Sequence record: NC_079184.1
Origin: Escherichia phage vB_EcoM_DE15
Reading direction: 5' to 3' (one strand)
Length of the DNA stretch: 53,998 nucleotides
In this document: one piece after another, positions 1-53,998 of the stretch
Numbering within the stretch: position 1 is the stretch's first letter
How the letters are laid out: each line of letters opens with the position of its first letter
Made by a program: the position numbers and the translations under genes
Notes under the pieces: generated by a model
Told to the model about the DNA's origin: nothing
Database searches by the model: none
What the model saw: only the letters and a program-made list of their open reading frames with translations

Positions 1-92
1 CGATTATATGCGAGAAGAGATTCGATGCGTTAGCGTCGTTTCTCTTTGAGCTAGAATAAGACAAGTAAATTAAATATTTATTTATTCCCAAT

Positions 93-390
93 ATTGCTAC
101 AATATTAAGAGTAATATTAGGAATGCGTAAAGTTAAAACCAAATGGTACATGGTCGGTCAACTGTATCTCCTTCGGAGAAGGTACTTGGACCAATCTTCG
201 TTCACGGTCGGTCAGCTGTATCTCGCCGAAATTTGTTCGAACAGAAGTCCGACTATGAAATAATTTTTTTATAATTTTTTTTTTATTTTTCAATATTGCT
301 ACAGAATTAATGAGACTAGAATTCGTAACAAAGCTACGAGACTCGAATTGTTTCAATATTAACGAGACTCAATCTGTGACAATATTATAA
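93..390. repeat. Repeat-rich non-coding leader: direct repeats GGTCGGTCA(A/G)CTGTATCTC at 152-170 and 206-224; three GAGACT(A/C)(G/A)AAT copies at 312, 338, 364 with 26-nt spacing; poly-A/T tract 250-290; palindromic CAATATTG octamers
   Basis: Read directly from sequence; no + strand ORF in 1-651. Confidence 0.6.
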
Positions 391-567
391 TTTTATTTTT
401 GGGACGGCGAGGAGGGGAAGCCCAACGTCCTATCGGACTTAAAATACGGTCCCTACCCCAACTTTTTCCTACAGCCTATCGGCTTTCAAACAACACCAAG
501 TTAGGCGCTTCGCTTATGGGTCAAGGTCAAAGTCTCCGTGCTGTTGTAACAATGGCACAGGTTTGTG

Positions 568-588
568 ATATTAGTTGGACGTGAATTG
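568..588 (+). promoter_or_regulatory. Phage promoter-like motif (ATTAGTTGG core) upstream of the RNA polymerase gene
   Basis: Copy of the recurring 20-nt motif ACATTAGTTGGAT(A/T)TGAA; here ATATTAGTTGGACGTGAATTG. Confidence 0.4.
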
Positions 589-651
589 TGTAATGGCTAC
601 GCTATTATAATCCGTTTCAGTTAAATCATACACAATCTTGGAGACTTACAA

Positions 652-2592
652 ATGACTACTATCACCACTCAAACTATCAAATCCGTTGTTCCTGCTATCA
701 CTGCTCTGGTATACCGTGCCAAAGAGAAACAGAACTATATGCAGCCTCAGACTTGTGCTATTGCTGCCTTAGCCATCTTCAAGATGATGACGTCTTTCAC
801 TCGTGATGACGTTGTCCCTGCCATCGCGATGGTTGAACTGGCTTCTGCTTCTATTGCTGATGCCAACCGTTATAACAACGATTTGAAAGCAATGCACTAT
901 GTTGACCCAGCTATCAACCTCATTGGTCTGGCTAAGCACTTTGGCTTCATCACCATGAACGAAGACAAGTCATTCCAACAGACTGACACATGGGTTGAAC
1001 TGGTTACAACCAAAGACACCGCAGTGCCATTCACTGAGCGTGTTACATCTGAATCTCGTCGCAAGCCTTTCGTTAAAGGTGGCAAAGTTAAGCCATCCAA
1101 AACTCTGAAAGCTGCAATCGAATTCCTGCAAGATACTGAGTACCATGTGGAGACTGAGATGGTTCGCATCATCCAGTCCATGCTTGAGCAACGTACTTAT
1201 GGTGGCTTGCAGATGCCAGAAGCAATCCAGACTGAACTTCATGTTTGGAACAATGCTGTAGCAATGATGAATCAGGACACACTGTATTCTGACTACTTTG
1301 CTGACAACCGTGGTCGCCTGTATCATGTAGCATGTGCTGGTCCTAACCCACAATCTTCTGACTTTGCTCGTTGCTTGTATTCTCACAATGTTGAGAACAT
1401 CGTTAAGAAGTTTAACGAAGATGGTTCTACTACCATTGCATACAATATGTTCATGGCAGAACTGGAAGACATTTCCGGTGGTGAATGGTGCACTGCCAAG
1501 CGTTTGACTTATGTTGCTCAGAATCCAGCTGGTTCACTTGCTCGCATGATGAACATGCCTAAAGCTGAACGTCCTTCCAAGCCATTCACTTATGTTCGTC
1601 TGGCTCTGGATTGGTTCAAGTTTGAGACTACAGGTGAATGCGATTCTCGTGTAGGCTTTGGCTTAGATGCTAAATGTTCTGGTACTCAATATCTGGCATT
1701 CATTGCTGGCAATATGGAAATGGCTCGTGCAACAGGTCTGGTTGATTCTGAGACTAAAGCATCTGACCCATACCAGTTGAGTCTTCGTGAACTGTTGAAG
1801 CTGTTGGACAAGTCTTCAATGAAACCATCTCCTGAAATCATGGATGAATTCTTGAATCCGAAAGCTGGTCGTAAGTTTATCAAAACTCCGTACATGGCTA
1901 TTCAATATGGTGGTGGTAAAGCTGCACTAACTGGTTCATCTGACTTCATCAGCTACATGACGGAAGCTCTCCAGATTCCTATGGAGAAAGCTGAGGCATT
2001 TGCTGAACTGTGTGTAGAAGCAATCCATAACGCATTGGGTGCTAAGATTAACATGTTCATTGAGAAAGCTGCTGAGGCTGCATACAACCGTTGTGTTGAA
2101 CTCAACAAAGAGTACATCACATATCGTCACACTGATGGTCAGGTTGTAATGAAGCCTTGCTTCCCATCTCGTGAAATCTGTGAGGCATTCAGCATTCGTG
2201 TTGACAGCCAAACTCGTGTTATCTTTGGTCAGATTCAGGAGAATAAGCCTTGGACCATTCGTGAATCCAACCCAACTAAAGAAGAATTCAAGCGTACTTT
2301 CGTTGTTAACTACATTCAAGGTATTGACGCATTGGTTGCTCGTACTGTTGCAGTTAAAGCTAAAGAAGCTGGTCTTCGTGGTTTCACTTCAATCCACGAT
2401 TGTTTCCGTTGCTGTTTGGCAGATGCTCCACGTATGATGGAAGTTATTCGTGCAGCATATGTTGAAATCTTTGTAACCAACAATCAATTCGAGAATCTGT
2501 CTAAGCAACTTGGTGGCATTCAGATGTATCATGAGAACATCGTAACTGAAGAACTCCTGATGTCTGAACACGCTTACTACTTCTGTCAATAA
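652..2592 (+). CDS. Single-subunit (T7-type) DNA-dependent RNA polymerase, compact 646-aa form
   Basis: Motif A GLDAKCSGTQY (T7 DGSCSGIQH), motif B RKFIKTPYMAIQYGG (T7 RxxxKxxxxxxYG), motif C IHDCF (T7 HDSFG); only ~130 aa precede the palm region. Confidence 0.8.
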   Translation: MTTITTQTIKSVVPAITALVYRAKEKQNYMQPQTCAIAALAIFKMMTSFTRDDVVPAIAMVELASASIADANRYNNDLKAMHYVDPAINLIGLAKHFGFITMNEDKSFQQTDTWVELVTTKDTAVPFTERVTSESRRKPFVKGGKVKPSKTLKAAIEFLQDTEYHVETEMVRIIQSMLEQRTYGGLQMPEAIQTELHVWNNAVAMMNQDTLYSDYFADNRGRLYHVACAGPNPQSSDFARCLYSHNVENIVKKFNEDGSTTIAYNMFMAELEDISGGEWCTAKRLTYVAQNPAGSLARMMNMPKAERPSKPFTYVRLALDWFKFETTGECDSRVGFGLDAKCSGTQYLAFIAGNMEMARATGLVDSETKASDPYQLSLRELLKLLDKSSMKPSPEIMDEFLNPKAGRKFIKTPYMAIQYGGGKAALTGSSDFISYMTEALQIPMEKAEAFAELCVEAIHNALGAKINMFIEKAAEAAYNRCVELNKEYITYRHTDGQVVMKPCFPSREICEAFSIRVDSQTRVIFGQIQENKPWTIRESNPTKEEFKRTFVVNYIQGIDALVARTVAVKAKEAGLRGFTSIHDCFRCCLADAPRMMEVIRAAYVEIFVTNNQFENLSKQLGGIQMYHENIVTEELLMSEHAYYFCQ

Positions 2593-2600
2593 GAGAAACA

Positions 2601-2630
2601 GGGCTGGCAATAGCTGGCCCTATTCTTGTT
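2601..2630 (+). terminator. Hairpin (8-bp stem incl. 2 GU, AATA loop) followed by T-rich run after the RNAP gene
   Basis: GGGCTGGC-AATA-GCTGGCCC then TATTCTTGTT. Confidence 0.4.
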
Positions 2631-2693
2631 CATCAACAACTAAATCCCAATATTCAAGCAATATTGCTGCATGTAATATTGCTCCGATATTCG

Positions 2694-2714
2694 ACATTAG
2701 TTGGATATGAAGTA
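2694..2714 (+). promoter_or_regulatory. Phage promoter-like motif ACATTAGTTGGATATGAAG
   Basis: Member of recurring 20-nt motif family. Confidence 0.4.
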
Positions 2715-3670
2715 AAAGAATACGGAGAAATATTCCGCATGTCATGTTGAATCATTCTAGAAACATTCAGCATGTCAGCTTTGAGTTACAGCGTTGTAAT
2801 GATGTGGCAATCATTGAACTCCCTGGGAAGGCCACCTATAGTTCCAGCAACCATGACTTAGAGTAGGAATATCTATCCGAAACTTGGACTTCATTGTAGT
2901 TTGGTGTGCTTCATCGTGAGAAAGGTTGTGATAACTTTCGTAAGCAGGTGTTGAACTAACAACAGAACATCGTGTTAGCCATCTTGATTAAGTTACAAGA
3001 AAGTCAACAAATCAGCATGTCTATTAGTAACAATCTTGTTCCTTCTCCTATTATCAAGGCCCACCCACAAGCCGGGAGATAACTTTGACAAGACTGGAAC
3101 TTTTGGACATGCTTCTTTCTTTCTACAAGAATTCGAAAGAAGAGAAGAGTCGGAGCAAAGCCGCGAAACTAATCCCGTAGCCCGCCCCCGATTTTGAGCA
3201 ACAAATATTGTGACAATTGCGTCGCAGTATGGCATGTAAATATTGCTACAAATTGGCATGTTGGAATGTGGCAGAATTGTTAGAGGACTAATCACCTCGA
3301 AGATACAATCGTCTACCAATCTGGCATGTTAATTTTGTAACAGTATTTGTGCCAATTTCGCATGTAATAGTTGTATCAGTATTGACCCAATATTCTTGCA
3401 ACCCGCATGAATACTGGCTTCCAGCCAAGCGAAGGCTTTATCATCGCATGTAATATTGTGACAATATTGGGATAAAACCCTTTATTTAAATCATTTAGTT
3501 TATTAATTAAATGGTCGGTTTTCTGTACATAGGTATTCAACTGTTTGTGCCAAATACAAACAAGTTGGCTGCTTCTACAGAACTCCAGTGCTACAAATGT
3601 TCGTGCCAATCTGCTGCAATTTATCTCATTTGGCGGGGTAATATTGTATTAGGTTGGTACGTCATTATTT

Positions 3671-3692
3671 CGATTAGTTGCATGTGAATAAG
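3671..3692 (+). promoter_or_regulatory. Phage promoter-like motif variant GATTAGTTGCATGTGAATAAG
   Basis: Member of recurring motif family, one core substitution. Confidence 0.3.
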
Positions 3693-3964
3693 ACCAAATC
3701 TCTGTAAATTCTGTGACAGATTTTAGAGAGATTATGTCTCCAAGCTAATCATTGTAGTTCTTCGGCACTTAATGTGTCACATATATAGCCTGTGAAAAAC
3801 GTGTGGTTTATTGCTGGATTGCAACGCGCCCACCAGACTAGGGAGTCCGTGATGGCGGCACACAGGAATACTATATAACTCCCTACAACTTTAAGGTGGA
3901 TTGAGGTAAGACAAGACCTCCACAATCGTTCTGTAGGGAGTTTTCTTTAACTTGGGAGAATAAA

Positions 3965-4213
3965 ATGGATACTGTGACTAAAGCTGCTTACTTTAAAGAC
4001 TTGTCAGATGGTCAAATATTTTCTATTCGCTCTGTAAAGTGGATTAAAGTAAATGAATCAGACAAGTACAATGCTGTAAAGTTCTTTGATTCAAGCAAGG
4101 CATGTACTTTTAGTGACAATATTGTTGTAAATATTGAAGTCGAATTAGAGCCAGATGATTCAAATGATGAAATCATTCTGCGTAAAACTGTTGGATACAC
4201 TAAAGGATTCTGA
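3965..4213 (+). CDS. Hypothetical early protein (82 aa)
   Basis: ORF with GGGAG RBS upstream of ATG. Confidence 0.5.
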   Translation: MDTVTKAAYFKDLSDGQIFSIRSVKWIKVNESDKYNAVKFFDSSKACTFSDNIVVNIEVELEPDDSNDEIILRKTVGYTKGF

Positions 4214-4214
4214 A

Positions 4215-4445
4215 ATGGATTATGCACTGTATCACTATATAAGCAGGACTGGGCTTGTTCGTCACGCTTTGGTCAACATTAAAACCAAAGACATACTGTT
4301 GGCTGGCTTGTCAATTTACGAAAACAATTTAGTATGGAAACGTGCTGTACATCCTGGACATGTTTGGGATGTAATTCAGTCTGACAAATACCACAAAATT
4401 GTTGCAATGGCTAACCGACCAGAGCACATCAAGCCGAGGAAATAA
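4215..4445 (+). CDS. Hypothetical early protein (76 aa; ORF track gives 4155 start)
   Basis: ATG at 4215 directly after upstream stop; tight gene packing. Confidence 0.4.
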   Translation: MDYALYHYISRTGLVRHALVNIKTKDILLAGLSIYENNLVWKRAVHPGHVWDVIQSDKYHKIVAMANRPEHIKPRK

Positions 4446-4447
4446 TC

Positions 4448-4636
4448 ATGGACTTCATCGTCTACTTTAAGTTAAATGGTGTAGAGCAAAGTTTGTACTT
4501 CAATTCTTTACTTCGTTTGCAACAGTGGGCGGAGAAGTTTGTTGGTTACGACTTTGATTACATCAATGCATGTACAACTGACGAACATGAGGAAATCGTG
4601 TTCAGTTCTTTAAATCAAATTCTGGAGGCCAAGTGA
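4448..4636 (+). CDS. Hypothetical early protein (62 aa)
   Basis: ORF, ATG start, packed with neighbours. Confidence 0.45.
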   Translation: MDFIVYFKLNGVEQSLYFNSLLRLQQWAEKFVGYDFDYINACTTDEHEEIVFSSLNQILEAK

Positions 4637-4824
4637 AGAGCAAGATTCTTAAGTCAGCAATGTATAATCTGCATTTCGGACTCAGCTACCCTACAGTAAA
4701 GCGTCAAGAGAAACGATTTTCACGACTACCTGCACGGACTGTTGCCAAAGAGGTTAAGAAGGCGAGCGAGATTCTAAAGTTCGTTATGTGGAAACGTGTT
4801 GTATTAACTCCGGAGACCAAATGA
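4633..4824 (+). CDS. Hypothetical early protein (63 aa, GTG start)
   Basis: ORF in track; start uncertain. Confidence 0.35.
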   Translation: MKSKILKSAMYNLHFGLSYPTVKRQEKRFSRLPARTVAKEVKKASEILKFVMWKRVVLTPETK

Positions 4825-5087
4825 GCCAGTTTAAGTTAAAAGCAGATTTAATCGAGTTGGCCTCTTATGAAGAGAAAATCGAATTCATCCAAGAACGTTT
4901 GGTTGTCAACTACGGTGGTTGGATTGATGTTTCTACAAATGAGTTGGTGGTTCGTATCAAGGAAGAGTTTGGTATTGAAATCACTAACAAACAGTTTTAT
5001 GAAGATGTTCTCACAGATAAAGTTATTCGAGGCATCACAAACAATTTCATGTCCAGCTTTATGGAAGGTGGGCCACGTTTAAAATGA
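4821..5087 (+). CDS. Hypothetical early protein (88 aa; ORF track gives 4788 start)
   Basis: ATG 4821 in frame of ORF 4788..5087. Confidence 0.4.
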   Translation: MSQFKLKADLIELASYEEKIEFIQERLVVNYGGWIDVSTNELVVRIKEEFGIEITNKQFYEDVLTDKVIRGITNNFMSSFMEGGPRLK

Positions 5088-5248
5088 AGAAGCTCAAATA
5101 TATGACCAAAACGGTTACATATATGGCTATGTATGGTGCTTCAAAGCGTAAGGCTAAGAAATTGGCAAGAGCTGCAAATCCTCGTATGCCAGCACGTAAA
5201 GTGGCCAAAATCGTTAATCTGGTATTTGGCAATTGGAGTATTAAGTGA
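5084..5248 (+). CDS. Small basic protein (54 aa)
   Basis: ATGA overlap with upstream stop; translation MKKLKYMTKTVTYMAMYGASKRKAKKLARAANPRMPARKVAKIVNLVFGNWSIK. Confidence 0.3.
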   Translation: MKKLKYMTKTVTYMAMYGASKRKAKKLARAANPRMPARKVAKIVNLVFGNWSIK

Positions 5249-5427
5249 ATTATGAGAATCTGCTATTAAGAACTAGTGGTGGGATGCTCATACTGACCAC
5301 ACCTGAGTTTCATTTCACAAGGGTATACTCCGAAGAATTTAAATCCTGGTTCCCAGCAAATCTAAAAACACGATGGCTTAAAGATTGTGTGCCTGTTGGG
5401 AAGAATGTAAAGCTAAGGAGTAAATAA
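5245..5427 (+). CDS. Hypothetical protein (60 aa, GTG start)
   Basis: ORF in track only. Confidence 0.25.
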   Translation: MNYENLLLRTSGGMLILTTPEFHFTRVYSEEFKSWFPANLKTRWLKDCVPVGKNVKLRSK

Positions 5428-5600
5428 TGAACGACCAGCAATTCAACACATTCATGCAGCAAATTAATCATCAAGAACTGATGGATGCCATTAAAGGCAA
5501 GAAGCCAGTCGAACGTCAATATCGTAAAATTGATAATTATATGCCAACAATCATTGCATGTGTTGGTGTTGCTATTGTTCTCTACTTCCTGGTGAAATAA
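5427..5600 (+). CDS. Small protein with C-terminal transmembrane segment (57 aa)
   Basis: AAGGAG RBS 5415-5420; hydrophobic C-terminus TIIACVGVAIVLYFLV. Confidence 0.4.
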   Translation: MNDQQFNTFMQQINHQELMDAIKGKKPVERQYRKIDNYMPTIIACVGVAIVLYFLVK

Positions 5601-5686
5601 TGTCGATTGCTAAGAAACTGTTATTCTGTATCGTAATGTTCCCTATGGTGCTGCTCGTTGTGGGCAGCTTCATGTACTTAAACTAA
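5600..5686 (+). CDS. Very small membrane peptide (28 aa)
   Basis: TAATG overlap; MSIAKKLLFCIVMFPMVLLVVGSFMYLN. Confidence 0.3.
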   Translation: MSIAKKLLFCIVMFPMVLLVVGSFMYLN

Positions 5687-5695
5687 GGTAATTAA

Positions 5696-6004
5696 ATGGC
5701 TTCTTTACTCGAATTCTCAAATATTGCAAATGTTGCTAAGAATTCTATTCCGGAAAATCCGGACGTAATTGCGTACATGCGTGTTGATGTAAGTTTGTTA
5801 GCTTTTGTAATGGACCACATCAACCTTGTTGAAGCGCAGTTATCTCAGTCTTACGAAACAGTTGACACTCTTCGTGGACTTCGTACAGCAGAGCAACAGG
5901 CTTATGCTGACCTCATGGAGCAAAAGAACAAGCTCCAAGAACAACTGGCAGACGCACTTCAACAAATTGAAGACATGAAGCCACCAGCAGAATCAACCAA
6001 ATAA
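5696..6004 (+). CDS. Hypothetical protein with coiled-coil C-terminus (102 aa)
   Basis: ORF with RBS. Confidence 0.5.
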   Translation: MASLLEFSNIANVAKNSIPENPDVIAYMRVDVSLLAFVMDHINLVEAQLSQSYETVDTLRGLRTAEQQAYADLMEQKNKLQEQLADALQQIEDMKPPAESTK

Positions 6005-6022
6005 TCAAACTTAGGAGTTGTT

Positions 6023-6283
6023 ATGGCTACCAAAACAGGCATGATGATTGTCCCAAGCCGTAATAACTCTTTAAGCGGCTTTACACCATATAAAATCTAC
6101 GAAGTGATTTCTGGCACTGGTGAAGCAAACCTGTCAGAAGTTGCTTTGAAGTTGGGCCGTATGGTCCACTCCGAAATCTCCTGTAACGTAGTTGATGATG
6201 AAGGTAAAATCCGTTTTGTAACAATGGATTTCTTTCGTGAATTTAACCTCAAATCTGAATTAGGAGTCCTGTATCATGAATGA
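6023..6283 (+). CDS. Hypothetical protein (86 aa)
   Basis: ORF with GGAG RBS. Confidence 0.5.
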   Translation: MATKTGMMIVPSRNNSLSGFTPYKIYEVISGTGEANLSEVALKLGRMVHSEISCNVVDDEGKIRFVTMDFFREFNLKSELGVLYHE

Positions 6284-6464
6284 GGATGATGATGATGTTG
6301 TTTGCCCGAAGTGTGGCAGCAATAACGTAGACCATGTAGCACACGAAGCAGTGGGAATGTATGGTCCCGTAGTTCTGGACAGTGCATTCTGTGTAGATTG
6401 TGGTTTAAACATTTATCATGGAAAACTTATAGACAATAGTGGGAATATCCCGCCAAAAGGATAA
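6276..6464 (+). CDS. Small zinc-ribbon protein (CPKCG...CVDCG)
   Basis: Two CxxC pairs. Confidence 0.45.
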   Translation: MNEDDDDVVCPKCGSNNVDHVAHEAVGMYGPVVLDSAFCVDCGLNIYHGKLIDNSGNIPPKG

Positions 6465-6466
6465 TC

Positions 6467-6694
6467 ATGAAATTTAAATGTGTTGCTTCAACCAAAGATT
6501 ATGTTCCAGTTGGCTTCATCGTTGAAGGTGAAGCTATCTCACCTTTGGAATTTAAAGTGACCAAATCGGCTGAGAGTGTTTCTCCAGCATTTCGTAAAGG
6601 TGCTGTAGTGCCTATGAATGGTACATTCTGGACATGGCAGCGCGACCATGAAGCAGAATTTGCAGACATTTGTGAACAAGGTTTATTGCAATGA
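6467..6694 (+). CDS. Hypothetical protein, paralog A (75 aa)
   Basis: N-terminus MKFKCVASTK..., shares KFKCV.ST and W.W pattern with next gene. Confidence 0.5.
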   Translation: MKFKCVASTKDYVPVGFIVEGEAISPLEFKVTKSAESVSPAFRKGAVVPMNGTFWTWQRDHEAEFADICEQGLLQ

Positions 6695-6921
6695 CAAAGT
6701 TTAAATGTGTGAAATCAACCTCTTCATCTGAACATACTCCGAAAGTTGGGGATGTGATTGAGGGAGAACTTATCCACATACAGAGAAGACACGGAACAGA
6801 CACTCGAATAGTTATTTCGAATGTTGGAAACCGAATGGCTGCAAACGGAAGGCCATATTGGAACATTGGTGAAAAGGTTCCGCTAAAAGGTAGTGTCTGG
6901 TCCTGGGAAGAAGTTAAATAA
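6691..6921 (+). CDS. Hypothetical protein, paralog B (76 aa)
   Basis: N-terminus MTKFKCVKST...; tandem duplicate of previous gene. Confidence 0.5.
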   Translation: MTKFKCVKSTSSSEHTPKVGDVIEGELIHIQRRHGTDTRIVISNVGNRMAANGRPYWNIGEKVPLKGSVWSWEEVK

Positions 6922-6984
6922 TTTCCTCAACCACTTTTGTAATGAGAGTGGTTGCTGAATATTATTAATTAACTTGGAGCATTT

Positions 6985-7275
6985 ATGAAACAACGTACTC
7001 GTTTACAACGTGACCCAGCCACAGGTCGCATGTTGCCAGCATACTTGAAAGTTGGTGACTTGGTTTACACTCGCGACTTTGCTTTTGACATTTGCCCAAG
7101 CAAAGCATATGAAGTTCTTGCCACCAGCTTGTCTGGTCCTAAAGTAATATTTGGTGCACTTGAGCCAATCCAGTTAACCGGAACTCAGTTTGTCATTAAA
7201 GACGAATCTGGTTGCAACCGAATCTTCAATCTTGAAGGAGGTTTATCCAAATGGGAGAAGGTGAAGCGTGGGTAA
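6985..7275 (+). CDS. Hypothetical protein (96 aa)
   Basis: ORF with RBS. Confidence 0.5.
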   Translation: MKQRTRLQRDPATGRMLPAYLKVGDLVYTRDFAFDICPSKAYEVLATSLSGPKVIFGALEPIQLTGTQFVIKDESGCNRIFNLEGGLSKWEKVKRG

Positions 7276-7501
7276 GAATTATATCGAAATGTTTAAGCGA
7301 TTGTCTGTAAATGGGCAGGAGTTCTTGTTAAACGATGCAAGACAAGATATTGAATTGTCTGACAAGTATTCTTATTTTGCCCAAAAGACAATTGTGAAGT
7401 GGACATTCTCTTACATGTCCGCCAGTATTCCAGGAGAAACGCTCGTAATTAGCGGTTCTGGAGATTCAGTTTTAGCAGCTTTGGAGAAACTAAAGCAATG
7501 A
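7268..7501 (+). CDS. Hypothetical protein (77 aa)
   Basis: ORF. Confidence 0.4.
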   Translation: MGKNYIEMFKRLSVNGQEFLLNDARQDIELSDKYSYFAQKTIVKWTFSYMSASIPGETLVISGSGDSVLAALEKLKQ

Positions 7502-7785
7502 ACAAGAATTCAATTTTGCGTTATGTTGGTAAAACAAACTACAACTTTACCAACGGTAAGAAATACAAAATCGTCGCAGGTCGTGGTGACGGGGTTCCTC
7601 GCAACAACGGTACACTCGGTGCGTATATTCAATCTCCTTTGGGTTTTGTCGTTAATGATGATAACAGCAATTTATGTTATCGTACATTCTCCGATAATTG
7701 GGAACTTGTGAAAGATTCTGGTGAAGTTAGTTGGTATAAACCTGAATCAACAATCGACCCAATTCCTATTTCAAAATCTATGTGA
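7498..7785 (+). CDS. Hypothetical protein (95 aa)
   Basis: ORF. Confidence 0.45.
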   Translation: MNKNSILRYVGKTNYNFTNGKKYKIVAGRGDGVPRNNGTLGAYIQSPLGFVVNDDNSNLCYRTFSDNWELVKDSGEVSWYKPESTIDPIPISKSM

Positions 7786-7826
7786 TTAACAATGGGCATC
7801 TTCTGTAGGTGTCCATGATTAATCCA

Positions 7827-7848
7827 ACATTAGTTGAATGTGAATAAC
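7827..7848 (+). promoter_or_regulatory. Phage promoter-like motif ACATTAGTTGAATGTGAATAAC
   Basis: Motif family member 18 nt upstream of next gene. Confidence 0.45.
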
Positions 7849-7865
7849 AACTACTGGAGCAGATT

Positions 7866-8306
7866 ATGCCAATCGTATTCGAAGGTAAGGCCAACGTATT
7901 TACTGTGGATGCACAAACTGTAACTTGTACTGTGAATGTTGTTGGTGTAATGGGTGCTGGTGTTGCAAAAGAGTACAAACGTCGCTACCCAGAGGCATTT
8001 AAGAACTACAGAACTGCGTGTAATCGTGGGTTCAAAACTGGACAATTGTTGCTGCAACGTCTTAATGATGGGCGTCTTGGACTATGTTTCCCAACAAAGC
8101 AACATTGGCAAAATCCTTCTCAACTTGAATGGATTGAGCAAGGTCTTATTAAGCTGGTGGAAACTTACAAGCGGTGTGGAATCACTTCACTTGCAATAAC
8201 CCCACTTGGTTGTGCAAATGGGCAGTTGGATTATGCTACTCAAGTTCGTCCACTTATGCTTAAATATTTAAATCAGTTGGATATTCCAGTATTCATCTGC
8301 AAATGA
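7866..8306 (+). CDS. Macro-domain protein (ADP-ribose binding/hydrolase-like)
   Basis: NVVGVMGAGVAKEY resembles the macro N-x(5)-G-G-G-V loop; SLAITPLGCANGQLD resembles the second glycine loop. Confidence 0.55.
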   Translation: MPIVFEGKANVFTVDAQTVTCTVNVVGVMGAGVAKEYKRRYPEAFKNYRTACNRGFKTGQLLLQRLNDGRLGLCFPTKQHWQNPSQLEWIEQGLIKLVETYKRCGITSLAITPLGCANGQLDYATQVRPLMLKYLNQLDIPVFICK

Positions 8307-8342
8307 TTATCAGGGTGCATTTACGAGTGTACCCGAATAATC

Positions 8343-8363
8343 CAATTAGTTGGATTTGAAGAG
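8343..8363 (+). promoter_or_regulatory. Phage promoter-like motif CAATTAGTTGGATTTGAAGAG
   Basis: Motif family member. Confidence 0.45.
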
Positions 8364-8432
8364 ACAAAGCTATTCCGTGGTTAGCAATGTCACTGAAACT
8401 TAAACTGTAATTAACTTAAGAGAATCTTAATC

Positions 8433-8810
8433 ATGGCACAATATTCAGATGTAAACACTGGCATTATCGGTCCTAACGGCTTCAAGAAAGACCCAAAACA
8501 TCCTGACATTCGTGGACGTATTAACGTTGACGGAATCTGGTATTGGGTATCTGGCTGGAATAAGCAAGCAAATGGTAATGAGTTTACCTCACTTGCATTG
8601 ACCATCATGACTCAGGAACAGGTTGATGAAATGATGCGTAAGCGTGAAGAGAAAGCTAAAGCCAAAGCTCAACCTCAAGCCGCTGCACAACAGCAACAGC
8701 AACGTCAGCAACCTTCTGCTGCACAGCAACAGCAAGCTCCTGCTCAACAACAGCAGGGTAATTACAATCCGAACGAGCCGAAAGGCTTCGACGACGACAT
8801 TCCATTCTAA
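8433..8810 (+). CDS. Small protein with Q/A-rich linker and C-terminal DDDIPF (host SSB acidic tip); SSB-like or SSB-tail mimic
   Basis: C-terminus NEPKGFDDDIPF matches the E. coli SSB tail; preceding low-complexity Gln-rich linker. Confidence 0.55.
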   Translation: MAQYSDVNTGIIGPNGFKKDPKHPDIRGRINVDGIWYWVSGWNKQANGNEFTSLALTIMTQEQVDEMMRKREEKAKAKAQPQAAAQQQQQRQQPSAAQQQQAPAQQQQGNYNPNEPKGFDDDIPF

Positions 8811-8932
8811 TTGGGGATGCCCTATGAAAATTCTATGTTTTATAGGGCTACATAATTGGGAAATTTCACATGAAAACGATTATGTAACCTTTTGGGTTTG
8901 TAGGCATTGTTCAGCAATGCGTGAGGAATATC

Positions 8933-9829
8933 ATGGCAACTAACGTTATTGAAATACCTGCCAACTTAGTCAAAACTGGCGACGTTGTAATTCATGAAGG
9001 TAAAGAGTATCTGATTGGGTATGTCTTCAGAATGGGTGTAGTTCAACTGCAATATTCTGGTGGATGTTTCAATTTTGAGTGGGACCAGGCAGTCAAAATC
9101 TTGGATAAACGTCCTACTACAGACTCCTTTGCAAAACCGGGCGCAACAACACGCGCAGTATTGGCAAGTCAAGTTCGACCCGGCAACACTTTATCTTATG
9201 GAATCAGGCTCTTTAAGATAAAGGAAGTTAAAGACCTGGGGGAAAGTGAGGTTCGCTTAATCCACGAAACAGGCTACTTTGACTTTTTACACAACCGCGT
9301 AGTCCATATTGTTAACGAGCCACCAGCTTTGGAAACTCCAACAATGGCATTCAACACCGAGATAAAGCCAGTGTTCCTTCCTTACGAGGGAGCAGTGAAA
9401 CCATTCTCAGATGAAGAAGATGTTAAAGGTGCTGATGTTGAAGTTGGCGATGTTATCCGGTATAAAGGTGATTGGGCAACTGTCACAAATGCGTACAAAC
9501 ACCCAAATTCACCATACAATAAAATCAATATTAACTACGGCGACGTAAAAGGTTTGCAAGTACGTCTGATATTAACTGGAACTTATTCGAGAAAGGTAAG
9601 AGCAGTAATGGAAACATTAAATATTCAAAATGCAATCGAAGCACAACGTATTCTTCTGCAAAAGCTGGAGCAAATGCTTGATTTAACCCAGCTTCCTCCA
9701 ACAGAAGATGGCAAGATGGCAATTGGCAATGCATCAATTCGTGTGGACAAGGCAACAGTTGTTAAAGCCGCACGCGATGAAATGAAAGCTGCCGCAAACA
9801 AATCAGCAGAGCTTATCAAGAAGCTGTAA
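8933..9829 (+). CDS. Hypothetical protein (~298 aa; ORF track gives GTG 8921)
   Basis: ATG 8933 with GAGGA RBS. Confidence 0.5.
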   Translation: MATNVIEIPANLVKTGDVVIHEGKEYLIGYVFRMGVVQLQYSGGCFNFEWDQAVKILDKRPTTDSFAKPGATTRAVLASQVRPGNTLSYGIRLFKIKEVKDLGESEVRLIHETGYFDFLHNRVVHIVNEPPALETPTMAFNTEIKPVFLPYEGAVKPFSDEEDVKGADVEVGDVIRYKGDWATVTNAYKHPNSPYNKININYGDVKGLQVRLILTGTYSRKVRAVMETLNIQNAIEAQRILLQKLEQMLDLTQLPPTEDGKMAIGNASIRVDKATVVKAARDEMKAAANKSAELIKKL

Positions 9830-9881
9830 TTAACAGAGGTCATTCCACTTCGAGTGGCCTCGATTAATTATCGGAGGAATT

Positions 9882-10091
9882 ATGGAAATACATATGTCTG
9901 GAGGTTTCTCCGGAGCAAAGATGCAAGGTGTAGTTTGTCCTGATTGTGGTCATGGTGGTGGCTCAAGCTACCCATGTTGGTGCAGTAGATGCTACGACAA
10001 AGGTAATAAAGTTTTAATGCTACCTTCCGTAAACAAATTCACTTATGTTTGCAGTTGGTCTGAATCCTTAAAATTCCAACAGAGTAAATAG
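9882..10091 (+). CDS. Small Cys-rich zinc-binding protein
   Basis: CPDCGHGGGSSYPCWCSRC; GGAGG RBS. Confidence 0.45.
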   Translation: MEIHMSGGFSGAKMQGVVCPDCGHGGGSSYPCWCSRCYDKGNKVLMLPSVNKFTYVCSWSESLKFQQSK

Positions 10092-10227
10092 TATATGTGG
10101 GATATTTATCTTGAAGGTGTTGACGAGCCAATTTCAACACTTAACACACAATTTGTTACGGTTGGGTGTGCAATCCTCTACAAAGGTAAGCTGTACACCG
10201 TATCTAAAATCGTTCAGAGGTTTTAAT

Positions 10228-10578
10228 GTGAAAACTTTATACATTGCACTAACAATCTTATTCGGAGTATTCGCATTCAAATCGGAAGCGTCTGTTCGTA
10301 ACTTCCAATGTGGCGGATACAAAATGTCCGTTGAAACAATTACAATGAACCAGCCACTCATTGCAACAATTTCTTTGCACGAAGGTACTTGGATTGAGAT
10401 TCCAGATAACGGAAATCCTAACCCAATGTCCACAGTGTTCTATAACACACAGAGCAGTAAGCTGGCTTTAGTTGGTGTTGACGCTGAGGAACGTTTAGTG
10501 CTACAGATTTATCGTGACATTGACTTCTTTCATGCCAAATTTCCACTGTTATCCACATATTGTAAGGAAGTTAAATGA
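10228..10578 (+). CDS. Putative secreted protein with N-terminal signal peptide (GTG start)
   Basis: MKTLYIALTILFGVFAFKSEA signal-like N-terminus; ORF track starts it at TTG 10111. Confidence 0.35.
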   Translation: MKTLYIALTILFGVFAFKSEASVRNFQCGGYKMSVETITMNQPLIATISLHEGTWIEIPDNGNPNPMSTVFYNTQSSKLALVGVDAEERLVLQIYRDIDFFHAKFPLLSTYCKEVK

Positions 10579-10808
10579 CGTCATCCGAATTTACCATTGA
10601 TGGAGTACCGTACTTACTTGAATCCAGTTGCGAATATCGTCACTGGTCAGTAATTCGCGACCGAGTAGTCAAATTCTTGGAGCGAGTAGGGAAAGATGCA
10701 GCTATTCTGACTACAGCCACAGTAGAAGGGACAACCGAAATCAATCGGGAGCTTGTATCTTTTAAATTAACCATCAACCCAACAGGGAATCCATTCCGTG
10801 AAAGTTGA
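10575..10808 (+). CDS. Hypothetical protein (77 aa)
   Basis: ORF. Confidence 0.4.
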   Translation: MTSSEFTIDGVPYLLESSCEYRHWSVIRDRVVKFLERVGKDAAILTTATVEGTTEINRELVSFKLTINPTGNPFRES

Positions 10809-11067
10809 AGAACTGGCTGACCAACTTAAGGCAGCAAAACGAGAGTCTGCAAATCAATCAGAACGCGTTGCAAAACTGAAAGGGCAAGGCTCAACGTCTG
10901 AAGAAATCCAGTTATTTACAGATAATGTCTGGTTTTCAATGAATCGTGCACAATTTATCGAGATTCAGGAAGAACGTCTTACTGAACTGGAGAAGCGTGT
11001 AGAAACACTTGAGAGCTTGCTTGTAACACTGCAAGAAACTCTGGACCAGGAACTGAAAAATGTCTAA
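10798..11067 (+). CDS. Hypothetical coiled-coil protein (89 aa, GTG start)
   Basis: ORF. Confidence 0.4.
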   Translation: MKVEELADQLKAAKRESANQSERVAKLKGQGSTSEEIQLFTDNVWFSMNRAQFIEIQEERLTELEKRVETLESLLVTLQETLDQELKNV

Positions 11068-11476
11068 CGTTAAGCTGGGCCAACGCTCCCTTGACCGACT
11101 CAAGGGTGTAAATCCTTCATTGGTGGCAGTTTTCAAGCGTGCATGTGAAACAATGCCGTTTGATGTAACTGTTCTTGAAGGATTGCGTACTTATGAGCGT
11201 CAACAAGAGCTTTTAAAGCAAGGTGCAACCAAAGTTTCAGTTAGCCGACACATGTCAGGCAACGCCTTAGACCTTGCACCATATCCGATTGACTGGAATG
11301 ACCTCGAACGATTTAAAGTTCTAGCTCATCACATGTTCAAAGCTGCAAAAGAGCTTGGAATTACCATTCGTTGGGGTGGAAACTGGAGCCGTATTGATGA
11401 AAATCAGCCGTATCCACCACTTGCACCAGGTAAGAAGAAGCTGATTGATATGCCGCACTTCGAACTTCCAGCATAA
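11060..11476 (+). CDS. Peptidase M15 family (L-alanyl-D-glutamate / D-Ala-D-Ala peptidase-like) peptidoglycan hydrolase
   Basis: SRHMSGNALDL (SxHxxGxAxD) and DMPHFE zinc-ligand motifs. Confidence 0.7.
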   Translation: MSNVKLGQRSLDRLKGVNPSLVAVFKRACETMPFDVTVLEGLRTYERQQELLKQGATKVSVSRHMSGNALDLAPYPIDWNDLERFKVLAHHMFKAAKELGITIRWGGNWSRIDENQPYPPLAPGKKKLIDMPHFELPA

Positions 11477-11484
11477 CTTCATCA

Positions 11485-12042
11485 ATGGAGAATCCGATGG
11501 AAAACCAAATTACTCAAGCAGTAGAACAACTTAAGTCCTGGCGTAGAGACGAAACCTTATTGGTTCGTTTCTACACAGGCGAAACTAATTCTGAATTTGT
11601 AGATGCGTGGATTGATGGCCTGTCTTGGCGTCACTATGATTTCGACATGCGGGAGTATTTGCATGAAGAATACGGCATTGAATACCCAGAAGCCGGTGCA
11701 TATGACGTAATTGAATCAAATGAAGAGGATGTTACCGAAGTTTGCTTTGCCAATGGACTGTTCAGCATTCGCAGATACGACAAATTCAACGAACTGCTTG
11801 TTGATACTGATTTGGATGTAATTCTTGCAGCATTCCGCAGTGGTGAGATTGATATTTTCACTGTGGATGATTTGAACGACATGTTTATTGCACGTTGCGA
11901 CTCAATTACAGAATATTTGAAGCAAAGTGAGGCACTGGATATTCCAGACCGACTTGCACCATATATTGATTGGGATGCAATCACCAGAGATTATGGAAGT
12001 GACTACATTTTCTCTGAGGGAATATTATTCTTAAATGCGTGA
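11485..12042 (+). CDS. Highly acidic protein, possible ArdA-like anti-restriction DNA mimic
   Basis: VRFYTGETNSEFVDAWIDGLSW resembles the ArdA N-terminal pattern as I recall it; strongly D/E-rich throughout. Confidence 0.35.
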   Translation: MENPMENQITQAVEQLKSWRRDETLLVRFYTGETNSEFVDAWIDGLSWRHYDFDMREYLHEEYGIEYPEAGAYDVIESNEEDVTEVCFANGLFSIRRYDKFNELLVDTDLDVILAAFRSGEIDIFTVDDLNDMFIARCDSITEYLKQSEALDIPDRLAPYIDWDAITRDYGSDYIFSEGILFLNA

Positions 12043-12274
12043 TTTAAATATTGCTGAACTTGAGGCTGGATTGATTGTTCACCACCAGCCTCGAAACACT
12101 TTCTATCGTATTCTTGGGCCTACAAAGATTAAAACTCACTGCGGAAGTTGGGTGGATGGGTTTGCTTACCAAGAAGTGAAGAAGTACGGGGACCATACTT
12201 TCTTAAGTATTGATTCCTCTACTATCTACACACGACCGAAAGAGCTATTTGACTCAGACTGGAAAACACTATAG
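12035..12274 (+). CDS. Hypothetical protein (79 aa)
   Basis: ORF. Confidence 0.4.
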   Translation: MRDLNIAELEAGLIVHHQPRNTFYRILGPTKIKTHCGSWVDGFAYQEVKKYGDHTFLSIDSSTIYTRPKELFDSDWKTL

Positions 12275-12343
12275 TTCCAGGCGGGTTTCTTCGAAGTGCC
12301 AAGCGGGTTTTGTACTCGCATTGGCCTTCGGCTTTAGTCTGAA

Positions 12344-12364
12344 ACATTAGTGGGATTTGATTCT
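12344..12364 (+). promoter_or_regulatory. Phage promoter-like motif (first of three in tandem)
   Basis: ACATTAGTGGGATTTGATTC. Confidence 0.4.
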
Positions 12365-12494
12365 GACCACTTAGGGAAGAAAGGCATTATACACTTATCG
12401 CCAAATGGGTGTCAAGCACTTTCTTCATTTATTTTAATTTATTCTTATTATTCTTTTTGTTTGGAATATTGGAATAATTCTGAAACATTAATTG

Positions 12495-12516
12495 GAATTG
12501 AATTAGTGTAATTCTG
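12495..12516 (+). promoter_or_regulatory. Phage promoter-like motif (second of three)
   Basis: ACATTAATTGGAATTGAATTAG, preceded by a 70-nt AT-rich tract. Confidence 0.4.
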
Positions 12517-12621
12517 TCTGTACTCTTTTCCACTAGCAATTGTAGAGGAAGTCCACTGCAATAAGCGCAGCCTCAAACAACCAAGTCTGGACAACTTGGG
12601 AAGAGAGTACAGCACAAAATC

Positions 12622-12642
12622 ACATTAGTTTGAATTGAAACA
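12622..12642 (+). promoter_or_regulatory. Phage promoter-like motif (third of three)
   Basis: ACATTAGTTTGAATTGAAAC. Confidence 0.4.
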
Positions 12643-12651
12643 ACATCAGAT

Positions 12652-12724
12652 AAGAGCTTTGTAACTAGGTAGTCCGTCTGGTACCAAGACGTGTGAGAAC
12701 GTTCGATTCGTTCTACAAAGCTCT
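12652..12724 (+). other. Structured element: perfect 12-bp stem (AAGAGCTTTGTA / TACAAAGCTCTT) closing two internal hairpins, one T-arm-like (GAACG-TTCGATT-CGTTC)
   Basis: Inverted repeats read directly; located just downstream of third tandem promoter. Confidence 0.35.
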
Positions 12725-13273
12725 TTTCGATGGAATGTTTCCATCATATACATTTATCTTTTAACATAGGCCAAAGGGCCGGAATACTTATCCACAGAAA
12801 GCTATTCACTTGTTATAGGCGATGTATTGGGATGAATTGGAACTAAATAAGCAAGCTGTTAGGGCTGAATAATTAGAGGGTAATGCCTCATGCTTATGTT
12901 AGTCATTCGAAAATAGGTTTGTGCCACAAGCTGCTGGTGCTCCGAGGAAGTCGGACAAACAGGGCTTAGAGTGGCATAATCCGCACAAAACCGCGCCACC
13001 AGCTATGCCAAAGCGGGTGGTTTGGGTGAATGTATTGGGAAGGGTTGCAAAGCCTCTGTGACACGCCTGAGCCGCAAGGCGACGACACTCATGTGATTAG
13101 CGTATCGCACCCTAACGGGAGTAACCCTTCGCCAATGCAGTTATCCAGAATTGACACAAACGGTAGGCAGTGGCCCGATTTTCGGCCTTCCTGCGCTACT
13201 CTGTGGCCTGTTTCCTGGGCCAAAAGATGAGAAGAGAAGTCACAAACACTGAATCGAAAATTGGAGAGTTCCT

Positions 13274-13588
13274 ATGATTCGCAAGCATTCTGCTAAAGTT
13301 TTGACGTTAAGAAGGGTAAGGGTCGGTCTTACAGGTAATGAAGAGGAAACAATACACTTCGTCCTGGTTGGAGGTCTTTGGTACTACAATGGTACTAATG
13401 CCTTTTCCGTGAGAATCTCAGAAAAAGATGGGTTCTGGAAGCACACTTTCGAAGAGATACTAGGCACCAGTGCCAAATACACCCTTGCAGAAATTAAGAA
13501 ATATTTCTATATAGGCCCAAACAAGTCCATGCAAATAGCAATCCGCAAATGGACAACAAACCAACCGATTTACGGAGTTCCATTTTGA
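13274..13588 (+). CDS. Hypothetical protein (104 aa)
   Basis: GGAGAG RBS, ATG start. Confidence 0.45.
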   Translation: MIRKHSAKVLTLRRVRVGLTGNEEETIHFVLVGGLWYYNGTNAFSVRISEKDGFWKHTFEEILGTSAKYTLAEIKKYFYIGPNKSMQIAIRKWTTNQPIYGVPF

Positions 13589-13875
13589 ACTTACAAGACA
13601 AATCTAAAGAAGAGTTGATTGAGATTATCCAGAAAGAGCACGAACTCGCTGGCATCACAATTAACTTTGAACTCCAGGCAATGCAAGCTGTTGCTTTGGG
13701 TCATGGTCTAATGGCTACACTCATTCATGCCAAGAATGTGTTAGGCGTTGACAACGAAAAATACCAAATTCTGGAGAAAGCTGCGCAAGAGCGGATTTCG
13801 CAGTGCTTGGTGACATTAGTTGATTTGGGAATCGACGCAGAAACTGCGAACAAACGTATCCTACAAGGCCACTAA
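13549..13875 (+). CDS. Hypothetical protein (108 aa)
   Basis: ORF; overlaps upstream gene by 40 nt, start uncertain. Confidence 0.35.
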   Translation: MDNKPTDLRSSILNLQDKSKEELIEIIQKEHELAGITINFELQAMQAVALGHGLMATLIHAKNVLGVDNEKYQILEKAAQERISQCLVTLVDLGIDAETANKRILQGH

Positions 13876-13876
13876 A

Positions 13877-14551
13877 ATGTCTTATCATGATGATGACAAA
13901 GAGATTGCACTATCAACGTGTAAGCAATGGCTCAATGATAATGATGCCGTCTATCTTGCCAAGGAAGATGTTATCATTATGTGGGTCCATTTTAATCCAG
14001 AATCGAAGCGCGGTGAGTGGCAACGCTACAAGATGAAAGAGGCTTGTCGCATAATTAAAGCCACACGCGCTGGCTTCTCTGCTATGAAGTATATTAAGCC
14101 AGAGATGCTGATGCTTGCTGCACAGGAAGAAGAACGTGCATATAAGCAAGCTGTTAAATCTCGTTCAACTGTTCCTCCAGAGTTCTTTAATTTGGAGCGC
14201 GCTGGACACTTCAACAATTTAGAAATGTTGACACTGTGCCTGTTGCAAGAATTAGTTGGAAGAGGACAAAACATTGAAGCTGTTTGTCTTGGGGAACTCA
14301 TGAAAGAGTTGTTCTCGGCAAAGGGCTTTGCTGTGCCAAATCGAACTTTACGCTGGAAATTGTTGCGAGCAGTCGCGCAAGAAGCTGGTGTAGTTGTTCG
14401 TGACAGAACAAACCGACTCACTGTAACTGGAGTTGGGCGTTTTGTAGCAATCCAGATTGAGGGTTATGACGAATCAATCATCACTGAACTCACTGTCGCT
14501 GAGACAAAGGATTTAGTAAATAAAACATTAGAACGATTCAATAGATATTGA
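13877..14551 (+). CDS. Hypothetical protein (224 aa; ORF track gives 13820)
   Basis: ATG 13877 immediately after upstream stop. Confidence 0.45.
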   Translation: MSYHDDDKEIALSTCKQWLNDNDAVYLAKEDVIIMWVHFNPESKRGEWQRYKMKEACRIIKATRAGFSAMKYIKPEMLMLAAQEEERAYKQAVKSRSTVPPEFFNLERAGHFNNLEMLTLCLLQELVGRGQNIEAVCLGELMKELFSAKGFAVPNRTLRWKLLRAVAQEAGVVVRDRTNRLTVTGVGRFVAIQIEGYDESIITELTVAETKDLVNKTLERFNRY

Positions 14552-14580
14552 GTCGTTTGTCGAATCAGAGCAGTTCTGAA

Positions 14581-14601
14581 ACATTAGTTGGATGTGGAAA
14601 G
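14581..14601 (+). promoter_or_regulatory. Phage promoter-like motif ACATTAGTTGGATGTGGAAAG
   Basis: Motif family member. Confidence 0.45.
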
Positions 14602-14675
14602 AGAAAGGCTCTTTAATTTTTATCTAAGTCACGTCACCGTGGCGTGCAAAACTATTCAATATAAGGTATATACAA

Positions 14676-15014
14676 ATGGCTAAGATTGTAACCGTAACTC
14701 AGTACGAAGCTAACGATGGTTCCCTGTTCCTGACCGAAGCAGAGTGTAATGCACATGACTTCAAACTGGAAAACGGTGCTAAAATTGAGAAAGCTGCCGA
14801 AGCGTACCTGAACACCGTTGGCGCTATCGACCGTTCTCGCTCCATGCAGAAGAACACCATCGAGCAGTTCCTGGCATTCTACCTGCCGTGGGTTGAAGCT
14901 GGTGAGCCGGAAGTTGAGCGTACTAAGTTCGATACTCCGAAAGAAGCTAAAGTTGCTGACGCAAGTGTTGCCGAAGCTGCCGAAGCTGCTGTTGAAGAAG
15001 CTCCGGTATTCTAA
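14676..15014 (+). CDS. Acidic protein (112 aa) with host-like high-expression codon usage
   Basis: CTG/CCG/CGT-rich codons unlike neighbours; Ala/Glu-rich C-terminus. Confidence 0.5.
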   Translation: MAKIVTVTQYEANDGSLFLTEAECNAHDFKLENGAKIEKAAEAYLNTVGAIDRSRSMQKNTIEQFLAFYLPWVEAGEPEVERTKFDTPKEAKVADASVAEAAEAAVEEAPVF

Positions 15015-16104
15015 GTTGCCGATGGCAAACTTGAGAGACTAAGCTAAATCGATCTGGCATGCACTGGAAGATTTCCGGTGCTGCCTTGAACCCATTCTGA
15101 AAGGAAGAGTGGGCTTCAATGAGCATTCTTGTGATTAGAGTTGGGAGGTAGGCCGATGCCCAAGCTCATGGCCCAGACAAGAGTGTTCATTGAAGTTACT
15201 TCAATATGGATTGTCGCCAAGTTGTGGAAGGACGTGCACACAGATTTAACGAAGAAAAGTAACAGCCTGAGAACTGTGAAAATTTCCCGTTATGTCGTGG
15301 GGAAGTGCACCATAGCTTGGGTTCTTCACGTAGATATTACTCAGATATTTGCGGCTCGCTGAATGTGAGCATCCATATTGAAGTAGTTTTCTGAGTCTTA
15401 CGACGGGCCTAAACTGCCTGAAGTTATTGCGACTGTTTTATTCATTTAAAATAAATGCAAATGATTCTGAAATGCGAGTTGCGGCTTAATTAAATTTAAG
15501 TCCTCTCCGTGGTCTTCCAATCCCACGTAACCAAATTTGGCGCATTGTGGCTTCGAGATGTGATTAATAAATCGGAGCAATAATTAATTTGTATTCTGCG
15601 ATGCAATGCAGGCTTAAGTCCCTCAGTGCGCGTGGGGATGTGACAGAGTACAAACTTAATTATGCAGTTGGATATTTCTAGAGGACGGACGAGCACACTG
15701 GAATGTCTTCAATTGGTTTAGTGTGAGAAGCTATGCCAATATGAAACGTAACTCCTTGGGGAAGTGCTCCTCTGGATTTCCCTCCACACAGGAATCTCAA
15801 GCCTGTGGCAGCGACTTCGAAGCTGCACTGCGTAACCTAAATTCACCCTAAAGTGAGTTGCCCTGAGTATGGAAATAAACTGCTCATAACCGATGGTATC
15901 TACAAAGGTAGATTAAATCAGGTTGCCTGTTGGTACTTGGGTTCAACACCTGCTTGCACTCGCAAAGTAGTGCCTCGTACCTGAGATGAAGTGAGTCGGG
16001 ACCATCAATCCCACGTTATGTCAAAACACAGTAGGCGGCTCACGGATTCTACAAGCCTCGCAGTTCGGGAAAACCTGCGTTATCAAAACCCCCCTCTTTT
16101 ATTT

Positions 16105-16196
16105 GGACGAGTAGCTCAGAAGGTTTGCATTGTGCTCAGTCAGGTAGAGCAATCTGTTCGACAGATGTGTCGTTGGTTCGAATCCAACCTCGTCCA
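16105..16196 (+). tRNA. tRNA-like gene (anticodon loop GUUCGAC, anticodon UCG, Arg) carrying a 20-nt insertion in the D-loop; possibly pseudo-tRNA
   Basis: Acceptor GGACGAG/CTCGTCC, TA at 8-9, D-stem GCTC/GAGC, T-arm GTTGG-TTCGAAT-CCAAC, discriminator A; D-loop 29 nt with duplicated GCTCAG. Confidence 0.4.
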
Positions 16197-16228
16197 CCCA
16201 CTTTAATAATAGCAATACTGGAGTCCTT

Positions 16229-16369
16229 ATGGATTTTGATGCACTTGATAATTTAGACTTCGGTGCTGCCGAAGAAGCAATTGAAGAACTTAAGAAGAAA
16301 CAGGACGAAGAAGCAATCGTTCCTGGTGAGGGCGATAACGACTGCTCAAGTGGTGCGTGCGCCATCTAA
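16229..16369 (+). CDS. Small acidic peptide (46 aa) ending CSSGACAI
   Basis: GGAG RBS; MDFDALDNLDFGAAEEAIEELKKKQDEEAIVPGEGDNDCSSGACAI. Confidence 0.3.
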   Translation: MDFDALDNLDFGAAEEAIEELKKKQDEEAIVPGEGDNDCSSGACAI

Positions 16370-16377
16370 GGTGATTC

Positions 16378-16614
16378 ATGCAACAGCTTAAGTCAATCTT
16401 TCTTGGCGTCTTGACTGCATTGGGTATTCTCCTTGCAGTGTTCCTCAAAGGCAAAAGCTCAGGCAAAGCCGAGGAGCGCCAGGAAGCCAAAGAGAAGCAA
16501 TTCGATTCCATTAAAGAATCTATCGAGATTAAAACGCATGTTCAGAAAGAAGTGTCTAGCAGTTCTGATAGCAATGTCGATAGTGAGTTGCTCTCAAAGT
16601 GGGTTCGTAAGTGA
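16378..16614 (+). CDS. Small membrane protein, i-spanin-like (N-terminal TM helix plus charged coiled-coil)
   Basis: AAGGTGA RBS; MQQLKSIFLGVLTALGILLAVFLKG then K/E-rich region. Confidence 0.35.
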   Translation: MQQLKSIFLGVLTALGILLAVFLKGKSSGKAEERQEAKEKQFDSIKESIEIKTHVQKEVSSSSDSNVDSELLSKWVRK

Positions 16615-16738
16615 TTACTGCATGATTGCACAACCAATCTATTTGGATGTTGCAGAAGTGAAAGTTTTATCACGCGAAACCAAAACACAGATTTTAGTCC
16701 ACAATGAAACGTGGGCACAAAAGTGTTCGAAACGATGA
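16538..16738 (+). CDS. Lipoprotein in alternate frame overlapping the previous gene, o-spanin-like
   Basis: MFRKKCLAVLIAMSIVSC: signal peptide with lipobox-like IVSC. Confidence 0.3.
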   Translation: MFRKKCLAVLIAMSIVSCSQSGFVSDYCMIAQPIYLDVAEVKVLSRETKTQILVHNETWAQKCSKR

Positions 16739-17181
16739 AATTATCAAAGCAGTATATTTACGACAGAGTTTCTAAGCGTCAGGAACCTACTTGGCAAGTA
16801 GACACAGATGGGTATTTATCTGCTTCGATTACTTTGCCAGAAGGCACTTTCAACGTAAGAAAACACATCTTGGTGTTCTACAAAACAAACGGATACATTC
16901 CAGATTTTGTGGACCATAAAGACAACAACAAATTAAACAATGCTCCAGACAACTTGCGAGAAGCAAGCAAGTGCCAGAATCAACAGAACTCCAAACGACC
17001 AAAGAATAACTCTTCTGGCGTTAAGGGTGTGTCACTAACCAAACACGGTAAATGGCAAGTTCGTATTATGGCAAATGGTGTGAAGCATTACGGTGGATTG
17101 TTTGACTCTCTCGAAGATGCCAAACAACACATAGAATCATTACGATTGAAATTACATAGTGATTTTGCTCGTAGTGTGTAG
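16735..17181 (+). CDS. HNH homing endonuclease with AP2-like DNA-binding domain
   Basis: DHKDNNKLNNAPDNLREASKCQNQQN (HNH) and GVKGVSLTKHGKWQVRIMANGVKHYGGLF (AP2-like). Confidence 0.65.
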   Translation: MKLSKQYIYDRVSKRQEPTWQVDTDGYLSASITLPEGTFNVRKHILVFYKTNGYIPDFVDHKDNNKLNNAPDNLREASKCQNQQNSKRPKNNSSGVKGVSLTKHGKWQVRIMANGVKHYGGLFDSLEDAKQHIESLRLKLHSDFARSV

Positions 17182-18097
17182 AGTTAGCTTACCCGACAGT
17201 GAGTGAACAAGACGGACGTCTATAACTTCCCACATGGCCTAGCTAGTTGGTGGTGTAAAAGACTGACCAAGGTGACGACAGCCAAAGTCGAGGGAGTGCG
17301 CGACTTTAAATAACGAGACTCTAGCAACTTGTTGCGATGATGGTGTAAGCCCATGCGTTTGGAAGCAGGACTCCAACTCAAACAAACCTGCAAGTTGCTC
17401 TGGGCATAACAATTGAAATTGCTGCCTCGCATTGAACGCGAGAAAGTTCAGGTAGTCACTTCCTAGAACAGTGTCCGAGAACACCCTCGCCAAAGTGCTT
17501 GAGAACGTTAGCTCTGTCTTGCCAGCATTAATGGCACGTTGGCCGCGTAAAGGCCACAGCGTCTGACCAACGTATCGGTCACCAAATTCAATGGATTCGT
17601 AGAGTTAATTAAACCTGCACGATGGGATAGGGATGAAGCATCCGAGGCCGACTGTGTAATTGTGAACTTATCGTTCGCCGAATCCGCCAATTTACCTCCA
17701 ACAGTTATGCCTCTGTTCAAAAGGCTCAAGAGAGCGTCTGGCATACCGTAGCGATACGGCTTAGTTGCGCTGATTGTGTTGTGCAGAAAGAAAGTTCAGG
17801 CTTTCGTTTGGGTTACTCCTCATCCCGAAGTTAGCTGGATTCAAAATCCAGACTATGTTCCTATACACATGAAATATGCAAGTCGAGGGTTCTTAATGTT
17901 CAAACATGATGCGAGCATTAAGCGGGTTTATACTTTTCCCCGATGGTCCCCATAAACAAGGCTGATTCACTTGGGCGGTTCGAATCAAATTTAATAAGTG
18001 TCTTGGCCGCAGTGGAAACATCATTTAAGCCAATGTTTTGTAATGTTCGTAATAGTCCACGTCAGGACACTTAATTAAATTTTAACTGGAGAGAGAC

Positions 18098-18319
18098 ATG
18101 AAAACTGCTGAAATTGCCGAAGAGATTTATAAGGCCGTAATAGCCAGCCAAATCACAAGTGAAGTCCTGCACATGGATATTGAAGAAGTTCGCAATGCCT
18201 TTGGTGGTTTTGCAATCTTGTCAATAGAAGCTGCGGAAGCACTGACAAACACGTACAATCAACGCGAATATGAAAAGCGTTCTGTACTAAATGCGTCATT
18301 ACAGGCGTCATTAAAATAA
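18098..18319 (+). CDS. Hypothetical protein (73 aa)
   Basis: GGAGAG RBS. Confidence 0.45.
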   Translation: MKTAEIAEEIYKAVIASQITSEVLHMDIEEVRNAFGGFAILSIEAAEALTNTYNQREYEKRSVLNASLQASLK

Positions 18320-18375
18320 TACCATTATCATGGTGCGGAGCTAATTAATCTCCCACCATATGAACCGGAGAGCAA

Positions 18376-19026
18376 ATGATTACTGCAACACTCGTTGACC
18401 ACATGGGCAGCGACCTCACAACTGTTAATGCTGCACGAGTTTCCTATGGTGCAGAGTCGCATGAAATATCTTTACGTGACGAGAAGCTGATTGAGTTTCT
18501 TGCAAAGCATAAGCACATTACGCCGTTTCGCCACGCACAGGTAACATTGCGTTGCAAAGCTCCAATCTTCATTGCACGTCAGCTTGGCAAACATCAAACT
18601 GGCTTTAGTTGGAATGAGGTTAGCCGTCGTTACAAAGATGGTGAAGCAATCTCTATTGAATGCTTTGTACCAGATGTTGTATTTGGTCGTCCTGAAAAGT
18701 TGATGACTCAGACTGCACAACCGTTGCCGCAAGATTTTGCTGACGATATTCATTATCGCATGGAAAGCCATAACAAGGCTTGCATCGCTGAGTATGAAAC
18801 GTTAATTGGTTTGGGGATTGCCCCAGAGCAAGCTCGCATGGTTCTTCCACAATCCATGACGACTGAATGGATTTGGACTGGCTCACTTTATGGCTGGGCA
18901 TCTATGTATAATCAACGTTCCTCCGAACATGCGCAATATGAAGTTCGCTTGTTTGCGGAAGAAGTGAATAAAATCATGTCAGAACTGTTCCCAATTTGTT
19001 GGAAGGCTCTGACCAACCAGGAATAA
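18376..19026 (+). CDS. thyX: ThyX-like flavin-dependent thymidylate synthase homolog with altered RHR motif
   Basis: AARVSYG, PFRHA, SRRY align to ThyX signature regions; canonical RHR position reads KHQ. Confidence 0.5.
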   Translation: MITATLVDHMGSDLTTVNAARVSYGAESHEISLRDEKLIEFLAKHKHITPFRHAQVTLRCKAPIFIARQLGKHQTGFSWNEVSRRYKDGEAISIECFVPDVVFGRPEKLMTQTAQPLPQDFADDIHYRMESHNKACIAEYETLIGLGIAPEQARMVLPQSMTTEWIWTGSLYGWASMYNQRSSEHAQYEVRLFAEEVNKIMSELFPICWKALTNQE

Positions 19027-19030
19027 ATAA

Positions 19031-20794
19031 ATGAACGTCAAGCAATGTGTGGCTAAGATTAAGCACGATGTACCAGACTGTAAATCCACATCTGGCAAGT
19101 CTTTACAGGTTTGGTTGAATGTCGATGAAGCTGGTAATAAGAACTTCTCTGGTTACTGCTTTGCGTGTGGCGTTCTAGTACCAAATCCTTATGGCAATAA
19201 TCCGGAGAACATTCCAGAGATTAAAGTCAAAACTCCAGAAGAAATTCAGGAAGAAGTTGATGAAATCACTGCTTGTCCTCCGTTTGATTTAACCCATCGC
19301 AGCATTGAGCCGGAGTTCTGGAAAGCTGCTGGTGTTCGACTTCTGTATTCAGAGTATGATGGTAAGACTCCAAATGCTCTGGCACATGGCTACACCAAAA
19401 ATGGTAAACTTGTTCGTTGGAAGATTAAACTTCTGAACAAGAAAGTTATGTGGTCCGTTGGCGACACCCAGGGTAACGACCCTTACAACTGGATGGCTGC
19501 AAAAGCAATTGGCGGTAAGACACTGTTCATCACAGAAGGTGAAGAAGACTGTATCGCATTGCGTCAAATCCTCAAAACCATGAACCGTGGTGGTGCATAT
19601 GAAGATTTGGATTTTGCTGTAATTAGTTTGAGTGACGGGAGTGATTCCGTACACAAATGTTTGTCACCAGTTGCAGAAGAAATTAAGCAACGTTGGGAGC
19701 AGGTTGTTATTGTATTTGATGACGATGAACCTGGACGTAAAGCTGCAAAAGAAGCATGCCGATTGTTGCCTGGTGCAATGATTGCAACTCTTCCGGCTAA
19801 CGATGCCAACGATTGTTTGAAGCGTGGCTTGCTCAAAGCTACTCAATCTGCTGTTGTATTCCGTGCTGCTCGTCCTCTACCTACAGCACTTGTCAATAAA
19901 GAACTTCTTATGGAAGAACTTGATGATGAGGTTGAACAAGGTGTGGACTATCCTTGGCCCAAGTTAACCGACTTAATGTTTGGTCAACGTCGAGCCGAAG
20001 TTATTACAATCGGTGGTGCAGAAGGTGGTGGTAAAACTACGCTGTCCCGTCAGATTGTGCATCACAACATTACCAAGCATGATTGGGGAGTGTTTACTGC
20101 ATACATGGAGGAAACTCCTACAGAAACATTGCGCCGAATGGCTGGCCTCAATGACAACTTGCCATATTGGGAGCCTGCGTTTACTCGTGAAGACCCTCGA
20201 TATGATGAAGCTAAGTTCCGTCAAACTGCTGCGAAGATGCTTCGTAACATGGAGATTTGGGACCGCAAGCAAGCTGGAGAAGACCCTTATGAAACCTGGG
20301 ATGGGTTAAAGACGATTCTTCGTCAGATTGGACCAGACATTGATATGTTTGTCCTTGATAACTTAACCTACTTATCGGAAGGGATTTCTGCCTCAGAGAA
20401 GAACGACTTCTTAGGTAAGCTGTATGCAGATATTACTAAGCTGGCAGACCAATATCAGTTCCATGTAAATATTCTGTCGCACCTTAACCCTGTGGCAAAA
20501 GGTCAACGACCTCATGAGGATGGTGGACGTATTAAGAAGTCAGACTTTACTGGCTCCCGTGCTGCTGCTAAGTATTCTCATGGTATGTTCGGCTTTGAGC
20601 GTAATAGCCAGGCAGTTGACCCAAACTGTTCTATCATTCGTTCTATTAAGGCTCGTAAGAGTGGTAAAACAGAAGGCTTCAAAACGTACTACGACACCGA
20701 ATCTGGTCGAATCATTCAACGTTCTTGGGATGACTCGCTGTTCGAAACTAAAGAGATTGTTCAACTTACCAAGAAGAACGGTCCTCATCAATAA
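19031..20794 (+). CDS. DNA primase/helicase (T7 gp4-like)
   Basis: N-terminal Cys zinc finger, TOPRIM FITEGEEDCIAL, Walker A GGAEGGGKTT. Confidence 0.85.
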   Translation: MNVKQCVAKIKHDVPDCKSTSGKSLQVWLNVDEAGNKNFSGYCFACGVLVPNPYGNNPENIPEIKVKTPEEIQEEVDEITACPPFDLTHRSIEPEFWKAAGVRLLYSEYDGKTPNALAHGYTKNGKLVRWKIKLLNKKVMWSVGDTQGNDPYNWMAAKAIGGKTLFITEGEEDCIALRQILKTMNRGGAYEDLDFAVISLSDGSDSVHKCLSPVAEEIKQRWEQVVIVFDDDEPGRKAAKEACRLLPGAMIATLPANDANDCLKRGLLKATQSAVVFRAARPLPTALVNKELLMEELDDEVEQGVDYPWPKLTDLMFGQRRAEVITIGGAEGGGKTTLSRQIVHHNITKHDWGVFTAYMEETPTETLRRMAGLNDNLPYWEPAFTREDPRYDEAKFRQTAAKMLRNMEIWDRKQAGEDPYETWDGLKTILRQIGPDIDMFVLDNLTYLSEGISASEKNDFLGKLYADITKLADQYQFHVNILSHLNPVAKGQRPHEDGGRIKKSDFTGSRAAAKYSHGMFGFERNSQAVDPNCSIIRSIKARKSGKTEGFKTYYDTESGRIIQRSWDDSLFETKEIVQLTKKNGPHQ

Positions 20795-20859
20795 CAGAGC
20801 TGCTACGCTGCATGGTTCGCCCACCAGCGTAGCCCTCACCAATCCATTGGAGCCATACT

Positions 20860-22794
20860 GTGTTGTATCCTTGGGAAAACATGTACGCCAGTGACATTGA
20901 AACAACTGGCCTGTTGGAGCAAATGCGTAAGCAAGCTGCACCACGTCTTCACAACATTGGATATATTGATGTTCTGACTCGTGAAGAAACTGTAATAGAG
21001 TGGACCGACAGAAAATCTATCCAAGCATTTCTGGATACAGGCCCAACATTAATCATGCACAACGGCGCAACCTTTGACTTTGAAGCACTGAGGTTCCTAG
21101 GCTACGACGTTTCAAAATGTACACTAATTGATACTTTGTTTATCAGTTGGTATCTGCAACCTCGTCGTGTTAAGCACGGCTTAGAAGGTTACGGCGAAGA
21201 GTTTGGTGTGCCAAAACCAGTCATTGAAGATTGGGAAAATCAAACTCAAGAAGAGTACAACCATCGTGTGATGGAAGACTGCAAGATTCAGTTGAAGCTG
21301 TGGGAACAGCAATACATTCAACTCTTGAAGATTTATAAATCTCCTAGCGAAGTTAAGCGCTTCGTTGAATATCTGATGACAAAAGCTCGTCAACAAGTTA
21401 TTCAACAACGTACTCGCTGGAAGCTGAACATTGAGAAGGCATTGGCGTTTAAGGCCAAGCTGGAGCCAATGATTAAAGAGAAGACGGACGCATTGGAAGC
21501 ATCAATGCCGCGTGTTCCGGAATACGTTATCAAAACCCGTCCAGCTAAATGCCACAAGATGAACGGGCAACTGTCTGCCACTGGAATTAAGTGGAAGGCC
21601 ATTTGTGATGCAAACGGTTTGGACTGGAAAGACCCAGACTTAGCTATCAAGGTTCTTAAAGGCTATAAGAAGCCTAATGCTGGTTCACATGTTCAAATTA
21701 AAGATTGGTTGTTCAGCTTAGGCTGGGAACCAGAAACCTTTAAGTTTGACCGTAATAAGGAAACAGGTGAAACTCGCCAGATTCCACAAATCACTGTGAA
21801 GGATGAGGATGGCAATCCTGAAATATGTCCGAGCTTGCATAAGCTGGCGGAAAGAAACCCCGACTCTGGTATTCAACATCTTATTGGGATGGGCGTGTAT
21901 AAACACCGTCTGTCTGTTGTTAATGGCTTCCTTCGCGACGTCGATGAAGATGGGTTCCTTACTGCACGATGCGGTGGCCTTACCAATACTTTACGCCTTA
22001 AACATCGCGAACTTGTTAACCTCCCTTCTATTCGTGTATTTGGCGGTGAAGAACTGCGTTCAATGTTGGAAGCGTGGCGCGAAGACTACGAACAGTTAGG
22101 CTCTGACTTGTGTTCTCTGGAAGACCGCTGTAAGCACCACTTCCAGTGGATGTATGACCCTGAATACGTTAAGAAGCAGTTGGCACCAGACTATGATGCT
22201 CACCTTGCAATTGGCGTGATTGGTGGATTCATTACTGAACAAGAATCCCAGGACCACAAGGACGGAATTAAGAAGTGTAAACAACGTCCAATGTTTAAGA
22301 CCACAAACTATGCTTGTCAGTATGGTGCTGGTGTACCAACTGTAGCTCGTTCTGCTGGCTGTGACCAGACTACTGCTGCACGACTGCATAAAGCATATTG
22401 GGACTTGAACTGGTCTATTAAAGAGATTGCTGCAAACACTAAAGTGGTAACAATTGATGGTCAGATGTGGCAACAGAATCCAGTAAACAAATTCTGGTAT
22501 TCACTGCGTACAGAGAAAGACCGCTTCTCCACATTGTGTCAGGGTACTGGTGCATATGTGTTTGATGTTTGGTGCAACAACATCATTGCAATTTGTAATG
22601 AACGTTGGGGCTGTGACCCACTTCTGTCCGGACAATTCCACGACGAATTGATTCTCCAAGTTAAGAAAGGTTTCCGTGATTTGTGGACGGACTTGCTTAA
22701 TGAGGCAATGGACCGAACCAACAAAGAACTTAAACTTAACCGTGATTGTGCATGTGATGTGCAGTTCGGTGATAACTACGCGGAGATTCACTGA
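20860..22794 (+). CDS. Family A DNA polymerase with 3'-5' exonuclease domain (644 aa)
   Basis: Exo I DIETTGL; motif B KQRPMFKTTNYACQYGAG; motif C QFHDELIL. Confidence 0.8.
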   Translation: MLYPWENMYASDIETTGLLEQMRKQAAPRLHNIGYIDVLTREETVIEWTDRKSIQAFLDTGPTLIMHNGATFDFEALRFLGYDVSKCTLIDTLFISWYLQPRRVKHGLEGYGEEFGVPKPVIEDWENQTQEEYNHRVMEDCKIQLKLWEQQYIQLLKIYKSPSEVKRFVEYLMTKARQQVIQQRTRWKLNIEKALAFKAKLEPMIKEKTDALEASMPRVPEYVIKTRPAKCHKMNGQLSATGIKWKAICDANGLDWKDPDLAIKVLKGYKKPNAGSHVQIKDWLFSLGWEPETFKFDRNKETGETRQIPQITVKDEDGNPEICPSLHKLAERNPDSGIQHLIGMGVYKHRLSVVNGFLRDVDEDGFLTARCGGLTNTLRLKHRELVNLPSIRVFGGEELRSMLEAWREDYEQLGSDLCSLEDRCKHHFQWMYDPEYVKKQLAPDYDAHLAIGVIGGFITEQESQDHKDGIKKCKQRPMFKTTNYACQYGAGVPTVARSAGCDQTTAARLHKAYWDLNWSIKEIAANTKVVTIDGQMWQQNPVNKFWYSLRTEKDRFSTLCQGTGAYVFDVWCNNIIAICNERWGCDPLLSGQFHDELILQVKKGFRDLWTDLLNEAMDRTNKELKLNRDCACDVQFGDNYAEIH

Positions 22795-23039
22795 TGCGTG
22801 TTCTGGCAGTATACGACCTTCATGGTCAACAACTTTATCAAGCGGCTGGAGATGTTCCGGCCACAGAATTGGCGTTGTCTTTAGTTGAGATGCACGCTTT
22901 GGCATTATTTGGTGATGGGTTTACAGACAACTCTGTCTATAAAGCCACAATTAAATCGTTGAAGGAATCAAAAGATTTCTCCGACACTCAATCAATCCTG
23001 TCCAGCGTGGATATGGATTCTCACATTATTGAAATTTAA
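22794..23039 (+). CDS. Hypothetical protein (81 aa)
   Basis: ORF overlapping polymerase stop (TGATG). Confidence 0.45.
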   Translation: MRVLAVYDLHGQQLYQAAGDVPATELALSLVEMHALALFGDGFTDNSVYKATIKSLKESKDFSDTQSILSSVDMDSHIIEI

Positions 23040-23050
23040 AGGTACTCAAA

Positions 23051-23917
23051 ATGGCATTTGCTGCTCCTACACTGGCCTCGAACAAGACTCCTTCTGCTGC
23101 ACCATTACTGGAAGCGGGTGGTTATCCTGCTCGTGTTTGCCGTATTATCGACCTGGGCTTACAGCCTGGTTCTGCTAAATATCCTACTCCGTCCCTGAAA
23201 CTTCTGGTGACTTTCGAACTGCTCGACGAGTACATGAAAGAAGTTGACGGTGAGGGCAAAATGGTCATGGTTCAAGACCCAGACGAAGATGACGGCATCA
23301 TGATGGCGAAGAATCTTGAAGACAAGCCGCGTTGGTTTGACTTTGAGTTTACCTATAATGCTGACGGCTTCATGGGTGAGAACTCCCACATCTACAAATT
23401 CGCTAAGGCGATTGATGCACTGGAAGTTAAACCTAACCTGGAACAAGGCATTCAGGGCCATCCTGCCAAGAACCTGCCGGACTGGTTGGGCGAACCTCTG
23501 ATTGTTGGCATTGTTCAATATACCAAGCAGTCAGGTAAGAATGCTGGTCAGGTTGCGAACAAAGTTGCTACCTTCTCCCCGATGAAGTCTAAAGAGAAGA
23601 AAGAAGCTAAAGCCCTGGTTAACCCGACTGTCTTCTTTGACATGTCCGAGCCGGACTTAGAAGTATTCAACAAACTGCCAGGTGGCGAATCTCCGTATGC
23701 AATCAAGAACCGTATTACTTCCGGTGTTGATTTCTACAAGACTAAGCTGTCTGCACTGTTAGGCGGTAAACCTGCCGATGAAGGTGCTGTACCGAATCAG
23801 GCCTCTGATGAAGAAGTTGATGCAGCTATGAAAGCTGAACTGGAAGCACAGGCTGCTGCAAAAGCACAGCGTGAAGCGGAAGGTGGTGCTGCTGGCGGTA
23901 CGGGTATGCCGTTCTAA
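23051..23917 (+). CDS. Highly expressed 288-aa protein of replication module; possible ssDNA-binding protein
   Basis: Host-like codon usage; acidic Ala-rich C-terminal region ending in Phe; position between polymerase and exonuclease. Confidence 0.3.
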   Translation: MAFAAPTLASNKTPSAAPLLEAGGYPARVCRIIDLGLQPGSAKYPTPSLKLLVTFELLDEYMKEVDGEGKMVMVQDPDEDDGIMMAKNLEDKPRWFDFEFTYNADGFMGENSHIYKFAKAIDALEVKPNLEQGIQGHPAKNLPDWLGEPLIVGIVQYTKQSGKNAGQVANKVATFSPMKSKEKKEAKALVNPTVFFDMSEPDLEVFNKLPGGESPYAIKNRITSGVDFYKTKLSALLGGKPADEGAVPNQASDEEVDAAMKAELEAQAAAKAQREAEGGAAGGTGMPF

Positions 23918-23927
23918 TTATAAATAT

Positions 23928-23951
23928 GGCTCCTTCGGGAGCCTTTAATTT
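23928..23951 (+). terminator. Perfect UUCG-tetraloop hairpin (GGCTCC-TTCG-GGAGCC) followed by TTTAATTT
   Basis: Read directly from sequence; sits 11 nt after the upstream stop. Confidence 0.55.
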
Positions 23952-23964
23952 GGAGCTTACCAAA

Positions 23965-24987
23965 GTGAGTAAGAAACGAGTTTTGTTGCTGGTTGACGGC
24001 GACATGGTTGCATTCAGTCACTGTGCTGCTGAGGAATACGGCAAAGATTCAGAAGATATTAACTTTGCTAAGATTCAAATGTCAATGGATTCCAAGATGG
24101 AATTCCTTGCGAAACGTGTAGGAGCTACAGAAGTAGTTACCTGCATTTCACCATCCAAAACATTCCGTAACGTTCTCGCCGAGAATTACAAAGGCAATCG
24201 TGATGACGTATGGCGACCAGAAAACTTGAAGAATGCGAAAGCACATCTTATGGTTGCCTGGAACGGTGTATGGATGAAAGGTCTGGAAGCAGATGACCTT
24301 CTTGCTGTATTCGCACGTCATGAATACGAAATGACAATGGGTAAACGTAATGAGATTAAGAGCCTCAAGCGCATTGGTCCTTGCACATATGATGAAGTCT
24401 GGATTGCGTCGTTGGACAAAGACTTGCGACAAATCGGGCAGAACGGTAGTGTTGGTCCAGTAATTAAACATTATCAATGGGAACGAGAAACCCAGGGTAT
24501 TGGTGAGAAGGTTGTAACTCCGAAGGATTACGGCGAACTCAAACTAATCATCAAGGACAATGGCAAGTCGAAGAAGAAAGAAGTTAAGGGCAATGGCCCT
24601 AAATTCTTCTTGCATCAATTGCTTATTGGCGACTCAACGGATAACGTTATGGGTTGCGGAGTTCTTGAAGAAAGAATTTACAAAACTGGTGCCAAAGCCG
24701 GAGAAACTTATTTCCGTCGTGATGGCATTGGTGCAGTTGCTTCATTCGAAATGCTGGATGGTACAACATCCTATGCAGAAGGTTTGAAGAAAGTTATTGG
24801 TGCATACATTATGCGCTTCGGAGATGGTTGGGAACAAGAGCTGCTCAAAGTGGGCCGTCTTGTTTACATGCACCATCAAATTGAAAAGGGTAATTGTGTT
24901 CGCTTGTGGCATTACAAGAACATTAACGAATACTTTGACCTTAAAGAGAATCGTATCCTCACTCAAGAAGAGTACCTCCAGAAATAA
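23965..24987 (+). CDS. 5'-3' exonuclease (FEN / T7 gp6-like); GTG start after hairpin (ORF track ATG 23926)
   Basis: LLLVDGDMVAF N-terminal acidic motif; GGAG RBS before GTG 23965. Confidence 0.7.
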   Translation: MSKKRVLLLVDGDMVAFSHCAAEEYGKDSEDINFAKIQMSMDSKMEFLAKRVGATEVVTCISPSKTFRNVLAENYKGNRDDVWRPENLKNAKAHLMVAWNGVWMKGLEADDLLAVFARHEYEMTMGKRNEIKSLKRIGPCTYDEVWIASLDKDLRQIGQNGSVGPVIKHYQWERETQGIGEKVVTPKDYGELKLIIKDNGKSKKKEVKGNGPKFFLHQLLIGDSTDNVMGCGVLEERIYKTGAKAGETYFRRDGIGAVASFEMLDGTTSYAEGLKKVIGAYIMRFGDGWEQELLKVGRLVYMHHQIEKGNCVRLWHYKNINEYFDLKENRILTQEEYLQK

Positions 24988-24998
24988 TTGGAGTTGGA

Positions 24999-25523
24999 AT
25001 GGCTTACGGTTATTGTGGAACGGAAGCCAAGTTTGTATCTTGGCTCCAATCTGCTATTCGAAGTGTTTGGTCTAAACACCCAAGCAAACTTGCGCTAATA
25101 CAATCTCGACGCATTGCATTGAAGGTCGGTGACTCAAAGAAACCAATCTTCCACATTCAATGTTACCATTGCAAGAAGTTGTATAAGCTCAAAGAGATTG
25201 AAGTAAACCACAAAGTTCAAGTTGGTGGCCTCCTTAAATTGGAAGACCTGCACCGCTTTGTGGACAACCTTCTACTGGTTCAGCCAGAAGATTTGGAATT
25301 GCTGTGTAAAGATTGTCACGGCATTATCACATACATGGAACGATATGGTGTATCACGTCGTGATGCAGTCATTGAGAAGAAGTGTATTGCGTTTGCCAAA
25401 TTGTCTGACGAAGAGCAAATTGCCAAGTGCAATCTTGCTAAAATAGAGCCAGTTCCTAAAACCAAAATCGGACGCAAGAATGCTGTTCGAGAATACCTGA
25501 GAAAGAATCTTAATGTCTATTAA
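24999..25523 (+). CDS. HNH endonuclease
   Basis: CYHCKK...EVNHKV...LLCKDCHG. Confidence 0.6.
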   Translation: MAYGYCGTEAKFVSWLQSAIRSVWSKHPSKLALIQSRRIALKVGDSKKPIFHIQCYHCKKLYKLKEIEVNHKVQVGGLLKLEDLHRFVDNLLLVQPEDLELLCKDCHGIITYMERYGVSRRDAVIEKKCIAFAKLSDEEQIAKCNLAKIEPVPKTKIGRKNAVREYLRKNLNVY

Positions 25524-26268
25524 GCTCCTCGATGATGGTACAAAATACACAAAGGCTCACGCACATGATTGGGAAGACCCAGACTGCCGTATCAAAGGGC
25601 GCTGTGAACTCTTCATCAAGATTGACGGAATTCGAGCTATCCGTAATAAATCAGGTAGTGTCTGGAGTCGTAATTCCAAACCCCTACCTCATTTGGACCA
25701 CTTACAGTTCAGAGATGCTGAGATATTCCGTAATAGTTGGAATGAGACTTCTAGCATCCTCGGACGTATTGACCCGCCAAGCATCCCTCTAACCCAGGAC
25801 AATGTGTATGAGCTTAGTGATGGTGCTGTTGACCCACGCTTGTACATCGGCTGGTGCAAAGACCCAAGCAATGAAAACCTTAAGGCATTGATGGATAAAT
25901 ATCTGGCGCTTGGTCATGAAGGTATCATTGTCCGTGATGCAAAAGGTAAATGGTGGAAGATTGTACCATATAAATATGCCGATGTGAAGATTACTGGCAT
26001 GAAAGAAGGTACTGGTGCTCTTAAAGGTATGTGTGGTTCTATCTCCTCGAACTACGGCAGTGCTGGCTCAATGGTGAAAGATTGTCTGGCAGACCACGGT
26101 ATTCCAGAATCTAACACATTGATTCGTAAGTGGTTGTGGGAACATCGCCACGAGCTAATTGGTTCGATTATGCAAGTTCGATATCGTGAGAAGACAGAAG
26201 CTGGCAAGTTCCGGTTCCCGTCACTCGTTCGTTTACGTGCAGACAAAAGTGAGGAAAGTTTTGATTAA
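25513..26268 (+). CDS. ATP-dependent DNA ligase (small)
   Basis: Motif I KIDGIRA (KxDGxR). Confidence 0.7.
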   Translation: MSIKLLDDGTKYTKAHAHDWEDPDCRIKGRCELFIKIDGIRAIRNKSGSVWSRNSKPLPHLDHLQFRDAEIFRNSWNETSSILGRIDPPSIPLTQDNVYELSDGAVDPRLYIGWCKDPSNENLKALMDKYLALGHEGIIVRDAKGKWWKIVPYKYADVKITGMKEGTGALKGMCGSISSNYGSAGSMVKDCLADHGIPESNTLIRKWLWEHRHELIGSIMQVRYREKTEAGKFRFPSLVRLRADKSEESFD

Positions 26269-26887
26269 GCGATTAGCTGTTATTCTCAATGGACCTCCTG
26301 GCTGCGGTAAAGACACCATTGCAAATAAGATTGTTGCTGCCGAGGAACCTTACTTTCTTGGCAGACGCAAATTCATTAAACACCAGTTTAAGGATGCACT
26401 GTATGAGCATACTGCCAAACACTTTCAAGTTGATGTGGACAAGTTTATCCACTACGCTTCGGACCGTGACCTCAAAGACTCTATCTCCCTTGCAGGTCTT
26501 GGTGGCAGAACACCTCGTCAGGCTCTTATTCACGTTAGCGAAGATGTGTATAAACCTCGCCACGGACAAGACTACTTCGGTAAGGTTGAAGCTGCTCGTG
26601 TTGAAGAACTCGCGGGGCGTATGGGTGGCATTATTAATGTCATTTATCCCGATGGCGGTTTTGGTGATGAAGTCGTTGCCATTGAGTCTGCTTATGATTT
26701 TGTCCTCATTGTGCGTTTGCATCGTGATGGTTTTGATTTCAAGGGCGATTCTCGCAGATACATCGAACTCCCAAACACACCTACCCGCGTAACAGTGGAT
26801 GAACATCTAATTGATGGTAAAGTGGGTGATTCTGTATTCAAAGTGTTCAACTGGATTGAGCGCGTAACTCATCAAGTAGAGAAATAA
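26261..26887 (+). CDS. Deoxynucleoside monophosphate kinase-like P-loop protein (TTG start)
   Basis: VILNGPPGCGKDT Walker A; FKDAL; resembles T4 gp1 as recalled; GAGGAAAG RBS. Confidence 0.55.
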   Translation: MIKRLAVILNGPPGCGKDTIANKIVAAEEPYFLGRRKFIKHQFKDALYEHTAKHFQVDVDKFIHYASDRDLKDSISLAGLGGRTPRQALIHVSEDVYKPRHGQDYFGKVEAARVEELAGRMGGIINVIYPDGGFGDEVVAIESAYDFVLIVRLHRDGFDFKGDSRRYIELPNTPTRVTVDEHLIDGKVGDSVFKVFNWIERVTHQVEK

Positions 26888-26889
26888 TC

Positions 26890-27495
26890 ATGTCTTGTAT
26901 GACTCAAGTTGTTGCTGTAAAGCGAGTGCATCCTAATGCGAAATTACCTGTGTACGCTACTGCTGGCGCTGCTGCTGCTGACGTTTGCACTATCTCCAAC
27001 AGCACTGTTGTTATCAATCCCGGCTGCTCTGCTGTTTTCGATACTGGCCTCCAGTTCGAGGTTCCAATTGGATACGAACTCAAAGTGCATAGCCGTTCTG
27101 GTCATGGCTTTAAGTCTGGTATTCGCCTGGCAAACTGTACAGGGATTCTGGACTCCGATTATCGTGGTAATCTTATGGTTAAGCTGCACAACGATTCGGA
27201 CACAGCCTTTGTGGTTCAGCCAGGTGAACGTATTTGTCAGGTGCAAGTTAGTAAAGCTACTCAACACCATTTCGTCGAAGTTGACCGCCTGAATGCAACT
27301 GGTCGTGGTGAAGGTGGATTTGGTTCTACTGGACGTGTAGAAGTTGGTGAGCATGGCAACAGTCGTGTAGCACCTGGCAGCTACGACCCAAGTATTACTG
27401 TGCCGTCGAATGGTTCACACTCACACATCATCACTGGCCCAAGTGGAGTCTACGACGTAGGAACTCCAACCCACAACCCCAACATTACCAAGTAA
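26890..27495 (+). CDS. dut: dUTPase with ~50-aa C-terminal extension
   Basis: GILDSDYRGNLMV (motif III) and RGEGGFGSTG (motif V). Confidence 0.75.
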   Translation: MSCMTQVVAVKRVHPNAKLPVYATAGAAAADVCTISNSTVVINPGCSAVFDTGLQFEVPIGYELKVHSRSGHGFKSGIRLANCTGILDSDYRGNLMVKLHNDSDTAFVVQPGERICQVQVSKATQHHFVEVDRLNATGRGEGGFGSTGRVEVGEHGNSRVAPGSYDPSITVPSNGSHSHIITGPSGVYDVGTPTHNPNITK

Positions 27496-27514
27496 TGTAC
27501 CTCATGGAGCATCC

Positions 27515-27721
27515 ATGTTAGAACAGTTGGAAGAACTTCTTTCACATCTTAATGCGGAAGATAACGAAATGGCCTTAGAGTTTAAGGCCAAGTTGAAACA
27601 ACTCCAGGATAAAGCAGACAAAGATGCCTTGTGGCGTGAGTGTCTGGTATCCGGTGGAGTTGATAATTGGTCCTGGTATTCCGAATCCCTTCAGGAGTAT
27701 TGGGACACCTACGGCTATTAA
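27515..27721 (+). CDS. Hypothetical protein (68 aa)
   Basis: ORF. Confidence 0.4.
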   Translation: MLEQLEELLSHLNAEDNEMALEFKAKLKQLQDKADKDALWRECLVSGGVDNWSWYSESLQEYWDTYGY

Positions 27722-27738
27722 TCTGGAACCTATCTGAA

Positions 27739-28068
27739 ATGAAACTGTCCTCACCTGTTGTAGTAAATAACCGCAAAGTTAAGTTTGCATATCTCAAGTC
27801 CAACGTTACCTCCACTGGTGGCGGGACTTATCTCACCCGTGCACTTGCAGTTCGCAATGAAACAGGTGCGGATGTTATCGTTTTCATGCTTCCTCATGGT
27901 GAGAACACAATCAAGAACGTCGAACGTATCAAGCGTGGGCGCGAAGATTTAATGTCGGCTGTTAAGCCGCTGATACTGCCATTTAAGATTGTGGTGGTTG
28001 TTGGTTCTACCCAAGCATATCTTGAAGATTTCTATAAAGATATGGCCTGGAGCGATATTAAATATTAA
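27739..28068 (+). CDS. Hypothetical protein (109 aa); possible small terminase subunit by position
   Basis: ATG 27739; upstream of large terminase. Confidence 0.3.
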   Translation: MKLSSPVVVNNRKVKFAYLKSNVTSTGGGTYLTRALAVRNETGADVIVFMLPHGENTIKNVERIKRGREDLMSAVKPLILPFKIVVVVGSTQAYLEDFYKDMAWSDIKY

Positions 28069-28123
28069 GCGACACGCATAATTAGGGAGGCTATCTGGCC
28101 TCCTATCTTATTCGGAGTCGCTT

Positions 28124-28309
28124 ATGCGCACAATACAATGTCCTAACTGCCATTATGAAATTGCAGAAGATGATTTCATAACGCAACAATGTCCTATCTG
28201 TGATTCATATATGCCACTAAACCGCCTGTATTTAAAGGCCGATTCTGGTTTAGGCAGCATCATTCGCATCAATCCCGTGCAAACTCAGCCATTAGTGGAT
28301 TGTGATTAA
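28124..28309 (+). CDS. Small zinc-ribbon protein
   Basis: CPNCHYEI...CPICDSYMP. Confidence 0.4.
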   Translation: MRTIQCPNCHYEIAEDDFITQQCPICDSYMPLNRLYLKADSGLGSIIRINPVQTQPLVDCD

Positions 28310-30347
28310 AAACAAAGAGAACGAATCAATGTCAAAGACTGATGACCTCGGACCGGAGTTTAATGATACAGTAGCCTCGTATCTTGCCAAGCACTACGGT
28401 GACGTATTAAAAGTCTCAAGAGAAAGATTCTGTATTCTATCTTTGCCATTGCTCCGTCGATATATTTCAGAAAATACTGCAATAGTTGACAGCTATGAAG
28501 AACAAATTCAAGCAGAGTTAGAAGGCCAGGGTCTTGAAAACGATGCTGTATTGCGTTCCGTTTTCAGAGCACAACTTGAGCGTCTTCGCTCTGGCGACAA
28601 GAAAGACTCAACTGCCTATGCAGACGAGTTGAAGAAAGGTATTCAAGCTGGTGTTACTGACCGTGTTGTGGGTTCTACTTTGGAAGAGCCAAACTCGGAA
28701 TACGATAACACCGATGAACTCGTAGACAAGATTCTGCACGACCCACATAACGTGGACCCAACTGTAATCCCTGCCAAGGTTGCAGAACGTGTTCGCAAAA
28801 TCTTGATGAAAAGTTTCGAAGCCTTTGGTAAATGGCAGTTCCATATCCAGATGGGATTTCCATTTCAAGCACAAGACTTTCACGATGTGATATTTAACGT
28901 TGGGCAAAAGGTTGTTGATGGTGAGATTGACCGCTTAATAGTGACCATTCCTCCACGACACTCTAAGACCCAGCTTATGAGTATTGCATTGCCCTTGTAT
29001 TCATTTTGCCACAATGAATCAAGTCACAACATTATCACCTCGTATGCAGAAGACGTTGTTCTTGAATCGAGTGGTTACATCCGTGCTGTAATGATGGACC
29101 CACTGTTCCAACGCATATTTCCGAAGGTGAGAATCGACCCCAACAAACGTTCACTTGAGCGTTGGGGTACAACCAAAGCTGGAGTTATGCACGCAGTACC
29201 TACTGGTGGTAAGCTAACTGGTAAAGGTGCTGGTCTTCTTGTTGCAAAATACTCCGGCTGTTTCGTGGTGGATGACGTTATCAAACCGAAAGATGCTTAC
29301 TCTGACACAGTTCGAGCAGAAATCAACGACCGATTTGATAACACCTTTATGTCCCGTCTTGCCAACGATGGTTGCATAACTGATTCATACGGAAACCAAA
29401 TTAAGTGTGCCCGTACACCAATGGTTATCATCATGCAGCGAGTTCATGACCAGGATTTAGTTGGTTACATACTCCGTGGTGGCTCTTCCGACAAATACCA
29501 TTATCTCAATATCCCAGCGATTATTGAGAAAGGTGTTGGAAGTGCTGAGTGGTATGATAAGTTAATCAAGAAGCAGAACTACACTCATGCTATTCCCATT
29601 CTGTATAATTTGAACAGGAAGGAAGAGAAGTCTGCATTATGGCCTTCACGTAAGAGTTTAGAATCTCTGGAGGCAATGAAAGAGTCTAACCCATACACAT
29701 ACAATTCACAGTATGCTGGCGACCCATCTGCACAAGGCCACGGCCTTATCAAAGAAGATTGGTGGCAAGAGTATGAACCAGACGTTTTCGACAGAAGTCG
29801 CATAGTCAGAAGTTTTATCACAGCGGATACGGCATCAACTGCCAAATCTTATTCTGATTATTCGGTCCTTAAGCATTGGGGCGTGACTAAAGAGCGTGAT
29901 GTTTATTGTTTAGATATTATGCTCGGTAAGTTTGAAACTCCAGAACTCAAGACTGCTATTATCGACTTCTGGAACAAATGCAACAAGTTGGACTTGAAAT
30001 GTGTAGGTTGTATTCCTCGTGCATTGTACATGGAAGACAAGTCTGCTGGACAATTCTTGAACCAACAATTCATTAGAGATGGGAGTGTCCGAGTTTTACC
30101 ACTGCCTCGTGATGGCATTAATGGTAATGACAAGGTAACTCGATTCCTTAACGCAATCCCATATTTCTCGCAAAAGAGAATATTCTTCCCTGCTGGTCAT
30201 GAACACATTGACCACGTTAGACGTGAAATACTTGGATTCACTTCTTTGGGTAGTGGTACTGGACACGACGATTGCGTCGATAACGTTTCAGATATGGTTG
30301 CAATCGAATTCTCTGGCCCAAGTGCCAACTACTCCGCATGGATGTAA
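28302..30347 (+). CDS. Terminase large subunit (alternative ATG start 28329)
   Basis: Size 681 aa, position before portal, ATPase/nuclease-like layout. Confidence 0.7.
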   Translation: MIKNKENESMSKTDDLGPEFNDTVASYLAKHYGDVLKVSRERFCILSLPLLRRYISENTAIVDSYEEQIQAELEGQGLENDAVLRSVFRAQLERLRSGDKKDSTAYADELKKGIQAGVTDRVVGSTLEEPNSEYDNTDELVDKILHDPHNVDPTVIPAKVAERVRKILMKSFEAFGKWQFHIQMGFPFQAQDFHDVIFNVGQKVVDGEIDRLIVTIPPRHSKTQLMSIALPLYSFCHNESSHNIITSYAEDVVLESSGYIRAVMMDPLFQRIFPKVRIDPNKRSLERWGTTKAGVMHAVPTGGKLTGKGAGLLVAKYSGCFVVDDVIKPKDAYSDTVRAEINDRFDNTFMSRLANDGCITDSYGNQIKCARTPMVIIMQRVHDQDLVGYILRGGSSDKYHYLNIPAIIEKGVGSAEWYDKLIKKQNYTHAIPILYNLNRKEEKSALWPSRKSLESLEAMKESNPYTYNSQYAGDPSAQGHGLIKEDWWQEYEPDVFDRSRIVRSFITADTASTAKSYSDYSVLKHWGVTKERDVYCLDIMLGKFETPELKTAIIDFWNKCNKLDLKCVGCIPRALYMEDKSAGQFLNQQFIRDGSVRVLPLPRDGINGNDKVTRFLNAIPYFSQKRIFFPAGHEHIDHVRREILGFTSLGSGTGHDDCVDNVSDMVAIEFSGPSANYSAWM

Positions 30348-30349
30348 AT

Positions 30350-30562
30350 ATGGCGGTTATCACTCGATTAGATGCCCGCTCACGCAAGAACAATTCCTTC
30401 CAGATTCAAGATTTGGAAGGAAACATTTTGTGTGTGATTGAGGCAGTTTCTACCACAGAGAGCGACTGTGTTAAGTTAAAGCACGAGTCAAATCTGCGAC
30501 TCCACACCTCCGACAACATTCAAATTGTTAAGGGTAATGGAACTATTCTAAGGAAGAAATAA
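30350..30562 (+). CDS. Hypothetical protein (70 aa)
   Basis: ATG after terminase stop. Confidence 0.35.
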   Translation: MAVITRLDARSRKNNSFQIQDLEGNILCVIEAVSTTESDCVKLKHESNLRLHTSDNIQIVKGNGTILRKK

Positions 30563-31878
30563 TGACTTCCAAGAAGAAAAACAATCTTTCTGTTAAAGTT
30601 GCAGATGGGTTAGAAAACCTTGTAACGGGGTTGGGCGGTCAGGCAGATAAGTCCACTTTTAACCAGTGGACTTTCTCAAACAAGAACGCGAACTATCGCG
30701 AACTTATGAACCGCTTCCGTGAGGATTGGGTGGCACAGAAAGTGTGTACCGTTATTCCTCAAGATATGACGCGTAAGTGGCGACATATTGATAGTGAAGA
30801 AGGACGCAAAGCGGATAAGAAACTTCGTATTCGTAAGCTGTTCCGTGAAGCATATCAATGGGCCAGATTGTATGGTACTTCATTTGTTCTGCTCGACCTG
30901 AAAGGTACGGGTAAACTCGATACGCCGTTGCGACTGGATAACTTGAAGACTGGATGTATTAAATCCATGAGAGTTATTGACCGCTCACGCCTATTTGCCG
31001 CAGGGACTATGGTTCTGGACCCTTTGAGTCCTCACTATGGTTTGCCAGAGTATTACACTTTGGCTGGGTATCCCGGCTATATCCATTACACTCGTTTCCT
31101 TCGGTTCGAGGGTACTGAACTACCGCTGTTCGAATTCCAACGTAACATGTGGTATTCCGATTCGGTACTTATTCCACTGCTGAAAACGATTGACCAATTC
31201 TATACAACTGCTGCTGCTGCTGCCAGCCTTGCCCAAGAAGCCACCATTGATGTGGTAACTGTTGAAGGCTTGCAATCTTTGCTTACATCACCGGAAGGTG
31301 AAGCTGCTGTGATGAAGCGCTTCAAACTTATGAAGCTGGCAAAGAGTATTTATAACGTCTTAATTCTCGATAACACTGAGAAGTATGACACCAAGTCAAT
31401 TGCACTATCTGGTGTGAAAGATTTGATTTGGGAATACTTGAAGATAGTTGCTGCCGCAGTTGGTATTCCGGCTACACGTTTCCTTTCTGCATCTCCAGAC
31501 GGTATGAATGCTACGGGCGAATCTGACCTCGTAAACTATATCGACTTGTTGACTGGCTTGCAGACTTCTGTGTTCGACCCTCGTTTAGATGTGGTAGACA
31601 AGATTGTCCAGGCGCACTTTGGCATTGAAGAATATAACTACGAATGGTTAGATATCTTCCCTGAATCCAATGTTGAGAAAGCGAAGCGAGCTAAAGATTT
31701 GGCATTTGCTGTTGACCTGCTGGTTAACAACGGTACTATCACTACCGAAGTTGCAAACGAAGTCATGTTCCATTCGGGCGTGTTCGGAACTTGTGACCTT
31801 GGCAAACCAAATCCTAATCCTCCTAACATCCAAAAGGGTAACGCAAGTGAAGCAAAACCAAAACCTGGTTCAGCTTAA
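30562..31878 (+). CDS. Portal protein (putative)
   Basis: Position after terminase, 438 aa. Confidence 0.5.
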   Translation: MTSKKKNNLSVKVADGLENLVTGLGGQADKSTFNQWTFSNKNANYRELMNRFREDWVAQKVCTVIPQDMTRKWRHIDSEEGRKADKKLRIRKLFREAYQWARLYGTSFVLLDLKGTGKLDTPLRLDNLKTGCIKSMRVIDRSRLFAAGTMVLDPLSPHYGLPEYYTLAGYPGYIHYTRFLRFEGTELPLFEFQRNMWYSDSVLIPLLKTIDQFYTTAAAAASLAQEATIDVVTVEGLQSLLTSPEGEAAVMKRFKLMKLAKSIYNVLILDNTEKYDTKSIALSGVKDLIWEYLKIVAAAVGIPATRFLSASPDGMNATGESDLVNYIDLLTGLQTSVFDPRLDVVDKIVQAHFGIEEYNYEWLDIFPESNVEKAKRAKDLAFAVDLLVNNGTITTEVANEVMFHSGVFGTCDLGKPNPNPPNIQKGNASEAKPKPGSA

Positions 31879-32911
31879 CGACGAAGATACCGTGAATGAA
31901 GTAGTTTTGTTGAACGACAAGGCTACTTTAACGACCCGTCGTTTACGTGACTCTGGCGAAATGATTGCAGAATGCACCATCGCTCGTACTGGCATTATGC
32001 TGTACAAGGCGAAAGAACTTGGTGAAATTGCAAAACATCTGGACCCAGAATCTATTTGCCGTGTTCGTACCAAGCCGGAAGTATTATTTGACGAAGCAAC
32101 CATCGAAGGCTGTCGTTCAATCCCGGTTACTATCGGCCATCCGAAAAATGATGTTAACATCAAGAACAACAAAGAACTCCAGAAAGGGTTCATCGAAGGG
32201 CGTCCAGTTGCAGACGGTTCTTTCTTAGCTGCATCAATCGTTTTGAATGACGAGCAAGCTATTCGATTAGTTGATTCTGGTGTTGACCAAATCTCCTTGG
32301 GCCATAATGCTGAACTGGCTGTATCAGAAGATGATGAAGCCGACTTCGATAAAGTTCGCATTATCCCTAACCATGCTGCAATTGTTGTTCGTGGTCGTGC
32401 TCAGACTACTCGCATTGGTGACTCTGGTGAAGAGATTGCCATTGTTGATAAGGCAACCTTTGACGTTGTTGAAGCAGAGCGTGATGCAGCGCTTGACAAG
32501 ATTAGTGTCCTTGAGCAGAAACTTGCTGATGCAGAAACTGCACGACTATCCGATGAAGCCATTCAGGCTGAGGTAGACAAACGTGTAATTGCTCGTACAG
32601 CACTGCTTGTTGATGTGGCACGTCTTGGCGACGAGTTCTCCAACCTCGATTTCTCCGGCAAAACCGATGCAGAAATTAAGTTGGCTGTAGTTAATAAATT
32701 GCATGACAAGGATTTCAGCGATAAGAGCGAAGACTATATCTCCGCCCGTTTCGATGCGGCTCTTGAAGATTGCGATTCCATTACTTTGGGAGATGCCCTG
32801 AATCAGTCTATGCAATTCTCTGCTAAGAAAGATTCAGAAGCTCGTAAACCTAAAGTTTCTATTTCCGAAGAAGCTAACAAACGTCGTTTAGAACGCTTCA
32901 ACTCTTTATAA
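31847..32911 (+). CDS. Putative prohead protease / scaffolding protein (GTG start; ORF track 31670)
   Basis: Coiled-coil acidic C-terminal half; position between portal and capsid. Confidence 0.45.
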   Translation: MKQNQNLVQLNDEDTVNEVVLLNDKATLTTRRLRDSGEMIAECTIARTGIMLYKAKELGEIAKHLDPESICRVRTKPEVLFDEATIEGCRSIPVTIGHPKNDVNIKNNKELQKGFIEGRPVADGSFLAASIVLNDEQAIRLVDSGVDQISLGHNAELAVSEDDEADFDKVRIIPNHAAIVVRGRAQTTRIGDSGEEIAIVDKATFDVVEAERDAALDKISVLEQKLADAETARLSDEAIQAEVDKRVIARTALLVDVARLGDEFSNLDFSGKTDAEIKLAVVNKLHDKDFSDKSEDYISARFDAALEDCDSITLGDALNQSMQFSAKKDSEARKPKVSISEEANKRRLERFNSL

Positions 32912-32920
32912 GGTAAGACA

Positions 32921-33394
32921 ATGCCAAAGCAAGATTGGTCTATTAATACTGGTGAAGCATATGCAGGTGAACAATATGGCCTGGCTACCACCAACTCCCA
33001 GCGCCTGACCTACGTTGCCGAAGAAGAAATGGCAAACTTTGGTCTGGCTGTTGTTCAGGGCACGGCCTCTAATCAGGTTAAACCTGGTATTGAAGCAGAC
33101 GGCACTGTTCTGGGCATTACCATGCGCCAGATTAACATCGAATCAGCCACTCGTCCTGGTGACGGTACTGTTGCTATTAAAGTTGGCTGGCCTCTGGGCG
33201 TTATGCTGTCTGGCCCAATCATGGTCAAACTGAAAACCGCAATCACCGATAAAGACATTGGCGTATCTGACACTGGTCAATTTGGTGGCGTTGGTGCTGG
33301 CTATACTAAAGCAACCAACCTGACTGCACTTCGTTATCCGGCTGCTGCTGGTGATGTTGTTCCGGTAATGATTAACGTAGTCCCAAAGCCGTAA
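32921..33394 (+). CDS. Head structural / decoration-like protein (157 aa), highly expressed
   Basis: Host-like codon usage; slippery CCCAAAG 6 codons before stop. Confidence 0.5.
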   Translation: MPKQDWSINTGEAYAGEQYGLATTNSQRLTYVAEEEMANFGLAVVQGTASNQVKPGIEADGTVLGITMRQINIESATRPGDGTVAIKVGWPLGVMLSGPIMVKLKTAITDKDIGVSDTGQFGGVGAGYTKATNLTALRYPAAAGDVVPVMINVVPKP

Positions 33395-33969
33395 CGCCAC
33401 CTCCAGCTCCTGCGGTGTCTGCTGTAGCAGGGACTGTAACTGCGGACGCATCTGCATCTGATGCCACTGTAACTGTAGACAAACTGTTTACGTTTGAGAA
33501 CTCTACAGCAACAGATTACAACTTCGCCGTTACTCCTGCTGTAGCTGGTGTTTCTGTGGCGGCAAACGGCACTGTGACTGTACTAAGTGCAACGACTACA
33601 GCCACTTCTGCGACAATCAAGGCAACGAATAAAACAGAGCCTGGTGTAACTGCATCTAAAGTGATTACGATTAAGCCTAAACCTCCTGCACCTACGGTGT
33701 CTGCTGTAGCTGGAGTTGTAACGGCTGATGCGTCTTCTACTGATGCCACTGTAACTGTAGACAAACTGTTCAAGTTTGGTAACTCTGCAGCAACAGACTA
33801 CACCTACGCTATTACGCCTCCTGTGATTGGCGTTTCTGTGGCTGCAAACGGTACTGTAACCGTCTTGAATGAGACAACTACCGATACCTCTGCCACGGTT
33901 AAGGCAACAAACAAAACAACCTCCAGCGTGACTGCAACTAAAGAAATTGCTATTACGCCGAAGTCTTAA
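33382..33969 (+). CDS. -1 frameshift extension of the previous gene adding two tandem ~95-aa Ig-like repeats
   Basis: No start codon or RBS; -1 frame opens at 33376; repeats share SAVAG..TADAS..DATVTVDKLF..GVSVAANGTVTVL..KATNKT. Confidence 0.5.
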   Translation, partial: PKAVTPPPAPAVSAVAGTVTADASASDATVTVDKLFTFENSTATDYNFAVTPAVAGVSVAANGTVTVLSATTTATSATIKATNKTEPGVTASKVITIKPKPPAPTVSAVAGVVTADASSTDATVTVDKLFKFGNSAATDYTYAITPPVIGVSVAANGTVTVLNETTTDTSATVKATNKTTSSVTATKEIAITPKS

Positions 33970-33977
33970 GTTGTGAT

Positions 33978-33998
33978 GGCGCAATTAATAGTTGCGCC
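33978..33998 (+). other. 7-bp stem-loop GGCGCAA-TTAATAG-TTGCGCC between Ig-like extension and capsid gene
   Basis: Read from sequence. Confidence 0.4.
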
Positions 33999-34024
33999 TC
34001 ACCAAACAAAACGGATTAATTTAC

Positions 34025-35032
34025 ATGCCTAAGATGATTAAACTGGCGGACGGTTCTGAATTCGAACTGAACGACGCTATCACCCGTATTCAGGATTCTG
34101 GCACTGTTGTCCTGAATGACGACGATGCAGTATTCTTTCAACGCCAGCTTGAGTACATTGAAGCTCAAACTTACGACACTCTGTATCCAGAACTGGAAGC
34201 TCGTGCTGCTTTCGGTGTGGACACTACTGGTGGTGCTGGCGTAAACACTCTGACCTACCGTTCTTACAACCATGTTGGTAAAGCTCAGGTAATTAACGCC
34301 CGTGCAACCGACCTGCCTAAATCCAGCATTTCTGGTAAAGAATACAGTATCCCTGTTAAATCTGTTGGTACTGCATTCGACTACGATATTGATGAAGTGG
34401 CATCCGCTGCTGTTACTGGCCTCCCGCTGGAAACTCGTAAAGCAAATGCTGCTATTCGTGGTTACGAACAGTATGTTAACTCTGCTGCATGGTACGGCGA
34501 TAAAGCTAACGGCTTTGTTGGCTTCTTCGAAAACCCAGACATTACCAAAGCAACTGTTGCTCAGGGTGCTGGCGGTTCTACCAAGTGGGCCGAAAAGACC
34601 CCGACCGAAGTTATTGCTGACCTGACTGCTGCTGTGTCTGCAATGTATGCTTCTACTCTGAAAATCATGCGCCCGGACGAAATCTGGATGCCTGTCGAGC
34701 ATGAGCAGTACATCTTCAACACTGCACGTTCTGAGCAGTCTGACAAGACGATTGGTCAATTCTTCATTGACAACAACCAGTTCATCAACTCCCGCGATAA
34801 AATCAAGGGTCTGAACGCAATCAAAGGCCATGGCGATTCTGGTTCTGATTGCTTCGTCGTTGTTTGCCGCAATGCAATGGGCAACCGTACTTTCCGTCTG
34901 CGTGAGCCTCTGCCGCTGACCTGGCAACCAGTACAGCTTCATGGCCTGGTTTATGAAGTTCCTGGCCGTGGTCGTTTCGCTGGCTTCCAAGCGATGTATC
35001 CGGCAGCAATCTCCATCAACTCCGGCATCTGA
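34025..35032 (+). CDS. Major capsid protein (putative)
   Basis: 335 aa, host-like codon usage, position after scaffold; ATG 34025 preferred over TTG 33992. Confidence 0.65.
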   Translation: MPKMIKLADGSEFELNDAITRIQDSGTVVLNDDDAVFFQRQLEYIEAQTYDTLYPELEARAAFGVDTTGGAGVNTLTYRSYNHVGKAQVINARATDLPKSSISGKEYSIPVKSVGTAFDYDIDEVASAAVTGLPLETRKANAAIRGYEQYVNSAAWYGDKANGFVGFFENPDITKATVAQGAGGSTKWAEKTPTEVIADLTAAVSAMYASTLKIMRPDEIWMPVEHEQYIFNTARSEQSDKTIGQFFIDNNQFINSRDKIKGLNAIKGHGDSGSDCFVVVCRNAMGNRTFRLREPLPLTWQPVQLHGLVYEVPGRGRFAGFQAMYPAAISINSGI

Positions 35033-35038
35033 TAAATA

Positions 35039-35058
35039 GGGCGGGACTATTCTCGCCC
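35039..35058 (+). terminator. Strong hairpin GGGCGGGA-CTAT-TCTCGCCC after capsid gene
   Basis: Read from sequence; no clear U-tract. Confidence 0.4.
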
Positions 35059-35078
35059 ATAACTTAAGAGAAATAGTA

Positions 35079-35519
35079 ATGCAGATTAAGAACAACGAAT
35101 CACGCAACCTTCAATTCTTCTTCTACAAGAAGGGAAAGTCTGGCAAAGCTGAACTGGACTTTGTTCACATTCCTGGTGGCGCAACTGTAGAAATCGACGA
35201 TGAAATCTACAAATCTCTTACGGCATCTCTGACGGAAGTTGAAGAACTGCGCGAAGAAGTGGTTCCGCTTGATGACGAGAATATCGGTGCTTCTGTTAAG
35301 ACCGGTAAAGAAGCTCTTGTCATTAAAGAGTATTACAGCACTGGCAAAACTCGCAAAGTCAACCTGGTTAAAGAGGCAATCAAAGCTGGCTCTCTTACCA
35401 TTGTTGAACGTGTGAAAGTTGGTATGCCTGACATTGATGCTATTCTGACTAAGAATGGTATTGATATTAAGGGTATGCCGGAAGACGTTAAACTGGCACT
35501 CTACGATAAGTTGGCGTAA
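35079..35519 (+). CDS. Virion protein (head-tail joining region)
   Basis: ORF, position. Confidence 0.4.
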   Translation: MQIKNNESRNLQFFFYKKGKSGKAELDFVHIPGGATVEIDDEIYKSLTASLTEVEELREEVVPLDDENIGASVKTGKEALVIKEYYSTGKTRKVNLVKEAIKAGSLTIVERVKVGMPDIDAILTKNGIDIKGMPEDVKLALYDKLA

Positions 35520-35909
35520 ATGATAACACTGACCGATTTGGTTAAACGTTATCCGGCAATGGCTGACATGACCTCAGAGCGTTTTGATATTCTAGTTGAA
35601 GATGCAAAACTTATCATGGGGACAATCGAATCGCGTTGGTGTGGGTTTTATGACCCAGCTATGGCATCACTTATAGCGCATTGGTCTGCAACAATTGATG
35701 ACCTAATGCCTGGTGATGCCGCAATGCCAGCTATGCCTGTTAGTCGTACCGATGTGGACGATGTTCAGGTAGAGTTTAGCGACCGAATCATTTCAACAAT
35801 TCCTTATGTTGAAGCTGATTTCATGTCTACTGTGTACGGTCAACGTTACTTGCAATGGCGGCGAATGGCATTTGCTGGGCCGAGGGTTAGCCCTGGGTCG
35901 CAGTTTTGA
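35520..35909 (+). CDS. Head-tail connector/completion protein (putative)
   Basis: ORF, position. Confidence 0.4.
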   Translation: MITLTDLVKRYPAMADMTSERFDILVEDAKLIMGTIESRWCGFYDPAMASLIAHWSATIDDLMPGDAAMPAMPVSRTDVDDVQVEFSDRIISTIPYVEADFMSTVYGQRYLQWRRMAFAGPRVSPGSQF

Positions 35910-36268
35910 TTAACCAGCGTCGGGCATTTAACCGCTACACAACCACTCGTATGTATCTTGAGGTATATCAAGAAGGTTACTACGATGACAAAAATAATTG
36001 GGTTGGTGATTCATATGCTCCAAAGAAACCCATCCGATGTACTCCCATACCTTATGGTGACAGGGATTCTGGCGTAAGCGGTCAATCGCTTAAAGCTACA
36101 GAAGTCGGAGAGCGCCAACCTGCATTCATGCAAGTACATTCCCGAACTGAAATGCCGATGAAGTCTATCCTAACTATCTACGGCCTTCGTTATAAAGTTA
36201 TTTCTGTTTCTGACTACAAGGCAGCTGGATTCTTTGAAGTCATTGCTGCAAAGGAGCTAGAGAAATGA
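35906..36268 (+). CDS. Head-tail connector/completion protein (putative)
   Basis: ORF, position. Confidence 0.4.
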   Translation: MINQRRAFNRYTTTRMYLEVYQEGYYDDKNNWVGDSYAPKKPIRCTPIPYGDRDSGVSGQSLKATEVGERQPAFMQVHSRTEMPMKSILTIYGLRYKVISVSDYKAAGFFEVIAAKELEK

Positions 36269-36777
36269 TTTATGATGAAGATATTCAGGCGATGAAGGAT
36301 ATTGTGGACGTCTGTGTTGGCGTCCCACGCTTCTCTTATGAGATGCAGATAAACGCACCTCGACCATCTGATAACTATGCCGCAATAAAATGTGTGTCGT
36401 CAGTTAATCCAGGCTTTGATGAAACTCGAATCGAAGTACGCGATGGTGAGGAGGTATTTGTTACGAGAGGGATTCGAATCTTAACCTTCTATATTCTCTT
36501 CTCACGTCGTGGGAGTGAATATGTTAAGTTTGATAATTCCTTCTTCCGTCCAGATGTTCAGGCCATGCTTAAGAGCAAGGGCTTTGCAACACTTGACAAA
36601 AATCCACTGAATCTTGCCTCGTTAACTCTTGAGACGAATTGGGAATTCCGAGAAGGAATCCAAATCAAATTCAATGTTCTACGTGAAGACGTAATGAGCA
36701 TTGGAACAATGTCTGACGCCAGTGTTGGCGGCAAATTCTACGACGGTGGTGAACCCATCCTAATTAAGGGAATCTAA
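36265..36777 (+). CDS. Tail completion protein (putative)
   Basis: ORF, position. Confidence 0.4.
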   Translation: MIYDEDIQAMKDIVDVCVGVPRFSYEMQINAPRPSDNYAAIKCVSSVNPGFDETRIEVRDGEEVFVTRGIRILTFYILFSRRGSEYVKFDNSFFRPDVQAMLKSKGFATLDKNPLNLASLTLETNWEFREGIQIKFNVLREDVMSIGTMSDASVGGKFYDGGEPILIKGI

Positions 36778-38226
36778 ATGGCAATTCCAATTTCCGACAT
36801 CATCCAGGTCAACATTGCGGTAAGTCCTAACGCTGTTGCCGTGGAAGGTTTTGGTCCTCTTCTGTTTCTGAGCAAGGAGTTTACTCCAGCCCCAGGCGAA
36901 GCTGTTCCTGTTCGTCAGTATACCAGCATGGCTGCTGTATCTGCTGATTTCCCATCTGGTGAAATTTATCAAGCTGCTCTGGCATGGTATTCTCAGAAAC
37001 CAACTCCAAAGTATTTCCTCGTAGGTGCTATCACCCATGAAGATGTTACTCTGGCAACTCCTGGTACTGTAACCGCATCTTCTGCTGCGACTCTGGAAAC
37101 CATTACTGCGTTAACTAATGGTGTTCTGTCCATTAATATTAACGGCGTTGATAAGTCTACTGCACCAATCAATTTCTCGTCCGCAGACGATTTTGCTGCT
37201 GCTGCATCAATGCTTAATGCTGCATTTGTTGCTGCCGATATTCCTGCAACTGTTACGCAGACCACAGGCACTTTCAAAATCACTACCAACGAAACTGGCG
37301 TAAATTCCATCATTGGTAACGTGTACGGTTCTGCTGCTGCGGCATTTAAACTTGATTCTGCTTCAAGCCCTGTGCATGTTCAAGGTACTGATGAAGTATC
37401 TATCGGCACCGACTTGAATGCAATCTTGAACTCTACGTTCGACTTCTTCTTTGTTGCTATTGACCGCAAATATCGTGGCAGTGCTGATGGTAATAACCAG
37501 ATGACTGTTGCCAAATGGGCAGAAGCAAACGGCAAAGTATTTGGTTGGGCTGATAGCGACCCGCAGATTCTGGTTCCTGGTGCTGAGTCTAGCTTTAAGC
37601 GTGCCAAAGAGCAGAACCTCCAACGCACTCTGTTGGTGTATGATGCGTCTGATAATGGCGACGAGTATCCAGAAGTTTCTATCCTGGGCCGTGCATCGAC
37701 TGTTAACTTCAACGTTGCAAACTCTTCGCTCGTTCTGGCATTTAAACAAGGTCCAGCTATCAAGACTGCTGACTTGTCCCCGAACCAGCTTGCTGCACTT
37801 GAGCGTGTGAATGGTAACGCATTCATCAACGTCGGCGGGAACACTATGTTCTACAACGGCAAGATGGCTGACGGTACTTGGTTCGATACCGTGCAGGGTG
37901 TTTCTTGGTTAACCTCCAAGATTCGTGCTAACGTGTTCAACCTGTTCTACACCTCCACTACCAAGATTCCTTGGACGGACACTGGTGTTGCTCTGGTGAA
38001 CCAGCAAGTAACCCTGGCTCTGGAACTGGCAGTGACCAATGGTCTGATTGCTCCAGGTTACGACAATGAAGGCAACTTCTATCCAGATGGCTACAAAGTC
38101 TTGGCTACCGACTTGGCTCTGATGCAATCTCAGAAAGGTGCTCGTATCTGGGAAGGCACTTCCTTCATTGCAATTGGCTCTGGCGCATTGCAGGGTGCAG
38201 TTATCTCTGGCAACTTCGTTCAGTAA
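36778..38226 (+). CDS. Tail sheath protein (putative)
   Basis: 482 aa followed by ~150-aa tube-like gene, chaperone and tape measure. Confidence 0.5.
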   Translation: MAIPISDIIQVNIAVSPNAVAVEGFGPLLFLSKEFTPAPGEAVPVRQYTSMAAVSADFPSGEIYQAALAWYSQKPTPKYFLVGAITHEDVTLATPGTVTASSAATLETITALTNGVLSININGVDKSTAPINFSSADDFAAAASMLNAAFVAADIPATVTQTTGTFKITTNETGVNSIIGNVYGSAAAAFKLDSASSPVHVQGTDEVSIGTDLNAILNSTFDFFFVAIDRKYRGSADGNNQMTVAKWAEANGKVFGWADSDPQILVPGAESSFKRAKEQNLQRTLLVYDASDNGDEYPEVSILGRASTVNFNVANSSLVLAFKQGPAIKTADLSPNQLAALERVNGNAFINVGGNTMFYNGKMADGTWFDTVQGVSWLTSKIRANVFNLFYTSTTKIPWTDTGVALVNQQVTLALELAVTNGLIAPGYDNEGNFYPDGYKVLATDLALMQSQKGARIWEGTSFIAIGSGALQGAVISGNFVQ

Positions 38227-38236
38227 GGTGCGATAA

Positions 38237-38692
38237 GTGAAACAATATTCTTTCTATAATACCGACCTCATTATCGACGGTGCTCGTGTAGATGGTTTTA
38301 CCTCTGGTAATTCCATCATCACTGCTCGTCGTAACGCACCTCAACACCTGCCTGTTATTGACGCGTATGGTAAGTTGGCTGTAGCTACTACGGCTGACTT
38401 ATCTGGTACTATTACTTTCCCGCTTCTGCAAACCGCAGACTGGAACGAAATCTTGTACAGCCGTGCTCAGTTAACTCAGGCAACTGGTCTGTCTGGCAAC
38501 AAATCTCTGTGGCAACCGCTCCAGATTCAGATTGTTGACAAGATGGGTGATGTGCTGGTCAATGGTGTAAACGGCGCTATCTTGCAGCAACCTGCAATTC
38601 AGCGTGGTGTGTCCTTCACGTCTAACGTGTGGTCTATCTTTGTAGAGCGCCTCCAGATTAAGACTGGTTCTTATCCGGAAATTGGCGTTTAA
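38237..38692 (+). CDS. Tail tube protein (putative)
   Basis: 151 aa, position. Confidence 0.45.
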   Translation: MKQYSFYNTDLIIDGARVDGFTSGNSIITARRNAPQHLPVIDAYGKLAVATTADLSGTITFPLLQTADWNEILYSRAQLTQATGLSGNKSLWQPLQIQIVDKMGDVLVNGVNGAILQQPAIQRGVSFTSNVWSIFVERLQIKTGSYPEIGV

Positions 38693-38703
38693 TTGGAGTA
38701 AGT

Positions 38704-39162
38704 ATGGCTTGTGAATTGCTTCAACGTGAATTCACAAACTCCAAAGGCGAAACAGTGTTAGTCGTTGTTCGACAATTGTCGGCTTCGGCTGCACTGTCTC
38801 TTCACGCGGAGTTGGTAAGCAAGTTAGGCTCACGAGTATTCCCATTCATCGAAGGTAAATATAACTTCGCTGATATTATATACTTGATGCAGCAAGTAGA
38901 GCATACCGTATTCACAGAATTGTTTAAGCGTGTTATCAGCATGCACTCGTCCATAGATGGACAAGAAATCAAACCTGCATTATATGATATGCAGTTCAAT
39001 GGCGAATTGATGTTGTCTTGCCATGTCTTTGCTTTCGTGCTCGAAGCAAACTTCCTTGATTTTTTCAAGCAAGGGCTCGAAATCAACGAACAGAGACGAT
39101 TGGAGGCGGAGGAAGCATCCAAGCTGGCAGAGCAGAAGAATTCGAGTCCGGAGACAGTTTAG
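38704..39162 (+). CDS. Tail assembly chaperone (G-like)
   Basis: Acidic C-terminus; TTTTTTC slippery site at 39060; position before tape measure. Confidence 0.55.
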   Translation: MACELLQREFTNSKGETVLVVVRQLSASAALSLHAELVSKLGSRVFPFIEGKYNFADIIYLMQQVEHTVFTELFKRVISMHSSIDGQEIKPALYDMQFNGELMLSCHVFAFVLEANFLDFFKQGLEINEQRRLEAEEASKLAEQKNSSPETV

Positions 39163-39338
39163 TATCCCTGTTCCCCGACATAAAATATTTTCTGCATCGT
39201 CCTATAATCGAAGATAGTTCTCTCTGCAAGTTACGTGAATTGCAAGATGGAACCTATTCGATTATGGACTTATTGCTATTCCACGACATTCTCGATTTGC
39301 GTAAGAAACTCGAACCAGTAGATGAAGACAATGGCTAA
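39060..39338 (+). CDS. -1 frameshift extension of tail assembly chaperone (GT-like product)
   Basis: -1 frame opens exactly at the slippery heptamer (stop TGA 39057-39059) and runs 92 codons to 39338. Confidence 0.5.
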   Translation, partial: FFQARARNQRTETIGGGGSIQAGRAEEFESGDSLVSLFPDIKYFLHRPIIEDSSLCKLRELQDGTYSIMDLLLFHDILDLRKKLEPVDEDNG

Positions 39339-42300
39339 TCAAAAAGATTTAATGAAGTTGAGCGTTAATGAGTTAATTGCATTAGGCTCTCAAAGCGGTC
39401 TGACTTTCCATGCTGGTATGAAGAAGTCGCACATGGTTCAACAACTTAGTGCGAGCGCTGCTTCGGGATGGCTGGATACAAATGCAGAATTAATGGGTGG
39501 GTCGTTCGAAGATGACAGTTTGATTACTGAATCTTTGGGTGACTCTTCCATGATTTCAGACGCTGCCCACATTGCACAAGTGCTTTCAAGTGCTGGCTAC
39601 ACAGAAGCATTTCATGCAGCAATGAATGGCCCATCACACCATGTAGAAGCTGTTCACGCATACATGGAAAGGCTTGGCGTTAGCACAGATGATGTGTGGA
39701 TGCACATGCCAAAGCCAAATCCGAACCTACCGCAAGGTAGCTTCAACATGCTTAATGCCTATATGCGAGATACTTTGCAAGGGCATCAAGATATTATGCC
39801 GGAAATCCCAGGCCATTATGCTGGGGATATTATGGCTGAATACTCCACCAACCGTGGAAACATTGCTGACTCCTACAACTACATGGCCCACATGTATGTT
39901 GACCGTGAGCAATATAGCAATCATGAACAATACGCAAGAGACATTAGTCGAGTTGCCAAACGTCTGGAACGAGAGTTACCCTCAGCCTTTAAGGAAGTTG
40001 GGTATACATCCGCATCTAATGTAGGAAATAAATCGGCCCCACATATTTCTTACATGGATGCACTCCCTCAGATTGGTTCTCCTTCGATTGTTTCTGGCAT
40101 TGCACATCCTCGTGCACCTCTTAACGCATCTGGACTTCCTCTTGGTTCTTATGGTTCTGGCATAAATCCAGAATACTCCCTCACTGCCTCGCTAACTGGT
40201 GGCACTGGTTGGAGTGAACCAAGCAAGGCTTTATATTCCTCTATTAGCGAAGCTGTTAAATCTGCTGCCAAAGTTTATTCTGGTTCCAAAGGGATGATGA
40301 ATACTCGTCACGAAGTATCTGACCGTGACATGATTATGGACAGTGCAACTCGCTACACAGATTTGGAAGAAGCCAGAAGCGGATACGAAAACCTTCGTTC
40401 TGAACTTGCAGATGAACCAGCTTATTCTGCATCAAGTGTTCGAGCTATTCTCGAAAACACTTACGATAGAATGGATGCCGAACCTGTTCGCATTCCAAAG
40501 ATGAAGGGAGCTTCACAGCGAGTCGATAAAGATTCACTGTCAACATCTACAGATTTTACAGCACAACTTGGAGAGGCCACCAATTGGAACTCTGCAAGAA
40601 TGCGTCGTGAGGAACTTGCGATTGCAAATATGGATAGTGCTGGATTCCGTGATGTATCAGACTATGGTACAGGACGTTCCGAGTCCCCCGTCCGATTCCA
40701 TGACTTAGAACAGGGCAGCCAAGAGTGGCTGGACTTCCGTAAAAATTATGACATAACTGGCTCAACTGTTGGAACTTTCTTAGGAAACAACCCATACACC
40801 CGACCTTGGGCTGGTATGATTGATAAGATTGGCTTATCTCGTAGTAAAGAGCACAGCGATTTCACCAAAAAGATGTTCGCTGATGGTCACAGGACGGAAG
40901 AAGAAGCACGCGCTCGTGTTGGTAAGGAATTTGGATTCGATATCAAACAAATTGGCGCTATAACAAATGACAACTATCCCGCCTTCATGTATTCTCCTGA
41001 TGGTCTTATTGGGGATGATGCCATTTGGGAGCACAAGAATCCGCAAAGGGCTGGTAAGTTTGCTGACCTTCTTAAAGGCGACCATCCAGACTACATGGAC
41101 CAAATTCAATTTGGTATGCACGTTTCTGGCCGTTCTCGTGCTTTGTTCTCACAAACCATCAACGACGAAACACGTTCGCAGTGGATTGAGAAGGACGAAG
41201 GATGGTACGAAAGAAACCGAAATCGCCTTGATTCTGTGCTTGGCCGTCTTGATGCTGGGCGAGAGTTTGTTAGAAACAATGCTGGATTAGAACGAGAAGA
41301 GCTGATTGCTGGTGCAAGAAGTGCAATGACTGGTGATGGAATCTGGAAAGATATTCGTCAAAGGTCTACTCGTGGCTATTCTGCTGCTGCTGGTACTCCA
41401 GAAGACCCGTTTATTGGTTCACGTTCTTCGTACAATCCAGAAGCATCCTACTCTGACTACAAGCCAAACTTTGTAATGCACGAGCAAAACTTTCCGGCAA
41501 CTACTGGAAATGGTGACACCGGAAATGACTCGATGGCATTGTCTGTTAAGAAAGGTATTCTTGCTGCTCAGGAAGAAAACAGGCAGAAAGGTATTGGTGC
41601 AGATGCAGACTTTGATGGCAAAGCCGATTCAATGGGCTGGAACCGTGAAAGATTTGATGCTGCCAATGGCGGTGGATATTCTGGCGGTGGTGGTGGTCGT
41701 GGCGGCAACTTCACAAGTGGTGGCAACTACTATGATGACTACGGTCGCATGGGTGGTTCGTTAGCTGCTGGCATTGCTGGTGGCAGTATTGGTTCAGCAA
41801 CCAACGGAGTTATGCAAGCATTGATGGCAACTCCTGCTGGACGTATGGCTGCTGTAGGCATTGGTGCTATTCAGATTGGCAATGAAGCTGCTGAATACAT
41901 GAATGACTTTATCGGCAACTCGCTTGATGCTGGTGTGATAAATCCTAATGAATATTCTTCCATGTCGCAAGGCTTGGAGATGTTAGGACTCAACTCACAA
42001 CAAGCGGCACGTCTGAATCAAACCACACATAGTGCCTATAACACCATGCTTAACGGCGACCCCAGCGCCGCTGTGAACATCGTTCGCGGCAGTAGGGGAT
42101 TGCTCACCATAGGTGATATTCGTGCGACAGGCGGCGACCCTGTGGCCCTGGCTCGCATCATGCAGGAAAGGGGCAAGGAGCGTGGCTGGAGTCAGGCCCG
42201 TATCGCAGGTGCTGCCGAAATGGCTGGCCTACAGGGTATGGCGCGAGCATACGACCGCACGGAATACAGCCATGAGCAAGCTGGCTCGGTGGTAGAAGCG

Positions 42301-43047
42301 GGTAGAAACTCCGACTTTGCCGAAGGTATGGCCCAATCGGAAATGTTGCAGGGAAGCCGCGCACGGATGCTGCCGAGCTACAACGTGCCACAAAGTGTCC
42401 TATCTAATGGCGCTTCTGTATTTGAGGCTGGCAGTGATGCACTTGACAGTGTACGCACTGGATTCAACAGGACACGAGAGTTTGCTGGAAGTGTTTACGA
42501 CTTTATTGCTCAGGAAGAATCTGGCGGTCGTGAATACAACAAAGATGGTTCTCGTGTAACAAGTCCAACTGGCGCTCGTGGGATAATGCAGATTCTCCCT
42601 TCGACTGCCCGTGACCCAGGATTTGGAATCAGGCCGTCTGATGGAACTCCAGAAGATGATGCACGAGTTGGTCGTGAATACTATGACGCAATGTACAAGC
42701 GTTATGGCGACCACGAGAAAGCAATGGCTGCTTACACCGATGGTCCTGGCACTGTTGACAAAGCTGTTGATAAGAATGGGTTGGATTGGCTTACTGCTGT
42801 TCCTGCACAGGCACAGAATCGCGTCAAAGCATTCCGTGAATGGTCCAAGTCTTCTCAATCTTTGGAAGAAGGTGCTACAGGGTTTACTCGTAATGGAATG
42901 TCATACGGTCAAACCCAAACTGTTGTTAATGTTAAGATTGATGCTAAGGTCAACAACCAGACTGCTTCTGCTACAGTTGCAATTCCTGGTGGTCAGACTG
43001 TGACTCAACAAATGAACATGAACAACGGTGCGCAACAAAGACGTTAA
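39322..43047 (+). CDS. Tape measure protein (1241 aa) with internal YqaJ-like PD-(D/E)xK nuclease domain and C-terminal lytic transglycosylase (SLT) domain
   Basis: QGSQEWLDFRKNYDITGSTVGTFLG and YSPDGLIGDDAIWEHKNP (YqaJ-like); EESGGREY...GARGIMQILPSTA (SLT); Gly-rich hydrophobic stretch. Confidence 0.65.
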   Translation: MKTMANQKDLMKLSVNELIALGSQSGLTFHAGMKKSHMVQQLSASAASGWLDTNAELMGGSFEDDSLITESLGDSSMISDAAHIAQVLSSAGYTEAFHAAMNGPSHHVEAVHAYMERLGVSTDDVWMHMPKPNPNLPQGSFNMLNAYMRDTLQGHQDIMPEIPGHYAGDIMAEYSTNRGNIADSYNYMAHMYVDREQYSNHEQYARDISRVAKRLERELPSAFKEVGYTSASNVGNKSAPHISYMDALPQIGSPSIVSGIAHPRAPLNASGLPLGSYGSGINPEYSLTASLTGGTGWSEPSKALYSSISEAVKSAAKVYSGSKGMMNTRHEVSDRDMIMDSATRYTDLEEARSGYENLRSELADEPAYSASSVRAILENTYDRMDAEPVRIPKMKGASQRVDKDSLSTSTDFTAQLGEATNWNSARMRREELAIANMDSAGFRDVSDYGTGRSESPVRFHDLEQGSQEWLDFRKNYDITGSTVGTFLGNNPYTRPWAGMIDKIGLSRSKEHSDFTKKMFADGHRTEEEARARVGKEFGFDIKQIGAITNDNYPAFMYSPDGLIGDDAIWEHKNPQRAGKFADLLKGDHPDYMDQIQFGMHVSGRSRALFSQTINDETRSQWIEKDEGWYERNRNRLDSVLGRLDAGREFVRNNAGLEREELIAGARSAMTGDGIWKDIRQRSTRGYSAAAGTPEDPFIGSRSSYNPEASYSDYKPNFVMHEQNFPATTGNGDTGNDSMALSVKKGILAAQEENRQKGIGADADFDGKADSMGWNRERFDAANGGGYSGGGGGRGGNFTSGGNYYDDYGRMGGSLAAGIAGGSIGSATNGVMQALMATPAGRMAAVGIGAIQIGNEAAEYMNDFIGNSLDAGVINPNEYSSMSQGLEMLGLNSQQAARLNQTTHSAYNTMLNGDPSAAVNIVRGSRGLLTIGDIRATGGDPVALARIMQERGKERGWSQARIAGAAEMAGLQGMARAYDRTEYSHEQAGSVVEAGRNSDFAEGMAQSEMLQGSRARMLPSYNVPQSVLSNGASVFEAGSDALDSVRTGFNRTREFAGSVYDFIAQEESGGREYNKDGSRVTSPTGARGIMQILPSTARDPGFGIRPSDGTPEDDARVGREYYDAMYKRYGDHEKAMAAYTDGPGTVDKAVDKNGLDWLTAVPAQAQNRVKAFREWSKSSQSLEEGATGFTRNGMSYGQTQTVVNVKIDAKVNNQTASATVAIPGGQTVTQQMNMNNGAQQRR

Positions 43048-43052
43048 TGAGT

Positions 43053-43068
43053 TGGGGAGAAATCCCCA
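43053..43068 (+). terminator. Hairpin TGGGGA-GAAA-TCCCCA after tape measure gene
   Basis: Read from sequence. Confidence 0.4.
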
Positions 43069-43078
43069 GCTTACTTTA

Positions 43079-43099
43079 ACATTAGTTGAATATGTATTA
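43079..43099 (+). promoter_or_regulatory. Phage promoter-like motif ACATTAGTTGAATATGTATT upstream of baseplate genes
   Basis: Motif family member. Confidence 0.45.
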
Positions 43100-43119
43100 A
43101 TTTCAATAGGTATATTGCA

Positions 43120-44229
43120 ATGCCGTGGCTACGCAGAGTTGAGGTAATAGTTTCACGTAAAGAAGACCCAAGCATTCGAACAATATTTAAATCACATCGT
43201 ATTGATTTTGAAGTTCGTTCTACTGTTGGGTGGCCCGCCGATACAGCAAACATAACTCTGTTTAACTTGTCATTAGAAGAAGTTAAGTTCCTCCAGGACA
43301 AGACCTACGGAGATATGTATATTGAAATTCGTGCAGGGTATGCAGAAGATGAACGTTCGGACTCTGGTGGTGGAACCTCTAGTGGCGGTGTTAAGAAGTT
43401 TGGTCAAAAGGCCGAACAGAGCGACCGCGTAACAGTGTCCACATCACTACCAACCATCTTCTCTGGAATTATTACAAACGCAGTTGGCTACAGAAAGCCT
43501 CCTGAACATGTAACACAATTGTTTTGTATTTCCAAGGCATATGGTGCATCCACTGATTTCAAACAGTTGACTGCAATCAAGCCTGGAACCAAGCTCATTG
43601 ATGCAATGCGCTCAATGTGTTCTGACTATGGATTCAATACCATCTCCACATTTGGTGTTGAAGATTCGGTCCTTGAAACAGTGATGCCTCGTGGGCGTGT
43701 GTTTCATGACACATTCTTAAACGAATTTCGTAACATGCTTGGCGAGTATAACTTGCTATACACTGTTACAACTGGTGAAGTGCAAATCTTCCCAGACACC
43801 TTTGGTGATAAAGATGCAGTAAACAGAATGTCCAAAGACAGAGAGCCAGTTAAGCTGGATGCCAACTCAGTCATTGGAAACCCTGTTGCTGGAATCTGCA
43901 CCTACACTTTAAACACATTCCTAAACCCATCTTTCCAACCAGGGATGATTCTTGATGTATCTCCTTTGCTTGGAGACAAGCTACTTGCCAATGGTGTGAC
44001 CTCTGTTTCAGGGGAAGGTATTGTACTCAATACAGACCAGTCCGTATTCCGGTGGGCTGTTGAAGACAAATACTTTATCATGGAAGTTGTGCATAAAGGT
44101 TCGACTCACACAACCACTTATCAAACATCAATCACTGCAATATTGGGTGGCAATACAATGATGGGTGGTAAGGAAGCTGCGTGGCAGGAAATGTATGCTA
44201 ACAGTGGAATGGCAATGGAGTCATTTTAA
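43120..44229 (+). CDS. Baseplate-proximal virion protein (Mu gp43-like by position)
   Basis: Position after tape measure. Confidence 0.35.
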   Translation: MPWLRRVEVIVSRKEDPSIRTIFKSHRIDFEVRSTVGWPADTANITLFNLSLEEVKFLQDKTYGDMYIEIRAGYAEDERSDSGGGTSSGGVKKFGQKAEQSDRVTVSTSLPTIFSGIITNAVGYRKPPEHVTQLFCISKAYGASTDFKQLTAIKPGTKLIDAMRSMCSDYGFNTISTFGVEDSVLETVMPRGRVFHDTFLNEFRNMLGEYNLLYTVTTGEVQIFPDTFGDKDAVNRMSKDREPVKLDANSVIGNPVAGICTYTLNTFLNPSFQPGMILDVSPLLGDKLLANGVTSVSGEGIVLNTDQSVFRWAVEDKYFIMEVVHKGSTHTTTYQTSITAILGGNTMMGGKEAAWQEMYANSGMAMESF

Positions 44230-45116
44230 TGTCTATCTTTGATACCGACCTCATTGGTGGTGTGTCCTCTGGCTTGAAGAATTTCAGTTACGGGCATCAT
44301 CCATCTATTGTTATGTGGTCCAATGGACCTGCATCCCAGAAAGAAGAAGAGTCAGGACTGTTTGGTGGGTTTGCGAAATCTCTTGAGAGCTTGCCTGTTG
44401 TTGGCGAATCTGCCGTCGAAAGTTTTAACTCTTTTAAATTCGATGCTATGGTCAGTGAAGAGCACGCATCGGAAACAACTGTAACCAAGTTCCCCGTTAG
44501 TTCTGGGTTCATGGTTAGCGACCATGTTATTAATCAGAACAGGGTACTTAAGTTAACCGCTGTTGCTGTCAACATGCAGAACTCCTCCATGTGGACTGCA
44601 TCTGTACAAGGTTTGTCTGTTGCTTCTGGTGCAATCTTCAATAGTCCTGTTATCCCAATTCTTGGTGGAATTGCTGGTGGCGTTGCTTCTGCATTTGAGA
44701 CAAGCAACCGAATCCAGTCCACTTATGATTTGTTTAACAGCTTCCGTGTTACGGGGCAGAAGTTATACATCTCCACCATTCTGGGACCCTATTTGAATTG
44801 TGTAGTAACCTCAATCAAAACCAAACATGATAAGATGACTTCCGCAATGTTGTCAGTTGAAATCTTGTTTGAAGAGCTGCAAACAATAGGAGAAGATGTT
44901 CTTGCTAGCGAGGCTCGCAAGGCGATGGAATCAATGTCCGACTACTCTGAATTTGCAAAGGTTGCTCAAAGTTTGGGGATGGGTGTTCTTGGAGGTGTTC
45001 CGCTTCCTGGACTTGGTGCTCTTGGCACTCTTCCGACCAAACAGTTATCTAACTTGAAAGGTAAGTTGAGTAAACTGGCTTCTCCACTTTCTTCCATCAA
45101 GGGGCGTATCCTATGA
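44229..45116 (+). CDS. Baseplate hub-like protein (by position)
   Basis: TAATG overlap with upstream gene. Confidence 0.35.
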   Translation: MSIFDTDLIGGVSSGLKNFSYGHHPSIVMWSNGPASQKEEESGLFGGFAKSLESLPVVGESAVESFNSFKFDAMVSEEHASETTVTKFPVSSGFMVSDHVINQNRVLKLTAVAVNMQNSSMWTASVQGLSVASGAIFNSPVIPILGGIAGGVASAFETSNRIQSTYDLFNSFRVTGQKLYISTILGPYLNCVVTSIKTKHDKMTSAMLSVEILFEELQTIGEDVLASEARKAMESMSDYSEFAKVAQSLGMGVLGGVPLPGLGALGTLPTKQLSNLKGKLSKLASPLSSIKGRIL

Positions 45117-45475
45117 TTGAGCAGGAACATCAAGCTCTAAAGCAAATTGCTGAACTTCTGCCAACCGGATACGTGAAGAGTGTGCCTTACAGCATAAGGA
45201 AGGATGTATCGTTTGAGTTTAATGGTGTGACAGTTAAAATGTCTGCACTGTACTTAAACGAACCTTTAAACTGTTACATGTTTGACTTAGCGTGGGGAGC
45301 CACGAATAAAATATTCGGAATCCCTATTCGATGTGGTATTGATATTCTTAAGCAATACAAGACTCCGCTTCCAAACATGTATGCAGCTAACACAGTATTC
45401 CCTGGTGAAGAAATAACAAGCTACCGACAACTCTACCTATTCATTATTGACGAGAGTGTACTCGAACGTGGCTAG
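45113..45475 (+). CDS. Baseplate assembly protein (hypothetical)
   Basis: ORF. Confidence 0.35.
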   Translation: MIEQEHQALKQIAELLPTGYVKSVPYSIRKDVSFEFNGVTVKMSALYLNEPLNCYMFDLAWGATNKIFGIPIRCGIDILKQYKTPLPNMYAANTVFPGEEITSYRQLYLFIIDESVLERG

Positions 45476-46262
45476 TCATAACAATAACCAAAATGCTCCT
45501 GACATTAACACAAGTTATCCAGGGCACATTTACAACTTCGATGCAGCAACCCAAACTTGTGAGGTCCAGCTTGCAATCGAAAACTTGTTCGTGGGTTATG
45601 CCGAAGCCTACACCTTGCAGCCAAAACAAAGGTTGCAGGGTGTTCCTGTTCAGTTTATTCAGGGTGGCGGCTGGAGTTTAACTCATCCGGTTCCAGATGG
45701 AACCCCATGCTACGTCCATTTCTCCCAGCGAGGAATAGACCATTGGTTGTCGGAGAACAAGAGTAGTGCTGGCTTAGTAAACGGGCGACCTGCCCCAGAG
45801 TTCAGCCAACTGTTCTCCCACAATGCTGCCGTATGTACTATCGGGACTCAGCCTTTGACCAAAGTTATTCCAGGATTTAATGGTGGAGTAACAGAGCTGC
45901 GTAATGCGGACAGGAGCCAAAGACTAACATTGCATGGTGATGGTTTAATTGAAATCATTACTGGTGCTGCGAAGATTCAAATCACAAAAGATTCGGAGAT
46001 TCTCGTTGAAGTTACGTCGCAAGCTACAGTTAAAGCGCCGCAGATTACATTGGATGGCGATACGACCGTTACAAAATCTTTAACAGTGTTAGGTGGCATG
46101 GCTGTATCTGGGACCAAAGATGGCTCTACTGCAACGTTCACTGGTGACTTCAAGATGGACGGCAACATGGTTCAAACTGGCTCCCTCACTCTTAATGGTA
46201 TTAAGGTTGATGGTCATACTCACACTAACCCAGAAGGCGGCGATGTTGGGCCGATGAAATAA
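45447..46262 (+). CDS. Baseplate spike-like protein (start uncertain, TTG 45447 or GTG 45468)
   Basis: ORF, position. Confidence 0.35.
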   Translation: MTRVYSNVASHNNNQNAPDINTSYPGHIYNFDAATQTCEVQLAIENLFVGYAEAYTLQPKQRLQGVPVQFIQGGGWSLTHPVPDGTPCYVHFSQRGIDHWLSENKSSAGLVNGRPAPEFSQLFSHNAAVCTIGTQPLTKVIPGFNGGVTELRNADRSQRLTLHGDGLIEIITGAAKIQITKDSEILVEVTSQATVKAPQITLDGDTTVTKSLTVLGGMAVSGTKDGSTATFTGDFKMDGNMVQTGSLTLNGIKVDGHTHTNPEGGDVGPMK

Positions 46263-46633
46263 TGGCTGGAAATTTAGCTCTTGATTCAAACCACGACATT
46301 ATTATCGGTCGTGGAACAACTCGTATTTCAGGTGCTGCTCAAGTCGCTCAATTGGTTAAGTGCAGATTGCTGACAATCTTCGGAGAATGGAAGCTCGACA
46401 ATTCGTTGGGCTTGCCTTGGTTCGAAGCAATCTTCACAAAGCAAGTGCGTCCCTCGGATATTGAGGCGGCAATAGCCAACATTATTCGTGGAACTGCTGG
46501 TGTTCAGCAACTTATATCCATAGATATTGATGCAGACTACCGAGCAAGAAGCCTTGGAATCTCCTTTACTGCATTGTCTGATTATGGCAACATCACGGAA
46601 TTCTTAACATGGCAACAATCAAATACGGCGTAA
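46262..46633 (+). CDS. Baseplate wedge protein (GPW/gp25-like)
   Basis: ~120 aa, position before J-like gene. Confidence 0.45.
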   Translation: MAGNLALDSNHDIIIGRGTTRISGAAQVAQLVKCRLLTIFGEWKLDNSLGLPWFEAIFTKQVRPSDIEAAIANIIRGTAGVQQLISIDIDADYRARSLGISFTALSDYGNITEFLTWQQSNTA

Positions 46634-47766
46634 CAGAGAACGGTTTTGTTCGCAAGCCTGTGGCCGACGTTGTATCAAGTCTTAATAACAAATTCATTGC
46701 TGCATTTGGTTCCAACTTTGATATAAGTCCGGAATCTCCTGACGGGCAATATATTGGAATTATGGCCGATGAAATCGCCTCGTGCTGGGAACAGGCTGAA
46801 CAAGTATTTAACGCATTCCGTCCAGGTGCTGTATCAGGCATTGGACTAGACAACGTTTGCGAATTAACAAATACTGTTCGATATGTTGACAAGCCTTCTC
46901 AAGCAACTGTCTTGTGCGATGGTGATATGGGAACTACTGTTCCTGCTGGTTCTATCGTAACGGATGGCACCATGCGCTTTATTCTCGACACAGATGTAAC
47001 ACTTCCAGGTGACGTAACTGTTATTGCAGAAGAGCCTGGTGAGTATTATATTGCACCGAGAACAATCAACCAAATCGTAACTCCTGTTGCCGGATGGAAT
47101 TCTGTAATTAACGAAACAGTTGGCGAGACTGGTATTAACTATGAATCAGACCCACAACTCCGAGCACGTCGAGAAAAGACTACGGCAGTCAGCAGCACAG
47201 CCACAGTCGAAGCCATCTATGCTTCACTCGCTGACCTCGATATTGATTACATTCGTGTTCGTGATAATGATACCGGCTCTCCTATTGGCAATCAGCCTTC
47301 GGGCACTGTATTTGTTGTAGTTGATGGCGGTACGAGTAATGATATTGCACGTCGAATCTACAATGCCAAAACTGGCGGAGTTCCGACATATGGCGATATC
47401 ACAATTACTGTAGCAGACTCGAAAGGCTACCCACACGATATTCATTTCAGCCGACCAACTTACACCGACATTTATGTCAAAGGTACGTTCCGTCGTCGTG
47501 CAAATGCCAACATAAGTTCGAACGATGCTATTCGTCAGCTTACAGATGCAACCATTGAATATCTCAACTCCCTGCAACCAGGGCAGAGTGTGGTATGGTC
47601 CAACATGTTTGCTCCTATCATGGCTGCAACACAGTATCTTGAGATTGATTCACTGTTTATTGGTATTGCACCAAACCCAACTGGCATAGCAACGATAGAA
47701 TTGGATATCGACAAACGTGCTCGTGGGGTTGCTGCTAACATAACTTACACTGATGTGACGGTATAA
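46609..47766 (+). CDS. Baseplate J-like protein
   Basis: 385 aa, position in P2/Mu-like order. Confidence 0.5.
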   Translation: MATIKYGVTENGFVRKPVADVVSSLNNKFIAAFGSNFDISPESPDGQYIGIMADEIASCWEQAEQVFNAFRPGAVSGIGLDNVCELTNTVRYVDKPSQATVLCDGDMGTTVPAGSIVTDGTMRFILDTDVTLPGDVTVIAEEPGEYYIAPRTINQIVTPVAGWNSVINETVGETGINYESDPQLRARREKTTAVSSTATVEAIYASLADLDIDYIRVRDNDTGSPIGNQPSGTVFVVVDGGTSNDIARRIYNAKTGGVPTYGDITITVADSKGYPHDIHFSRPTYTDIYVKGTFRRRANANISSNDAIRQLTDATIEYLNSLQPGQSVVWSNMFAPIMAATQYLEIDSLFIGIAPNPTGIATIELDIDKRARGVAANITYTDVTV

Positions 47767-47767
47767 T

Positions 47768-48409
47768 ATGGCTGGTAAACATGGCTTAGATATGCTGCTT
47801 TCACAGTATGCACTGTCGCCAAACCTTCGTAAGTATATTTCAATCTTCTTAGAAGAGTTTGCAGAAGTTAAACAGGCCATGACTGACTCAGTTAAGTACA
47901 GATACTTAGCAGATTCGTTCGGAGTCATGGTTGACGACCTTGCGTATATTGTGGGAGCTTCTCGTGTAATACAAGGTGCTGCGGCACTTGGGTATTTTGG
48001 CTTCTACGCCAACCCAGGTGCATTTCCTGCTGGTGATGACAACGACCCAGGTATTGGTGGTATTCTGAAATCAGATTACGACAAAGACTCTGGAGACTTT
48101 GTTCGAACAGATGGTCAGTTAAAGGATGCAATACGTGCCAGAATCATTAAGATAACTGGCAACTGCACCATTGAACAGCTTATCATGTATATCGAGTTGG
48201 TCGTAGGAAGGGAACTGAAACTCCAAATCGTAGAGGGGTTTCAGACAATGGACTACATTATTCATGAAGAGTTGTCTGTGGCCGAGAAAGTTCTCATGGC
48301 CTACATGCTCCCGAACTTTAAGCCTGTTGGAGTTAAGATTACCCTAAGAGATACTAAAGGTAACATCGCTCTGGTTTATGGTTCCAAAGATTATCCTCCG
48401 GAGAAATAA
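47768..48409 (+). CDS. Baseplate gpI-like protein
   Basis: Position. Confidence 0.4.
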   Translation: MAGKHGLDMLLSQYALSPNLRKYISIFLEEFAEVKQAMTDSVKYRYLADSFGVMVDDLAYIVGASRVIQGAAALGYFGFYANPGAFPAGDDNDPGIGGILKSDYDKDSGDFVRTDGQLKDAIRARIIKITGNCTIEQLIMYIELVVGRELKLQIVEGFQTMDYIIHEELSVAEKVLMAYMLPNFKPVGVKITLRDTKGNIALVYGSKDYPPEK

Positions 48410-49554
48410 TGACTCAACGTCTTAAGTTTAATTTTCCCTGGGCGCAAGATGGTGAAGTTAAAGACCCGGACTTGGATACCACTGCGCCAAGTTTTATCGA
48501 AAACAGGTACGCCAATCTGGGCTGGGAAGCTGAAAAGCCTCCCAATGAGTGGCAGAACTTCTTATCCCAAATTAGTGATTTGAAGATTATATCTCTGCTG
48601 TTCAGTGGCATTGCTGAGTTTGATTCAAGTGTGACTTATCAAGTTGGTGCAGTATCTTCTCTCAATGGTGTTGTTCGTGTATACACACCCACAGGTTGGG
48701 AAGAGGTGATGGACCTCAAGAGGGTCGACTACCTTAATGACGTCAGTAACTTGAAGTCCCTCTACGATAATCACTTGGCTGCAACCAATCCACATAAAGA
48801 AACTGTGGATACCATTACAGATAAAACTTATAGCAAAACTGATATAGATGATGCCTTTGGAAGCCCTACAGACCCAAGGACCATCGTGTATCATAAGCTA
48901 CAAACTGGCCGCGTACACCAAGAAACTCCACAACAGCTTGGAACACTTCCAACATCTGGTGGCAAGTTTTCCGGACCTGTGTCACTGTTGGGTGGTATGA
49001 AGTTTGGAACAAACATCACAATTCAAATGAACCCAGGAAATGGGAGAATTGAGATGCGAGCAGGTAATAGGATTCTATCCATTGATGCACTTGGCAATGT
49101 TCTGTGGAGCATAGTTGGTGGTGCAGAATATCCAGTGATGACAGAGCTGAATTACTCAGAATTTCAGATTCGCTGGGGAAACAGGTTTGCACTCCCTACA
49201 CCATATTTGCAAATGGACTTTGCGAGAAGCATTAATGATGGTTCATCTGTTCGTGACTGGACAATCACAACCACAGAAACACCAGTGTTTCACCCTAGCG
49301 GTGGGTTGAAGATAGATGACAACACTGTCACGTTTTCAGGATTTAATATCACTATTCCGACAACCATAGTTGCACTCACCAGAAACTCTGCTGGCGCACT
49401 TGGGAGGGGCAACTCAGATGCTCCATCTGGAGGATATACGAGCCTAAACACCCTGCTTACAAACTTGGGTGTATCAGATGCTGCATACATTGTCAGTATT
49501 ACTTGTTACCCAACACTTACCGCTTATCAGAAATCAATGTTAGTGAGGCCATAA
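48409..49554 (+). CDS. Tail fiber protein (proximal)
   Basis: Position; fiber-like composition. Confidence 0.45.
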   Translation: MTQRLKFNFPWAQDGEVKDPDLDTTAPSFIENRYANLGWEAEKPPNEWQNFLSQISDLKIISLLFSGIAEFDSSVTYQVGAVSSLNGVVRVYTPTGWEEVMDLKRVDYLNDVSNLKSLYDNHLAATNPHKETVDTITDKTYSKTDIDDAFGSPTDPRTIVYHKLQTGRVHQETPQQLGTLPTSGGKFSGPVSLLGGMKFGTNITIQMNPGNGRIEMRAGNRILSIDALGNVLWSIVGGAEYPVMTELNYSEFQIRWGNRFALPTPYLQMDFARSINDGSSVRDWTITTTETPVFHPSGGLKIDDNTVTFSGFNITIPTTIVALTRNSAGALGRGNSDAPSGGYTSLNTLLTNLGVSDAAYIVSITCYPTLTAYQKSMLVRP

Positions 49555-50939
49555 TGGCAATTCGTCCTAAACTGAACCGAGTCTGGACTTCAAACAACTC
49601 TGTCGCAAGACGTGACCCAGGGGATGAAAAATACCTCAAGGGTTGGGTTGCGGAGATTCCGACCTATCAGGTTCTTAACTACCTGCAATACAAGATTGAC
49701 ACCACAATGCTTGCACAAGCAGAGCGTGGAATCTTTGAGTGGGGAAATGATGTAAGTTATGGCGTTGGTAGTTTGGCTTGGGACGAAACAGACAAGACTA
49801 TCTATGTTTGTACTGTCACCAACCCTAACAAAACACTACGCCCAAGTGCAAACTCTGCACAGTGGAGTCCAAGCTCCATCCAAGTTCCTCGTGCAAATTA
49901 TGACTCAATTGTGGCAGCAATCAATGCACACATTGCAGACATAACCTCAAACCCGCACAAAGTAACTGCTGCACAAATTGGTGCATACAACAAGTCCGAA
50001 CTTGATTCGATTGTTGCCAACTATCGTGCAATGGTACAGGCACACGTAACGGACTACAACAACCCGCACCAACTTACTGCAACTCAGGTTGGTGCTGTTC
50101 CTGTAACTGGTGGCGCATATACTGGTGAAGTAACTTTCACAACTGTGTATCTGAATGATTCCAAAACTGCACAGATTGTAAATGACGGTGGATTGTATCT
50201 TCGTAATGGAAGCTACTACCTTGGAGTCAATGGAACCACAGGAAATCCAGAGGCAGGCACTGCTTCAAGTAAGTCGCGTATTGTAACGGAACTAAACTTC
50301 CCAGATGTTAAGGCAGCACAAGAGCCTGGGTATGCTCACCTGGAACCAACATTCCAAATGAACTTTATAAACTCACTTAACATAGTGAGGGGTTCTGGAA
50401 CAGTGTCTTCTACAGAAGGCATGGATATTCGATACGACCAAGCTAATGGTGGTGTGTTCCTGTTTGACCAGGGTGGCATTGGACATTCGATAAGCGGTAG
50501 CGACGAACTTGTAGCAACTGGTGAAAACGTGCCATTTACGATTGCATTTGACTACTACCCAAACAATCCGATAGATTCTACATCTTGGCAGTTTACCATA
50601 GGACTACTTGGGTATAAGGTACTGTTCCGAGTAAACAACAACATGTACTTGGAGATTAGAAACTCTTCTGGCTCCAATGTGCAGAGATGCGCCAACCCCT
50701 ACGTTGTAGCTCCATATACATGGAGCAGGATTGTCGCAACATACGACGGAACTACATATCGTCTATATGTAAATGGCGTACAGATTGCTGAAGAGGCTGG
50801 TGGGTTTGCAACACATAACAACTCTGCCAGTCGCAAATTCATGTTGAACCTTGCAGCAAATGTTCAGAAGGCTGTTAGATTCCGTGGATTTAGGCTCTGG
50901 CCTTACTCGCTTAATGCCAAGCAAATTTCAACTTTATAG
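49554..50939 (+). CDS. Tail fiber protein with NPH-type repeats and C-terminal concanavalin A-like lectin domain
   Basis: NPHKVTAAQIGAY / NPHQLTATQVGAV repeats; C-terminal YRLYVNGV-type jelly-roll pattern; ATG 49554 with GAGG RBS. Confidence 0.5.
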   Translation: MAIRPKLNRVWTSNNSVARRDPGDEKYLKGWVAEIPTYQVLNYLQYKIDTTMLAQAERGIFEWGNDVSYGVGSLAWDETDKTIYVCTVTNPNKTLRPSANSAQWSPSSIQVPRANYDSIVAAINAHIADITSNPHKVTAAQIGAYNKSELDSIVANYRAMVQAHVTDYNNPHQLTATQVGAVPVTGGAYTGEVTFTTVYLNDSKTAQIVNDGGLYLRNGSYYLGVNGTTGNPEAGTASSKSRIVTELNFPDVKAAQEPGYAHLEPTFQMNFINSLNIVRGSGTVSSTEGMDIRYDQANGGVFLFDQGGIGHSISGSDELVATGENVPFTIAFDYYPNNPIDSTSWQFTIGLLGYKVLFRVNNNMYLEIRNSSGSNVQRCANPYVVAPYTWSRIVATYDGTTYRLYVNGVQIAEEAGGFATHNNSASRKFMLNLAANVQKAVRFRGFRLWPYSLNAKQISTL

Positions 50940-50947
50940 GATTCAAA

Positions 50948-51976
50948 ATGGCTAAAGGTTATTCTTTAGATGCGTTGGTTAAGGAGAAGTGGTCGAGATA
51001 TGCCGAATCCTTAACCAGTGGGTTGGACTTTAATGACTTCTACGGTGTGGAAAAGTCCGGCATATACATGGTTGCTGCCAATAATATAGCCACTACACTG
51101 CTAAACATGCCAGAAAAGGTTGCTGGTGTACTCGAGGTAATGCCCTGGACATCAACGGGGCTAAGCATCCAAAGGTACACTACATACAACCTTGCCAGAC
51201 TATATGTTCGCACAAAGGAGTCCCCAAATGTGGACTGGGGTCCGTGGAAGCTTCAGATAGACGCATCAAACATATTTAATACCATATACCCAATTGGTAT
51301 TGTATTGCAGTTTGATAACGCCACCAACCCAAACAATTCATTCCCAGGCACAGTTTGGGAACAAATCCTAGACGGTCGCTCTGCTCGTTCTGCAACTTCT
51401 GCTGAAGCTGGTACAACTGCTGGTCAAATTGGTTCCACTGGTGGCTCTGATACCGCATCTCTTGCTGTGGCAAACATTCCTGGACACACTCACGGAATGC
51501 AAAACCACACGCACAGTATTGCAGCACACACCCACACGATGGCCCACACCCACTCCATCAACCACGACCACGGTGCCGTGACGTCAAGTTCCAGTGGTGC
51601 ACATACACACAGTGTGTCCGGTACTGCCGCAAGCAACGGTGCTCACACGCACACAGCCGGAACTGGTTACACTGGTGCAGGTAACTACATTGGTGCAGGT
51701 ACTGGGACTGGCCTGGGTACGATGACCACTAACTCTGCTGGTGCGCACACACACAGTGTAAGCGGAACTGCTGCGTCTGCTGGTGCACACACCCACTCTG
51801 TAGACTTACCTAACTACACAGGTACAAGTGGTGGCTCCAGTGCTGCCAATACGGGCGGTACGGCGTTAACCACTGGTGGGCCAAGCAACAATGAAACAAC
51901 CTCAACCGGAAGCGGCACAGCCTTCACTGTGACCAACGCCGTTCACTACTATGCCTTCTGGAAACGGGTGGCTTAA
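50948..51976 (+). CDS. Tail fiber / receptor-binding protein with His-x-His repeats
   Basis: GHTHGMQNHTHSIAAHTHTMAHTHS and three GAHTHSVSGTAAS-like units. Confidence 0.55.
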   Translation: MAKGYSLDALVKEKWSRYAESLTSGLDFNDFYGVEKSGIYMVAANNIATTLLNMPEKVAGVLEVMPWTSTGLSIQRYTTYNLARLYVRTKESPNVDWGPWKLQIDASNIFNTIYPIGIVLQFDNATNPNNSFPGTVWEQILDGRSARSATSAEAGTTAGQIGSTGGSDTASLAVANIPGHTHGMQNHTHSIAAHTHTMAHTHSINHDHGAVTSSSSGAHTHSVSGTAASNGAHTHTAGTGYTGAGNYIGAGTGTGLGTMTTNSAGAHTHSVSGTAASAGAHTHSVDLPNYTGTSGGSSAANTGGTALTTGGPSNNETTSTGSGTAFTVTNAVHYYAFWKRVA

Positions 51977-51984
51977 GGAAAACA

Positions 51985-52326
51985 ATGGAACGATTATCCA
52001 TTCAGATGTTTCTGGACCTCATGCACCAATATGGCGTATGGCACGGCTTGCTCGCTGGTCTGACGGCTTTAATCCGTGGGGCATATGAGAGTGAGGGTTT
52101 AAGCAAGGCGTTGCTAGATGCGACGCTGTGCAGCTTAATCGGCCTGTTTGCATTTCAGGTCGCTGGCACATTTGAGACTTTCACGACTAACGTCACTATG
52201 CAGTTAGTTTTGGCTATCGTGATTGGTGTCATCGGTGCTAACCTCATTATCACAACTGTCAGAGAAAGTTTCTCTGGCGCAATCAAACAACTTAATCCTT
52301 TGACGTGGTTCAAGAAGGCACGATGA
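51985..52326 (+). CDS. Holin (putative, 3 TM segments)
   Basis: Three hydrophobic stretches in 113 aa; directly upstream of lysin. Confidence 0.5.
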   Translation: MERLSIQMFLDLMHQYGVWHGLLAGLTALIRGAYESEGLSKALLDATLCSLIGLFAFQVAGTFETFTTNVTMQLVLAIVIGVIGANLIITTVRESFSGAIKQLNPLTWFKKAR

Positions 52327-52343
52327 AATGATAAGGAACTCGG

Positions 52344-52898
52344 ATGCTATCATTCAAAGTTCTTGCACTTCTGACAGCTTTAGTTCACATCAACGCCCCA
52401 GCTTCGGTTGGGGCAGTGAATTCTGCTATTACAGATTTTGCAAGTCATTCCTATTTAAATGGAAGTCTGAAATTATCTTCTTCACAACGCAAAGAGCTAG
52501 AATGCTACACTAAAGTAATCTGGTACGAAGCTCGCGGAGAAGACAAACATGGAAAGATTCTGGTAGCTAATGTCGTCCGTAATAGAACAGAGTTCGGGAA
52601 GCCATTCGCTAACACCGTTTGTAATGTTGTCTATCAACGCAATCAATTTGCATGGACACGAGAAGCAAAGAAGAAGAATGCTCAATGGAAGCATGTAGCA
52701 AAGATTAATTATGCCACAGAACAACAACAAGTTCTGGACACCATTAATGTTGCAATCTCTTTTGTACTATTTAATCAACCCTCTGTCACCAAAGCAACTC
52801 ACTTTTGTACAGCATCGGAGAAGTGCAACTTCAAGAATGTCAAAGGTCTGGGACGTTATGGTGGCCATAAATTCTATGAGTATCTAGGAAATCTGTAA
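52344..52898 (+). CDS. SleB-type cell wall hydrolase with N-terminal signal/SAR-like segment (endolysin candidate)
   Basis: [21 protein letters not shown] matches the SleB/Hydrolase_2 core; N-terminal [25 protein letters not shown]. Confidence 0.65.
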
Positions 52899-53998
52899 TG
52901 GCTTACACTACCTTTTCACAAACCAAGAATAACCAACTATTAGAACCAATGTTCTTTGGTCAGAACGTTAACGTTGCTCGATATGACCAACAGAAGTACA
53001 GCGTCTTCGAGAAGTTAATCGAGAAGCAGTTATCTTTCTTTTGGCGACCTGAAGAGGTTGATGTTAGCCAGGACCGAATTGACTATGCTGGTCTGCCTGA
53101 ATGCGAGAAGCACATCTTTACCAGCAATTTACGATACCAAATCCTGCTTGATTCCATTCAGGGACGTGGACCAACCACAGTTTTGCTGCCAATTGTGAGC
53201 ATTCCTGAACTGGAAACTTGGATTGAAACTTGGTCTTTCTCAGAGACAATTCACTCCCGTTCTTACACGCATATTATTCGTAATATCGTGACAGACCCAA
53301 GTGTAATTTTCGATGAAATTGTGGAGAATGAGCACATTAAAATGCGTGCAATCGGCATCTCCCAATATTATGACGAGCTTCAACATCTAACTTCCATGTG
53401 GCATCTGCATGAAGATAAAGTTTCCCTTCGTGAGCTTAAGAAGAAGCTGTATTTATGCCTCATGTCCATCAATGCACTAGAAGCAATCCGCTTTTATGTC
53501 AGCTTTGCTTGCTCATTTGCCTTCGCTGAACGCAAGTTGATGGAAGGAAATGCCAAGATTATTCGCTTAATTGCTCGTGATGAAGCACTCCATTTGACCG
53601 GAACTCAACACATGCTGAACCTTCTTGCAAGTGGTGTTGATGACCCAGAAATGGCAGAAATTGCTAAAGAATGCCGTCAAGAATGCCAACTCATGTTCGA
53701 AAATGTGGCCCAACAAGAGAAAGATTGGGCTGATTATTTGTTCAAAGATGGCTCAATGATTGGCTTAAATAAGCAAATTCTGTGCGGATATGTGGAATAT
53801 ATCACGAATATTCGTATGCAAGCAGTTGGATTGGATGCTCCATTCAAAGGTGCTACTAACCCGATTCCTTGGATTAACGCATGGTTGAATTCGGATGCTG
53901 TACAGGTTGCTCCACAAGAAACGGAGATTAGTTCGTACCTTGTCGGGCAGATTGATTCCGAAGTTGACACCAATGCTCTGGGCGGATTTGAGCTTTAA
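52898..53998 (+). CDS. nrdB: Class Ia ribonucleotide reductase beta subunit (NrdB), host-like
   Basis: [11 protein letters not shown]...[18 protein letters not shown]...[18 protein letters not shown] strongly resembles enterobacterial NrdB as recalled. Confidence 0.85.

Follow-up and report, generated by a model that had tools for sequence, protein, structure and literature searches.

Introduction

[quoted passage not shown] T7 gp2.5 (DUF2815/PF10991) ends in ...EADEDGDF. A further group of phage proteins, the DUF669 family, has been predicted to consist of SSBs and includes the SSB of HK620 (PMC4889955), which binds ssDNA in vitro (PMC5928155). HK620 SSB ends in ...NDYPPF.

We analysed a stretch of 53,998 nucleotides (the window; Escherichia phage vB_EcoM_DE15, NC_079184.1), which represents a complete Carltongylesvirus genome of about 54 kb (Chaseviridae, phiEcoM-GJ1 group). 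One of its genes most likely encodes a phage SSB:

23051..23917, + strand: CDS of 288 aa, proposed replicative ssDNA-binding protein; homologue of phiEcoM-GJ1 gp39 ('hypothetical protein')

Gene order and current annotation

The 288-aa protein of the window is 99% identical to gp39 of GJ1 and ST32. Its gene is placed between those of the DNA polymerase and the 5'-3' exonuclease, an order conserved in Chaseviridae and Zobellviridae. The wider arrangement of primase-helicase, PolA, (small ORF), 288-aa gene and FEN exonuclease was found in both Chaseviridae subfamilies as well as in Zobellviridae. In the window the primase-helicase lies at 19031-20794 and the DNA polymerase at 20860-22794. Every phage record examined labels the protein 'hypothetical'; a Pfam search gave no match for it, and its PHROG (862) is described as 'unknown function'. 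In Aeromonas phage pAh6.2TG the homologue from this family is accompanied by no other annotated SSB.

A search upstream of 23051-23917 for 'promoter 8', which precedes the gene in phiEcoM-GJ1, showed that it is absent in the window, because the window has a different gp38 allele, common to Shigella phage 2KOFFS. Between positions 14580 and 43078 of the window no recognisable phage promoter was detected.

Predicted fold and structural matches

The AlphaFold2 model of the 288-aa protein (pLDDT 88.7) displayed an OB topology of the order beta1-beta2-beta3-alpha-beta4-beta5:

23117..23578, + strand: predicted OB-fold core, residues ~23-176 (AlphaFold model)

The modelled core is a five-stranded beta-barrel (beta1 23-38, beta2 48-63, beta3 88-102, beta4 149-158, beta5 168-176) with a helix (113-120) between beta3 and beta4 and a lineage-specific beta-hairpin insert at residues 73-86. 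The best matches among solved structures were SSB-type OB folds, comprising PrgE, PriB, bacterial SSBs and RPA. Foldseek placed PrgE at the top (E 2.4e-3, probability 1.0), with PriB and numerous bacterial SSBs behind it; the structural neighbours of the model in BFVD included proteins labelled DUF669 (E about 2e-5). The conserved family residues Y25, R28, K92, R94 and W95 are compatible with ssDNA binding, without proving it.

Sequence profiles did not link the family to T7 gp2.5, N4 SSB or HK620 SSB. The family profile retrieved nothing from the PDB chains at E <= 10, and ten distant representatives of the family, scanned against Pfam, matched neither DUF669 nor any other informative model. 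One of 57 family members touched Pfam DUF669 (PF05037; E 0.0046), a model that HK620 SSB itself did not match in the Pfam copy used. Alignment of the family profile by hhalign showed no similarity to T7 gp2.5 (probability 1% or less) and no signal with N4 gp45 alone, 37 N4-SSB relatives or HK620 SSB (probability <=1%). All 80 HK620-SSB loci detected in viral contigs were 87-100% identical.

The C-terminal tail

23768..23914, + strand: C-terminal tail, residues ~240-288, with a flexible linker, an Ala-rich amphipathic helix (253-276) and a disordered tip ...GTGMPF

This subdivision is based on predicted secondary structure and on the low pLDDT at the protein ends. The C-terminus of the window protein reads ...EAEGGAAGGTGMPF. 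Its family comprises 4271 clusters (about 4300 at 50% identity), and an acidic tail with a terminal aromatic residue is a family-wide feature, as in known SSBs. The C-terminal residue is F, W or Y in 86% of the full-length family members (213/248), an aromatic residue lies within the last three positions in 239 of these 248, and some members end with DDDIPF, like E. coli SSB. The initial annotation had described an acidic, Ala-rich tail ending in Phe, similar to those of SSBs. The terminal Phe, the Ala-rich helix and the family-wide signature bear this out, whereas the acidity is weak in the window copy: its last 25 aa carry a net charge of -1, compared with a family mean of -4.5, and its last 60 one of -4 (whole-protein pI 4.86).

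Relationship to NCBIfam NF046043

Comparison with NCBIfam models pointed to another function. NF046043, named 'phage replication initiation protein, NGO0469 family', aligned with residues 18-210 of the window protein at 61.6 bits (E 6.5e-17). This falls under the curated cut-off of 75 bits, which is why the protein remains 'hypothetical' in annotations. Relatives from Zobellviridae and metagenomes exceed the cut-off with 90-118 bits; individual scores were 118 for O4 gp40, 112 for P0100 and 96.8 bits for KpnP_VR7901 gp32.

These matches, and the location of 23051-23917 within the replication module, would agree with an origin-binding or primase-like protein that functions in phage replication initiation and is not a general SSB. 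We consider this very unlikely. The family name appears to derive from a 2007 annotation of NGO0469 for which we found no experiment, and which was built on weak BLAST matches of 26-32% over 87-109 residues to nanovirus Rep and a phage primase (PMC1931599). The model of the 288-aa protein has an OB fold and contains no HUH, AAA+, primase or winged-helix domain, and acidic tails tipped by an aromatic residue are characteristic of SSBs. Initiators are moreover low-abundance proteins, whereas 23051-23917 shows a capsid-like codon adaptation.

Codon usage

The initial annotation had noted host-like high-expression codons, unlike those of their neighbours, in 23051-23917 and in three further genes:

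34025-35032: major capsid protein, high-CAI gene
32921-33394: capsid cement protein, high-CAI gene
14676-15014: 112-aa protein with no known function, high-CAI gene; its C-terminus EEAPVF resembles the host SSB tip

We calculated the codon adaptation index (CAI) over the 84 ORFs of the window, using the E. coli w-values of Sharp & Li. These four genes occupied ranks 1-4 with values of 0.71, 0.61, 0.57 and 0.53, the last being that of 23051-23917. Its neighbours (DNA polymerase, gp38, exonuclease, HNH) reached 0.26-0.35. A principal component analysis of RSCU values, which uses no external weights, agreed with this result: 23051-23917 was second of 58 genes on PC1, behind the major capsid protein, and PC1 was driven by CTG, CGT, TCT, ACT, GCT, CCG and GGT. 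Codon usage supports the view that 23051-23917 is highly expressed, with a codon adaptation comparable to that of the capsid proteins.

A structural or virion role, as the codon bias might suggest, was rejected on the grounds of the conserved position in the replication module and the OB fold. The homologue from phage 4HA13 is not in the published proteomics list, which takes only proteins with at least 50% coverage; its absence argues neither way.

For an SSB, the codon bias would be explained by demand, since such a protein would be required in stoichiometric rather than catalytic amounts. The OB-fold core would coat ssDNA at the replication fork, and the flexible tail with its aromatic end (here MPF) would dock on the phage DNA polymerase or primase-helicase. 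We propose this docking by analogy. The predicted OB fold, the SSB-type structure matches, the tail signature of the family and the conserved position between polymerase and exonuclease together favour an SSB-like protein, as the initial annotation had suggested.

A second SSB-annotated protein

The window encodes another protein to which an SSB function has been assigned:

8433-8810: 125-aa protein that ends with DFDDDIPF and is annotated as SSB in relatives

Division of labour between the two proteins was considered, with the 288-aa protein acting mainly as a single-strand annealing or recombination mediator paired with the adjacent 5'-3' exonuclease, and the 8433-8810 product as the replicative SSB. 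The 288-aa gene lies directly 5' of the exonuclease gene in all relatives, the T7 record annotates gp2.5 as an ssDNA-binding and ssDNA-annealing protein, and the 4HA13 homologue of the small protein is abundant enough to be detected, at 62% coverage, in MS of a virion preparation. The small protein, however, resembles E. coli SSB only in residues 132-178, which represent linker and tip, and no recognised SSB domain was found in its 60-aa N-terminal domain. Its 58 matches were all located on Cleopatravirinae-sized contigs, whereas the 288-aa family also occurs in lineages with neither the small protein nor another annotated SSB. SSB and annealing roles can also coexist. A predominantly annealing function of the 288-aa protein seems distinctly unlikely to us, and we retain its proposed assignment as the replicative SSB.

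The hairpin downstream of the 288-aa gene

23928..23943, + strand: hairpin of a 6-bp stem and a C(UUCG)G tetraloop, placed at the 3' end of the SSB-like gene
23944..23951, + strand: T-rich tract TTTAATTT (putative terminator U-tail), directly after the hairpin, 6 U in 8 nt

The hairpin (GGCUCC-UUCG-GGAGCC) begins 10 nt past the TAA of 23051-23917; all six pairs of its stem are perfect, five being G-C, and its folding energy is about -11 to -12 kcal/mol. On the + strand of the genome only one other C(UUCG)G hairpin has 6 or more pairs. A G+C-rich hairpin followed by a U-rich tract on the coding strand, downstream of a stop codon, corresponds to the layout of an intrinsic terminator; the U-tract is interrupted (UUUAAUUU). 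A consensus terminator scan taken alone was not above chance (12 sites versus 10.1 expected in 12 kb), but the 47-nt intergenic stretch folds better than its shuffles (z = -3.5). Rfam gave no match at the hairpin, its only match in the window being a tRNA.

Comparison of related phages revealed an identical hairpin in GJ1, 2KOFFS, MLP1, PYps23T and 4HA13; in phiA050, PM1, Y2 and PA_03 its place is taken by hairpins that differ in sequence (-17 to -19 kcal/mol). Altogether, hairpins of unrelated sequences occupy this position in six lineages, with intergenic folding z values of -2.1 to -5.6. A run of T comes after the hairpin in 4HA13, phiA050, PM1 and Y2 as well. In 4HA13 and PYps23T extra genes are inserted downstream and the hairpin still stays with the 288-aa gene; the 4HA13 record contains a rho-independent terminator, called by ARNold, at the equivalent hairpin.

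This pattern suggests that the hairpin most likely works as a leaky intrinsic terminator, protects the 3' end of the mRNA, or does both. In each case more SSB would be made relative to the exonuclease encoded downstream. With its short stem and interrupted U-tract the hairpin might terminate weakly or not at all, and termination must be leaky if the downstream genes need read-through, since no recognisable phage promoter lies in the surrounding 14580-43078 region.

The start codon of the exonuclease

The annotated ATG of the exonuclease overlaps the hairpin:

23926..23928, + strand: ATG, exonuclease start in some records, probably not the start codon; without an upstream Shine-Dalgarno sequence, and the hairpin stem begins with its G
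23952..23955, + strand: GGAG, predicted Shine-Dalgarno sequence of the exonuclease gene, with a 9-nt spacer to GTG 23965
23965..24987, + strand: 5'-3' (FEN-type) exonuclease, restarted at GTG; 340 aa, begins (M)SKKRVLLLVDGD

Records for this gene currently use three different start codons. GTG 23965 is the only one present and in frame in all eight genomes compared. One extra T puts ATG 23926 out of frame in phiEcoM-GJ1, and in MLP1 this triplet reads ATT. In Erwinia phage Y2 the alternative TTG does not share the exonuclease frame. In Proteus phage PA_03 a stop codon lies in frame 21 nt before the GTG, and the interval contains no other start. A GGAG followed after 9-10 nt by GTG is conserved in the window, GJ1, 2KOFFS, MLP1, phiA050, PM1 and Y2; PA_03 has GGGA. 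Profile alignments agree with this start. Position 2 of Pfam 5_3_exonuc_N (PF02739) aligns with residue 20 counted from the ATG, or residue 7 counted from the GTG; in the latter numbering, positions 1-5 of the NCBIfam 5'-3' exonuclease and PolI models fall on residues 3-7. The two starts predict different N-terminal peptides, (M)SKKRVLLLVDGDMVAFSH... for GTG 23965 and MAPSGAFNLELTK... for ATG 23926; the published 4HA13 proteomics gives no N-terminal exonuclease peptide.

These comparisons support translation of the exonuclease from GTG 23965, 39 bases later than usually annotated, and not from the ATG buried in the hairpin. The GGAG just after the hairpin would drive it. Both the perfect tetraloop hairpin overlapping the annotated ATG and the GTG start had been proposed in the initial annotation; the overlap was confirmed in the sequence, and the GTG start is supported by the comparison of genomes.

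A chance palindrome or a translational device, with the ATG or TTG before GTG 23965 as genuine start, would agree with the terminator scan at chance level, with the z of -1.5 obtained for a 91-nt fold and with the published use of ATG 23926 (SA91KD, 2KOFFS) or TTG 23950 (GJ1, ST32, MLP1). It is, however, difficult to reconcile with unrelated hairpins at one position in six lineages, with a hairpin that keeps its place behind the 288-aa gene even where a different gene follows, or with the loss or frameshift of ATG and TTG in at least one relative each, PA_03 permitting GTG only; we regard it as highly improbable. Overall, it appears probable that 23051-23917 encodes a replicative SSB, that the gene is closed by a hairpin acting as leaky terminator or 3' protector, and that the exonuclease is translated from GTG 23965.

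Implications for phage annotation

Should the family prove to be SSBs, the T7-like replication modules of Chaseviridae, Zobellviridae and related phages would gain the SSB that they now seem to lack, and renaming could extend to thousands of database entries. A broader proposal, which we think doubtful, is that this family, at present unnamed or mislabelled as a replication initiation protein, is a separate line of phage OB-fold SSBs that has gone unrecognised and that supplies the replisome SSB missing from Chaseviridae, Zobellviridae and other podophage groups; in Cleopatravirinae it may act together with the two abundant small proteins ending in DDDIPF (8433-8810) and EEAPVF (14676-15014) to capture or out-compete host SSB-interacting proteins. 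A recent preprint reports that some anti-phage defence systems sense viral SSB-bound ssDNA (bioRxiv 10.64898/2026.02.22.705581), and the identity of the SSB gene would aid the interpretation of defence escape mutants. The exonuclease start and the probable terminator are small, concrete annotation corrections that apply genus-wide. The value of these results lies in annotation, as the biology will not surprise a specialist.

Comparison with known systems

The hairpin resembles intrinsic terminators and stabilising C(UUCG)G hairpins in its G+C-rich stem, its extra-stable tetraloop and the U-tract right after the stop codon; compared with typical intrinsic terminators, its stem is short (6 bp) and its U-tract interrupted. 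Some twenty sites of this kind carry an annotation in the close relative SA91KD. C(UUCG)G hairpins also recur between T4 genes, as reportedly described by Tuerk et al. in 1988.

The replication module itself is similar to that of T7, both phages having a T7-type single-subunit RNA polymerase, a primase-helicase, a PolA-type polymerase and a FEN exonuclease; the phage RNA polymerase of the window is encoded at 652-2592. T7 gp2.5 and the window protein share an OB-fold core, predicted in the latter, and a tail ending with Phe, and their sizes are similar (232 versus 288 aa). A dedicated phage promoter lies just upstream of the gene in T7 (phi2.5) and in phiEcoM-GJ1 ('promoter 8'), whereas the window lacks it.

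Like the proposed SSB family of the window, the DUF669-type SSBs (HK620 HkaK/SSB and, distantly, N4 gp45) are phage-only, highly diverged OB-like proteins which are missed by standard SSB profiles. Their genes usually lie beside sak4, whereas those of the window family lie between PolA and the FEN exonuclease, and the N4 family ends with ...SLFGKK, with no terminal aromatic residue. NF046043 shows true sequence homology with the window protein, and its name conflicts with the evidence from fold and tail. PrgE of plasmid pCF10 and the bacterial SSB and PriB proteins differ from the window protein in sequence (identity ~10%); compared with these, its predicted core is far larger (~155 aa, with the lineage-specific insert), and an additional helical region (residues 180-236) lies behind it.

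Gene neighbourhood

The window is essentially the complete genome of a phiEcoM-GJ1-like myovirus (Chaseviridae, Cleopatravirinae, Carltongylesvirus) and carries all its genes on the + strand. The region 22700-24300 showed 97-98% identity to phiEcoM-GJ1, ST32 and SA91KD in the parts that aligned, which made up about 85% of the query; against Shigella phage 2KOFFS the identity was 93% and the alignment spanned the whole region. Genes in this neighbourhood are ordered as follows:

19031-20794, +, primase-helicase
20860-22794, +, DNA polymerase
22794-23039, +, 81-aa ORF
23051-23917, +, 288-aa ORF, homologue of phiEcoM-GJ1 gp39
downstream, +, in this order: 5'-3' exonuclease, HNH endonuclease, DNA ligase, dUTPase

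The order primase-helicase, PolA, (small ORFs), 288-aa-type gene and FEN exonuclease is found in both Chaseviridae subfamilies and in Zobellviridae, and the gp39 homologue is labelled 'hypothetical protein' in all phage records examined.

Family, predicted fold and C-terminal tail of the 288-aa protein

Sequence libraries are uninformative or misleading on this protein. Searches revealed no match in Pfam or, by sequence, among PDB chains, and its family is PHROG 862, 'unknown function'. The NCBIfam model NF046043 ('phage replication initiation protein, NGO0469 family') was hit with an E-value of 6.5e-17 and 61.6 bits, below its cut-off of 75 bits; the cut-off is exceeded by Zobellviridae relatives (Pseudomonas phage O4 gp40, Klebsiella phage KpnP_VR7901 gp32) and by metagenome relatives. 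The name 'replication initiation protein' dates from the 2007 annotation of the Neisseria prophage gene NGO0469, for which the basis was similarity to a nanovirus Rep (26% identity over 109 aa) and to a phage primase (32% over 87 aa; PMC1931599), and we found no experimental support for it. The family comprises 181 matches in a 90%-clustered database and 4271 cluster representatives (E <= 1e-3) in an exhaustive search. One protein from the family search (P0257, 379 aa) matches only profile positions 86-209 and also hits the protein kinase and PAS domains of Pfam; it could represent a gene fusion or a chimeric gene prediction.

A confident AlphaFold2 model built from a 57-sequence alignment (mean pLDDT 88.7, pTM 0.76) predicted an OB fold in residues 23-176, with the canonical order beta1-beta2-beta3-helix-beta4-beta5, with a lineage-specific beta-hairpin insert at residues 73-86. 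Beyond this core the model places a small helical region (180-236) and, after a flexible linker, an Ala-rich helix (253-276) that leads into a disordered tip. [quoted passage not shown] Among predicted viral structures it matched uncharacterised proteins of many podophages and proteins labelled DUF669, a family that Kazlauskas et al. (PMC4889955) linked to the N4 SSB and proposed to consist of SSBs with acidic tails; the DUF669 protein HkaK of HK620 is an SSB according to in-vitro analyses (Hutinet et al., PMC5928155). Profile comparison did not bear this link out: hhalign of the family against N4 gp45, an N4-SSB alignment, the HK620 SSB and T7 gp2.5 gave no signal, and Pfam DUF669 was touched by only one of 57 family members. 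By the same comparison the 288-aa protein does not group with the T7 gp2.5 family.

The C-terminus is F, W or Y in 213 of 248 full-length family members; an aromatic residue lies within the last three positions in 239, and the mean net charge of the last 25 residues is -4.5. In some members the C-terminus reads ...EDDDIPF, matching the tip of E. coli SSB, and T7 gp2.5 (...EADEDGDF) and the HK620 SSB (...NDYPPF) are likewise Phe-tipped. The initial annotation had described an acidic, Ala-rich tail ending in Phe. The terminal Phe and the Ala-rich, amphipathic helix are present and an aromatic end is a family-wide feature, but the acidity of the window copy (net -1 over 25 aa) is weaker than the family norm. 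Fold, tail and neighbourhood suggest that the 288-aa protein probably functions as an SSB, with presumed roles in ssDNA binding and partner docking.

A second protein of the genome is labelled SSB in relatives:

8433-8810, +, 125-aa protein

Only its P/Q-rich linker and DFDDDIPF tip resemble bacterial SSB, where they match residues 132-178 of the E. coli protein; in the first 60 residues, four strands precede a long helix. The protein could be a mini-SSB, or it could imitate the host SSB tip and serve as a decoy for host proteins that bind there. The 4HA13 homologue was detected by mass spectrometry of CsCl-purified virions with 62% coverage. The family seems confined to Cleopatravirinae, with matches restricted to contigs of Cleopatravirinae size. 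Lineages without it would still need an SSB. Beside the gp39 homologue, the record of Aeromonas phage pAh6.2TG contains no annotated SSB in 65 features, a weak indication given its sparse annotation.

Codon usage

Four genes, including the SSB-like one, had been proposed to use host-like high-expression codons. Exactly these four rank highest among 84 ORFs by codon adaptation index (CAI; E. coli relative adaptiveness after Sharp & Li 1987, absolute values approximate):

14676-15014, +, CAI 0.71, rank 1
34025-35032, +, major capsid gene (identity by Pfam), CAI 0.61, rank 2
32921-33394, +, capsid cement protein gene (identity by Pfam), CAI 0.57, rank 3
23051-23917, +, SSB-like gene, CAI 0.53, rank 4

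Neighbouring genes gave 0.35 (DNA polymerase), 0.29 (gp38), 0.33 (exonuclease) and 0.26 (HNH). A principal component analysis of relative synonymous codon usage in 58 genes, which depends on no reference weights, agreed: on PC1 (20% of variance) 23051-23917 came second only to the major capsid protein, with 14676-15014, 32921-33394, the RNA polymerase and two genes taken as tail sheath and tube next in order. Positive loadings were carried by CTG, CGT, TCT, ACT, GCT, CCG and GGT, the classic E. coli high-expression codons. High expression of 23051-23917 is suggested as strongly as sequence alone permits.

The gene with the highest CAI, 14676-15014, encodes a 112-aa protein (PHROG 17419, without known function there) whose acidic tail reads ...AVEEAPVF; a phage promoter of its own (14580-14597) serves the gene, and hairpins lie 3' of it. 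Three proteins of the genome have Pro-x-Phe-type C-termini (DDDIPF, EEAPVF, GTGMPF), the first two preceded by clearly acidic residues. ARAGORN detected a tRNA-Leu(CAG) gene at 16104-16200 (+; Rfam tRNA 45.2 bits), whose codon CUG is the one most enriched in highly expressed genes. The SA91KD record lists no tRNA feature at the equivalent place, and the 4HA13 paper reported no tRNA genes.

A hairpin behind the SSB-like gene

23928-23943, +, hairpin GGCTCC-TTCG-GGAGCC

This hairpin starts 10 nt past the TAA stop and is followed directly 3' by TTTAATTT. Its 6-bp stem is perfect and capped by a C(UUCG)G tetraloop, with a folding energy of about -11 to -12 kcal/mol. It is the perfect tetraloop hairpin noticed initially, and it does overlap the annotated exonuclease ATG at 23926. 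Only two C(UUCG)G hairpins with at least six pairs occur on the coding strand of the genome; the other (52395-52414, +, 8-bp stem) lies within ORF 52344-52898, in a signal-peptide-like stretch, and is probably incidental. A consensus terminator scan by itself gave no enrichment over shuffles (12 sites versus 10.1 expected) and the 91-nt fold was ordinary (z -1.5); the 47-nt intergenic segment was far more structured than shuffles (z -3.5).

We compared the gp39-exonuclease junction across twelve relatives. The same hairpin sequence is present in phiEcoM-GJ1, 2KOFFS, MLP1, PYps23T and 4HA13, and in the 4HA13 record it is labelled a rho-independent terminator (ARNold). Since it stays directly 3' of the gp39 homologue in 4HA13 and Yersinia phage PYps23T, which carry an extra gene between hairpin and exonuclease, it belongs to the upstream gene. 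Hairpins of wholly different sequence occupy the same place in phiA050 (Aeromonas), PM1 (Pectobacterium), Y2 (Erwinia) and PA_03 (Proteus), with -17.6 to -19.1 kcal/mol, usually a T-run, and intergenic z-scores of -3.5 to -5.6. Nefertitivirinae (pAh6.2TG, SppYZU05, VPs20) have no hairpin at this junction. Conservation of position without conservation of sequence argues for a functional RNA element, and we regard action at the transcript level as quite likely.

The inserted genes lie at 2408-2836 of the PYps23T locus (L013) and 2485-3033 of the 4HA13 locus (L010). The former begins with an ATG immediately downstream of the same GGAG motif and is labelled 'baseplate wedge protein', which, judged by its position, looks like a misannotation.

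The exonuclease start codon

No Shine-Dalgarno sequence precedes the ATG at 23926, which overlaps the stem; for the GTG at 23965, GGAG stands 9 nt upstream. Eight genomes have the exonuclease directly behind the gp39 homologue, and in all of them a GTG precedes x-K-K-(R/K)-V-L-L-L-V-D-G-D, with GGAG (GGGA in PA_03) 9-10 nt before it. One extra T in the T-run puts the ATG out of frame in phiEcoM-GJ1, and MLP1 has ATT in its place. The TTG used as start in the phiEcoM-GJ1, ST32 and MLP1 records is just part of the T-run plus GGAG, and in Y2 it is not in frame; in PA_03 an in-frame TAA stands 21 nt before the GTG, with no start codon between. Position 2 of Pfam 5_3_exonuc_N aligns at residue 20 of the ATG form, residue 7 from the GTG, and positions 1-5 of the NCBIfam 5'-3' exonuclease and PolI models align at residues 3-7 of the GTG form. 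Because genome comparison and profile alignments concur, we place the start at GTG 23965, as initially proposed; on this sequence evidence it is very likely correct. In PM1 the annotated start (position 3401 of its locus, L005) is a GTG inside that phage's own terminator hairpin, and the conserved GGAG-N9-GTG lies 45 nt downstream, an over-extension as in the window.

Promoters and read-through

The gp39 gene of phiEcoM-GJ1 and SA91KD is preceded, at a distance of about 60 nt, by a phage-type promoter (consensus around CATTAGTTGGAT); T7 gene 2.5 also has its own promoter. This 'promoter 8' is absent upstream of 23051-23917 because the preceding 81-aa gene is a different allele, unlike that of phiEcoM-GJ1 and SA91KD and common to 2KOFFS. 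The consensus has seven matches in the window, against 0.06 expected by chance:

567-584, +, promoter match
2693-2710, +, promoter match
7826-7843, +, promoter match
12343-12360, +, promoter match
12484-12501, +, promoter match
14580-14597, +, promoter match
43078-43095, +, promoter match

No recognisable phage promoter occurs between 14580 and 43078, which leaves the replication genes and the majority of structural genes without such a promoter of their own. If downstream genes rely on read-through, the many hairpins in this interval, including 23928-23943, would have to be leaky.

Proposed role and relation to known systems

Our explanation, which we consider reasonably probable as a whole, is that the 288-aa protein would be the replicative SSB, made in large amounts through codon optimisation. 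The stable tetraloop hairpin and U-tract would close its message as a leaky terminator, a 3' protector or both, stepping expression down ahead of the catalytic exonuclease, which would be translated from GTG 23965. The gain is for annotation: the family is large and at present unnamed or probably misnamed, and public records give three competing starts for the exonuclease gene. Apart from the start correction, the elements would be of known kinds: a phage SSB of the OB-fold type, here divergent, with an acidic tail tipped by an aromatic residue, and an ordinary terminator-type hairpin.

What the first reader, a model, noticed from the sequence alone, without database searches (positions are those of the whole stretch)
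26890..27495. dUTPase with a ~50-aa C-terminal extension
Canonical motifs III and V are present, but the protein continues ~50 residues beyond motif V with a Gly/Ser/His-rich tail. Phage dUTPases with extra segments can have moonlighting regulatory functions.
Basis: partly seen in the sequence, partly recalled or inferred. Interest (0 to 1): 0.35.

Follow-up and report, generated by a model that had tools for sequence, protein, structure and literature searches.

The report
Phage dUTPase with fibre-like histidine tail
This is an ordinary-looking phage dUTPase carrying a real, selectively maintained 53-residue tail whose one conserved feature is the His-x-His motif that phage tail fibres use to bind metal; the tail's function is untested.

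Summary
ORF 26890-27495 (+) encodes a 201-aa homotrimer-type dUTPase with all five motifs. It runs 52-53 residues past the point where E. coli Dut and the NCBIfam profile end. The window is Escherichia phage vB_EcoM_DE15 (Chaseviridae), where this gene is already annotated as a dUTPase.

The tail is not an artefact:
- Dozens of relatives keep it in frame.
- It is under purifying selection (dN/dS 0.03-0.30).
- It is assembled from modules that recombine between phages.
- Some near-identical phages have lost it (150-aa forms).

The new point is that 13 of 17 unalignable tail types in this clade carry G-[S/A]-H-x-H-[S/G]-hydrophobic motifs. The same motif is repeated nine times in this phage's own tail fibre, and in solved fibres and spikes it binds Fe or Zn on a three-fold axis. 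About 30 other dUTPase C-terminal add-ons have none. DE15 itself has one intact site (NGSHSHIIT, residues 174-182) and lacks the usual terminal GAHTHGAERYK site.

Best guess, inferred and not shown: the three tails of the trimer form a small metal-clamped stalk. Monomer AlphaFold models leave the tail unstructured, and no profile-level homology to fibres was found. A regulatory moonlighting role remains possible but has no direct support. Moderate interest; a new variant of a known kind.

The parts
26890..27495 (+). dut gene: 201 codons plus stop. Homotrimer-type dUTPase core (residues 1-148) followed by the C-terminal tail.
   Evidence: ORF list. Pfam PF00692 E 6.5e-23. NCBIfam NF001862 at 148 bits against a cut-off of 103. 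PHROG 135 dUTPase E 2.6e-60. AF2 core pLDDT above 90, and Foldseek match to E. coli Dut 6hde with TM 0.87 and rmsd 1.9 A.
26962..26985 (+). Motif I, AGAAAADV (residues 25-32)
   Evidence: Alignment with E. coli Dut; coordinates.
27091..27108 (+). Motif II, SRSGHG (residues 68-73)
27142..27168 (+). Motif III, GILDSDYRG (residues 85-93), including the catalytic Asp90 equivalent
   Evidence: D88, D90 and G93 are invariant in 87 homologues.
27223..27240 (+). Motif IV, GERICQ (residues 112-117)
27304..27333 (+). Motif V, RGEGGFGSTG (residues 139-148), the mobile C-terminal arm that closes the active site
   Evidence: role of motif V from the review PMC12524310.
27334..27492 (+). C-terminal tail, residues 149-201 (RVEVGEHGNSRVAPGSYDPSITVPSNGSHSHIITGPSGVYDVGTPTHNPNITK). 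It is a mosaic of three modules.
   Evidence: Lies beyond the end of every dUTPase profile. The 5' part resembles ST32, the middle resembles the P0271 type, and the 3' end resembles Pel53 at the DNA level. dN/dS against ST32 is 0.30, with dS 0.52 in the tail versus 0.09 in the core. AF2 monomer pLDDT is below 50 for residues 154-201.
27409..27435 (+). The single intact HxH site, NGSHSHIIT (residues 174-182; His177 and His179)
   Evidence: Matches the family consensus G-[SA]-H-[TS]-H-[SG]-[AIM]. The strict motif occurs only 5 times in the six-frame translation of the whole window: 4 in the tail fibre and 1 here. Its probability under shuffles of the tail is 1.5e-4.
27457..27492 (+). Alternative terminal module, VGTPTHNPNITK (residues 190-201). 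It stands in place of the usual second HxH site, GAHTHGAERYK-COOH.
   Evidence: Shared at the DNA level with Pel53 (...VGTPTHNPSIGK*) and found internally in the P0001/P0271 type.

Best explanation
The gene encodes a functional-looking homotrimeric dUTPase of a Carltongylesvirus coliphage (vB_EcoM_DE15), fused at its mobile C-terminal arm to a lineage-specific accessory tail.

The tail is a modular peptide. Its conserved functional element is the tail-fibre-type motif G-S/A-H-x-H-S/G-hydrophobic. DE15 has one copy; most relatives have two, separated by a variable spacer of about 20 residues.

Proposed mechanism (inferred, not shown): the enzyme is an obligate trimer, so three tails are held together. 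Their HxH pairs would supply six imidazoles that chelate one metal ion (Fe2+ or Zn2+) octahedrally on a three-fold axis. Solved fibre and spike trimers do this (T4 gp37 and gp12, P2 gpV, R-pyocin fibres). The result would be a short metal-clamped stalk that tethers the three C-terminal arms, and in two-site relatives it would display the variable spacer as a tip loop.

The appendage is dispensable for dUTP hydrolysis and for phage viability, because 150-aa forms exist in near-identical phages. It is nevertheless selectively maintained where present and is exchanged between phages by recombination.

Shown here: dUTPase identity, the reality of the tail, its modularity, purifying selection, and clade-specific HxH enrichment.
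Inferred: trimer-dependent metal binding, the stalk structure, and any downstream role.
For: Core identity.

The tail is real and selected:
- In-frame tails occur in 8 or more named phages and many metagenomic contigs.
- dN/dS within tail types is 0.11 (GJ1 vs BSBP01), 0.03 (SA91KD vs FXie) and 0.30 (window vs ST32).
- Tail dS is 3-6 times higher than core dS.

Modularity:
- Linker, spacer and terminal modules are recombined in different combinations.
- (SH)n copy number varies between P0276 and P0271.

HxH signal:
- 42 HxH were counted in 39 tails, against 10.9 +/- 3.0 (maximum 22) in composition-preserving shuffles. There are none in 121 cores.
- 13 of 17 mutually unalignable tail types carry HxH.
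- None of about 30 other C-terminal add-ons on dUTPases outside this clade carry it.
- The flanking context is G at -2 in 33 of 42 sites, S/A at -1, and a hydrophobic residue at +4. This is the context of the phage's own fibre repeats, GAHTHSVSG.
- 7 of 15 tails hit Pfam PF03335 'Phage tail fibre repeat', best E 0.0021. It is the only recurrent family, and the bona fide fibre itself scores only E 0.03.
- A GJ1-type tail and the fibre both hit PHROG 36248 and PHROG 2097.

Metal chemistry of HxH in trimers: PMC6116203 and PMC11705849.
Against: - The window's own tail has only one HxH. P(at least one HxH given its composition) is 0.21, so its motif is convincing only in family context.
- The window's tail gives no Pfam or PHROG hit.
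- All fibre-repeat hits of relatives are below the Pfam gathering score.
- A profile of the tails finds nothing in the PDB.
- There is no DNA similarity to the phage's fibre gene, so the resemblance is at motif level only.
- AF2 monomer models leave the tail at pLDDT below 50 for both the window protein and a GJ1-type protein. No trimer or metal model could be run.
- In some relatives the HxH starts only 5-6 residues after motif V (P0025, P0035, P0040). That may be too short to reach a three-fold axis while motif V is closed over an active site. This is my geometric reasoning and was not computed.
- Loss of the tail in Mangalitsa, PYps23T, flopper and many 150-aa cluster members shows that any function is conditional.
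Confidence: 0.4

Rival explanations
1. Partner-binding (moonlighting) tail. The tail is an intrinsically disordered, fast-diversifying peptide that binds a host or phage protein, for example a defence or repair factor, independently of any metal-clamped trimeric fold. The HxH would then be part of a linear binding motif.
For: - Lineage-specific appendages on dUTPases are repeatedly tied to second functions. Examples are staphylococcal phage motif VI with Stl, the T5 six-residue loop, the mycobacterial loop with AdnAB, and the Drosophila 28-aa C-terminal extension (PMC12524310, PMC10815766, PMC13309787).
- The tail is unstructured in monomer models.
- Module swapping, high dS with low dN/dS within types, and presence/absence polymorphism resemble host-interaction genes.
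- The gene abuts a variable island that carries a gp5.9-like RecBCD inhibitor.
Against: - No partner is known.
- There is no motif VI insertion.
- This idea does not explain why unalignable tails converge on the fibre-type G-S/A-H-x-H-S/G-hydrophobic context.
- No PADLOC or anti-defence evidence was sought or found.
Confidence: 0.27
2. Near-neutral by-product. The 3' end of dut borders a hot spot for insertion and deletion of small accessory genes. Read-through into junction sequence, plus slippage of (TCA CAC)n, would create variable tails with no function.
For: - The downstream gene content differs among close relatives. The 68-aa gene is present in DE15, ST32 and flopper, and absent in GJ1, Mangalitsa, JL1 and SA91KD.
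- Tails are truncated or lost in flopper and Mangalitsa, with remnants of the old 3' end visible.
- (SH)n length varies.
Against: - dN/dS of 0.03-0.30 with many synonymous differences shows selection on the peptide.
- The GAHTHGAERYK end is kept in dUTPases whose cores are only about 60% identical (P0029, P0040).
- 13 of 17 independent tail types carry HxH, against 0 of about 30 add-ons elsewhere.
Confidence: 0.15
3. Link to virion or fibre assembly. The fibre-like tail lets the dUTPase trimer interact with, or donate metal to, the HxH-containing tail fibre or spike, or be packaged into the virion.
For: - The same motif context occurs in the phage's fibre (9 copies) and its spike apex.
- The gene sits at the boundary between the nucleotide-metabolism module and the packaging/structural module.
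Against: - There is no sequence homology beyond the motif and no DNA similarity.
- Tail-less relatives have the same genome architecture.
- No virion-proteome report of the dUTPase was found in the searchable literature.
Confidence: 0.05
4. Annotation or sequencing artefact: a missed stop or a frameshift creates a false extension.
For: None beyond the prior chance (about 8%) that 53 codons stay open.
Against: - The same frame is kept in independent genomes.
- The tail shares 34 residues with ST32 and its terminal module with Pel53.
- The exact protein is deposited.
Confidence: 0.01

Closest known systems
Homotrimeric dUTPases (E. coli Dut, PDB 1dud/6hde; phage T5 Dut, 8qky)
   Same: All five motifs are present and the alignment is colinear. 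The predicted fold matches, with TM 0.87 (normalised by target) and rmsd 1.9 A to 6hde. The NCBIfam equivalog score is above its cut-off.
   Different: There are 52-53 extra residues after motif V. E. coli Dut ends 1-4 residues after it. T5's lineage-specific element is an internal 6-residue loop, not a tail (PMC10815766).
Staphylococcal phage trimeric Duts (80alpha, phi11) that derepress SaPI via Stl
   Same: These are phage dUTPases with a hypervariable, lineage-specific extra segment that is dispensable for catalysis.
   Different: Their extra segment, motif VI, is an internal insertion. It is absent here, since the PDB 80alpha Dut aligns only to residues 3-104 and the E. coli alignment has no insertion. 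There is no Stl/SaPI system in this host, and no HxH is reported for them.
Drosophila melanogaster dUTPase 28-residue C-terminal extension; mycobacterial C-terminal loop next to motif V
   Same: These are species-specific additions at or after the mobile C-terminal arm, with suspected or shown non-catalytic roles (PMC12524310, PMC13309787).
   Different: Their sequences are unrelated, and none is described as histidine-motif based or as modular and recombining.
HxH metal sites of trimeric phage fibres and spikes (T4 gp37 and gp12, P2 gpV, phi92 spike, R-type pyocin fibres); Pfam PF03335 Phage_fiber repeat
   Same: The local motif G-S/A-H-x-H-S/G-hydrophobic is identical, and it sits in a protein expected to be a three-fold symmetric homotrimer. 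The same phage uses the motif 9 times in its fibre and once in its spike apex.
   Different: - Here the motif is attached to a cytoplasmic nucleotide-metabolism enzyme, not a virion fibre.
- The window has only one copy.
- All profile hits are below threshold, and the window's tail has none.
- No metal or trimeric fold has been demonstrated.

Membership tests
Homotrimeric dUTPase (Pfam PF00692 / NCBIfam NF001862 dUTP diphosphatase) | Profile score above the curated cut-off | tested here: met
   PF00692 scores 81.4 bits against a cut-off of 22. NF001862 scores 148.1 bits against 103, and TIGR00576 scores 139.6 bits against 102.55.
Homotrimeric dUTPase (Pfam PF00692 / NCBIfam NF001862 dUTP diphosphatase) | Five conserved motifs I-V in canonical order, including the motif III Asp and the motif V P-loop-like arm | tested here: met
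   Motifs lie at residues 25-32, 68-73, 85-93, 112-117 and 139-148. D31, R69, S70, G71, D88, D90, R114, Q117 and R139 are invariant in 87 homologues.
Homotrimeric dUTPase (Pfam PF00692 / NCBIfam NF001862 dUTP diphosphatase) | Beta-jelly-roll dUTPase fold | tested here: met
   The AF2 core has pLDDT above 90. Foldseek matches 6hde, 8hrv and 1dup with E around 1e-14 to 1e-13, target-normalised TM 0.87-0.92 and rmsd 1.6-2.1 A.
Homotrimeric dUTPase (Pfam PF00692 / NCBIfam NF001862 dUTP diphosphatase) | Homotrimer assembly and dUTP hydrolysis | not testable with these tools
   Inferred from family membership. Only monomer prediction was available, and no assay can be run.
Phage tail-fibre HxH repeat / trimeric HxH metal site (Pfam PF03335; T4 gp37, gp12, P2 gpV type) | HxH in the context G-S/A-H-x-H-S/G-hydrophobic | tested here: met
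   NGSHSHIIT at residues 174-182. The strict motif is found only here and in the tail fibre in the six-frame translation of the window.
Phage tail-fibre HxH repeat / trimeric HxH metal site (Pfam PF03335; T4 gp37, gp12, P2 gpV type) | Profile match above the Pfam gathering score (20 bits) | tested here: not met
   The window's tail has no hit. Relatives' tails reach a best E of 0.0021 and 13.5 bits or less for the one whose score was printed. A profile of the tails against PDB sequences gives no hit.
Phage tail-fibre HxH repeat / trimeric HxH metal site (Pfam PF03335; T4 gp37, gp12, P2 gpV type) | Three chains in parallel on a three-fold axis, with six His around one Fe/Zn ion | not testable with these tools
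   Monomer AF2 only, with the tail at pLDDT below 50. No multimer or metal modelling is available.
Phage tail-fibre HxH repeat / trimeric HxH metal site (Pfam PF03335; T4 gp37, gp12, P2 gpV type) | Part of a virion fibre, spike or baseplate protein | tested here: not met
   The motif is fused to a dUTPase in the ligase / dNMP kinase / dut gene block. It has no DNA or alignable protein similarity to the fibre gene.
Moonlighting staphylococcal-phage Dut (Stl antirepressor) | Variable motif VI inserted between motifs IV and V | tested here: not met
   The alignment with E. coli Dut across residues 11-149 is colinear, with only a single-residue gap and no insertion.
Moonlighting staphylococcal-phage Dut (Stl antirepressor) | Binding of an Stl-type repressor or another partner | not testable with these tools
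   No interaction data exist, and there is no SaPI/Stl context in a lytic coliphage.

The most novel reading that the evidence does not exclude
The dUTPase trimer carries a miniature fibre-tip-like needle.
- An ascending strand would bear one HxH site, a variable tip loop would follow, and a descending strand would bear a second HxH site. Metal ions on the three-fold axis would clamp the needle.
- This would be a scaled-down analogue of the T4 gp37 needle, grafted onto a cytoplasmic enzyme.
- The recombining tip loop would recognise a variable intracellular target, such as a host defence or repair factor. Alternatively, metal binding would gate closure of the motif V arms, so that activity or a second function is switched by metal.
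- This would be the first use of the fibre HxH architecture outside virion proteins.
Probability: 0.12. Interest if true: 0.7.

Novelty: new variant of a known kind. Interest (0 to 1): 0.4.

Why it matters
dUTPases are a recurring example of enzymes whose small lineage-specific appendages carry second functions (Stl derepression, the T5 loop, the mycobacterial loop with AdnAB). This work defines a whole clade of phage dUTPases (Chaseviridae) with a C-terminal module that is selectively maintained and exchanged by recombination.

Its only invariant logic is a motif that makes chemical sense only in a trimer, and the enzyme is an obligate trimer. If the tails do bind metal, three things follow:
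- It would show that the fibre HxH clamp is a portable trimer-dependent module.
- It would give a simple, purifiable model system for that chemistry.
- It would open the question of what an accessory, fast-swapping appendage on a nucleotide-pool enzyme does during infection.

If they do not bind metal, the finding is an ordinary annotated dUTPase with a variable tail.

Tried and rejected
- **Tail profile against 5.8 billion proteins.** Profile A1, built from 15 tails, gave no hit at E <= 10. The window tail alone gave 'no candidate shares three 5-residue words'. Neither search recovered even the known dUTPase relatives, so both are uninformative rather than negative.
- **Tail profile against PDB sequences.** No hit at E <= 10.
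- **tblastn of the tails against 50,697 phage records.** The window tail and a GJ1-type tail hit only Chaseviridae dUTPases, apart from two chance-level hits at E around 10. The module is therefore not shared with any other annotated phage protein at BLAST sensitivity.
- **Recent copy of the phage's own fibre gene.** Rejected. Only chance matches of 13 nt or less were found, and protein similarity is confined to the HxH units.
- **AF2 monomer models.** The window protein and a GJ1-type relative both leave the tail at pLDDT below 50. This is inconclusive for a fold that would depend on a trimer and a metal.
- **Tandem DNA repeats in the tail.** None was found. The only array lies in the Ala-rich motif I region, 26955-26977.
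- **Promoter or terminator signals inside the tail-coding DNA.** None was found. No competing ORF overlaps 27334-27495 on either strand.
- **IMG/VR scan.** It gave only 10 loci, mostly the same genomes.
- **Literature.** No paper links dUTPase with HxH, or discusses the Chaseviridae or phiEcoM-GJ1 dUTPase tail.
- **Motif VI (staphylococcal type).** Absent.

Full report
**1. What is there**

- Pfam places a dUTPase domain on residues 16-148, E 6.5e-23.
- The NCBIfam equivalog NF001862 'dUTP diphosphatase' scores 148 bits against a cut-off of 103, and its 150-position profile ends at residue 149.
- PHROG 135 (dUTPase) gives E 2.6e-60.
- E. coli Dut (1dud) aligns colinearly, query 11-149 to 12-151 of 152.
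- All five motifs are present: I AGAAAADV 25-32, II SRSGHG 68-73, III GILDSDYRG 85-93, IV GERICQ 112-117, V RGEGGFGSTG 139-148.
- An AlphaFold2 model built on 87 homologues has pLDDT above 90 through the core. It superposes on solved trimeric dUTPases, for example E. coli 6hde at E 1.4e-14, target-normalised TM 0.87 and rmsd 1.9 A.

The chain then continues for 53 residues: RVEVGEHGNSRVAPGSYDPSITVPSNGSHSHIITGPSGVYDVGTPTHNPNITK. The composition is G 7, S 7, V 6, P 6, T 5, H 4, so 'Gly/Ser/His-rich' is approximately right.

**2. Where it comes from**

The exact protein is WAX24567.1 of Escherichia phage vB_EcoM_DE15, a 53,998-bp genome, annotated as a dUTPase. The nearest relatives are Carltongylesvirus / Chaseviridae coliphages, including ST32, phiEcoM-GJ1, flopper, Bp7 and Mangalitsa. 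The gene follows a DNA ligase and a dNMP-kinase-like gene, and it precedes small accessory genes and the large terminase.

**3. The tail is real, modular and selected**

Nucleotide identity to relatives is 93-97% through the core. In nearly all of them it collapses within about 20 nt of the end of motif V, near gene nt 446-466; only ST32 stays alignable further, to nt 547.

Tail length is polymorphic among near-identical phages:

| Phage | Protein length (aa) |
|---|---|
| Mangalitsa, PYps23T | 150 (no tail) |
| flopper | 169 |
| ST32 | 195 |
| SA91KD, FXie-2024a | 197 |
| JL1 | 198 |
| GJ1, BSBP01, SKA49 | 199 |
| DE15 (this window) | 201 |
| Pel53 | 209 |

The protein cluster holding the window's protein (clustered at 90% identity, with SKA49 Dut as representative) contains forms of 150, 185, 195, 201, 203 and 205 aa.

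The tails are built from interchangeable modules:
- a linker (RVELGQHERPHIPDG, RVEVGQYDPSLIVPSNG, or a version with a 10-residue insert);
- a first HxH site (SHSHSIS);
- a spacer of about 20 residues with at least three unrelated variants;
- a terminal site (GAHTHGAERYK-COOH, or the alternative GTPTHNP(N/S)I(T/G)K-COOH).

Different phages combine these modules differently. DE15 itself is a mosaic. Its 5' part resembles ST32, its middle resembles the P0271 type, and its last 12 codons resemble Pel53 at the DNA level.

Within alignable tail types the peptide is under purifying selection:

| Pair | Tail dN/dS | Tail dS | Core dS |
|---|---|---|---|
| GJ1 vs BSBP01 | 0.11 | 0.34 | 0.10 |
| SA91KD vs FXie | 0.03 | 0.71 | 0.21 |
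| DE15 vs ST32 | 0.30 | 0.52 | 0.09 |

The counts are small (9-16 synonymous changes per tail) but consistent. The tail is translated and constrained, and its alleles are older than the backbone they sit in, which is the signature of recombination.

No other ORF, promoter-like site, terminator-like site or tandem repeat explains the region. An artefactual stop is excluded.

**4. The one conserved feature**

Across 121 homologues, 39 have tails of 12 or more residues.
- These tails hold 42 HxH motifs, against 10.9 +/- 3.0 (maximum 22) in shuffles that keep each tail's composition. The 121 cores hold none.
- Successive histidines are most often two residues apart (39 of about 90 intervals).
- The flanks are not random: G at -2 in 33 of 42 sites, S/A at -1 in 31, T/S between the histidines in 26, S/G at +3 in 28, and A/I/M/L/V at +4 in 38.
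- Related sequences inflate such counts, so I clustered the tails of the Chaseviridae-like clade. This gave 17 mutually unalignable types, 13 of them with HxH.
- As an outside control, about 30 other C-terminal add-ons on dUTPases were recovered at 50% clustering from 1.8 billion representatives. None has an HxH.

The motif is the one used by the phage's own virion proteins.
- ORF 50948-51976 matches PHROG 2097 'tail fiber protein' at E 2.4e-40 and Pfam Gp10_C at E 1.2e-7. It has nine HxH, four of them as GAHTHSV.
- The spike ORF 45447-46262 ends in ...DGHTHTNPEGGDVGPMK.
- In the six-frame translation of the whole window (107,992 codons), the strict pattern G[SA]H[STND]H[STGI][IVMAL] occurs five times: four in the fibre and once in the dUTPase tail. 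It arises in 1.5e-4 of shuffles of the tail.
- Seven of 15 tails hit Pfam PF03335 'Phage tail fibre repeat', best E 0.0021. It is the only recurrent family, and all hits are below the gathering score. The genuine fibre itself reaches only E 0.03.

Caveats specific to this window:
- DE15 has a single intact site, NGSHSHIIT at residues 174-182.
- It lacks the common terminal GAHTHGAERYK site.
- Its tail gives no profile hit.
- One HxH is expected in 21% of shuffles of its composition.

The case therefore rests on the family, not on this one sequence.

**5. Mechanism**

Established knowledge: in trimeric fibres and spikes (T4 gp37, P2 gpV, the phi92 spike, R-pyocin fibres, and T4 gp12 with Zn), three symmetry-related HxH pairs give six histidines that bind one Fe or Zn octahedrally on the three-fold axis (PMC6116203; PMC11705849). 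Trimeric dUTPases form their active sites from two or three subunits, with the mobile C-terminal motif V closing the site (PMC12524310).

Inference: a motif that works only in a trimer has been appended to an obligate trimer. The simplest reading is that the three tails assemble into a short metal-clamped stalk. In two-site relatives the variable spacer would form the tip between an ascending and a descending strand.

I put this at about 0.4. The reasons for not going higher are:
- Monomer AF2 models leave the tail unstructured.
- No homology to solved fibres is detectable.
- In some relatives the HxH lies only 5-6 residues after motif V, which may be too close to allow both closure of motif V and convergence on the axis.
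- The tail is dispensable in nature.

What the stalk would be for is open. Possibilities are trimer stabilisation, metal-gated control of the motif V arms, or display of a recognition loop.

**6. Rivals**

- **Disordered partner-binding (moonlighting) tail, 0.27.** It fits the precedents (staphylococcal motif VI with Stl; the T5 loop, PMC10815766; the mycobacterial loop with AdnAB, PMC13309787) and the evolutionary pattern. It has no direct support and does not explain the fibre-type motif context. The staphylococcal motif VI insertion itself is absent.
- **Neutral by-product of the adjacent indel hot spot, 0.15.** It is supported by the variable downstream gene content and by visible truncations. 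It is contradicted by dN/dS and by motif conservation across cores only about 60% identical.
- **Link to fibre assembly or the virion, 0.05.** Speculative.
- **Sequencing artefact, 0.01.** Refuted.

**7. Known or new**

The gene is already annotated as a dUTPase in GenBank, and C-terminal or internal lineage-specific appendages on dUTPases are a known theme. I found no paper connecting dUTPase with HxH motifs or commenting on the Chaseviridae tail. The module occurs in no other annotated phage protein at BLAST sensitivity. I therefore rate it a new variant of a known kind, with moderate interest (0.4). It offers a concrete and cheaply testable hypothesis (metal content of full-length versus truncated enzyme). 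It is not a demonstrated new mechanism, and this particular phage carries a reduced one-site version.

Noticed in passing
window 27515-27721 (+): The 68-aa ORF directly downstream of dut matches Pfam PF25708 'Phage T7 gp5.9 RecBCD inhibitor' (E 1.7e-9, 37.9 bits against a cut-off of 24.5) and PHROGs 6234 and 4790 'host RecBCD nuclease inhibitor'. It is present in ST32 and flopper, where it is annotated hypothetical. It is absent in GJ1, Mangalitsa, JL1 and SA91KD, so the dut 3' end borders a variable accessory-gene island.
   Followed up: partly
window 50948-51976 (+): Tail fibre protein of 342 aa with nine HxH motifs, four of them as GAHTHSV (PHROG 2097 E 2.4e-40; Pfam Gp10_C E 1.2e-7). It is a predicted multi-metal fibre shaft.
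   Followed up: partly
window 45447-46262 (+): A central spike-like protein that has a spike N-terminal domain (Pfam PF18352, E 2.2e-18) and ends in KVDGHTHTNPEGGDVGPMK. This is an HxH apex of the P2 gpV type.
   Followed up: no
proteins P0070, P0079, P0085; P0082, P0102, P0142; P0192, P0196, P0211; P0169, P0191, P0193 (metagenomic dUTPases): At least four other unrelated families of 40-95-residue C-terminal add-ons occur on dUTPases outside this clade. Examples are a 'KVGQRVRLSP...' module of about 65 aa, a Burkholderia-type module of about 95 aa, an '...AVYEE..KLR.AGY...' module, and a '...REGCTV.V.GVGD' module. None has HxH, and none was characterised.
   Followed up: no
L010 (PP952070.1, 'Staphylococcus phage Pel53'): This record is labelled with host Staphylococcus hyicus, yet it is a Chaseviridae genome whose dut gene is 90% identical at the nucleotide level to those of coliphages. 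The host label looks doubtful.
   Followed up: no
window 28124-28309 (+): A 61-aa ORF with two CxxC pairs (CPNC...CPIC), zinc-ribbon-like, just upstream of the large terminase. It is conserved as a hypothetical protein in relatives.
   Followed up: no
P0276 vs P0271/P0001 (dUTPase tails): The first HxH site varies as SHSHS versus SHSHSHS (203 versus 205 aa). This is consistent with slippage of a (TCA CAC)n microrepeat adding or removing histidines.
   Followed up: partly

Follow-up and report, generated by a model that had tools for sequence, protein, structure and literature searches.

The cement protein gene of Escherichia phage vB_EcoM_DE15 very probably carries an unannotated programmed -1 frameshift site, C_CCA_AAG, at which two Ig-like domains would be appended to the cement protein, the extended subunits co-assembling with the short ones for sub-stoichiometric display on the capsid. 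The window, i.e., the whole stretch of DNA that was analysed, comprises 53,998 nt (sequence record NC_079184.1). The initial annotation had proposed a frameshift of this kind, known as a mechanism by which phages add Ig-like domains to structural proteins, and the comparative data support this reading, because the heptamer is conserved across genera while the preceding codon and the following sequence change, and because the -1 ORFs lack usable starts, the coding signal switches frame at the heptamer and the appended segments are predicted to form beta-sandwiches. The features of the locus are:

32921..33394, + strand: cement (decoration) protein gene in frame 0, 157 aa, with ATG at 32921 and TAA at 33392-33394
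33376..33391, + strand: 16-nt stretch open in both frame 0 and frame -1, bounded by the -1-frame TAA at 33373-33375 and the 0-frame TAA at 33392-33394
33382..33388, + strand: candidate slippery heptamer C_CCA_AAG (X_XXY_YYZ type), in phase with frame 0 as gtC CCA AAG
33388..33414, + strand: Pro-rich linker AVTPPPAPA in the -1 frame, by translation, preceding the first start-type codon of that frame
33399..33680, + strand: predicted Ig-like repeat 1, 94 aa including the PPAP lead-in, a 282-nt tandem repeat of family D1
33410..33438, + strand: hairpin CCTGC...GCAGG, doubtful as a frameshift stimulator (z-score -0.42, no covariation)
33681..33962, + strand: predicted Ig-like repeat 2, 94 aa, a 282-nt tandem repeat
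33967..33969, + strand: TAA stop of the -1 frame, giving a trans-frame product of 349 aa
34025-35032: major capsid protein gene, with the cement gene directly upstream

We confirmed that the 157-aa gene ends at 33394, that the -1 frame opens at 33376 and that the canonical heptamer is in phase with the gene, position 33382 being the third position of a frame-0 codon. The heptamer lies inside the frame overlap, 4 nt before the stop of the frame-0 gene, and since the two frames are both open only over these 16 nt, a frameshift joining them must occur there. From 33376 the -1 frame runs open for 197 codons to the TAA at 33967-33969, and it was kept open in only 2 of 20,000 shuffles of the segment. 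CCCAAAG occurs a single time on the + strand of the 54-kb window, and among the ORFs of 100 aa or more in the window, the cement gene alone has both an X_XXY_YYZ motif in phase within a frame overlap and a -1 extension of 80 codons or more. A promoter and terminator scan of 32700-34200 returned nothing relevant.

The gene at 32921-33394 encodes the capsid cement protein of a Carltongylesvirus-like E. coli myophage, and in the mechanism that we propose most ribosomes would stop at the TAA at 33392 to give the 157-aa protein, ending in ...VVPKP. A minority would slip one base back on C_CCA_AAG, where the P-site tRNA-Pro would leave CCA and re-pair with CCC and the A-site tRNA-Lys would leave AAG and re-pair with AAA, and would continue in the -1 frame to 33969. 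The resulting product, with an expected mass of about 35 kDa against 16.5 kDa for the short protein, would consist of the cement domain, the Pro-rich linker and two Ig-like beta-sandwich domains, with the predicted junction ...VVPK|AVTPPPAPAV..., which had been given correctly by the initial annotation as judged by translation. The predicted tryptic peptides of the frameshift product are YPAAAGDVVPVMINVVPK and AVTPPPAPAVSAVAGTVTADASASDATVTVDK, and that of the unshifted protein is YPAAAGDVVPVMINVVPKP, which stays uncut because trypsin does not cleave at K-P. We found no report of virion proteomics or mass spectrometry for Chaseviridae in the searchable literature, and no description of this frameshift site there under Chaseviridae, Carltongylesvirus or phiEcoM-GJ1.

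The 157-aa protein matched the Pfam family PF22758 (Phage_cement) with 63.3 bits (cut-off 27) over residues 4-152 and also matched phrog_563. PDB sequence searches with the cement protein alone or the -1 product alone gave no meaningful match; only the profile of the cement family succeeded, matching the Pam3 ‘Cement’ protein (8hdt_G) at 9.5e-19. Similarly, Foldseek with the AF2 model of the cement protein (pLDDT 90.5) returned 8hdt_G as the best match (TM 0.73), together with the decoration proteins of T1, FCWL1, XM1, TW1 and E217. By profile and model, the carrier is thus a predicted trimeric beta-tulip cement/decoration protein, with trimerisation assigned by homology, and the ‘head protein’ of the initial annotation holds for a capsid protein but not for the major head protein. 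In Pam3 (140 trimers) and E217, trimers of the cement protein occupy the capsid's threefold and quasi-threefold axes (PMC9942802, PMC10329688). When the cement domain was used as a query against 1.84 billion representative proteins, all 49 clusters of genuine cement homologues were 124-187 aa long, and therefore no in-frame cement-Ig fusion is known among these representatives. A search of a 5.8-billion-protein database with the 349-aa fusion was swamped by low-complexity T/A/V words and yielded four matches, all to the Ig part, which served as alignment for the structure prediction and for context.

The slip site is conserved in relatives that have a -1 ORF. C_CCA_AAG is found in frame in 13/13 tabulated Cleopatravirinae-type lineages (Chaseviridae) with such an ORF (Carltongylesvirus, Suwonvirus, Faunusvirus, Sabourvirus, four Loessnervirus types and the metagenomic L028, L030 and L033 among them), and L032 additionally has C_CCA_AAA. 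The codon before the heptamer varies between GTC, GGC, ATC, CTC, GCC and TCC (V/G/I/L/A/S) and ends in C in every lineage; in the same genes C-ending codons make up 26% of all codons, CCA 45% of Pro codons and AAG 33% of Lys codons. Across ten Carltongylesvirus-type sequences, the 17 nt through the end of the heptamer are invariant, versus 28 of 50 variable third positions upstream. In these ten sequences the variable sites upstream of the heptamer are distributed 28/8/4 on frame-0 codon positions 3/1/2, and directly downstream they are distributed 28/10/7 on -1-frame positions 3/1/2, i.e., the frame that shows synonymous variation changes at the heptamer, from 0 to -1. In all tabulated lineages the 0-frame stop follows 0 or 1 codon past the heptamer, a -1 ORF of 99-127 codons continues after this stop, and a Pro-rich linker follows the slip site. 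The sole exception to the canonical motif is Proteus phage Myduc, with a 123-codon -1 ORF behind the non-canonical G_GCA_AAG, while a distant cement homologue (L038, 39% identity) represents an independent case, with G_GGA_AAA followed by a 124-codon -1 ORF. The Nefertitivirinae relatives retrieved from GenBank have neither the heptamer nor the -1 ORF, and one 58%-identical relative (L034) has no extension, which is therefore dispensable. Overall, the comparison indicates that divergent relatives keep the nucleotides of the slip site to a degree that conservation of the protein does not explain.

An alternative explanation is transcriptional slippage, in which the frame would change in the RNA and not by the ribosome. 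As a rule, a polymerase slips productively on homopolymers of at least about 6-9 residues, and the runs at this site are three C and three A only; in addition, a conserved, phased X_XXY_YYZ heptamer is the signature of tandem tRNA slippage. Transcriptional slippage would yield an identical fusion protein and is used by phages elsewhere (PMC5009743), but with these runs and this motif we consider it extremely unlikely. In E. coli, C_CCA_AAG is reported as one of the motifs most prone to shifting (PMC5009743, PMC4066793), in line with the ribosomal reading.

We then considered where translation of the -1 frame could begin independently. There is no ATG anywhere in the -1 frame of the window, whose first start-type codon is a GTG at 33415 (codon 14), and in none of the lineages compared does the -1 ORF have an ATG before codon 75, its first GTG or TTG falling at codon 13 to 91. 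The initial annotation had described this frame as free of any start codon or RBS, which is accurate for ATG and for a Shine-Dalgarno sequence (none precedes GTG 33415; upstream sequence cgccacctccagctcctgcg) but overlooks the GTG, which is itself not conserved and reads GTA in ST32, GJ1, Mangalitsa and flopper. The segment might accordingly be a separate gene, starting at this GTG or at a later GTG or TTG and encoding a free 184-aa Ig-like protein, for which the predicted N-terminal end would be (M)SAVAGTVTADAS. An ORF of this length is listed from GTG 33415, CDSs from the equivalent codon are annotated in the JL1 and BSBP01 records, and shorter CDSs from later starts appear in seven others (ST32, Y2, Faunus, PYps16N, Myduc, 4HA13 and Mangalitsa). 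However, besides the missing Shine-Dalgarno sequence and the GTA codons, five inspected relatives leave the segment unannotated because it has no credible start, and in other lineages the first start-type codon lies at codon 31-91 of a domain of ~100 codons, so that a truncated fold would result. Moreover, the -1-frame coding pattern and the conserved Pro-rich linker already lie upstream of the GTG, and a free Ig domain would have no capsid anchor. We regard a separate gene as unlikely, to a high degree. A frameshift annotation was absent from all 19 related database records inspected.

Termination-reinitiation, by which the cement protein would be finished at the TAA at 33392 and translation restarted nearby in the -1 frame without a Shine-Dalgarno sequence, would likewise give a separate Ig protein. 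Only 20 nt separate the stop from GTG 33415 in the window, and phage operons often couple translation in this way. The relatives, however, have no conserved start-type codon close to the stop, and reinitiation leaves unexplained the conservation of an in-phase CCCAAAG, the C-ending codon before it and the linker between the heptamer and the first start codon, which makes it less probable still than a separate gene.

The initial annotation had described two tandem repeats of ~95 aa with Ig-like character in the -1 frame, and the structure prediction that it had suggested as a check agrees with this. The two repeats of 94 aa each share 77% nucleotide identity and 71 of 94 residues (76%), their differences being distributed 39/15/12 on -1-frame codon positions 3/1/2, and the PPAP motif of the linker reappears at the start of repeat 2; most relatives have one repeat only. 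The AF2 model of the extension (pLDDT 83.5) contains two beta-sandwich domains with seven to nine beta-strands per repeat, and repeat 1 is all beta at a pLDDT of about 90-96. The Foldseek matches of this model include SraP cadherin-like modules, cadherin EC repeats, RTX adhesin repeats and Ig tandems (E 6e-6 to 2e-4). The whole -1 product matched phrog_13745 (‘Ig domain containing protein’) at 8e-12, with the best-scoring part over repeat 2. The repeats of the window had no match in Pfam, hence belong to no recognised Ig-type family there, and the modules of relatives matched Ig_3, ig, PKD or He_PIG, all below threshold; the repeat family of the window occurs together with Big_2 in the proteins P0003 and P0004. 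The label ‘Ig-like’ is thus based on the predicted fold and the PHROG family name, and we describe the domains as predicted Ig/cadherin-like beta-sandwiches.

At least four unrelated sequence types of the Ig module are exchanged behind the fixed slip site between near-identical phages. Between Aioli and SNUABM27, identity is 93-100% over the flanking genes and about 40% over the Ig segment. Y2 and Farigoule likewise combine near-identical flanks with a divergent Ig segment, and all four keep the slip site and the open frame. These exchanges bear on a further explanation, namely that the -1 ORF is an untranslated remnant, or that an error of sequencing or assembly has put a false frame break into a real in-frame fusion. 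Single-base errors do happen in homopolymer-like runs, yet nothing specific points to one here. Against both versions, dozens of genomes and metagenomic contigs that were sequenced independently share this frame arrangement, the ORF varies mainly at third codon positions, the exchanged modules all retain an open frame and the 1.84 billion representative proteins include no in-frame fusion. A remnant or an error is therefore scarcely credible. Independent initiation, reinitiation, sequencing error and transcriptional slippage were each rejected on the evidence given above.

The initial annotation had also pointed to a possible stem-loop (CCTGC...GCAGG) about 20 nt downstream of the heptamer. 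This hairpin exists at 33410..33438, but a role as stimulator finds no support: it is not more stable than shuffled sequence (MFE z-score -0.42), and alifold on 13 type-a sequences gave a covariation term of -0.06 kcal/mol and no gain for the consensus fold. Its stem begins 21 nt past the heptamer, and the spacers of functional stimulators are usually 5-9 nt; when the 70 nt that follow the heptamer were folded for 16 lineages, no conserved structure at that spacing and no unusually stable one appeared, and no conserved pseudoknot or hairpin stimulator was found in the lineages folded. An upstream SD-like element was not seen by eye. A stimulator is frequent at bacterial -1 frameshift sites and not obligatory; several known cases of Ig extension by frameshifting have a defined downstream stimulator, whereas none was found here. 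The sole conserved feature of the context is the 0-frame stop, which comes 0-1 codon after the heptamer. Heptamers that were assayed in reporters lacking a stimulator exceeded the background, about 0.055%, by a factor of only 2-10 (PMC4066793), and the efficiency at this site could thus be well below 1%.

The cement trimers of the capsid would be assembled from fused and normal subunits together, and each virion would then show a few outward-facing Ig-like domains, which would probably bind carbohydrates weakly on cell or mucus surfaces. Ig-like C-terminal extensions produced by frameshifting have been described for the T3 capsid protein 10A/10B, for head and tail proteins of Lactobacillus phage A2 and for the Listeria phages A118/A500 (-1) and PSA (+1) (Fraser et al. 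2006, from the summary in PMC5009743). Similar to these cases, a virion protein gene carries a slip site at its 3' end, followed by a start-less, out-of-frame Ig-like ORF, one gene has two products of which the longer is the minority (here by prediction), and the Ig modules are apparently mobile by recombination. The carrier differs, being a major capsid or major tail protein in the examples of PMC5009743 and a cement/decoration protein here. The mechanism itself is textbook and known in phages, so that the locus does not come as a conceptual surprise; no account of this locus turned up in the searchable literature.

Compared to the solved cement and decoration proteins of the same Pfam family (Pam3 gp6, 8HDT; E217 gp24, 8FRS; T1; FCWL1), the protein matches by profile and fold, and the solved beta-tulip proteins share with it a size of about 150-210 aa and a gene adjoining that of the major capsid protein. 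No frameshift extension has been described for the solved homologues (PMC9942802, PMC10329688), in contrast to the one predicted here. The N-terminal base of the phi29 head fibre gp8.5 also shares the fold of the cement model (6qyy, Foldseek E 1.7e-4), and its C-terminal part projects outward; this projection is a fibre and no Ig domain, and with its in-frame coding it is present on every subunit. T4 Hoc and further head decoration proteins with Ig repeats display tandem Ig-like domains on the capsid, for which weak binding to glycans or mucus has been proposed, and the SU10-like P0004, encoded directly after a major capsid protein gene, contains the same repeat family as the window. Unlike the product considered here, proteins of the T4 Hoc and P0004 type are stand-alone, in-frame proteins with a capsid-binding part of their own and no recoding. 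The tail assembly chaperone G/GT resembles the cement gene in that a -1 slip late in a short gene of the structural module gives a minority long form, with the difference that this long form is an assembly factor and not a decoration of the virion surface. Separately, a candidate tail assembly chaperone slip site, T_TTT_TTC, was seen at 39060 of the same window.

More tentatively, the slip site and the Pro-rich linker might act as a frameshift-gated “display socket”, with modules swapped in by recombination and display always sub-stoichiometric. The lack of any in-frame cement-Ig fusion among the 1.84 billion representatives points to selection against full occupancy. Behind the conserved site, recombination would insert Ig-like modules from at least four unrelated sequence types, frameshifting might be set by the adjacent stop codon or the Pro-Lys-Pro context and not by a classical RNA stimulator, and the swappable modules could tune the adherence of gut and plant-pathogen phages to differing glycan environments. 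Although this picture is possible, we consider it doubtful.

If the frameshift reading is true, the annotation would be corrected for a whole subfamily, as at least 70 Cleopatravirinae genomes, from phages of E. coli, Shigella, Yersinia, Erwinia, Pectobacterium and Pantoea, are now annotated at this place with a truncated “hypothetical/Ig protein” or leave 300 bp empty. A cement/decoration protein would join the major capsid and major tail proteins named as carriers in PMC5009743. Several of these phages are therapy or biocontrol candidates, and a low-copy surface module would affect the surface chemistry and immunogenicity of the virion and possibly its adherence to mucus or cell surfaces. 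The site would also offer a ready-made, low-valency display site for engineering, and the clean cassette swaps behind a fixed slip site would represent a natural experiment on the co-evolution of recoding signal and domain.

The 157-aa cement gene of Escherichia phage vB_EcoM_DE15 lies in the local order terminase, portal, DUF2213 head-maturation protease or scaffold, 157-aa gene, -1 ORF, major capsid protein and tail sheath. A programmed -1 frameshift site at the end of this gene is strongly supported, and the best explanation is tandem -1 slippage on the heptamer C_CCA_AAG.

Features around the putative slip site and its downstream genes
32921 (ATG) to 33392-33394 (TAA), plus strand: 157-aa cement gene (frame 0)
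33373-33375 (TAA), then open up to TAA 33967-33969, plus strand: -1 frame, 197 codons
33382-33388, plus strand: C_CCA_AAG, within the 16-nt overlap and in the correct phase (gtC CCA AAG ccg TAA)
33399-33680 and 33681-33962, plus strand: tandem 282-nt repeats 1 and 2, inside the extension
33410-33438: proposed hairpin, starting 21 nt past the heptamer
34025-35032: major capsid protein gene

We confirmed from the sequence that the gene ends at 33394, that the -1 frame is open from 33376 and that the heptamer lies in the gene frame, as described in the initial annotation; both frames are open over these 16 nt only. A tandem slip would give ...INVVPK followed by AVTPPPAPAVSAVAG..., with a predicted product of 349 aa. 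On the plus strand of the window, CCCAAAG occurs once, at the slip site, and among window ORFs of at least 100 aa the cement gene alone has both a heptamer in phase within the overlap and a long extension in the -1 frame. After shuffling of the segment, the frame was still open in only 2 of 20,000 cases. The two repeats share 77% nucleotide and 71/94 amino acid identity, their differences falling 39/15/12 on -1-frame codon positions 3/1/2. The earlier statement that the -1 frame has no start codon or ribosome-binding site held in part: the window's -1 frame contains no ATG anywhere, but a GTG exists at 33415, preceded by no Shine-Dalgarno sequence, and the JL1 and BSBP01 GenBank records start a CDS at the equivalent codon.

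The site was then compared across 19 annotated relatives and 24 IMG/VR loci. The heptamer was in phase in every Cleopatravirinae-type lineage having the downstream ORF except Proteus phage Myduc, that is, as C_CCA_AAG in Carltongylesvirus, the TH37/PYps type, Suwonvirus PP101, Faunusvirus, Sabourvirus 4HA13, Loessnervirus Y2, Farigoule, Aioli, SNUABM27 and the metagenomic loci L028, L030 and L033, and as the variant C_CCA_AAA in metagenomic locus L032. Because the preceding codon varies (V, G, I, L, A or S) but has C as its third base in every case, while only 26% of codons in the cement genes compared end in C and CCA and AAG make up 45% of Pro and 33% of Lys codons, selection goes beyond a Pro-Lys motif and acts on the nucleotides themselves. 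In a comparison of ten distinct Carltongylesvirus-type sequences, the variable sites of the 150 nt upstream fell 28/8/4 on frame-0 codon positions 3/1/2 and those of the 120 nt downstream fell 28/10/7 on -1-frame codon positions 3/1/2, and the 17 nt ending with the heptamer did not vary. The -1 ORF after the heptamer always spans 99-127 codons, or 197 in the four two-repeat phages, and begins in all lineages with a Pro-rich linker (VTPPPAP, VAAPVLP, VVAPTVPP, SKPVPPDPPP). No -1 ORF compared has an ATG before codon 75 and the first GTG or TTG falls at codon 13 to 91, so that independent initiation would lose part or most of the domain; where the window has the GTG at 33415, ST32, GJ1, Mangalitsa and flopper have GTA. 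Four rival readings (a separate start for the downstream frame, reinitiation after termination, an ORF that is an untranslated remnant or reflects a sequencing error, and slippage during transcription) are, even taken together, rather unlikely, as each leaves unexplained why the heptamer is conserved in phase at the nucleotide level and start codons are missing.

In Myduc (L012 1764-2106), a 123-codon -1 ORF, which has a Pro-rich linker and weakly matches Ig_3/ig, follows a non-canonical caG_GCA_AAG with TAA immediately after; this could be single-tRNA A_AAG slippage beside the stop codon, or a site of lower efficiency. Both heptamer and ORF are absent from the Nefertitivirinae relatives from GenBank (Shewanella, Aeromonas and Vibrio phages), where the capsid gene is immediately downstream of the cement gene. 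A distant cement homologue (IMGVR_UViG_3300036796_000019, 1962-2297; 39% identity, 161 aa) has another canonical heptamer, G_GGA_AAA, five codons before its stop and then a 124-codon -1 ORF with weak PKD, He_PIG and Big-type matches, and looks like a separate instance of the arrangement.

The carrier had been called a head protein, which proved right in the sense of a cement or decoration protein. The 157-aa protein matches Pfam Phage_cement (E217 gp24/Pam3 gp6; 63 bits, cut-off 27) and phrog_563, a profile of 47 family members finds the Pam3 "Cement" chain 8hdt_G (9.5e-19), and its AlphaFold model (pLDDT 90.5) resembles 8hdt_G (TM 0.73); a major head protein was rejected on these profile and fold matches. 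The model further matches decoration proteins of T1, FCWL1, XM1, TW1 and E217 and the phi29 head fibre base. The cement proteins of Pam3 and E217 form trimers at the capsid threefold and quasi-threefold axes, and Pam3, whose genome equals this phage's in size, carries 140 of them (PMC9942802, PMC10329688). The last six residues of our model (VVPKP and surroundings) lie beyond the final beta-strand at lower confidence, which fits a free C-terminal tail; its outward orientation is assumed. The 49 genuine cement homologue clusters in a set of 1.84 billion representative proteins all span 124-187 aa, and no in-frame cement-Ig fusion was found there. The extension is dispensable because one relative lacks it (IMGVR_UViG_3300014912_000001; cement gene 58% identical, no heptamer, no -1 ORF), its cement gene having the Ala-rich end PAAKAAAAGA. 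The cement protein of Aeromonas phage pAh6.2TG ends in an in-frame AAPAAPLSAEK tail, and short in-frame tails are thus present in cement genes without the frameshift cassette.

The Ig-like character proposed for the two repeats is supported by the predicted fold and by a PHROG match. The extension has no Pfam match, but matches phrog_13745 "Ig domain containing protein" (8e-12), and structure prediction from a shallow alignment gave two all-beta domains (mean pLDDT 83.5, >90 over repeat 1), with Foldseek matches to tandem beta-sandwich adhesion modules (E 6e-6 to 2e-4) such as SraP cadherin-like modules, cadherin EC repeats, RTX adhesin repeats and Ig tandems. Some metagenomic proteins carry four tandem copies of this repeat family plus a Big_2 domain. 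On a 78-kb phage contig, the gene of a 340-aa protein with Big_2 and two copies (L044 6001-7023, ENA ERZ28597378 scaffold_148) immediately follows an SU10-type major capsid gene. Judging by this gene context the protein is probably an in-frame head decoration protein, and the family thus also adjoins a major capsid gene in another phage.

Across the relatives, the -1 ORFs comprise at least four sequence types without evident mutual similarity, some weakly matching Ig_3, ig, PKD or He_PIG. Aioli and SNUABM27 (L009/L010) are 93-100% identical in their protease, cement and capsid genes and only ~40% in the Ig segment, and Y2 and Farigoule (L011/L018), assigned to one species, show the same pattern; in both pairs the unrelated Ig-like modules lie between slip site and capsid gene (about 1770-2100), and on its left the exchanged segment is bounded by the slip site plus linker. 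The window segment shares 95-97% identity with Escherichia phages vB_EcoM_JL1, SA91KD and flopper and 85-91% with phiEcoM-GJ1, ST32 and other Carltongylesvirus (Chaseviridae, Cleopatravirinae). Only the window, JL1, SA91KD and flopper have two repeats, other Carltongylesvirus relatives having one; inspected by eye, repeat 1 looks in places like the GJ1 allele and repeat 2 like that of ST32, and unequal crossover between two alleles would fit better than simple in-place duplication. GenBank PP952070.1, "Staphylococcus phage Pel53" (stated host Staphylococcus hyicus), is 87% identical to the window region in DNA and 91% in the cement protein, and its host assignment looks doubtful.

In E. coli, C_CCA_AAG is described as highly shift-prone (PMC5009743) and had the top efficiency among 64 heptamers tested, reaching 54% with the IS3 pseudoknot, while heptamers without stimulators gave only 2-10 times the ~0.055% background in that reporter study (PMC4066793). 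The stem-loop suggested about 20 nt downstream does start 21 nt past the heptamer, but its stability is not above that of shuffled sequence (z = -0.42) and covariation adds nothing to its consensus fold (-0.06 kcal/mol). Neither a Shine-Dalgarno-like sequence upstream nor, across genera, a conserved RNA structure at the usual spacing downstream was found, and the sole conserved context feature is the frame-0 stop, always 0 or 1 codon past the heptamer. Since no stimulator was found and unstimulated heptamers exceed background so little, either frameshifting is inefficient or the context contributes in some unrecognised way. If the head carries ~420 cement subunits as in Pam3, we infer that 1-10% frameshifting would yield roughly 4-40 Ig-bearing subunits per head.

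Two further elements were observed in the window. A perfect 7-bp inverted repeat (33978-33999, GGCGCAA-ttaatag-TTGCGCC) follows the -1 ORF, ahead of the capsid start at 34025, and may influence the mRNA of the capsid gene; in the SA91KD record, terminator and promoter features are annotated inside the matching segment. A second candidate -1 frameshift is the in-phase T_TTT_TTC at 39060-39066 in a 152-aa ORF (38704-39162), the -1 frame being open over 39060-39338. This ORF sits between a tail-tube-sized ORF (38237-38692) and a 1241-aa tape-measure-sized ORF (39322-43047), a layout that is classic for the tail assembly chaperone G/GT (38704-39338).

Frameshifting is an established route by which phage structural proteins acquire Ig-like domains (Fraser et al. 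2006, as reviewed in PMC5009743). Known cases are T3 10B, phage A2 and the Listeria phages A118, A500 and PSA, and recombination-driven movement of such domains has been proposed earlier (PMC5009743). The cement locus would work in like manner, as initially suggested, but differs from these cases in having a cement protein as carrier, in its conservation throughout a whole subfamily and in showing no evident stimulator. The site is not annotated in the GenBank/RefSeq records inspected (19 relatives), which show either a truncated ORF or an empty stretch of ~300 bp, and no published description was found in the openly searchable literature, subscription literature not being covered. The finding is of value mainly to annotation and to phage engineering and is of moderate conceptual interest.

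Follow-up and report, generated by a model that had tools for sequence, protein, structure and literature searches.

A very probable G/GT-type -1 ribosomal frameshift at a T_TTT_TTC heptamer in the gene for the tail assembly chaperone of Escherichia phage vB_EcoM_DE15 and its relatives in Chaseviridae

Close to the 3' end of the short tail assembly chaperone gene of Escherichia phage vB_EcoM_DE15 lies a run of six T residues, beneath which a second reading frame is open as far as the tape-measure gene. Do some ribosomes slip at this run and add a second domain to the chaperone, or is the second frame a small gene of its own, a frame reached through an altered transcript, or a spacer that encodes nothing? 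Coordinates below refer to the window, that is, the whole 53,998-nt stretch of DNA that was analyzed, and all features of the tail module lie on the plus strand. With the locus and the first 25 kb as separate megablast queries, the phage was assigned to the phiEcoM-GJ1 group of E. coli myoviruses, placed taxonomically in Chaseviridae, Cleopatravirinae, Carltongylesvirus, and vB_EcoM_SA91KD was 99.5% identical at the G/T locus.

The tail module contains the tail sheath gene (36778..38226; PF11863, E=4.6e-65; phrog_205 "tail sheath", E=4.3e-102), followed by the tail tube gene (38237..38692; phrog_280, E=3.3e-32), the counterpart of which is annotated as tail tube in the Mangalitsa and PYps phages. 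The tube gene also had a sub-threshold match to PF11681 (KPP10_Orf10, otherwise named Phage_Tube_PhiTE). Directly 3' of the tube gene lies the short chaperone gene, G (38704-39162), overlapped by the second frame, T, which runs to 39338, and the gene for the 1241-aa tape-measure protein (39322..43047; phrog_19855 over the full length; SLT and YqaJ domains) begins at 39322 or 39331. The overlapping G/T pair thus sits between the tube and tape-measure genes, as in the lambda paradigm.

The heptamer T_TTT_TTC was identified at 39060..39066. Position 39060 ends a GAT codon, so that the 0 frame reads GAT TTT TTC (Asp119-Phe120-Phe121), giving the heptamer X_XXY_YYZ phasing. A TGA in the -1 frame (39057..39059) abuts the heptamer and marks the 5' limit of the region in which a shift yields a long product; after it, the -1 frame is open for 92 codons, up to the TAA at 39336-39338. 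The part translated after a slip, the T segment (39066..39338), comprises 90 codons and the TAA, and the GT fusion would join 38704-39066 to 39066-39338, leaving G 31 codons ahead of its stop. The initial annotation had placed the heptamer in the frame of a 152-aa chaperone, followed by 92 open -1 codons after a stop at 39057-39059, and its coordinates and phase were confirmed together with that stop and open frame; the overlap that it described between the -1 ORF and the tape-measure start takes in both ATGs (39322 and 39331), and its estimate of a fusion of about 211 aa agrees with the length predicted from the sequence (121 aa from G and 90 from the -1 frame). Predicted GluC peptides are ANFLDFFQARARNQRTE for the GT junction versus ANFLDFFKQGLE for G. 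With both strands counted, TTTTTTC occurs once in the window, and T_TTT_TTC is the sole in-phase XXXYYYZ motif within the 103-nt G/T overlap. Reading the 0-frame codons of the overlap revealed no in-phase Z_ZZN shift-prone tetramer, and inspection of the sequence 5' of the heptamer revealed no Shine-Dalgarno (SD)-like motif. The +1 frame, considered as an alternative, was rejected as short and without conservation.

The 0-frame product of gene G (38704..39162; 152 aa) was characterized by Pfam, PHROG, and predicted fold. It matched PF21822 (Phage_TAC_15) with 67.1 bits against a gathering threshold of 22 (residues 20-126 on profile positions 5-124 of 127), a domain present in all 46 of its 46 database homologues, and phrog_11820 "tail assembly chaperone" with E=2.5e-75. 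In the confident AlphaFold model of G (pLDDT 85, pTM 0.75, 27 homologues in the alignment), helices follow a beta-hairpin, and the last long helix, predicted at residues 102-146, contains the shift site. Searched against a viral structure library, the model retrieved annotated tail assembly chaperones, including the "Pre-tape measure frameshift protein G" of Xylella phage Sano; a PDB sequence search with G gave no match. G is a tail assembly chaperone of the Phage_TAC_15 family.

The -1 frame has two parts. The dual-coding overlap (39066..39158) encodes the Gly-rich linker QARARNQRTETIGGGGSIQAGRAEEFESGDS in the -1 frame and the C-terminal helix tail of G in the 0 frame; the linker is poorly conserved in the alignment and predicted to be disordered, with pLDDT of ~50 over T residues 1-30. 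Beyond it lies the conserved T domain LVSLFPDIKYFLHRPIIEDSSLCKLRELQDGTYSIMDLLLFHDILDLRKKL (39159..39311), which probably corresponds to Pfam DUF6889. The DE15 T translation scored 21.1 bits against PF21829 (DUF6889), below the cut-off of 23.9 (E=2.6e-4), and the same family matched 13 of 16 orthologous T translations at E<=0.01, the best at 1.9e-9; precomputed PF21829 assignments were also found on T-type ORFs in the protein database, and DE15 T matched phrog_4364 (function unknown) with E=4.5e-18. Across 16 phages, with T identity down to 29%, residues L34, P39, L45, R47, C56, L61, S67, L71, H75, D79, and L84 are invariant, and the block LFPDIxYFLHRPxIxxxxLC...DGTYSxxDLxxxHxxLDL[RK] holds 13 invariant positions. 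G and T were modelled as separate chains; the T model (pLDDT 67), in which the disordered linker is followed by a small helical module, was left out of the fold search. A PDB match of T to human MDP-1 was marginal, probably spurious, and lost when the T profile was used.

These results bear on one alternative, that a T-run and an open -1 frame have come together through base composition and that the downstream region is a non-coding spacer. Other in-phase heptamers do turn up when the window is scanned mechanically, and the T region is unannotated in 5 of 20 Chaseviridae records, just as most of the matches listed from a tblastn search with a divergent T domain have no annotation beneath them. 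Against this stand the -1-frame protein itself, conserved across virus families with invariant residues and recognized by Pfam and PHROG, and the uniqueness of TTTTTTC in the window. From the pattern of conservation, we conclude that the -1 ORF is coding.

A coding T could still be a separate small gene with its own start and no fusion, as it stands in several GenBank records. Gene callers predict standalone ORFs of 37-73 aa here, and many such short calls are present in the protein database. The annotated starts, however, differ in every record: those of GJ1 gp61 (an ATC in the -1 frame), PM1_050, Myduc_065, pAh6-C gp9, and PYps3T ORF069 are all different and non-homologous. In DE15, the earliest start codon available to T is a TTG that precedes the stop by 32 codons and has no SD, and among ~70 candidate T starts, whose positions vary among genomes, just 2 are preceded by an SD-like motif. 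In phages Fifi44, 4HA13, and MLP1, the first start is found 24-32 codons from the stop, 3' of half of the conserved T block and of its invariant LFPDIxYFLHRP...C portion; since the sole start codons lie within the domain, the conserved block could not be translated from a start of its own. In every genome, moreover, no stop interrupts the -1 frame between the heptamer and the conserved T block, a stretch that would be non-coding if T were a separate gene. Searches for an unsplit G-T gene gave G-only proteins of ~150 aa when the fusion was compared with 5.8 billion proteins and short T calls only when the T profile was used; one longer T-profile match (P0066, 164 aa) was rejected, as its N-terminus is not a chaperone. 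We regard a separate T gene as very improbable, and the start-codon data indicate that T has no independent start.

A tblastn search with the conceptual GT fusion retrieved 107 phage records, and the two pieces lay in different frames in 106 of them. We extracted 18 loci from Carltongylesvirus, Sabourvirus, the Yersinia PYps group, Suwonvirus, Loessnervirus, Faunusvirus, Myducvirus, Pahsextavirus, Yushanvirus, Shantouvirus, and one Vibrio phage, a set that takes in both Chaseviridae subfamilies and Shantouvirus, with proteins down to ~30% identity. The -1 frame is open for 91-115 codons in all 18 and ends at the tape-measure start or a few bases away. In-phase TTTTTTC was identified at the homologous position in 17 of the 18 relatives, Faunus having G_TTT_TTC. 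The codon before TTT TTC is GAT, GCT, or AGT (Asp, Ala, or Ser), with T as the third base except in Faunus (GAG). A -1-frame stop 0-5 codons 5' of the heptamer is common among the relatives but not universal.

Codon usage at the site is constrained beyond what the amino acids demand. Where two sequences share a residue, the codon also agrees in 41-44% of pairs within G residues 1-110 and in 100% (307/307) at the three codons of the heptamer; for the 14 codons that follow, the figure is 77%. TTT and TTC interchange freely at Phe 109 and Phe 111, but 16 of 16 sequences have TTT at F120 and TTC at F121. Within Chaseviridae, neither the C at heptamer position 7 nor the codon phase varies. Judging by these comparisons, synonymous sites are frozen at the heptamer while nearby Phe codons vary. 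Synonymous freezing exactly at the heptamer also speaks against an accident of composition, to which we assign a negligible probability; the start-codon and conservation data together effectively exclude both coincidence and independent initiation of T. What the initial annotation had called the conserved tail chaperone frameshift arrangement is borne out by 17 of 18 relatives, the gene position, the start-less T, and the chaperone family.

The arrangement extends beyond Chaseviridae. Searching with a divergent T domain (tblastn) yielded 131 phage records, among them Rhizobium RHEph04-like phages, Aminobacter phage Erebus, Psychrobacter phage pOW20-A, Iodobacter phage PhiPLPE, and an uncultured myovirus, and the -1-frame T protein is conserved as far as phages of Aeromonas, Vibrio, Shewanella, Rhizobium, Psychrobacter, and Iodobacter. 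In the four non-Chaseviridae phages inspected, T again lies in the -1 frame, and the homologous sites read CCT TTT TTC in RHEph04, GAT TTT TTT in ctfzr933 and PhiPLPE, and GGT TTT A in pOW20-A. Some protein matches to the T profile keep the FF(Q/R) read-through of the T-run, as RFFRAR in P0047, P0051, and P0065 and as EFFQR in P0072, and the contigs behind four of the T-profile matches encode TAC_15 and then DUF6889 in the -1 frame. Loci L019 and L023 have in-phase TTTTTTC, the GC-rich L020 has G_TTT_TTC, and L021 and L022 carry G_GGT_TTT, another canonical heptamer, one codon upstream at the aligned position. In total, the -1 layout with a slippery motif at the homologous position was observed at 5 loci on 4 distinct metagenomic contigs and in 4 phages outside Chaseviridae. 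The heptamer is imperfect in Faunus and L020 (G_TTT_TTC) and reduced to a U_UUU tetramer in pOW20-A. That different slippery motifs occupy the same place in different phages points to selection for ribosomal slippage and not for a particular sequence.

The same comparison helps to separate slippage of the ribosome from slippage of the polymerase. If the host or phage RNA polymerase added one U on the T6 run, the transcript would, reasoning from the sequence, give exactly the same 211 aa, and such an explanation is favored by the homopolymeric run (T6 here, T7 or T8 in ctfzr933 and PhiPLPE) and by the phage's own T7-like single-subunit RNA polymerase (652-2592, PF00940). Appreciable transcriptional slippage, however, usually needs a homopolymeric A/T run of about 8-9 nt or more, in whatever codon phase (reviewed in PMC5009743), and T6 is shorter than this. 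The -1 architecture is also kept in L021/L022, pOW20-A, Faunus, and L020 with just T4-T5, and the invariant position-7 C and phase in Chaseviridae are what tRNA re-pairing predicts. The other slippery motifs found at the same spot in distant phages favor ribosomal over transcriptional slippage, and we consider the latter improbable.

Sharma et al. 2014 (PMC4066793) count the H_HH.U_UU.Y heptamers, of which U_UU.U_UU.C is one, among the -1 motifs that work most efficiently in E. coli. With no stimulator, U_UU.U_UU.C gives >0.1% frameshifting there; E. coli genes contain it less often than expected, and IS elements make use of it (PMC4066793). In the same study, U_UU.Y ranks second among tetramers, so that slipping at the degenerate sites found in Faunus, L020, and pOW20-A would be plausible. 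Taking motif, phase, conservation, and gene context together, we judge it highly probable that T_TTT_TTC of DE15 is a real, canonical G/GT-type -1 programmed ribosomal frameshift site. Our searches of the literature on DE15 or any Chaseviridae member found no protein, reporter, or genetic evidence of a fusion.

We also searched for a stimulatory RNA structure. In the minimum free energy (MFE) and centroid folds of DE15, a candidate long-range stem pairs the 5' arm GGGCUCGAA (39073..39081), 6 nt after the heptamer, with the 3' arm UUCGAGUCC (39141..39149), just 5' of the G stop at 39160-39162, and this 9-bp stem closes a 77-nt multibranch element. The 6-nt spacer is of a suitable length: at bacterial -1 sites of the dnaX/IS3 type, which depend on stimulators, a stem-loop or pseudoknot lies 5-8 nt 3' of the heptamer, an SD-like element lies 5' of it, or both. 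For the 90-nt element 39067-39156, z=-2.65, a value reached by 3 of 200 shuffles, and for the corresponding element of PM1, z=-2.11; the z-score changes with the cut, however, to -1.3 in a wider window and +0.2 in a shorter one, and for this reason the stem is kept as a clade-specific candidate only. It was predicted in the GJ1, Yersinia-phage, and PM1 groups and was not predicted in Loessnervirus, Myducvirus, Faunus, or most Nefertitivirinae. RNAalifold gave no consensus pairs across the family, Rfam gave no match at E<=1, and no covariation was found within the stem-bearing clade. The pair-count signal was modest, with 72.7% of cells paired versus 65.9% after shuffling, for a stem derived from DE15 itself in dual-coding DNA, and 5 of the 9 stem pairs are changed on both sides, some of them GGGG/CCCC-type, again with both arms in dual-coding DNA. 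The multibranch element may enhance slipping in the clade of E. coli, Yersinia, and Pectobacterium phages, a role that we consider possible but somewhat short of an even chance, and the frameshift model has no need of it.

Under the frameshift model, the short tail assembly chaperone would be the abundant product of gene G. In a minority of ribosomes, expected to be roughly 1-10%, that have reached Phe120-Phe121 with tRNA-Phe on TTT in the P site and on TTC in the A site, both tRNAs would slip back by one base at 39060-39066, from TTT TTC to TTT TTT, and translation would continue in the -1 frame from 39066 to the TAA at 39336-39338. The resulting 211-aa GT, of about 23-24 kDa, would have residues 1-121 of G as its core, joined by a flexible linker rich in Gly to a small, conserved helical T domain of the DUF6889 type. 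By analogy with lambda, the tape-measure protein would be covered by many G and few GT subunits, held to it by their G part, and the tail tube protein would be brought in by the T domain; tube and sheath would polymerize to the length set by the tape measure, and neither G nor GT would stay in the virion. Production of the fusion, its ratio to G, its role in assembly, and the binding partners of G and T are inferred.

The 3' end of T raises a further point. The tape-measure ATG at 39331 and the T stop at 39336-38 form ATGGCTAA, and no SD was found 5' of ATG 39322 or ATG 39331 (duplex dG of -1.0 and -1.2 kcal/mol versus -5.9 for G). In Cleopatravirinae generally, the tape-measure ATG lacks an SD (anti-SD duplex of -1 to -5 kcal/mol) and either overlaps the T stop or lies directly beside it; the sister subfamily Nefertitivirinae has a strong AAGGAG (-8.5 to -9.1) within the 3' end of T. 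With no SD and an ATG at the T stop, tape-measure translation in Cleopatravirinae could be coupled to termination of the frameshifted ORF. That it would be fed mainly by frameshifted ribosomes terminating GT is a bolder proposal, which we hold to be unlikely on the present sequence comparison; if it were true, a single slip event would determine how much GT and how much tape measure is made, fixing their stoichiometry.

A joined G-T CDS was found in 0 of 20 Chaseviridae GenBank/RefSeq records, in which T is absent or is a tiny hypothetical protein with an arbitrary start. Our literature searches found no prior description of the site in Chaseviridae or phiEcoM-GJ1 and no paper mentioning DUF6889. 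As recoding of the lambda G/GT and P2 E/E+E' type for which no Chaseviridae paper was found, the locus would be an unannotated case of a well-known mechanism. The known working of tail chaperone frameshifting is unchanged by the DE15 case, and the main gain is better annotation of Chaseviridae tail genes. For DUF6889, an uncharacterized Pfam family, the likely role is that of the frameshift-accessed T domain of Phage_TAC_15-type chaperones. One T-rich recoding site has been kept at one structural position, in the predicted last helix of G, in Chaseviridae and in several unrelated-looking myovirus genera.

The lambda slippery heptamer is G_GGA_AAG, compared with T_TTT_TTC in DE15, and DE15 is a contractile-tailed myovirus. 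Unlike the lambda pair, DE15 G belongs to Phage_TAC_15 and T probably to DUF6889, which have no detectable sequence similarity to lambda G and T, and the DE15 shift occurs 31 codons before the G stop within the 103-nt overlap. In lambda, the -1 frameshift producing gpG and gpGT is established and widely conserved (Levin et al. 1993, Xu et al. 2004; reviewed in PMC5009743), and the two forms cover the tape measure, the tube protein being recruited by T, in a ratio set by the frameshift efficiency (PMC5009743).

Phage P2 resembles DE15 in its contractile tail, in a chaperone pair between the sheath/tube genes and the tape measure, in the -1 shift, and in a T-rich run. Its gpE/gpE+E' frameshift in the FETUD tail operon was reportedly described by Christie and colleagues in 2002. 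The P2 slippery site is TTTTTTG. The proteins are of another family, as the Pfam families Phage_E and Phage_P2_GpE had no match in DE15. The frameshift efficiency in P2 is 2- to 3-fold higher (PMC5009743).

T4-like phages are, like DE15, myoviruses that need short and long chaperone forms, and they are reported to carry the two forms as separate genes (Vladimirov, Gautam & Davidson 2022, via PMC10274946); Chaseviridae differ in having one copy of G and a start-less -1 ORF. Transposases of IS elements share the U_UU.U_UU.C heptamer and tandem tRNA slippage in E. coli (PMC4066793). At IS3-type sites, a strong hairpin or pseudoknot usually follows the heptamer and the fusion is a transposase, whereas no conserved stimulator was found in Chaseviridae.

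The closest precedent is the tail assembly chaperone frameshift of Vandenendeviridae (Pakpunavirus, KPP10-like) and Andersonviridae, in which a -1 shift between TAC-N and TAC-NC was inferred at an invariant GTTTTT (PMC12846349, 2025) and the downstream ORF is routinely hypothetical or unannotated (PMC12846349). DE15 shares with these phages a KPP10_Orf10-type tube, a DUF3383/E217_gp31-type sheath, and the same kind of comparative evidence, and the G_TTT_TTC of Faunus and L020 resembles their GTTTTT. Chaseviridae are another virus family in which the full T_TTT_TTC is the rule, and the two systems are likened here by module and motif.

In the −1 frame, a stop codon (39057-39059, plus strand) directly abuts the slippery heptamer T_TTT_TTC (39060-39066) proposed as the frameshift site. 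The same abutting arrangement was identified in the other GJ1-like phages, GJ1 and Mangalitsa, as well as in PYps3T, MLP1, PM1, and ZPAH14, and the stop lies 1 to 5 codons upstream of the heptamer in Fifi44, Spp001, pAh6-C, Myduc/PA_03, Faunus, and AhydM-H1. A −1-frame stop at this position may trim the products of premature slippage.

At the other end of the −1-frame segment (T), the T stop is overlapped or abutted by the tape-measure start in Cleopatravirinae, with ATGGCTAA forming the overlap in the window. No Shine-Dalgarno sequence was found at the tape-measure start throughout this subfamily, as examined at 39300-39340 in the window and at the equivalent positions in the 18 relatives' loci (L001-L018), whereas in the same comparison Nefertitivirinae carried a strong AAGGAG within the 3' end of T. 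This arrangement suggests that translation of the tape measure could be coupled to that of the frameshifted ORF in Cleopatravirinae.

The tape-measure-like protein itself (39322-43047, plus strand, 1241 aa) harbors 2 domains, a YqaJ domain (PF09588, E=2.3e-13, aa 468-604, about 40723-41133) and a C-terminal SLT lytic transglycosylase domain (about 42502-42777). Pfam and PHROG matches identified the former as an internal YqaJ/RecE-type PD-(D/E)XK nuclease domain, including a match to phrog_434, "RecE-like exonuclease," and a PDG...EHK motif was seen in the protein sequence. A tape measure with a nuclease domain inside is unusual, and our literature search for a nuclease domain within a tape measure found no paper. 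In some relatives' records, the entire protein is labeled an exonuclease or endonuclease.

A mechanical scan of the window for in-phase XXXYYYZ motifs near ORF ends, with the −1 frame continuing beyond the 0-frame stop, also returned CCCAAAC at 13516 (ORF 13274-13588), GGGAAAA at 20873 (ORF 20514-20894), and CCCAAAG at 33382 (ORF 32921-33394). Most such cases probably reflect spurious ORFs or simply an overlap with the next gene, read in the −1 frame.

Among GenBank entries, "Staphylococcus phage Pel53" (PP952070.1; recorded host Staphylococcus hyicus) shared 94.4% identity with the window across the 1.5-kb locus and 96.7% identity at the level of the GT fusion protein. For a genome of the Carltongylesvirus-like type, this host assignment seems doubtful. 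The metagenomic protein P0066 (164 aa, from a 1559-nt contig) combines a DUF6889-like C-terminus, NMFPNIDSFLHRPIISDPPMCTLKELEDGTYS..., with an in-frame N-terminal part that bears no resemblance to Phage_TAC_15. This protein might represent another chaperone family that also uses the T domain, or it might be an artefact of assembly or gene calling.

The window also encodes a single-subunit (T7-like) RNA polymerase (652-2592; PF00940, E=1.2e-18), which bears only on the rival explanation of transcriptional slippage, in which RNA polymerase would add an extra U at the T6 run and yield the same protein product. In a myovirus genome, this gene is a recognized hallmark of the phiEcoM-GJ1-like phages.
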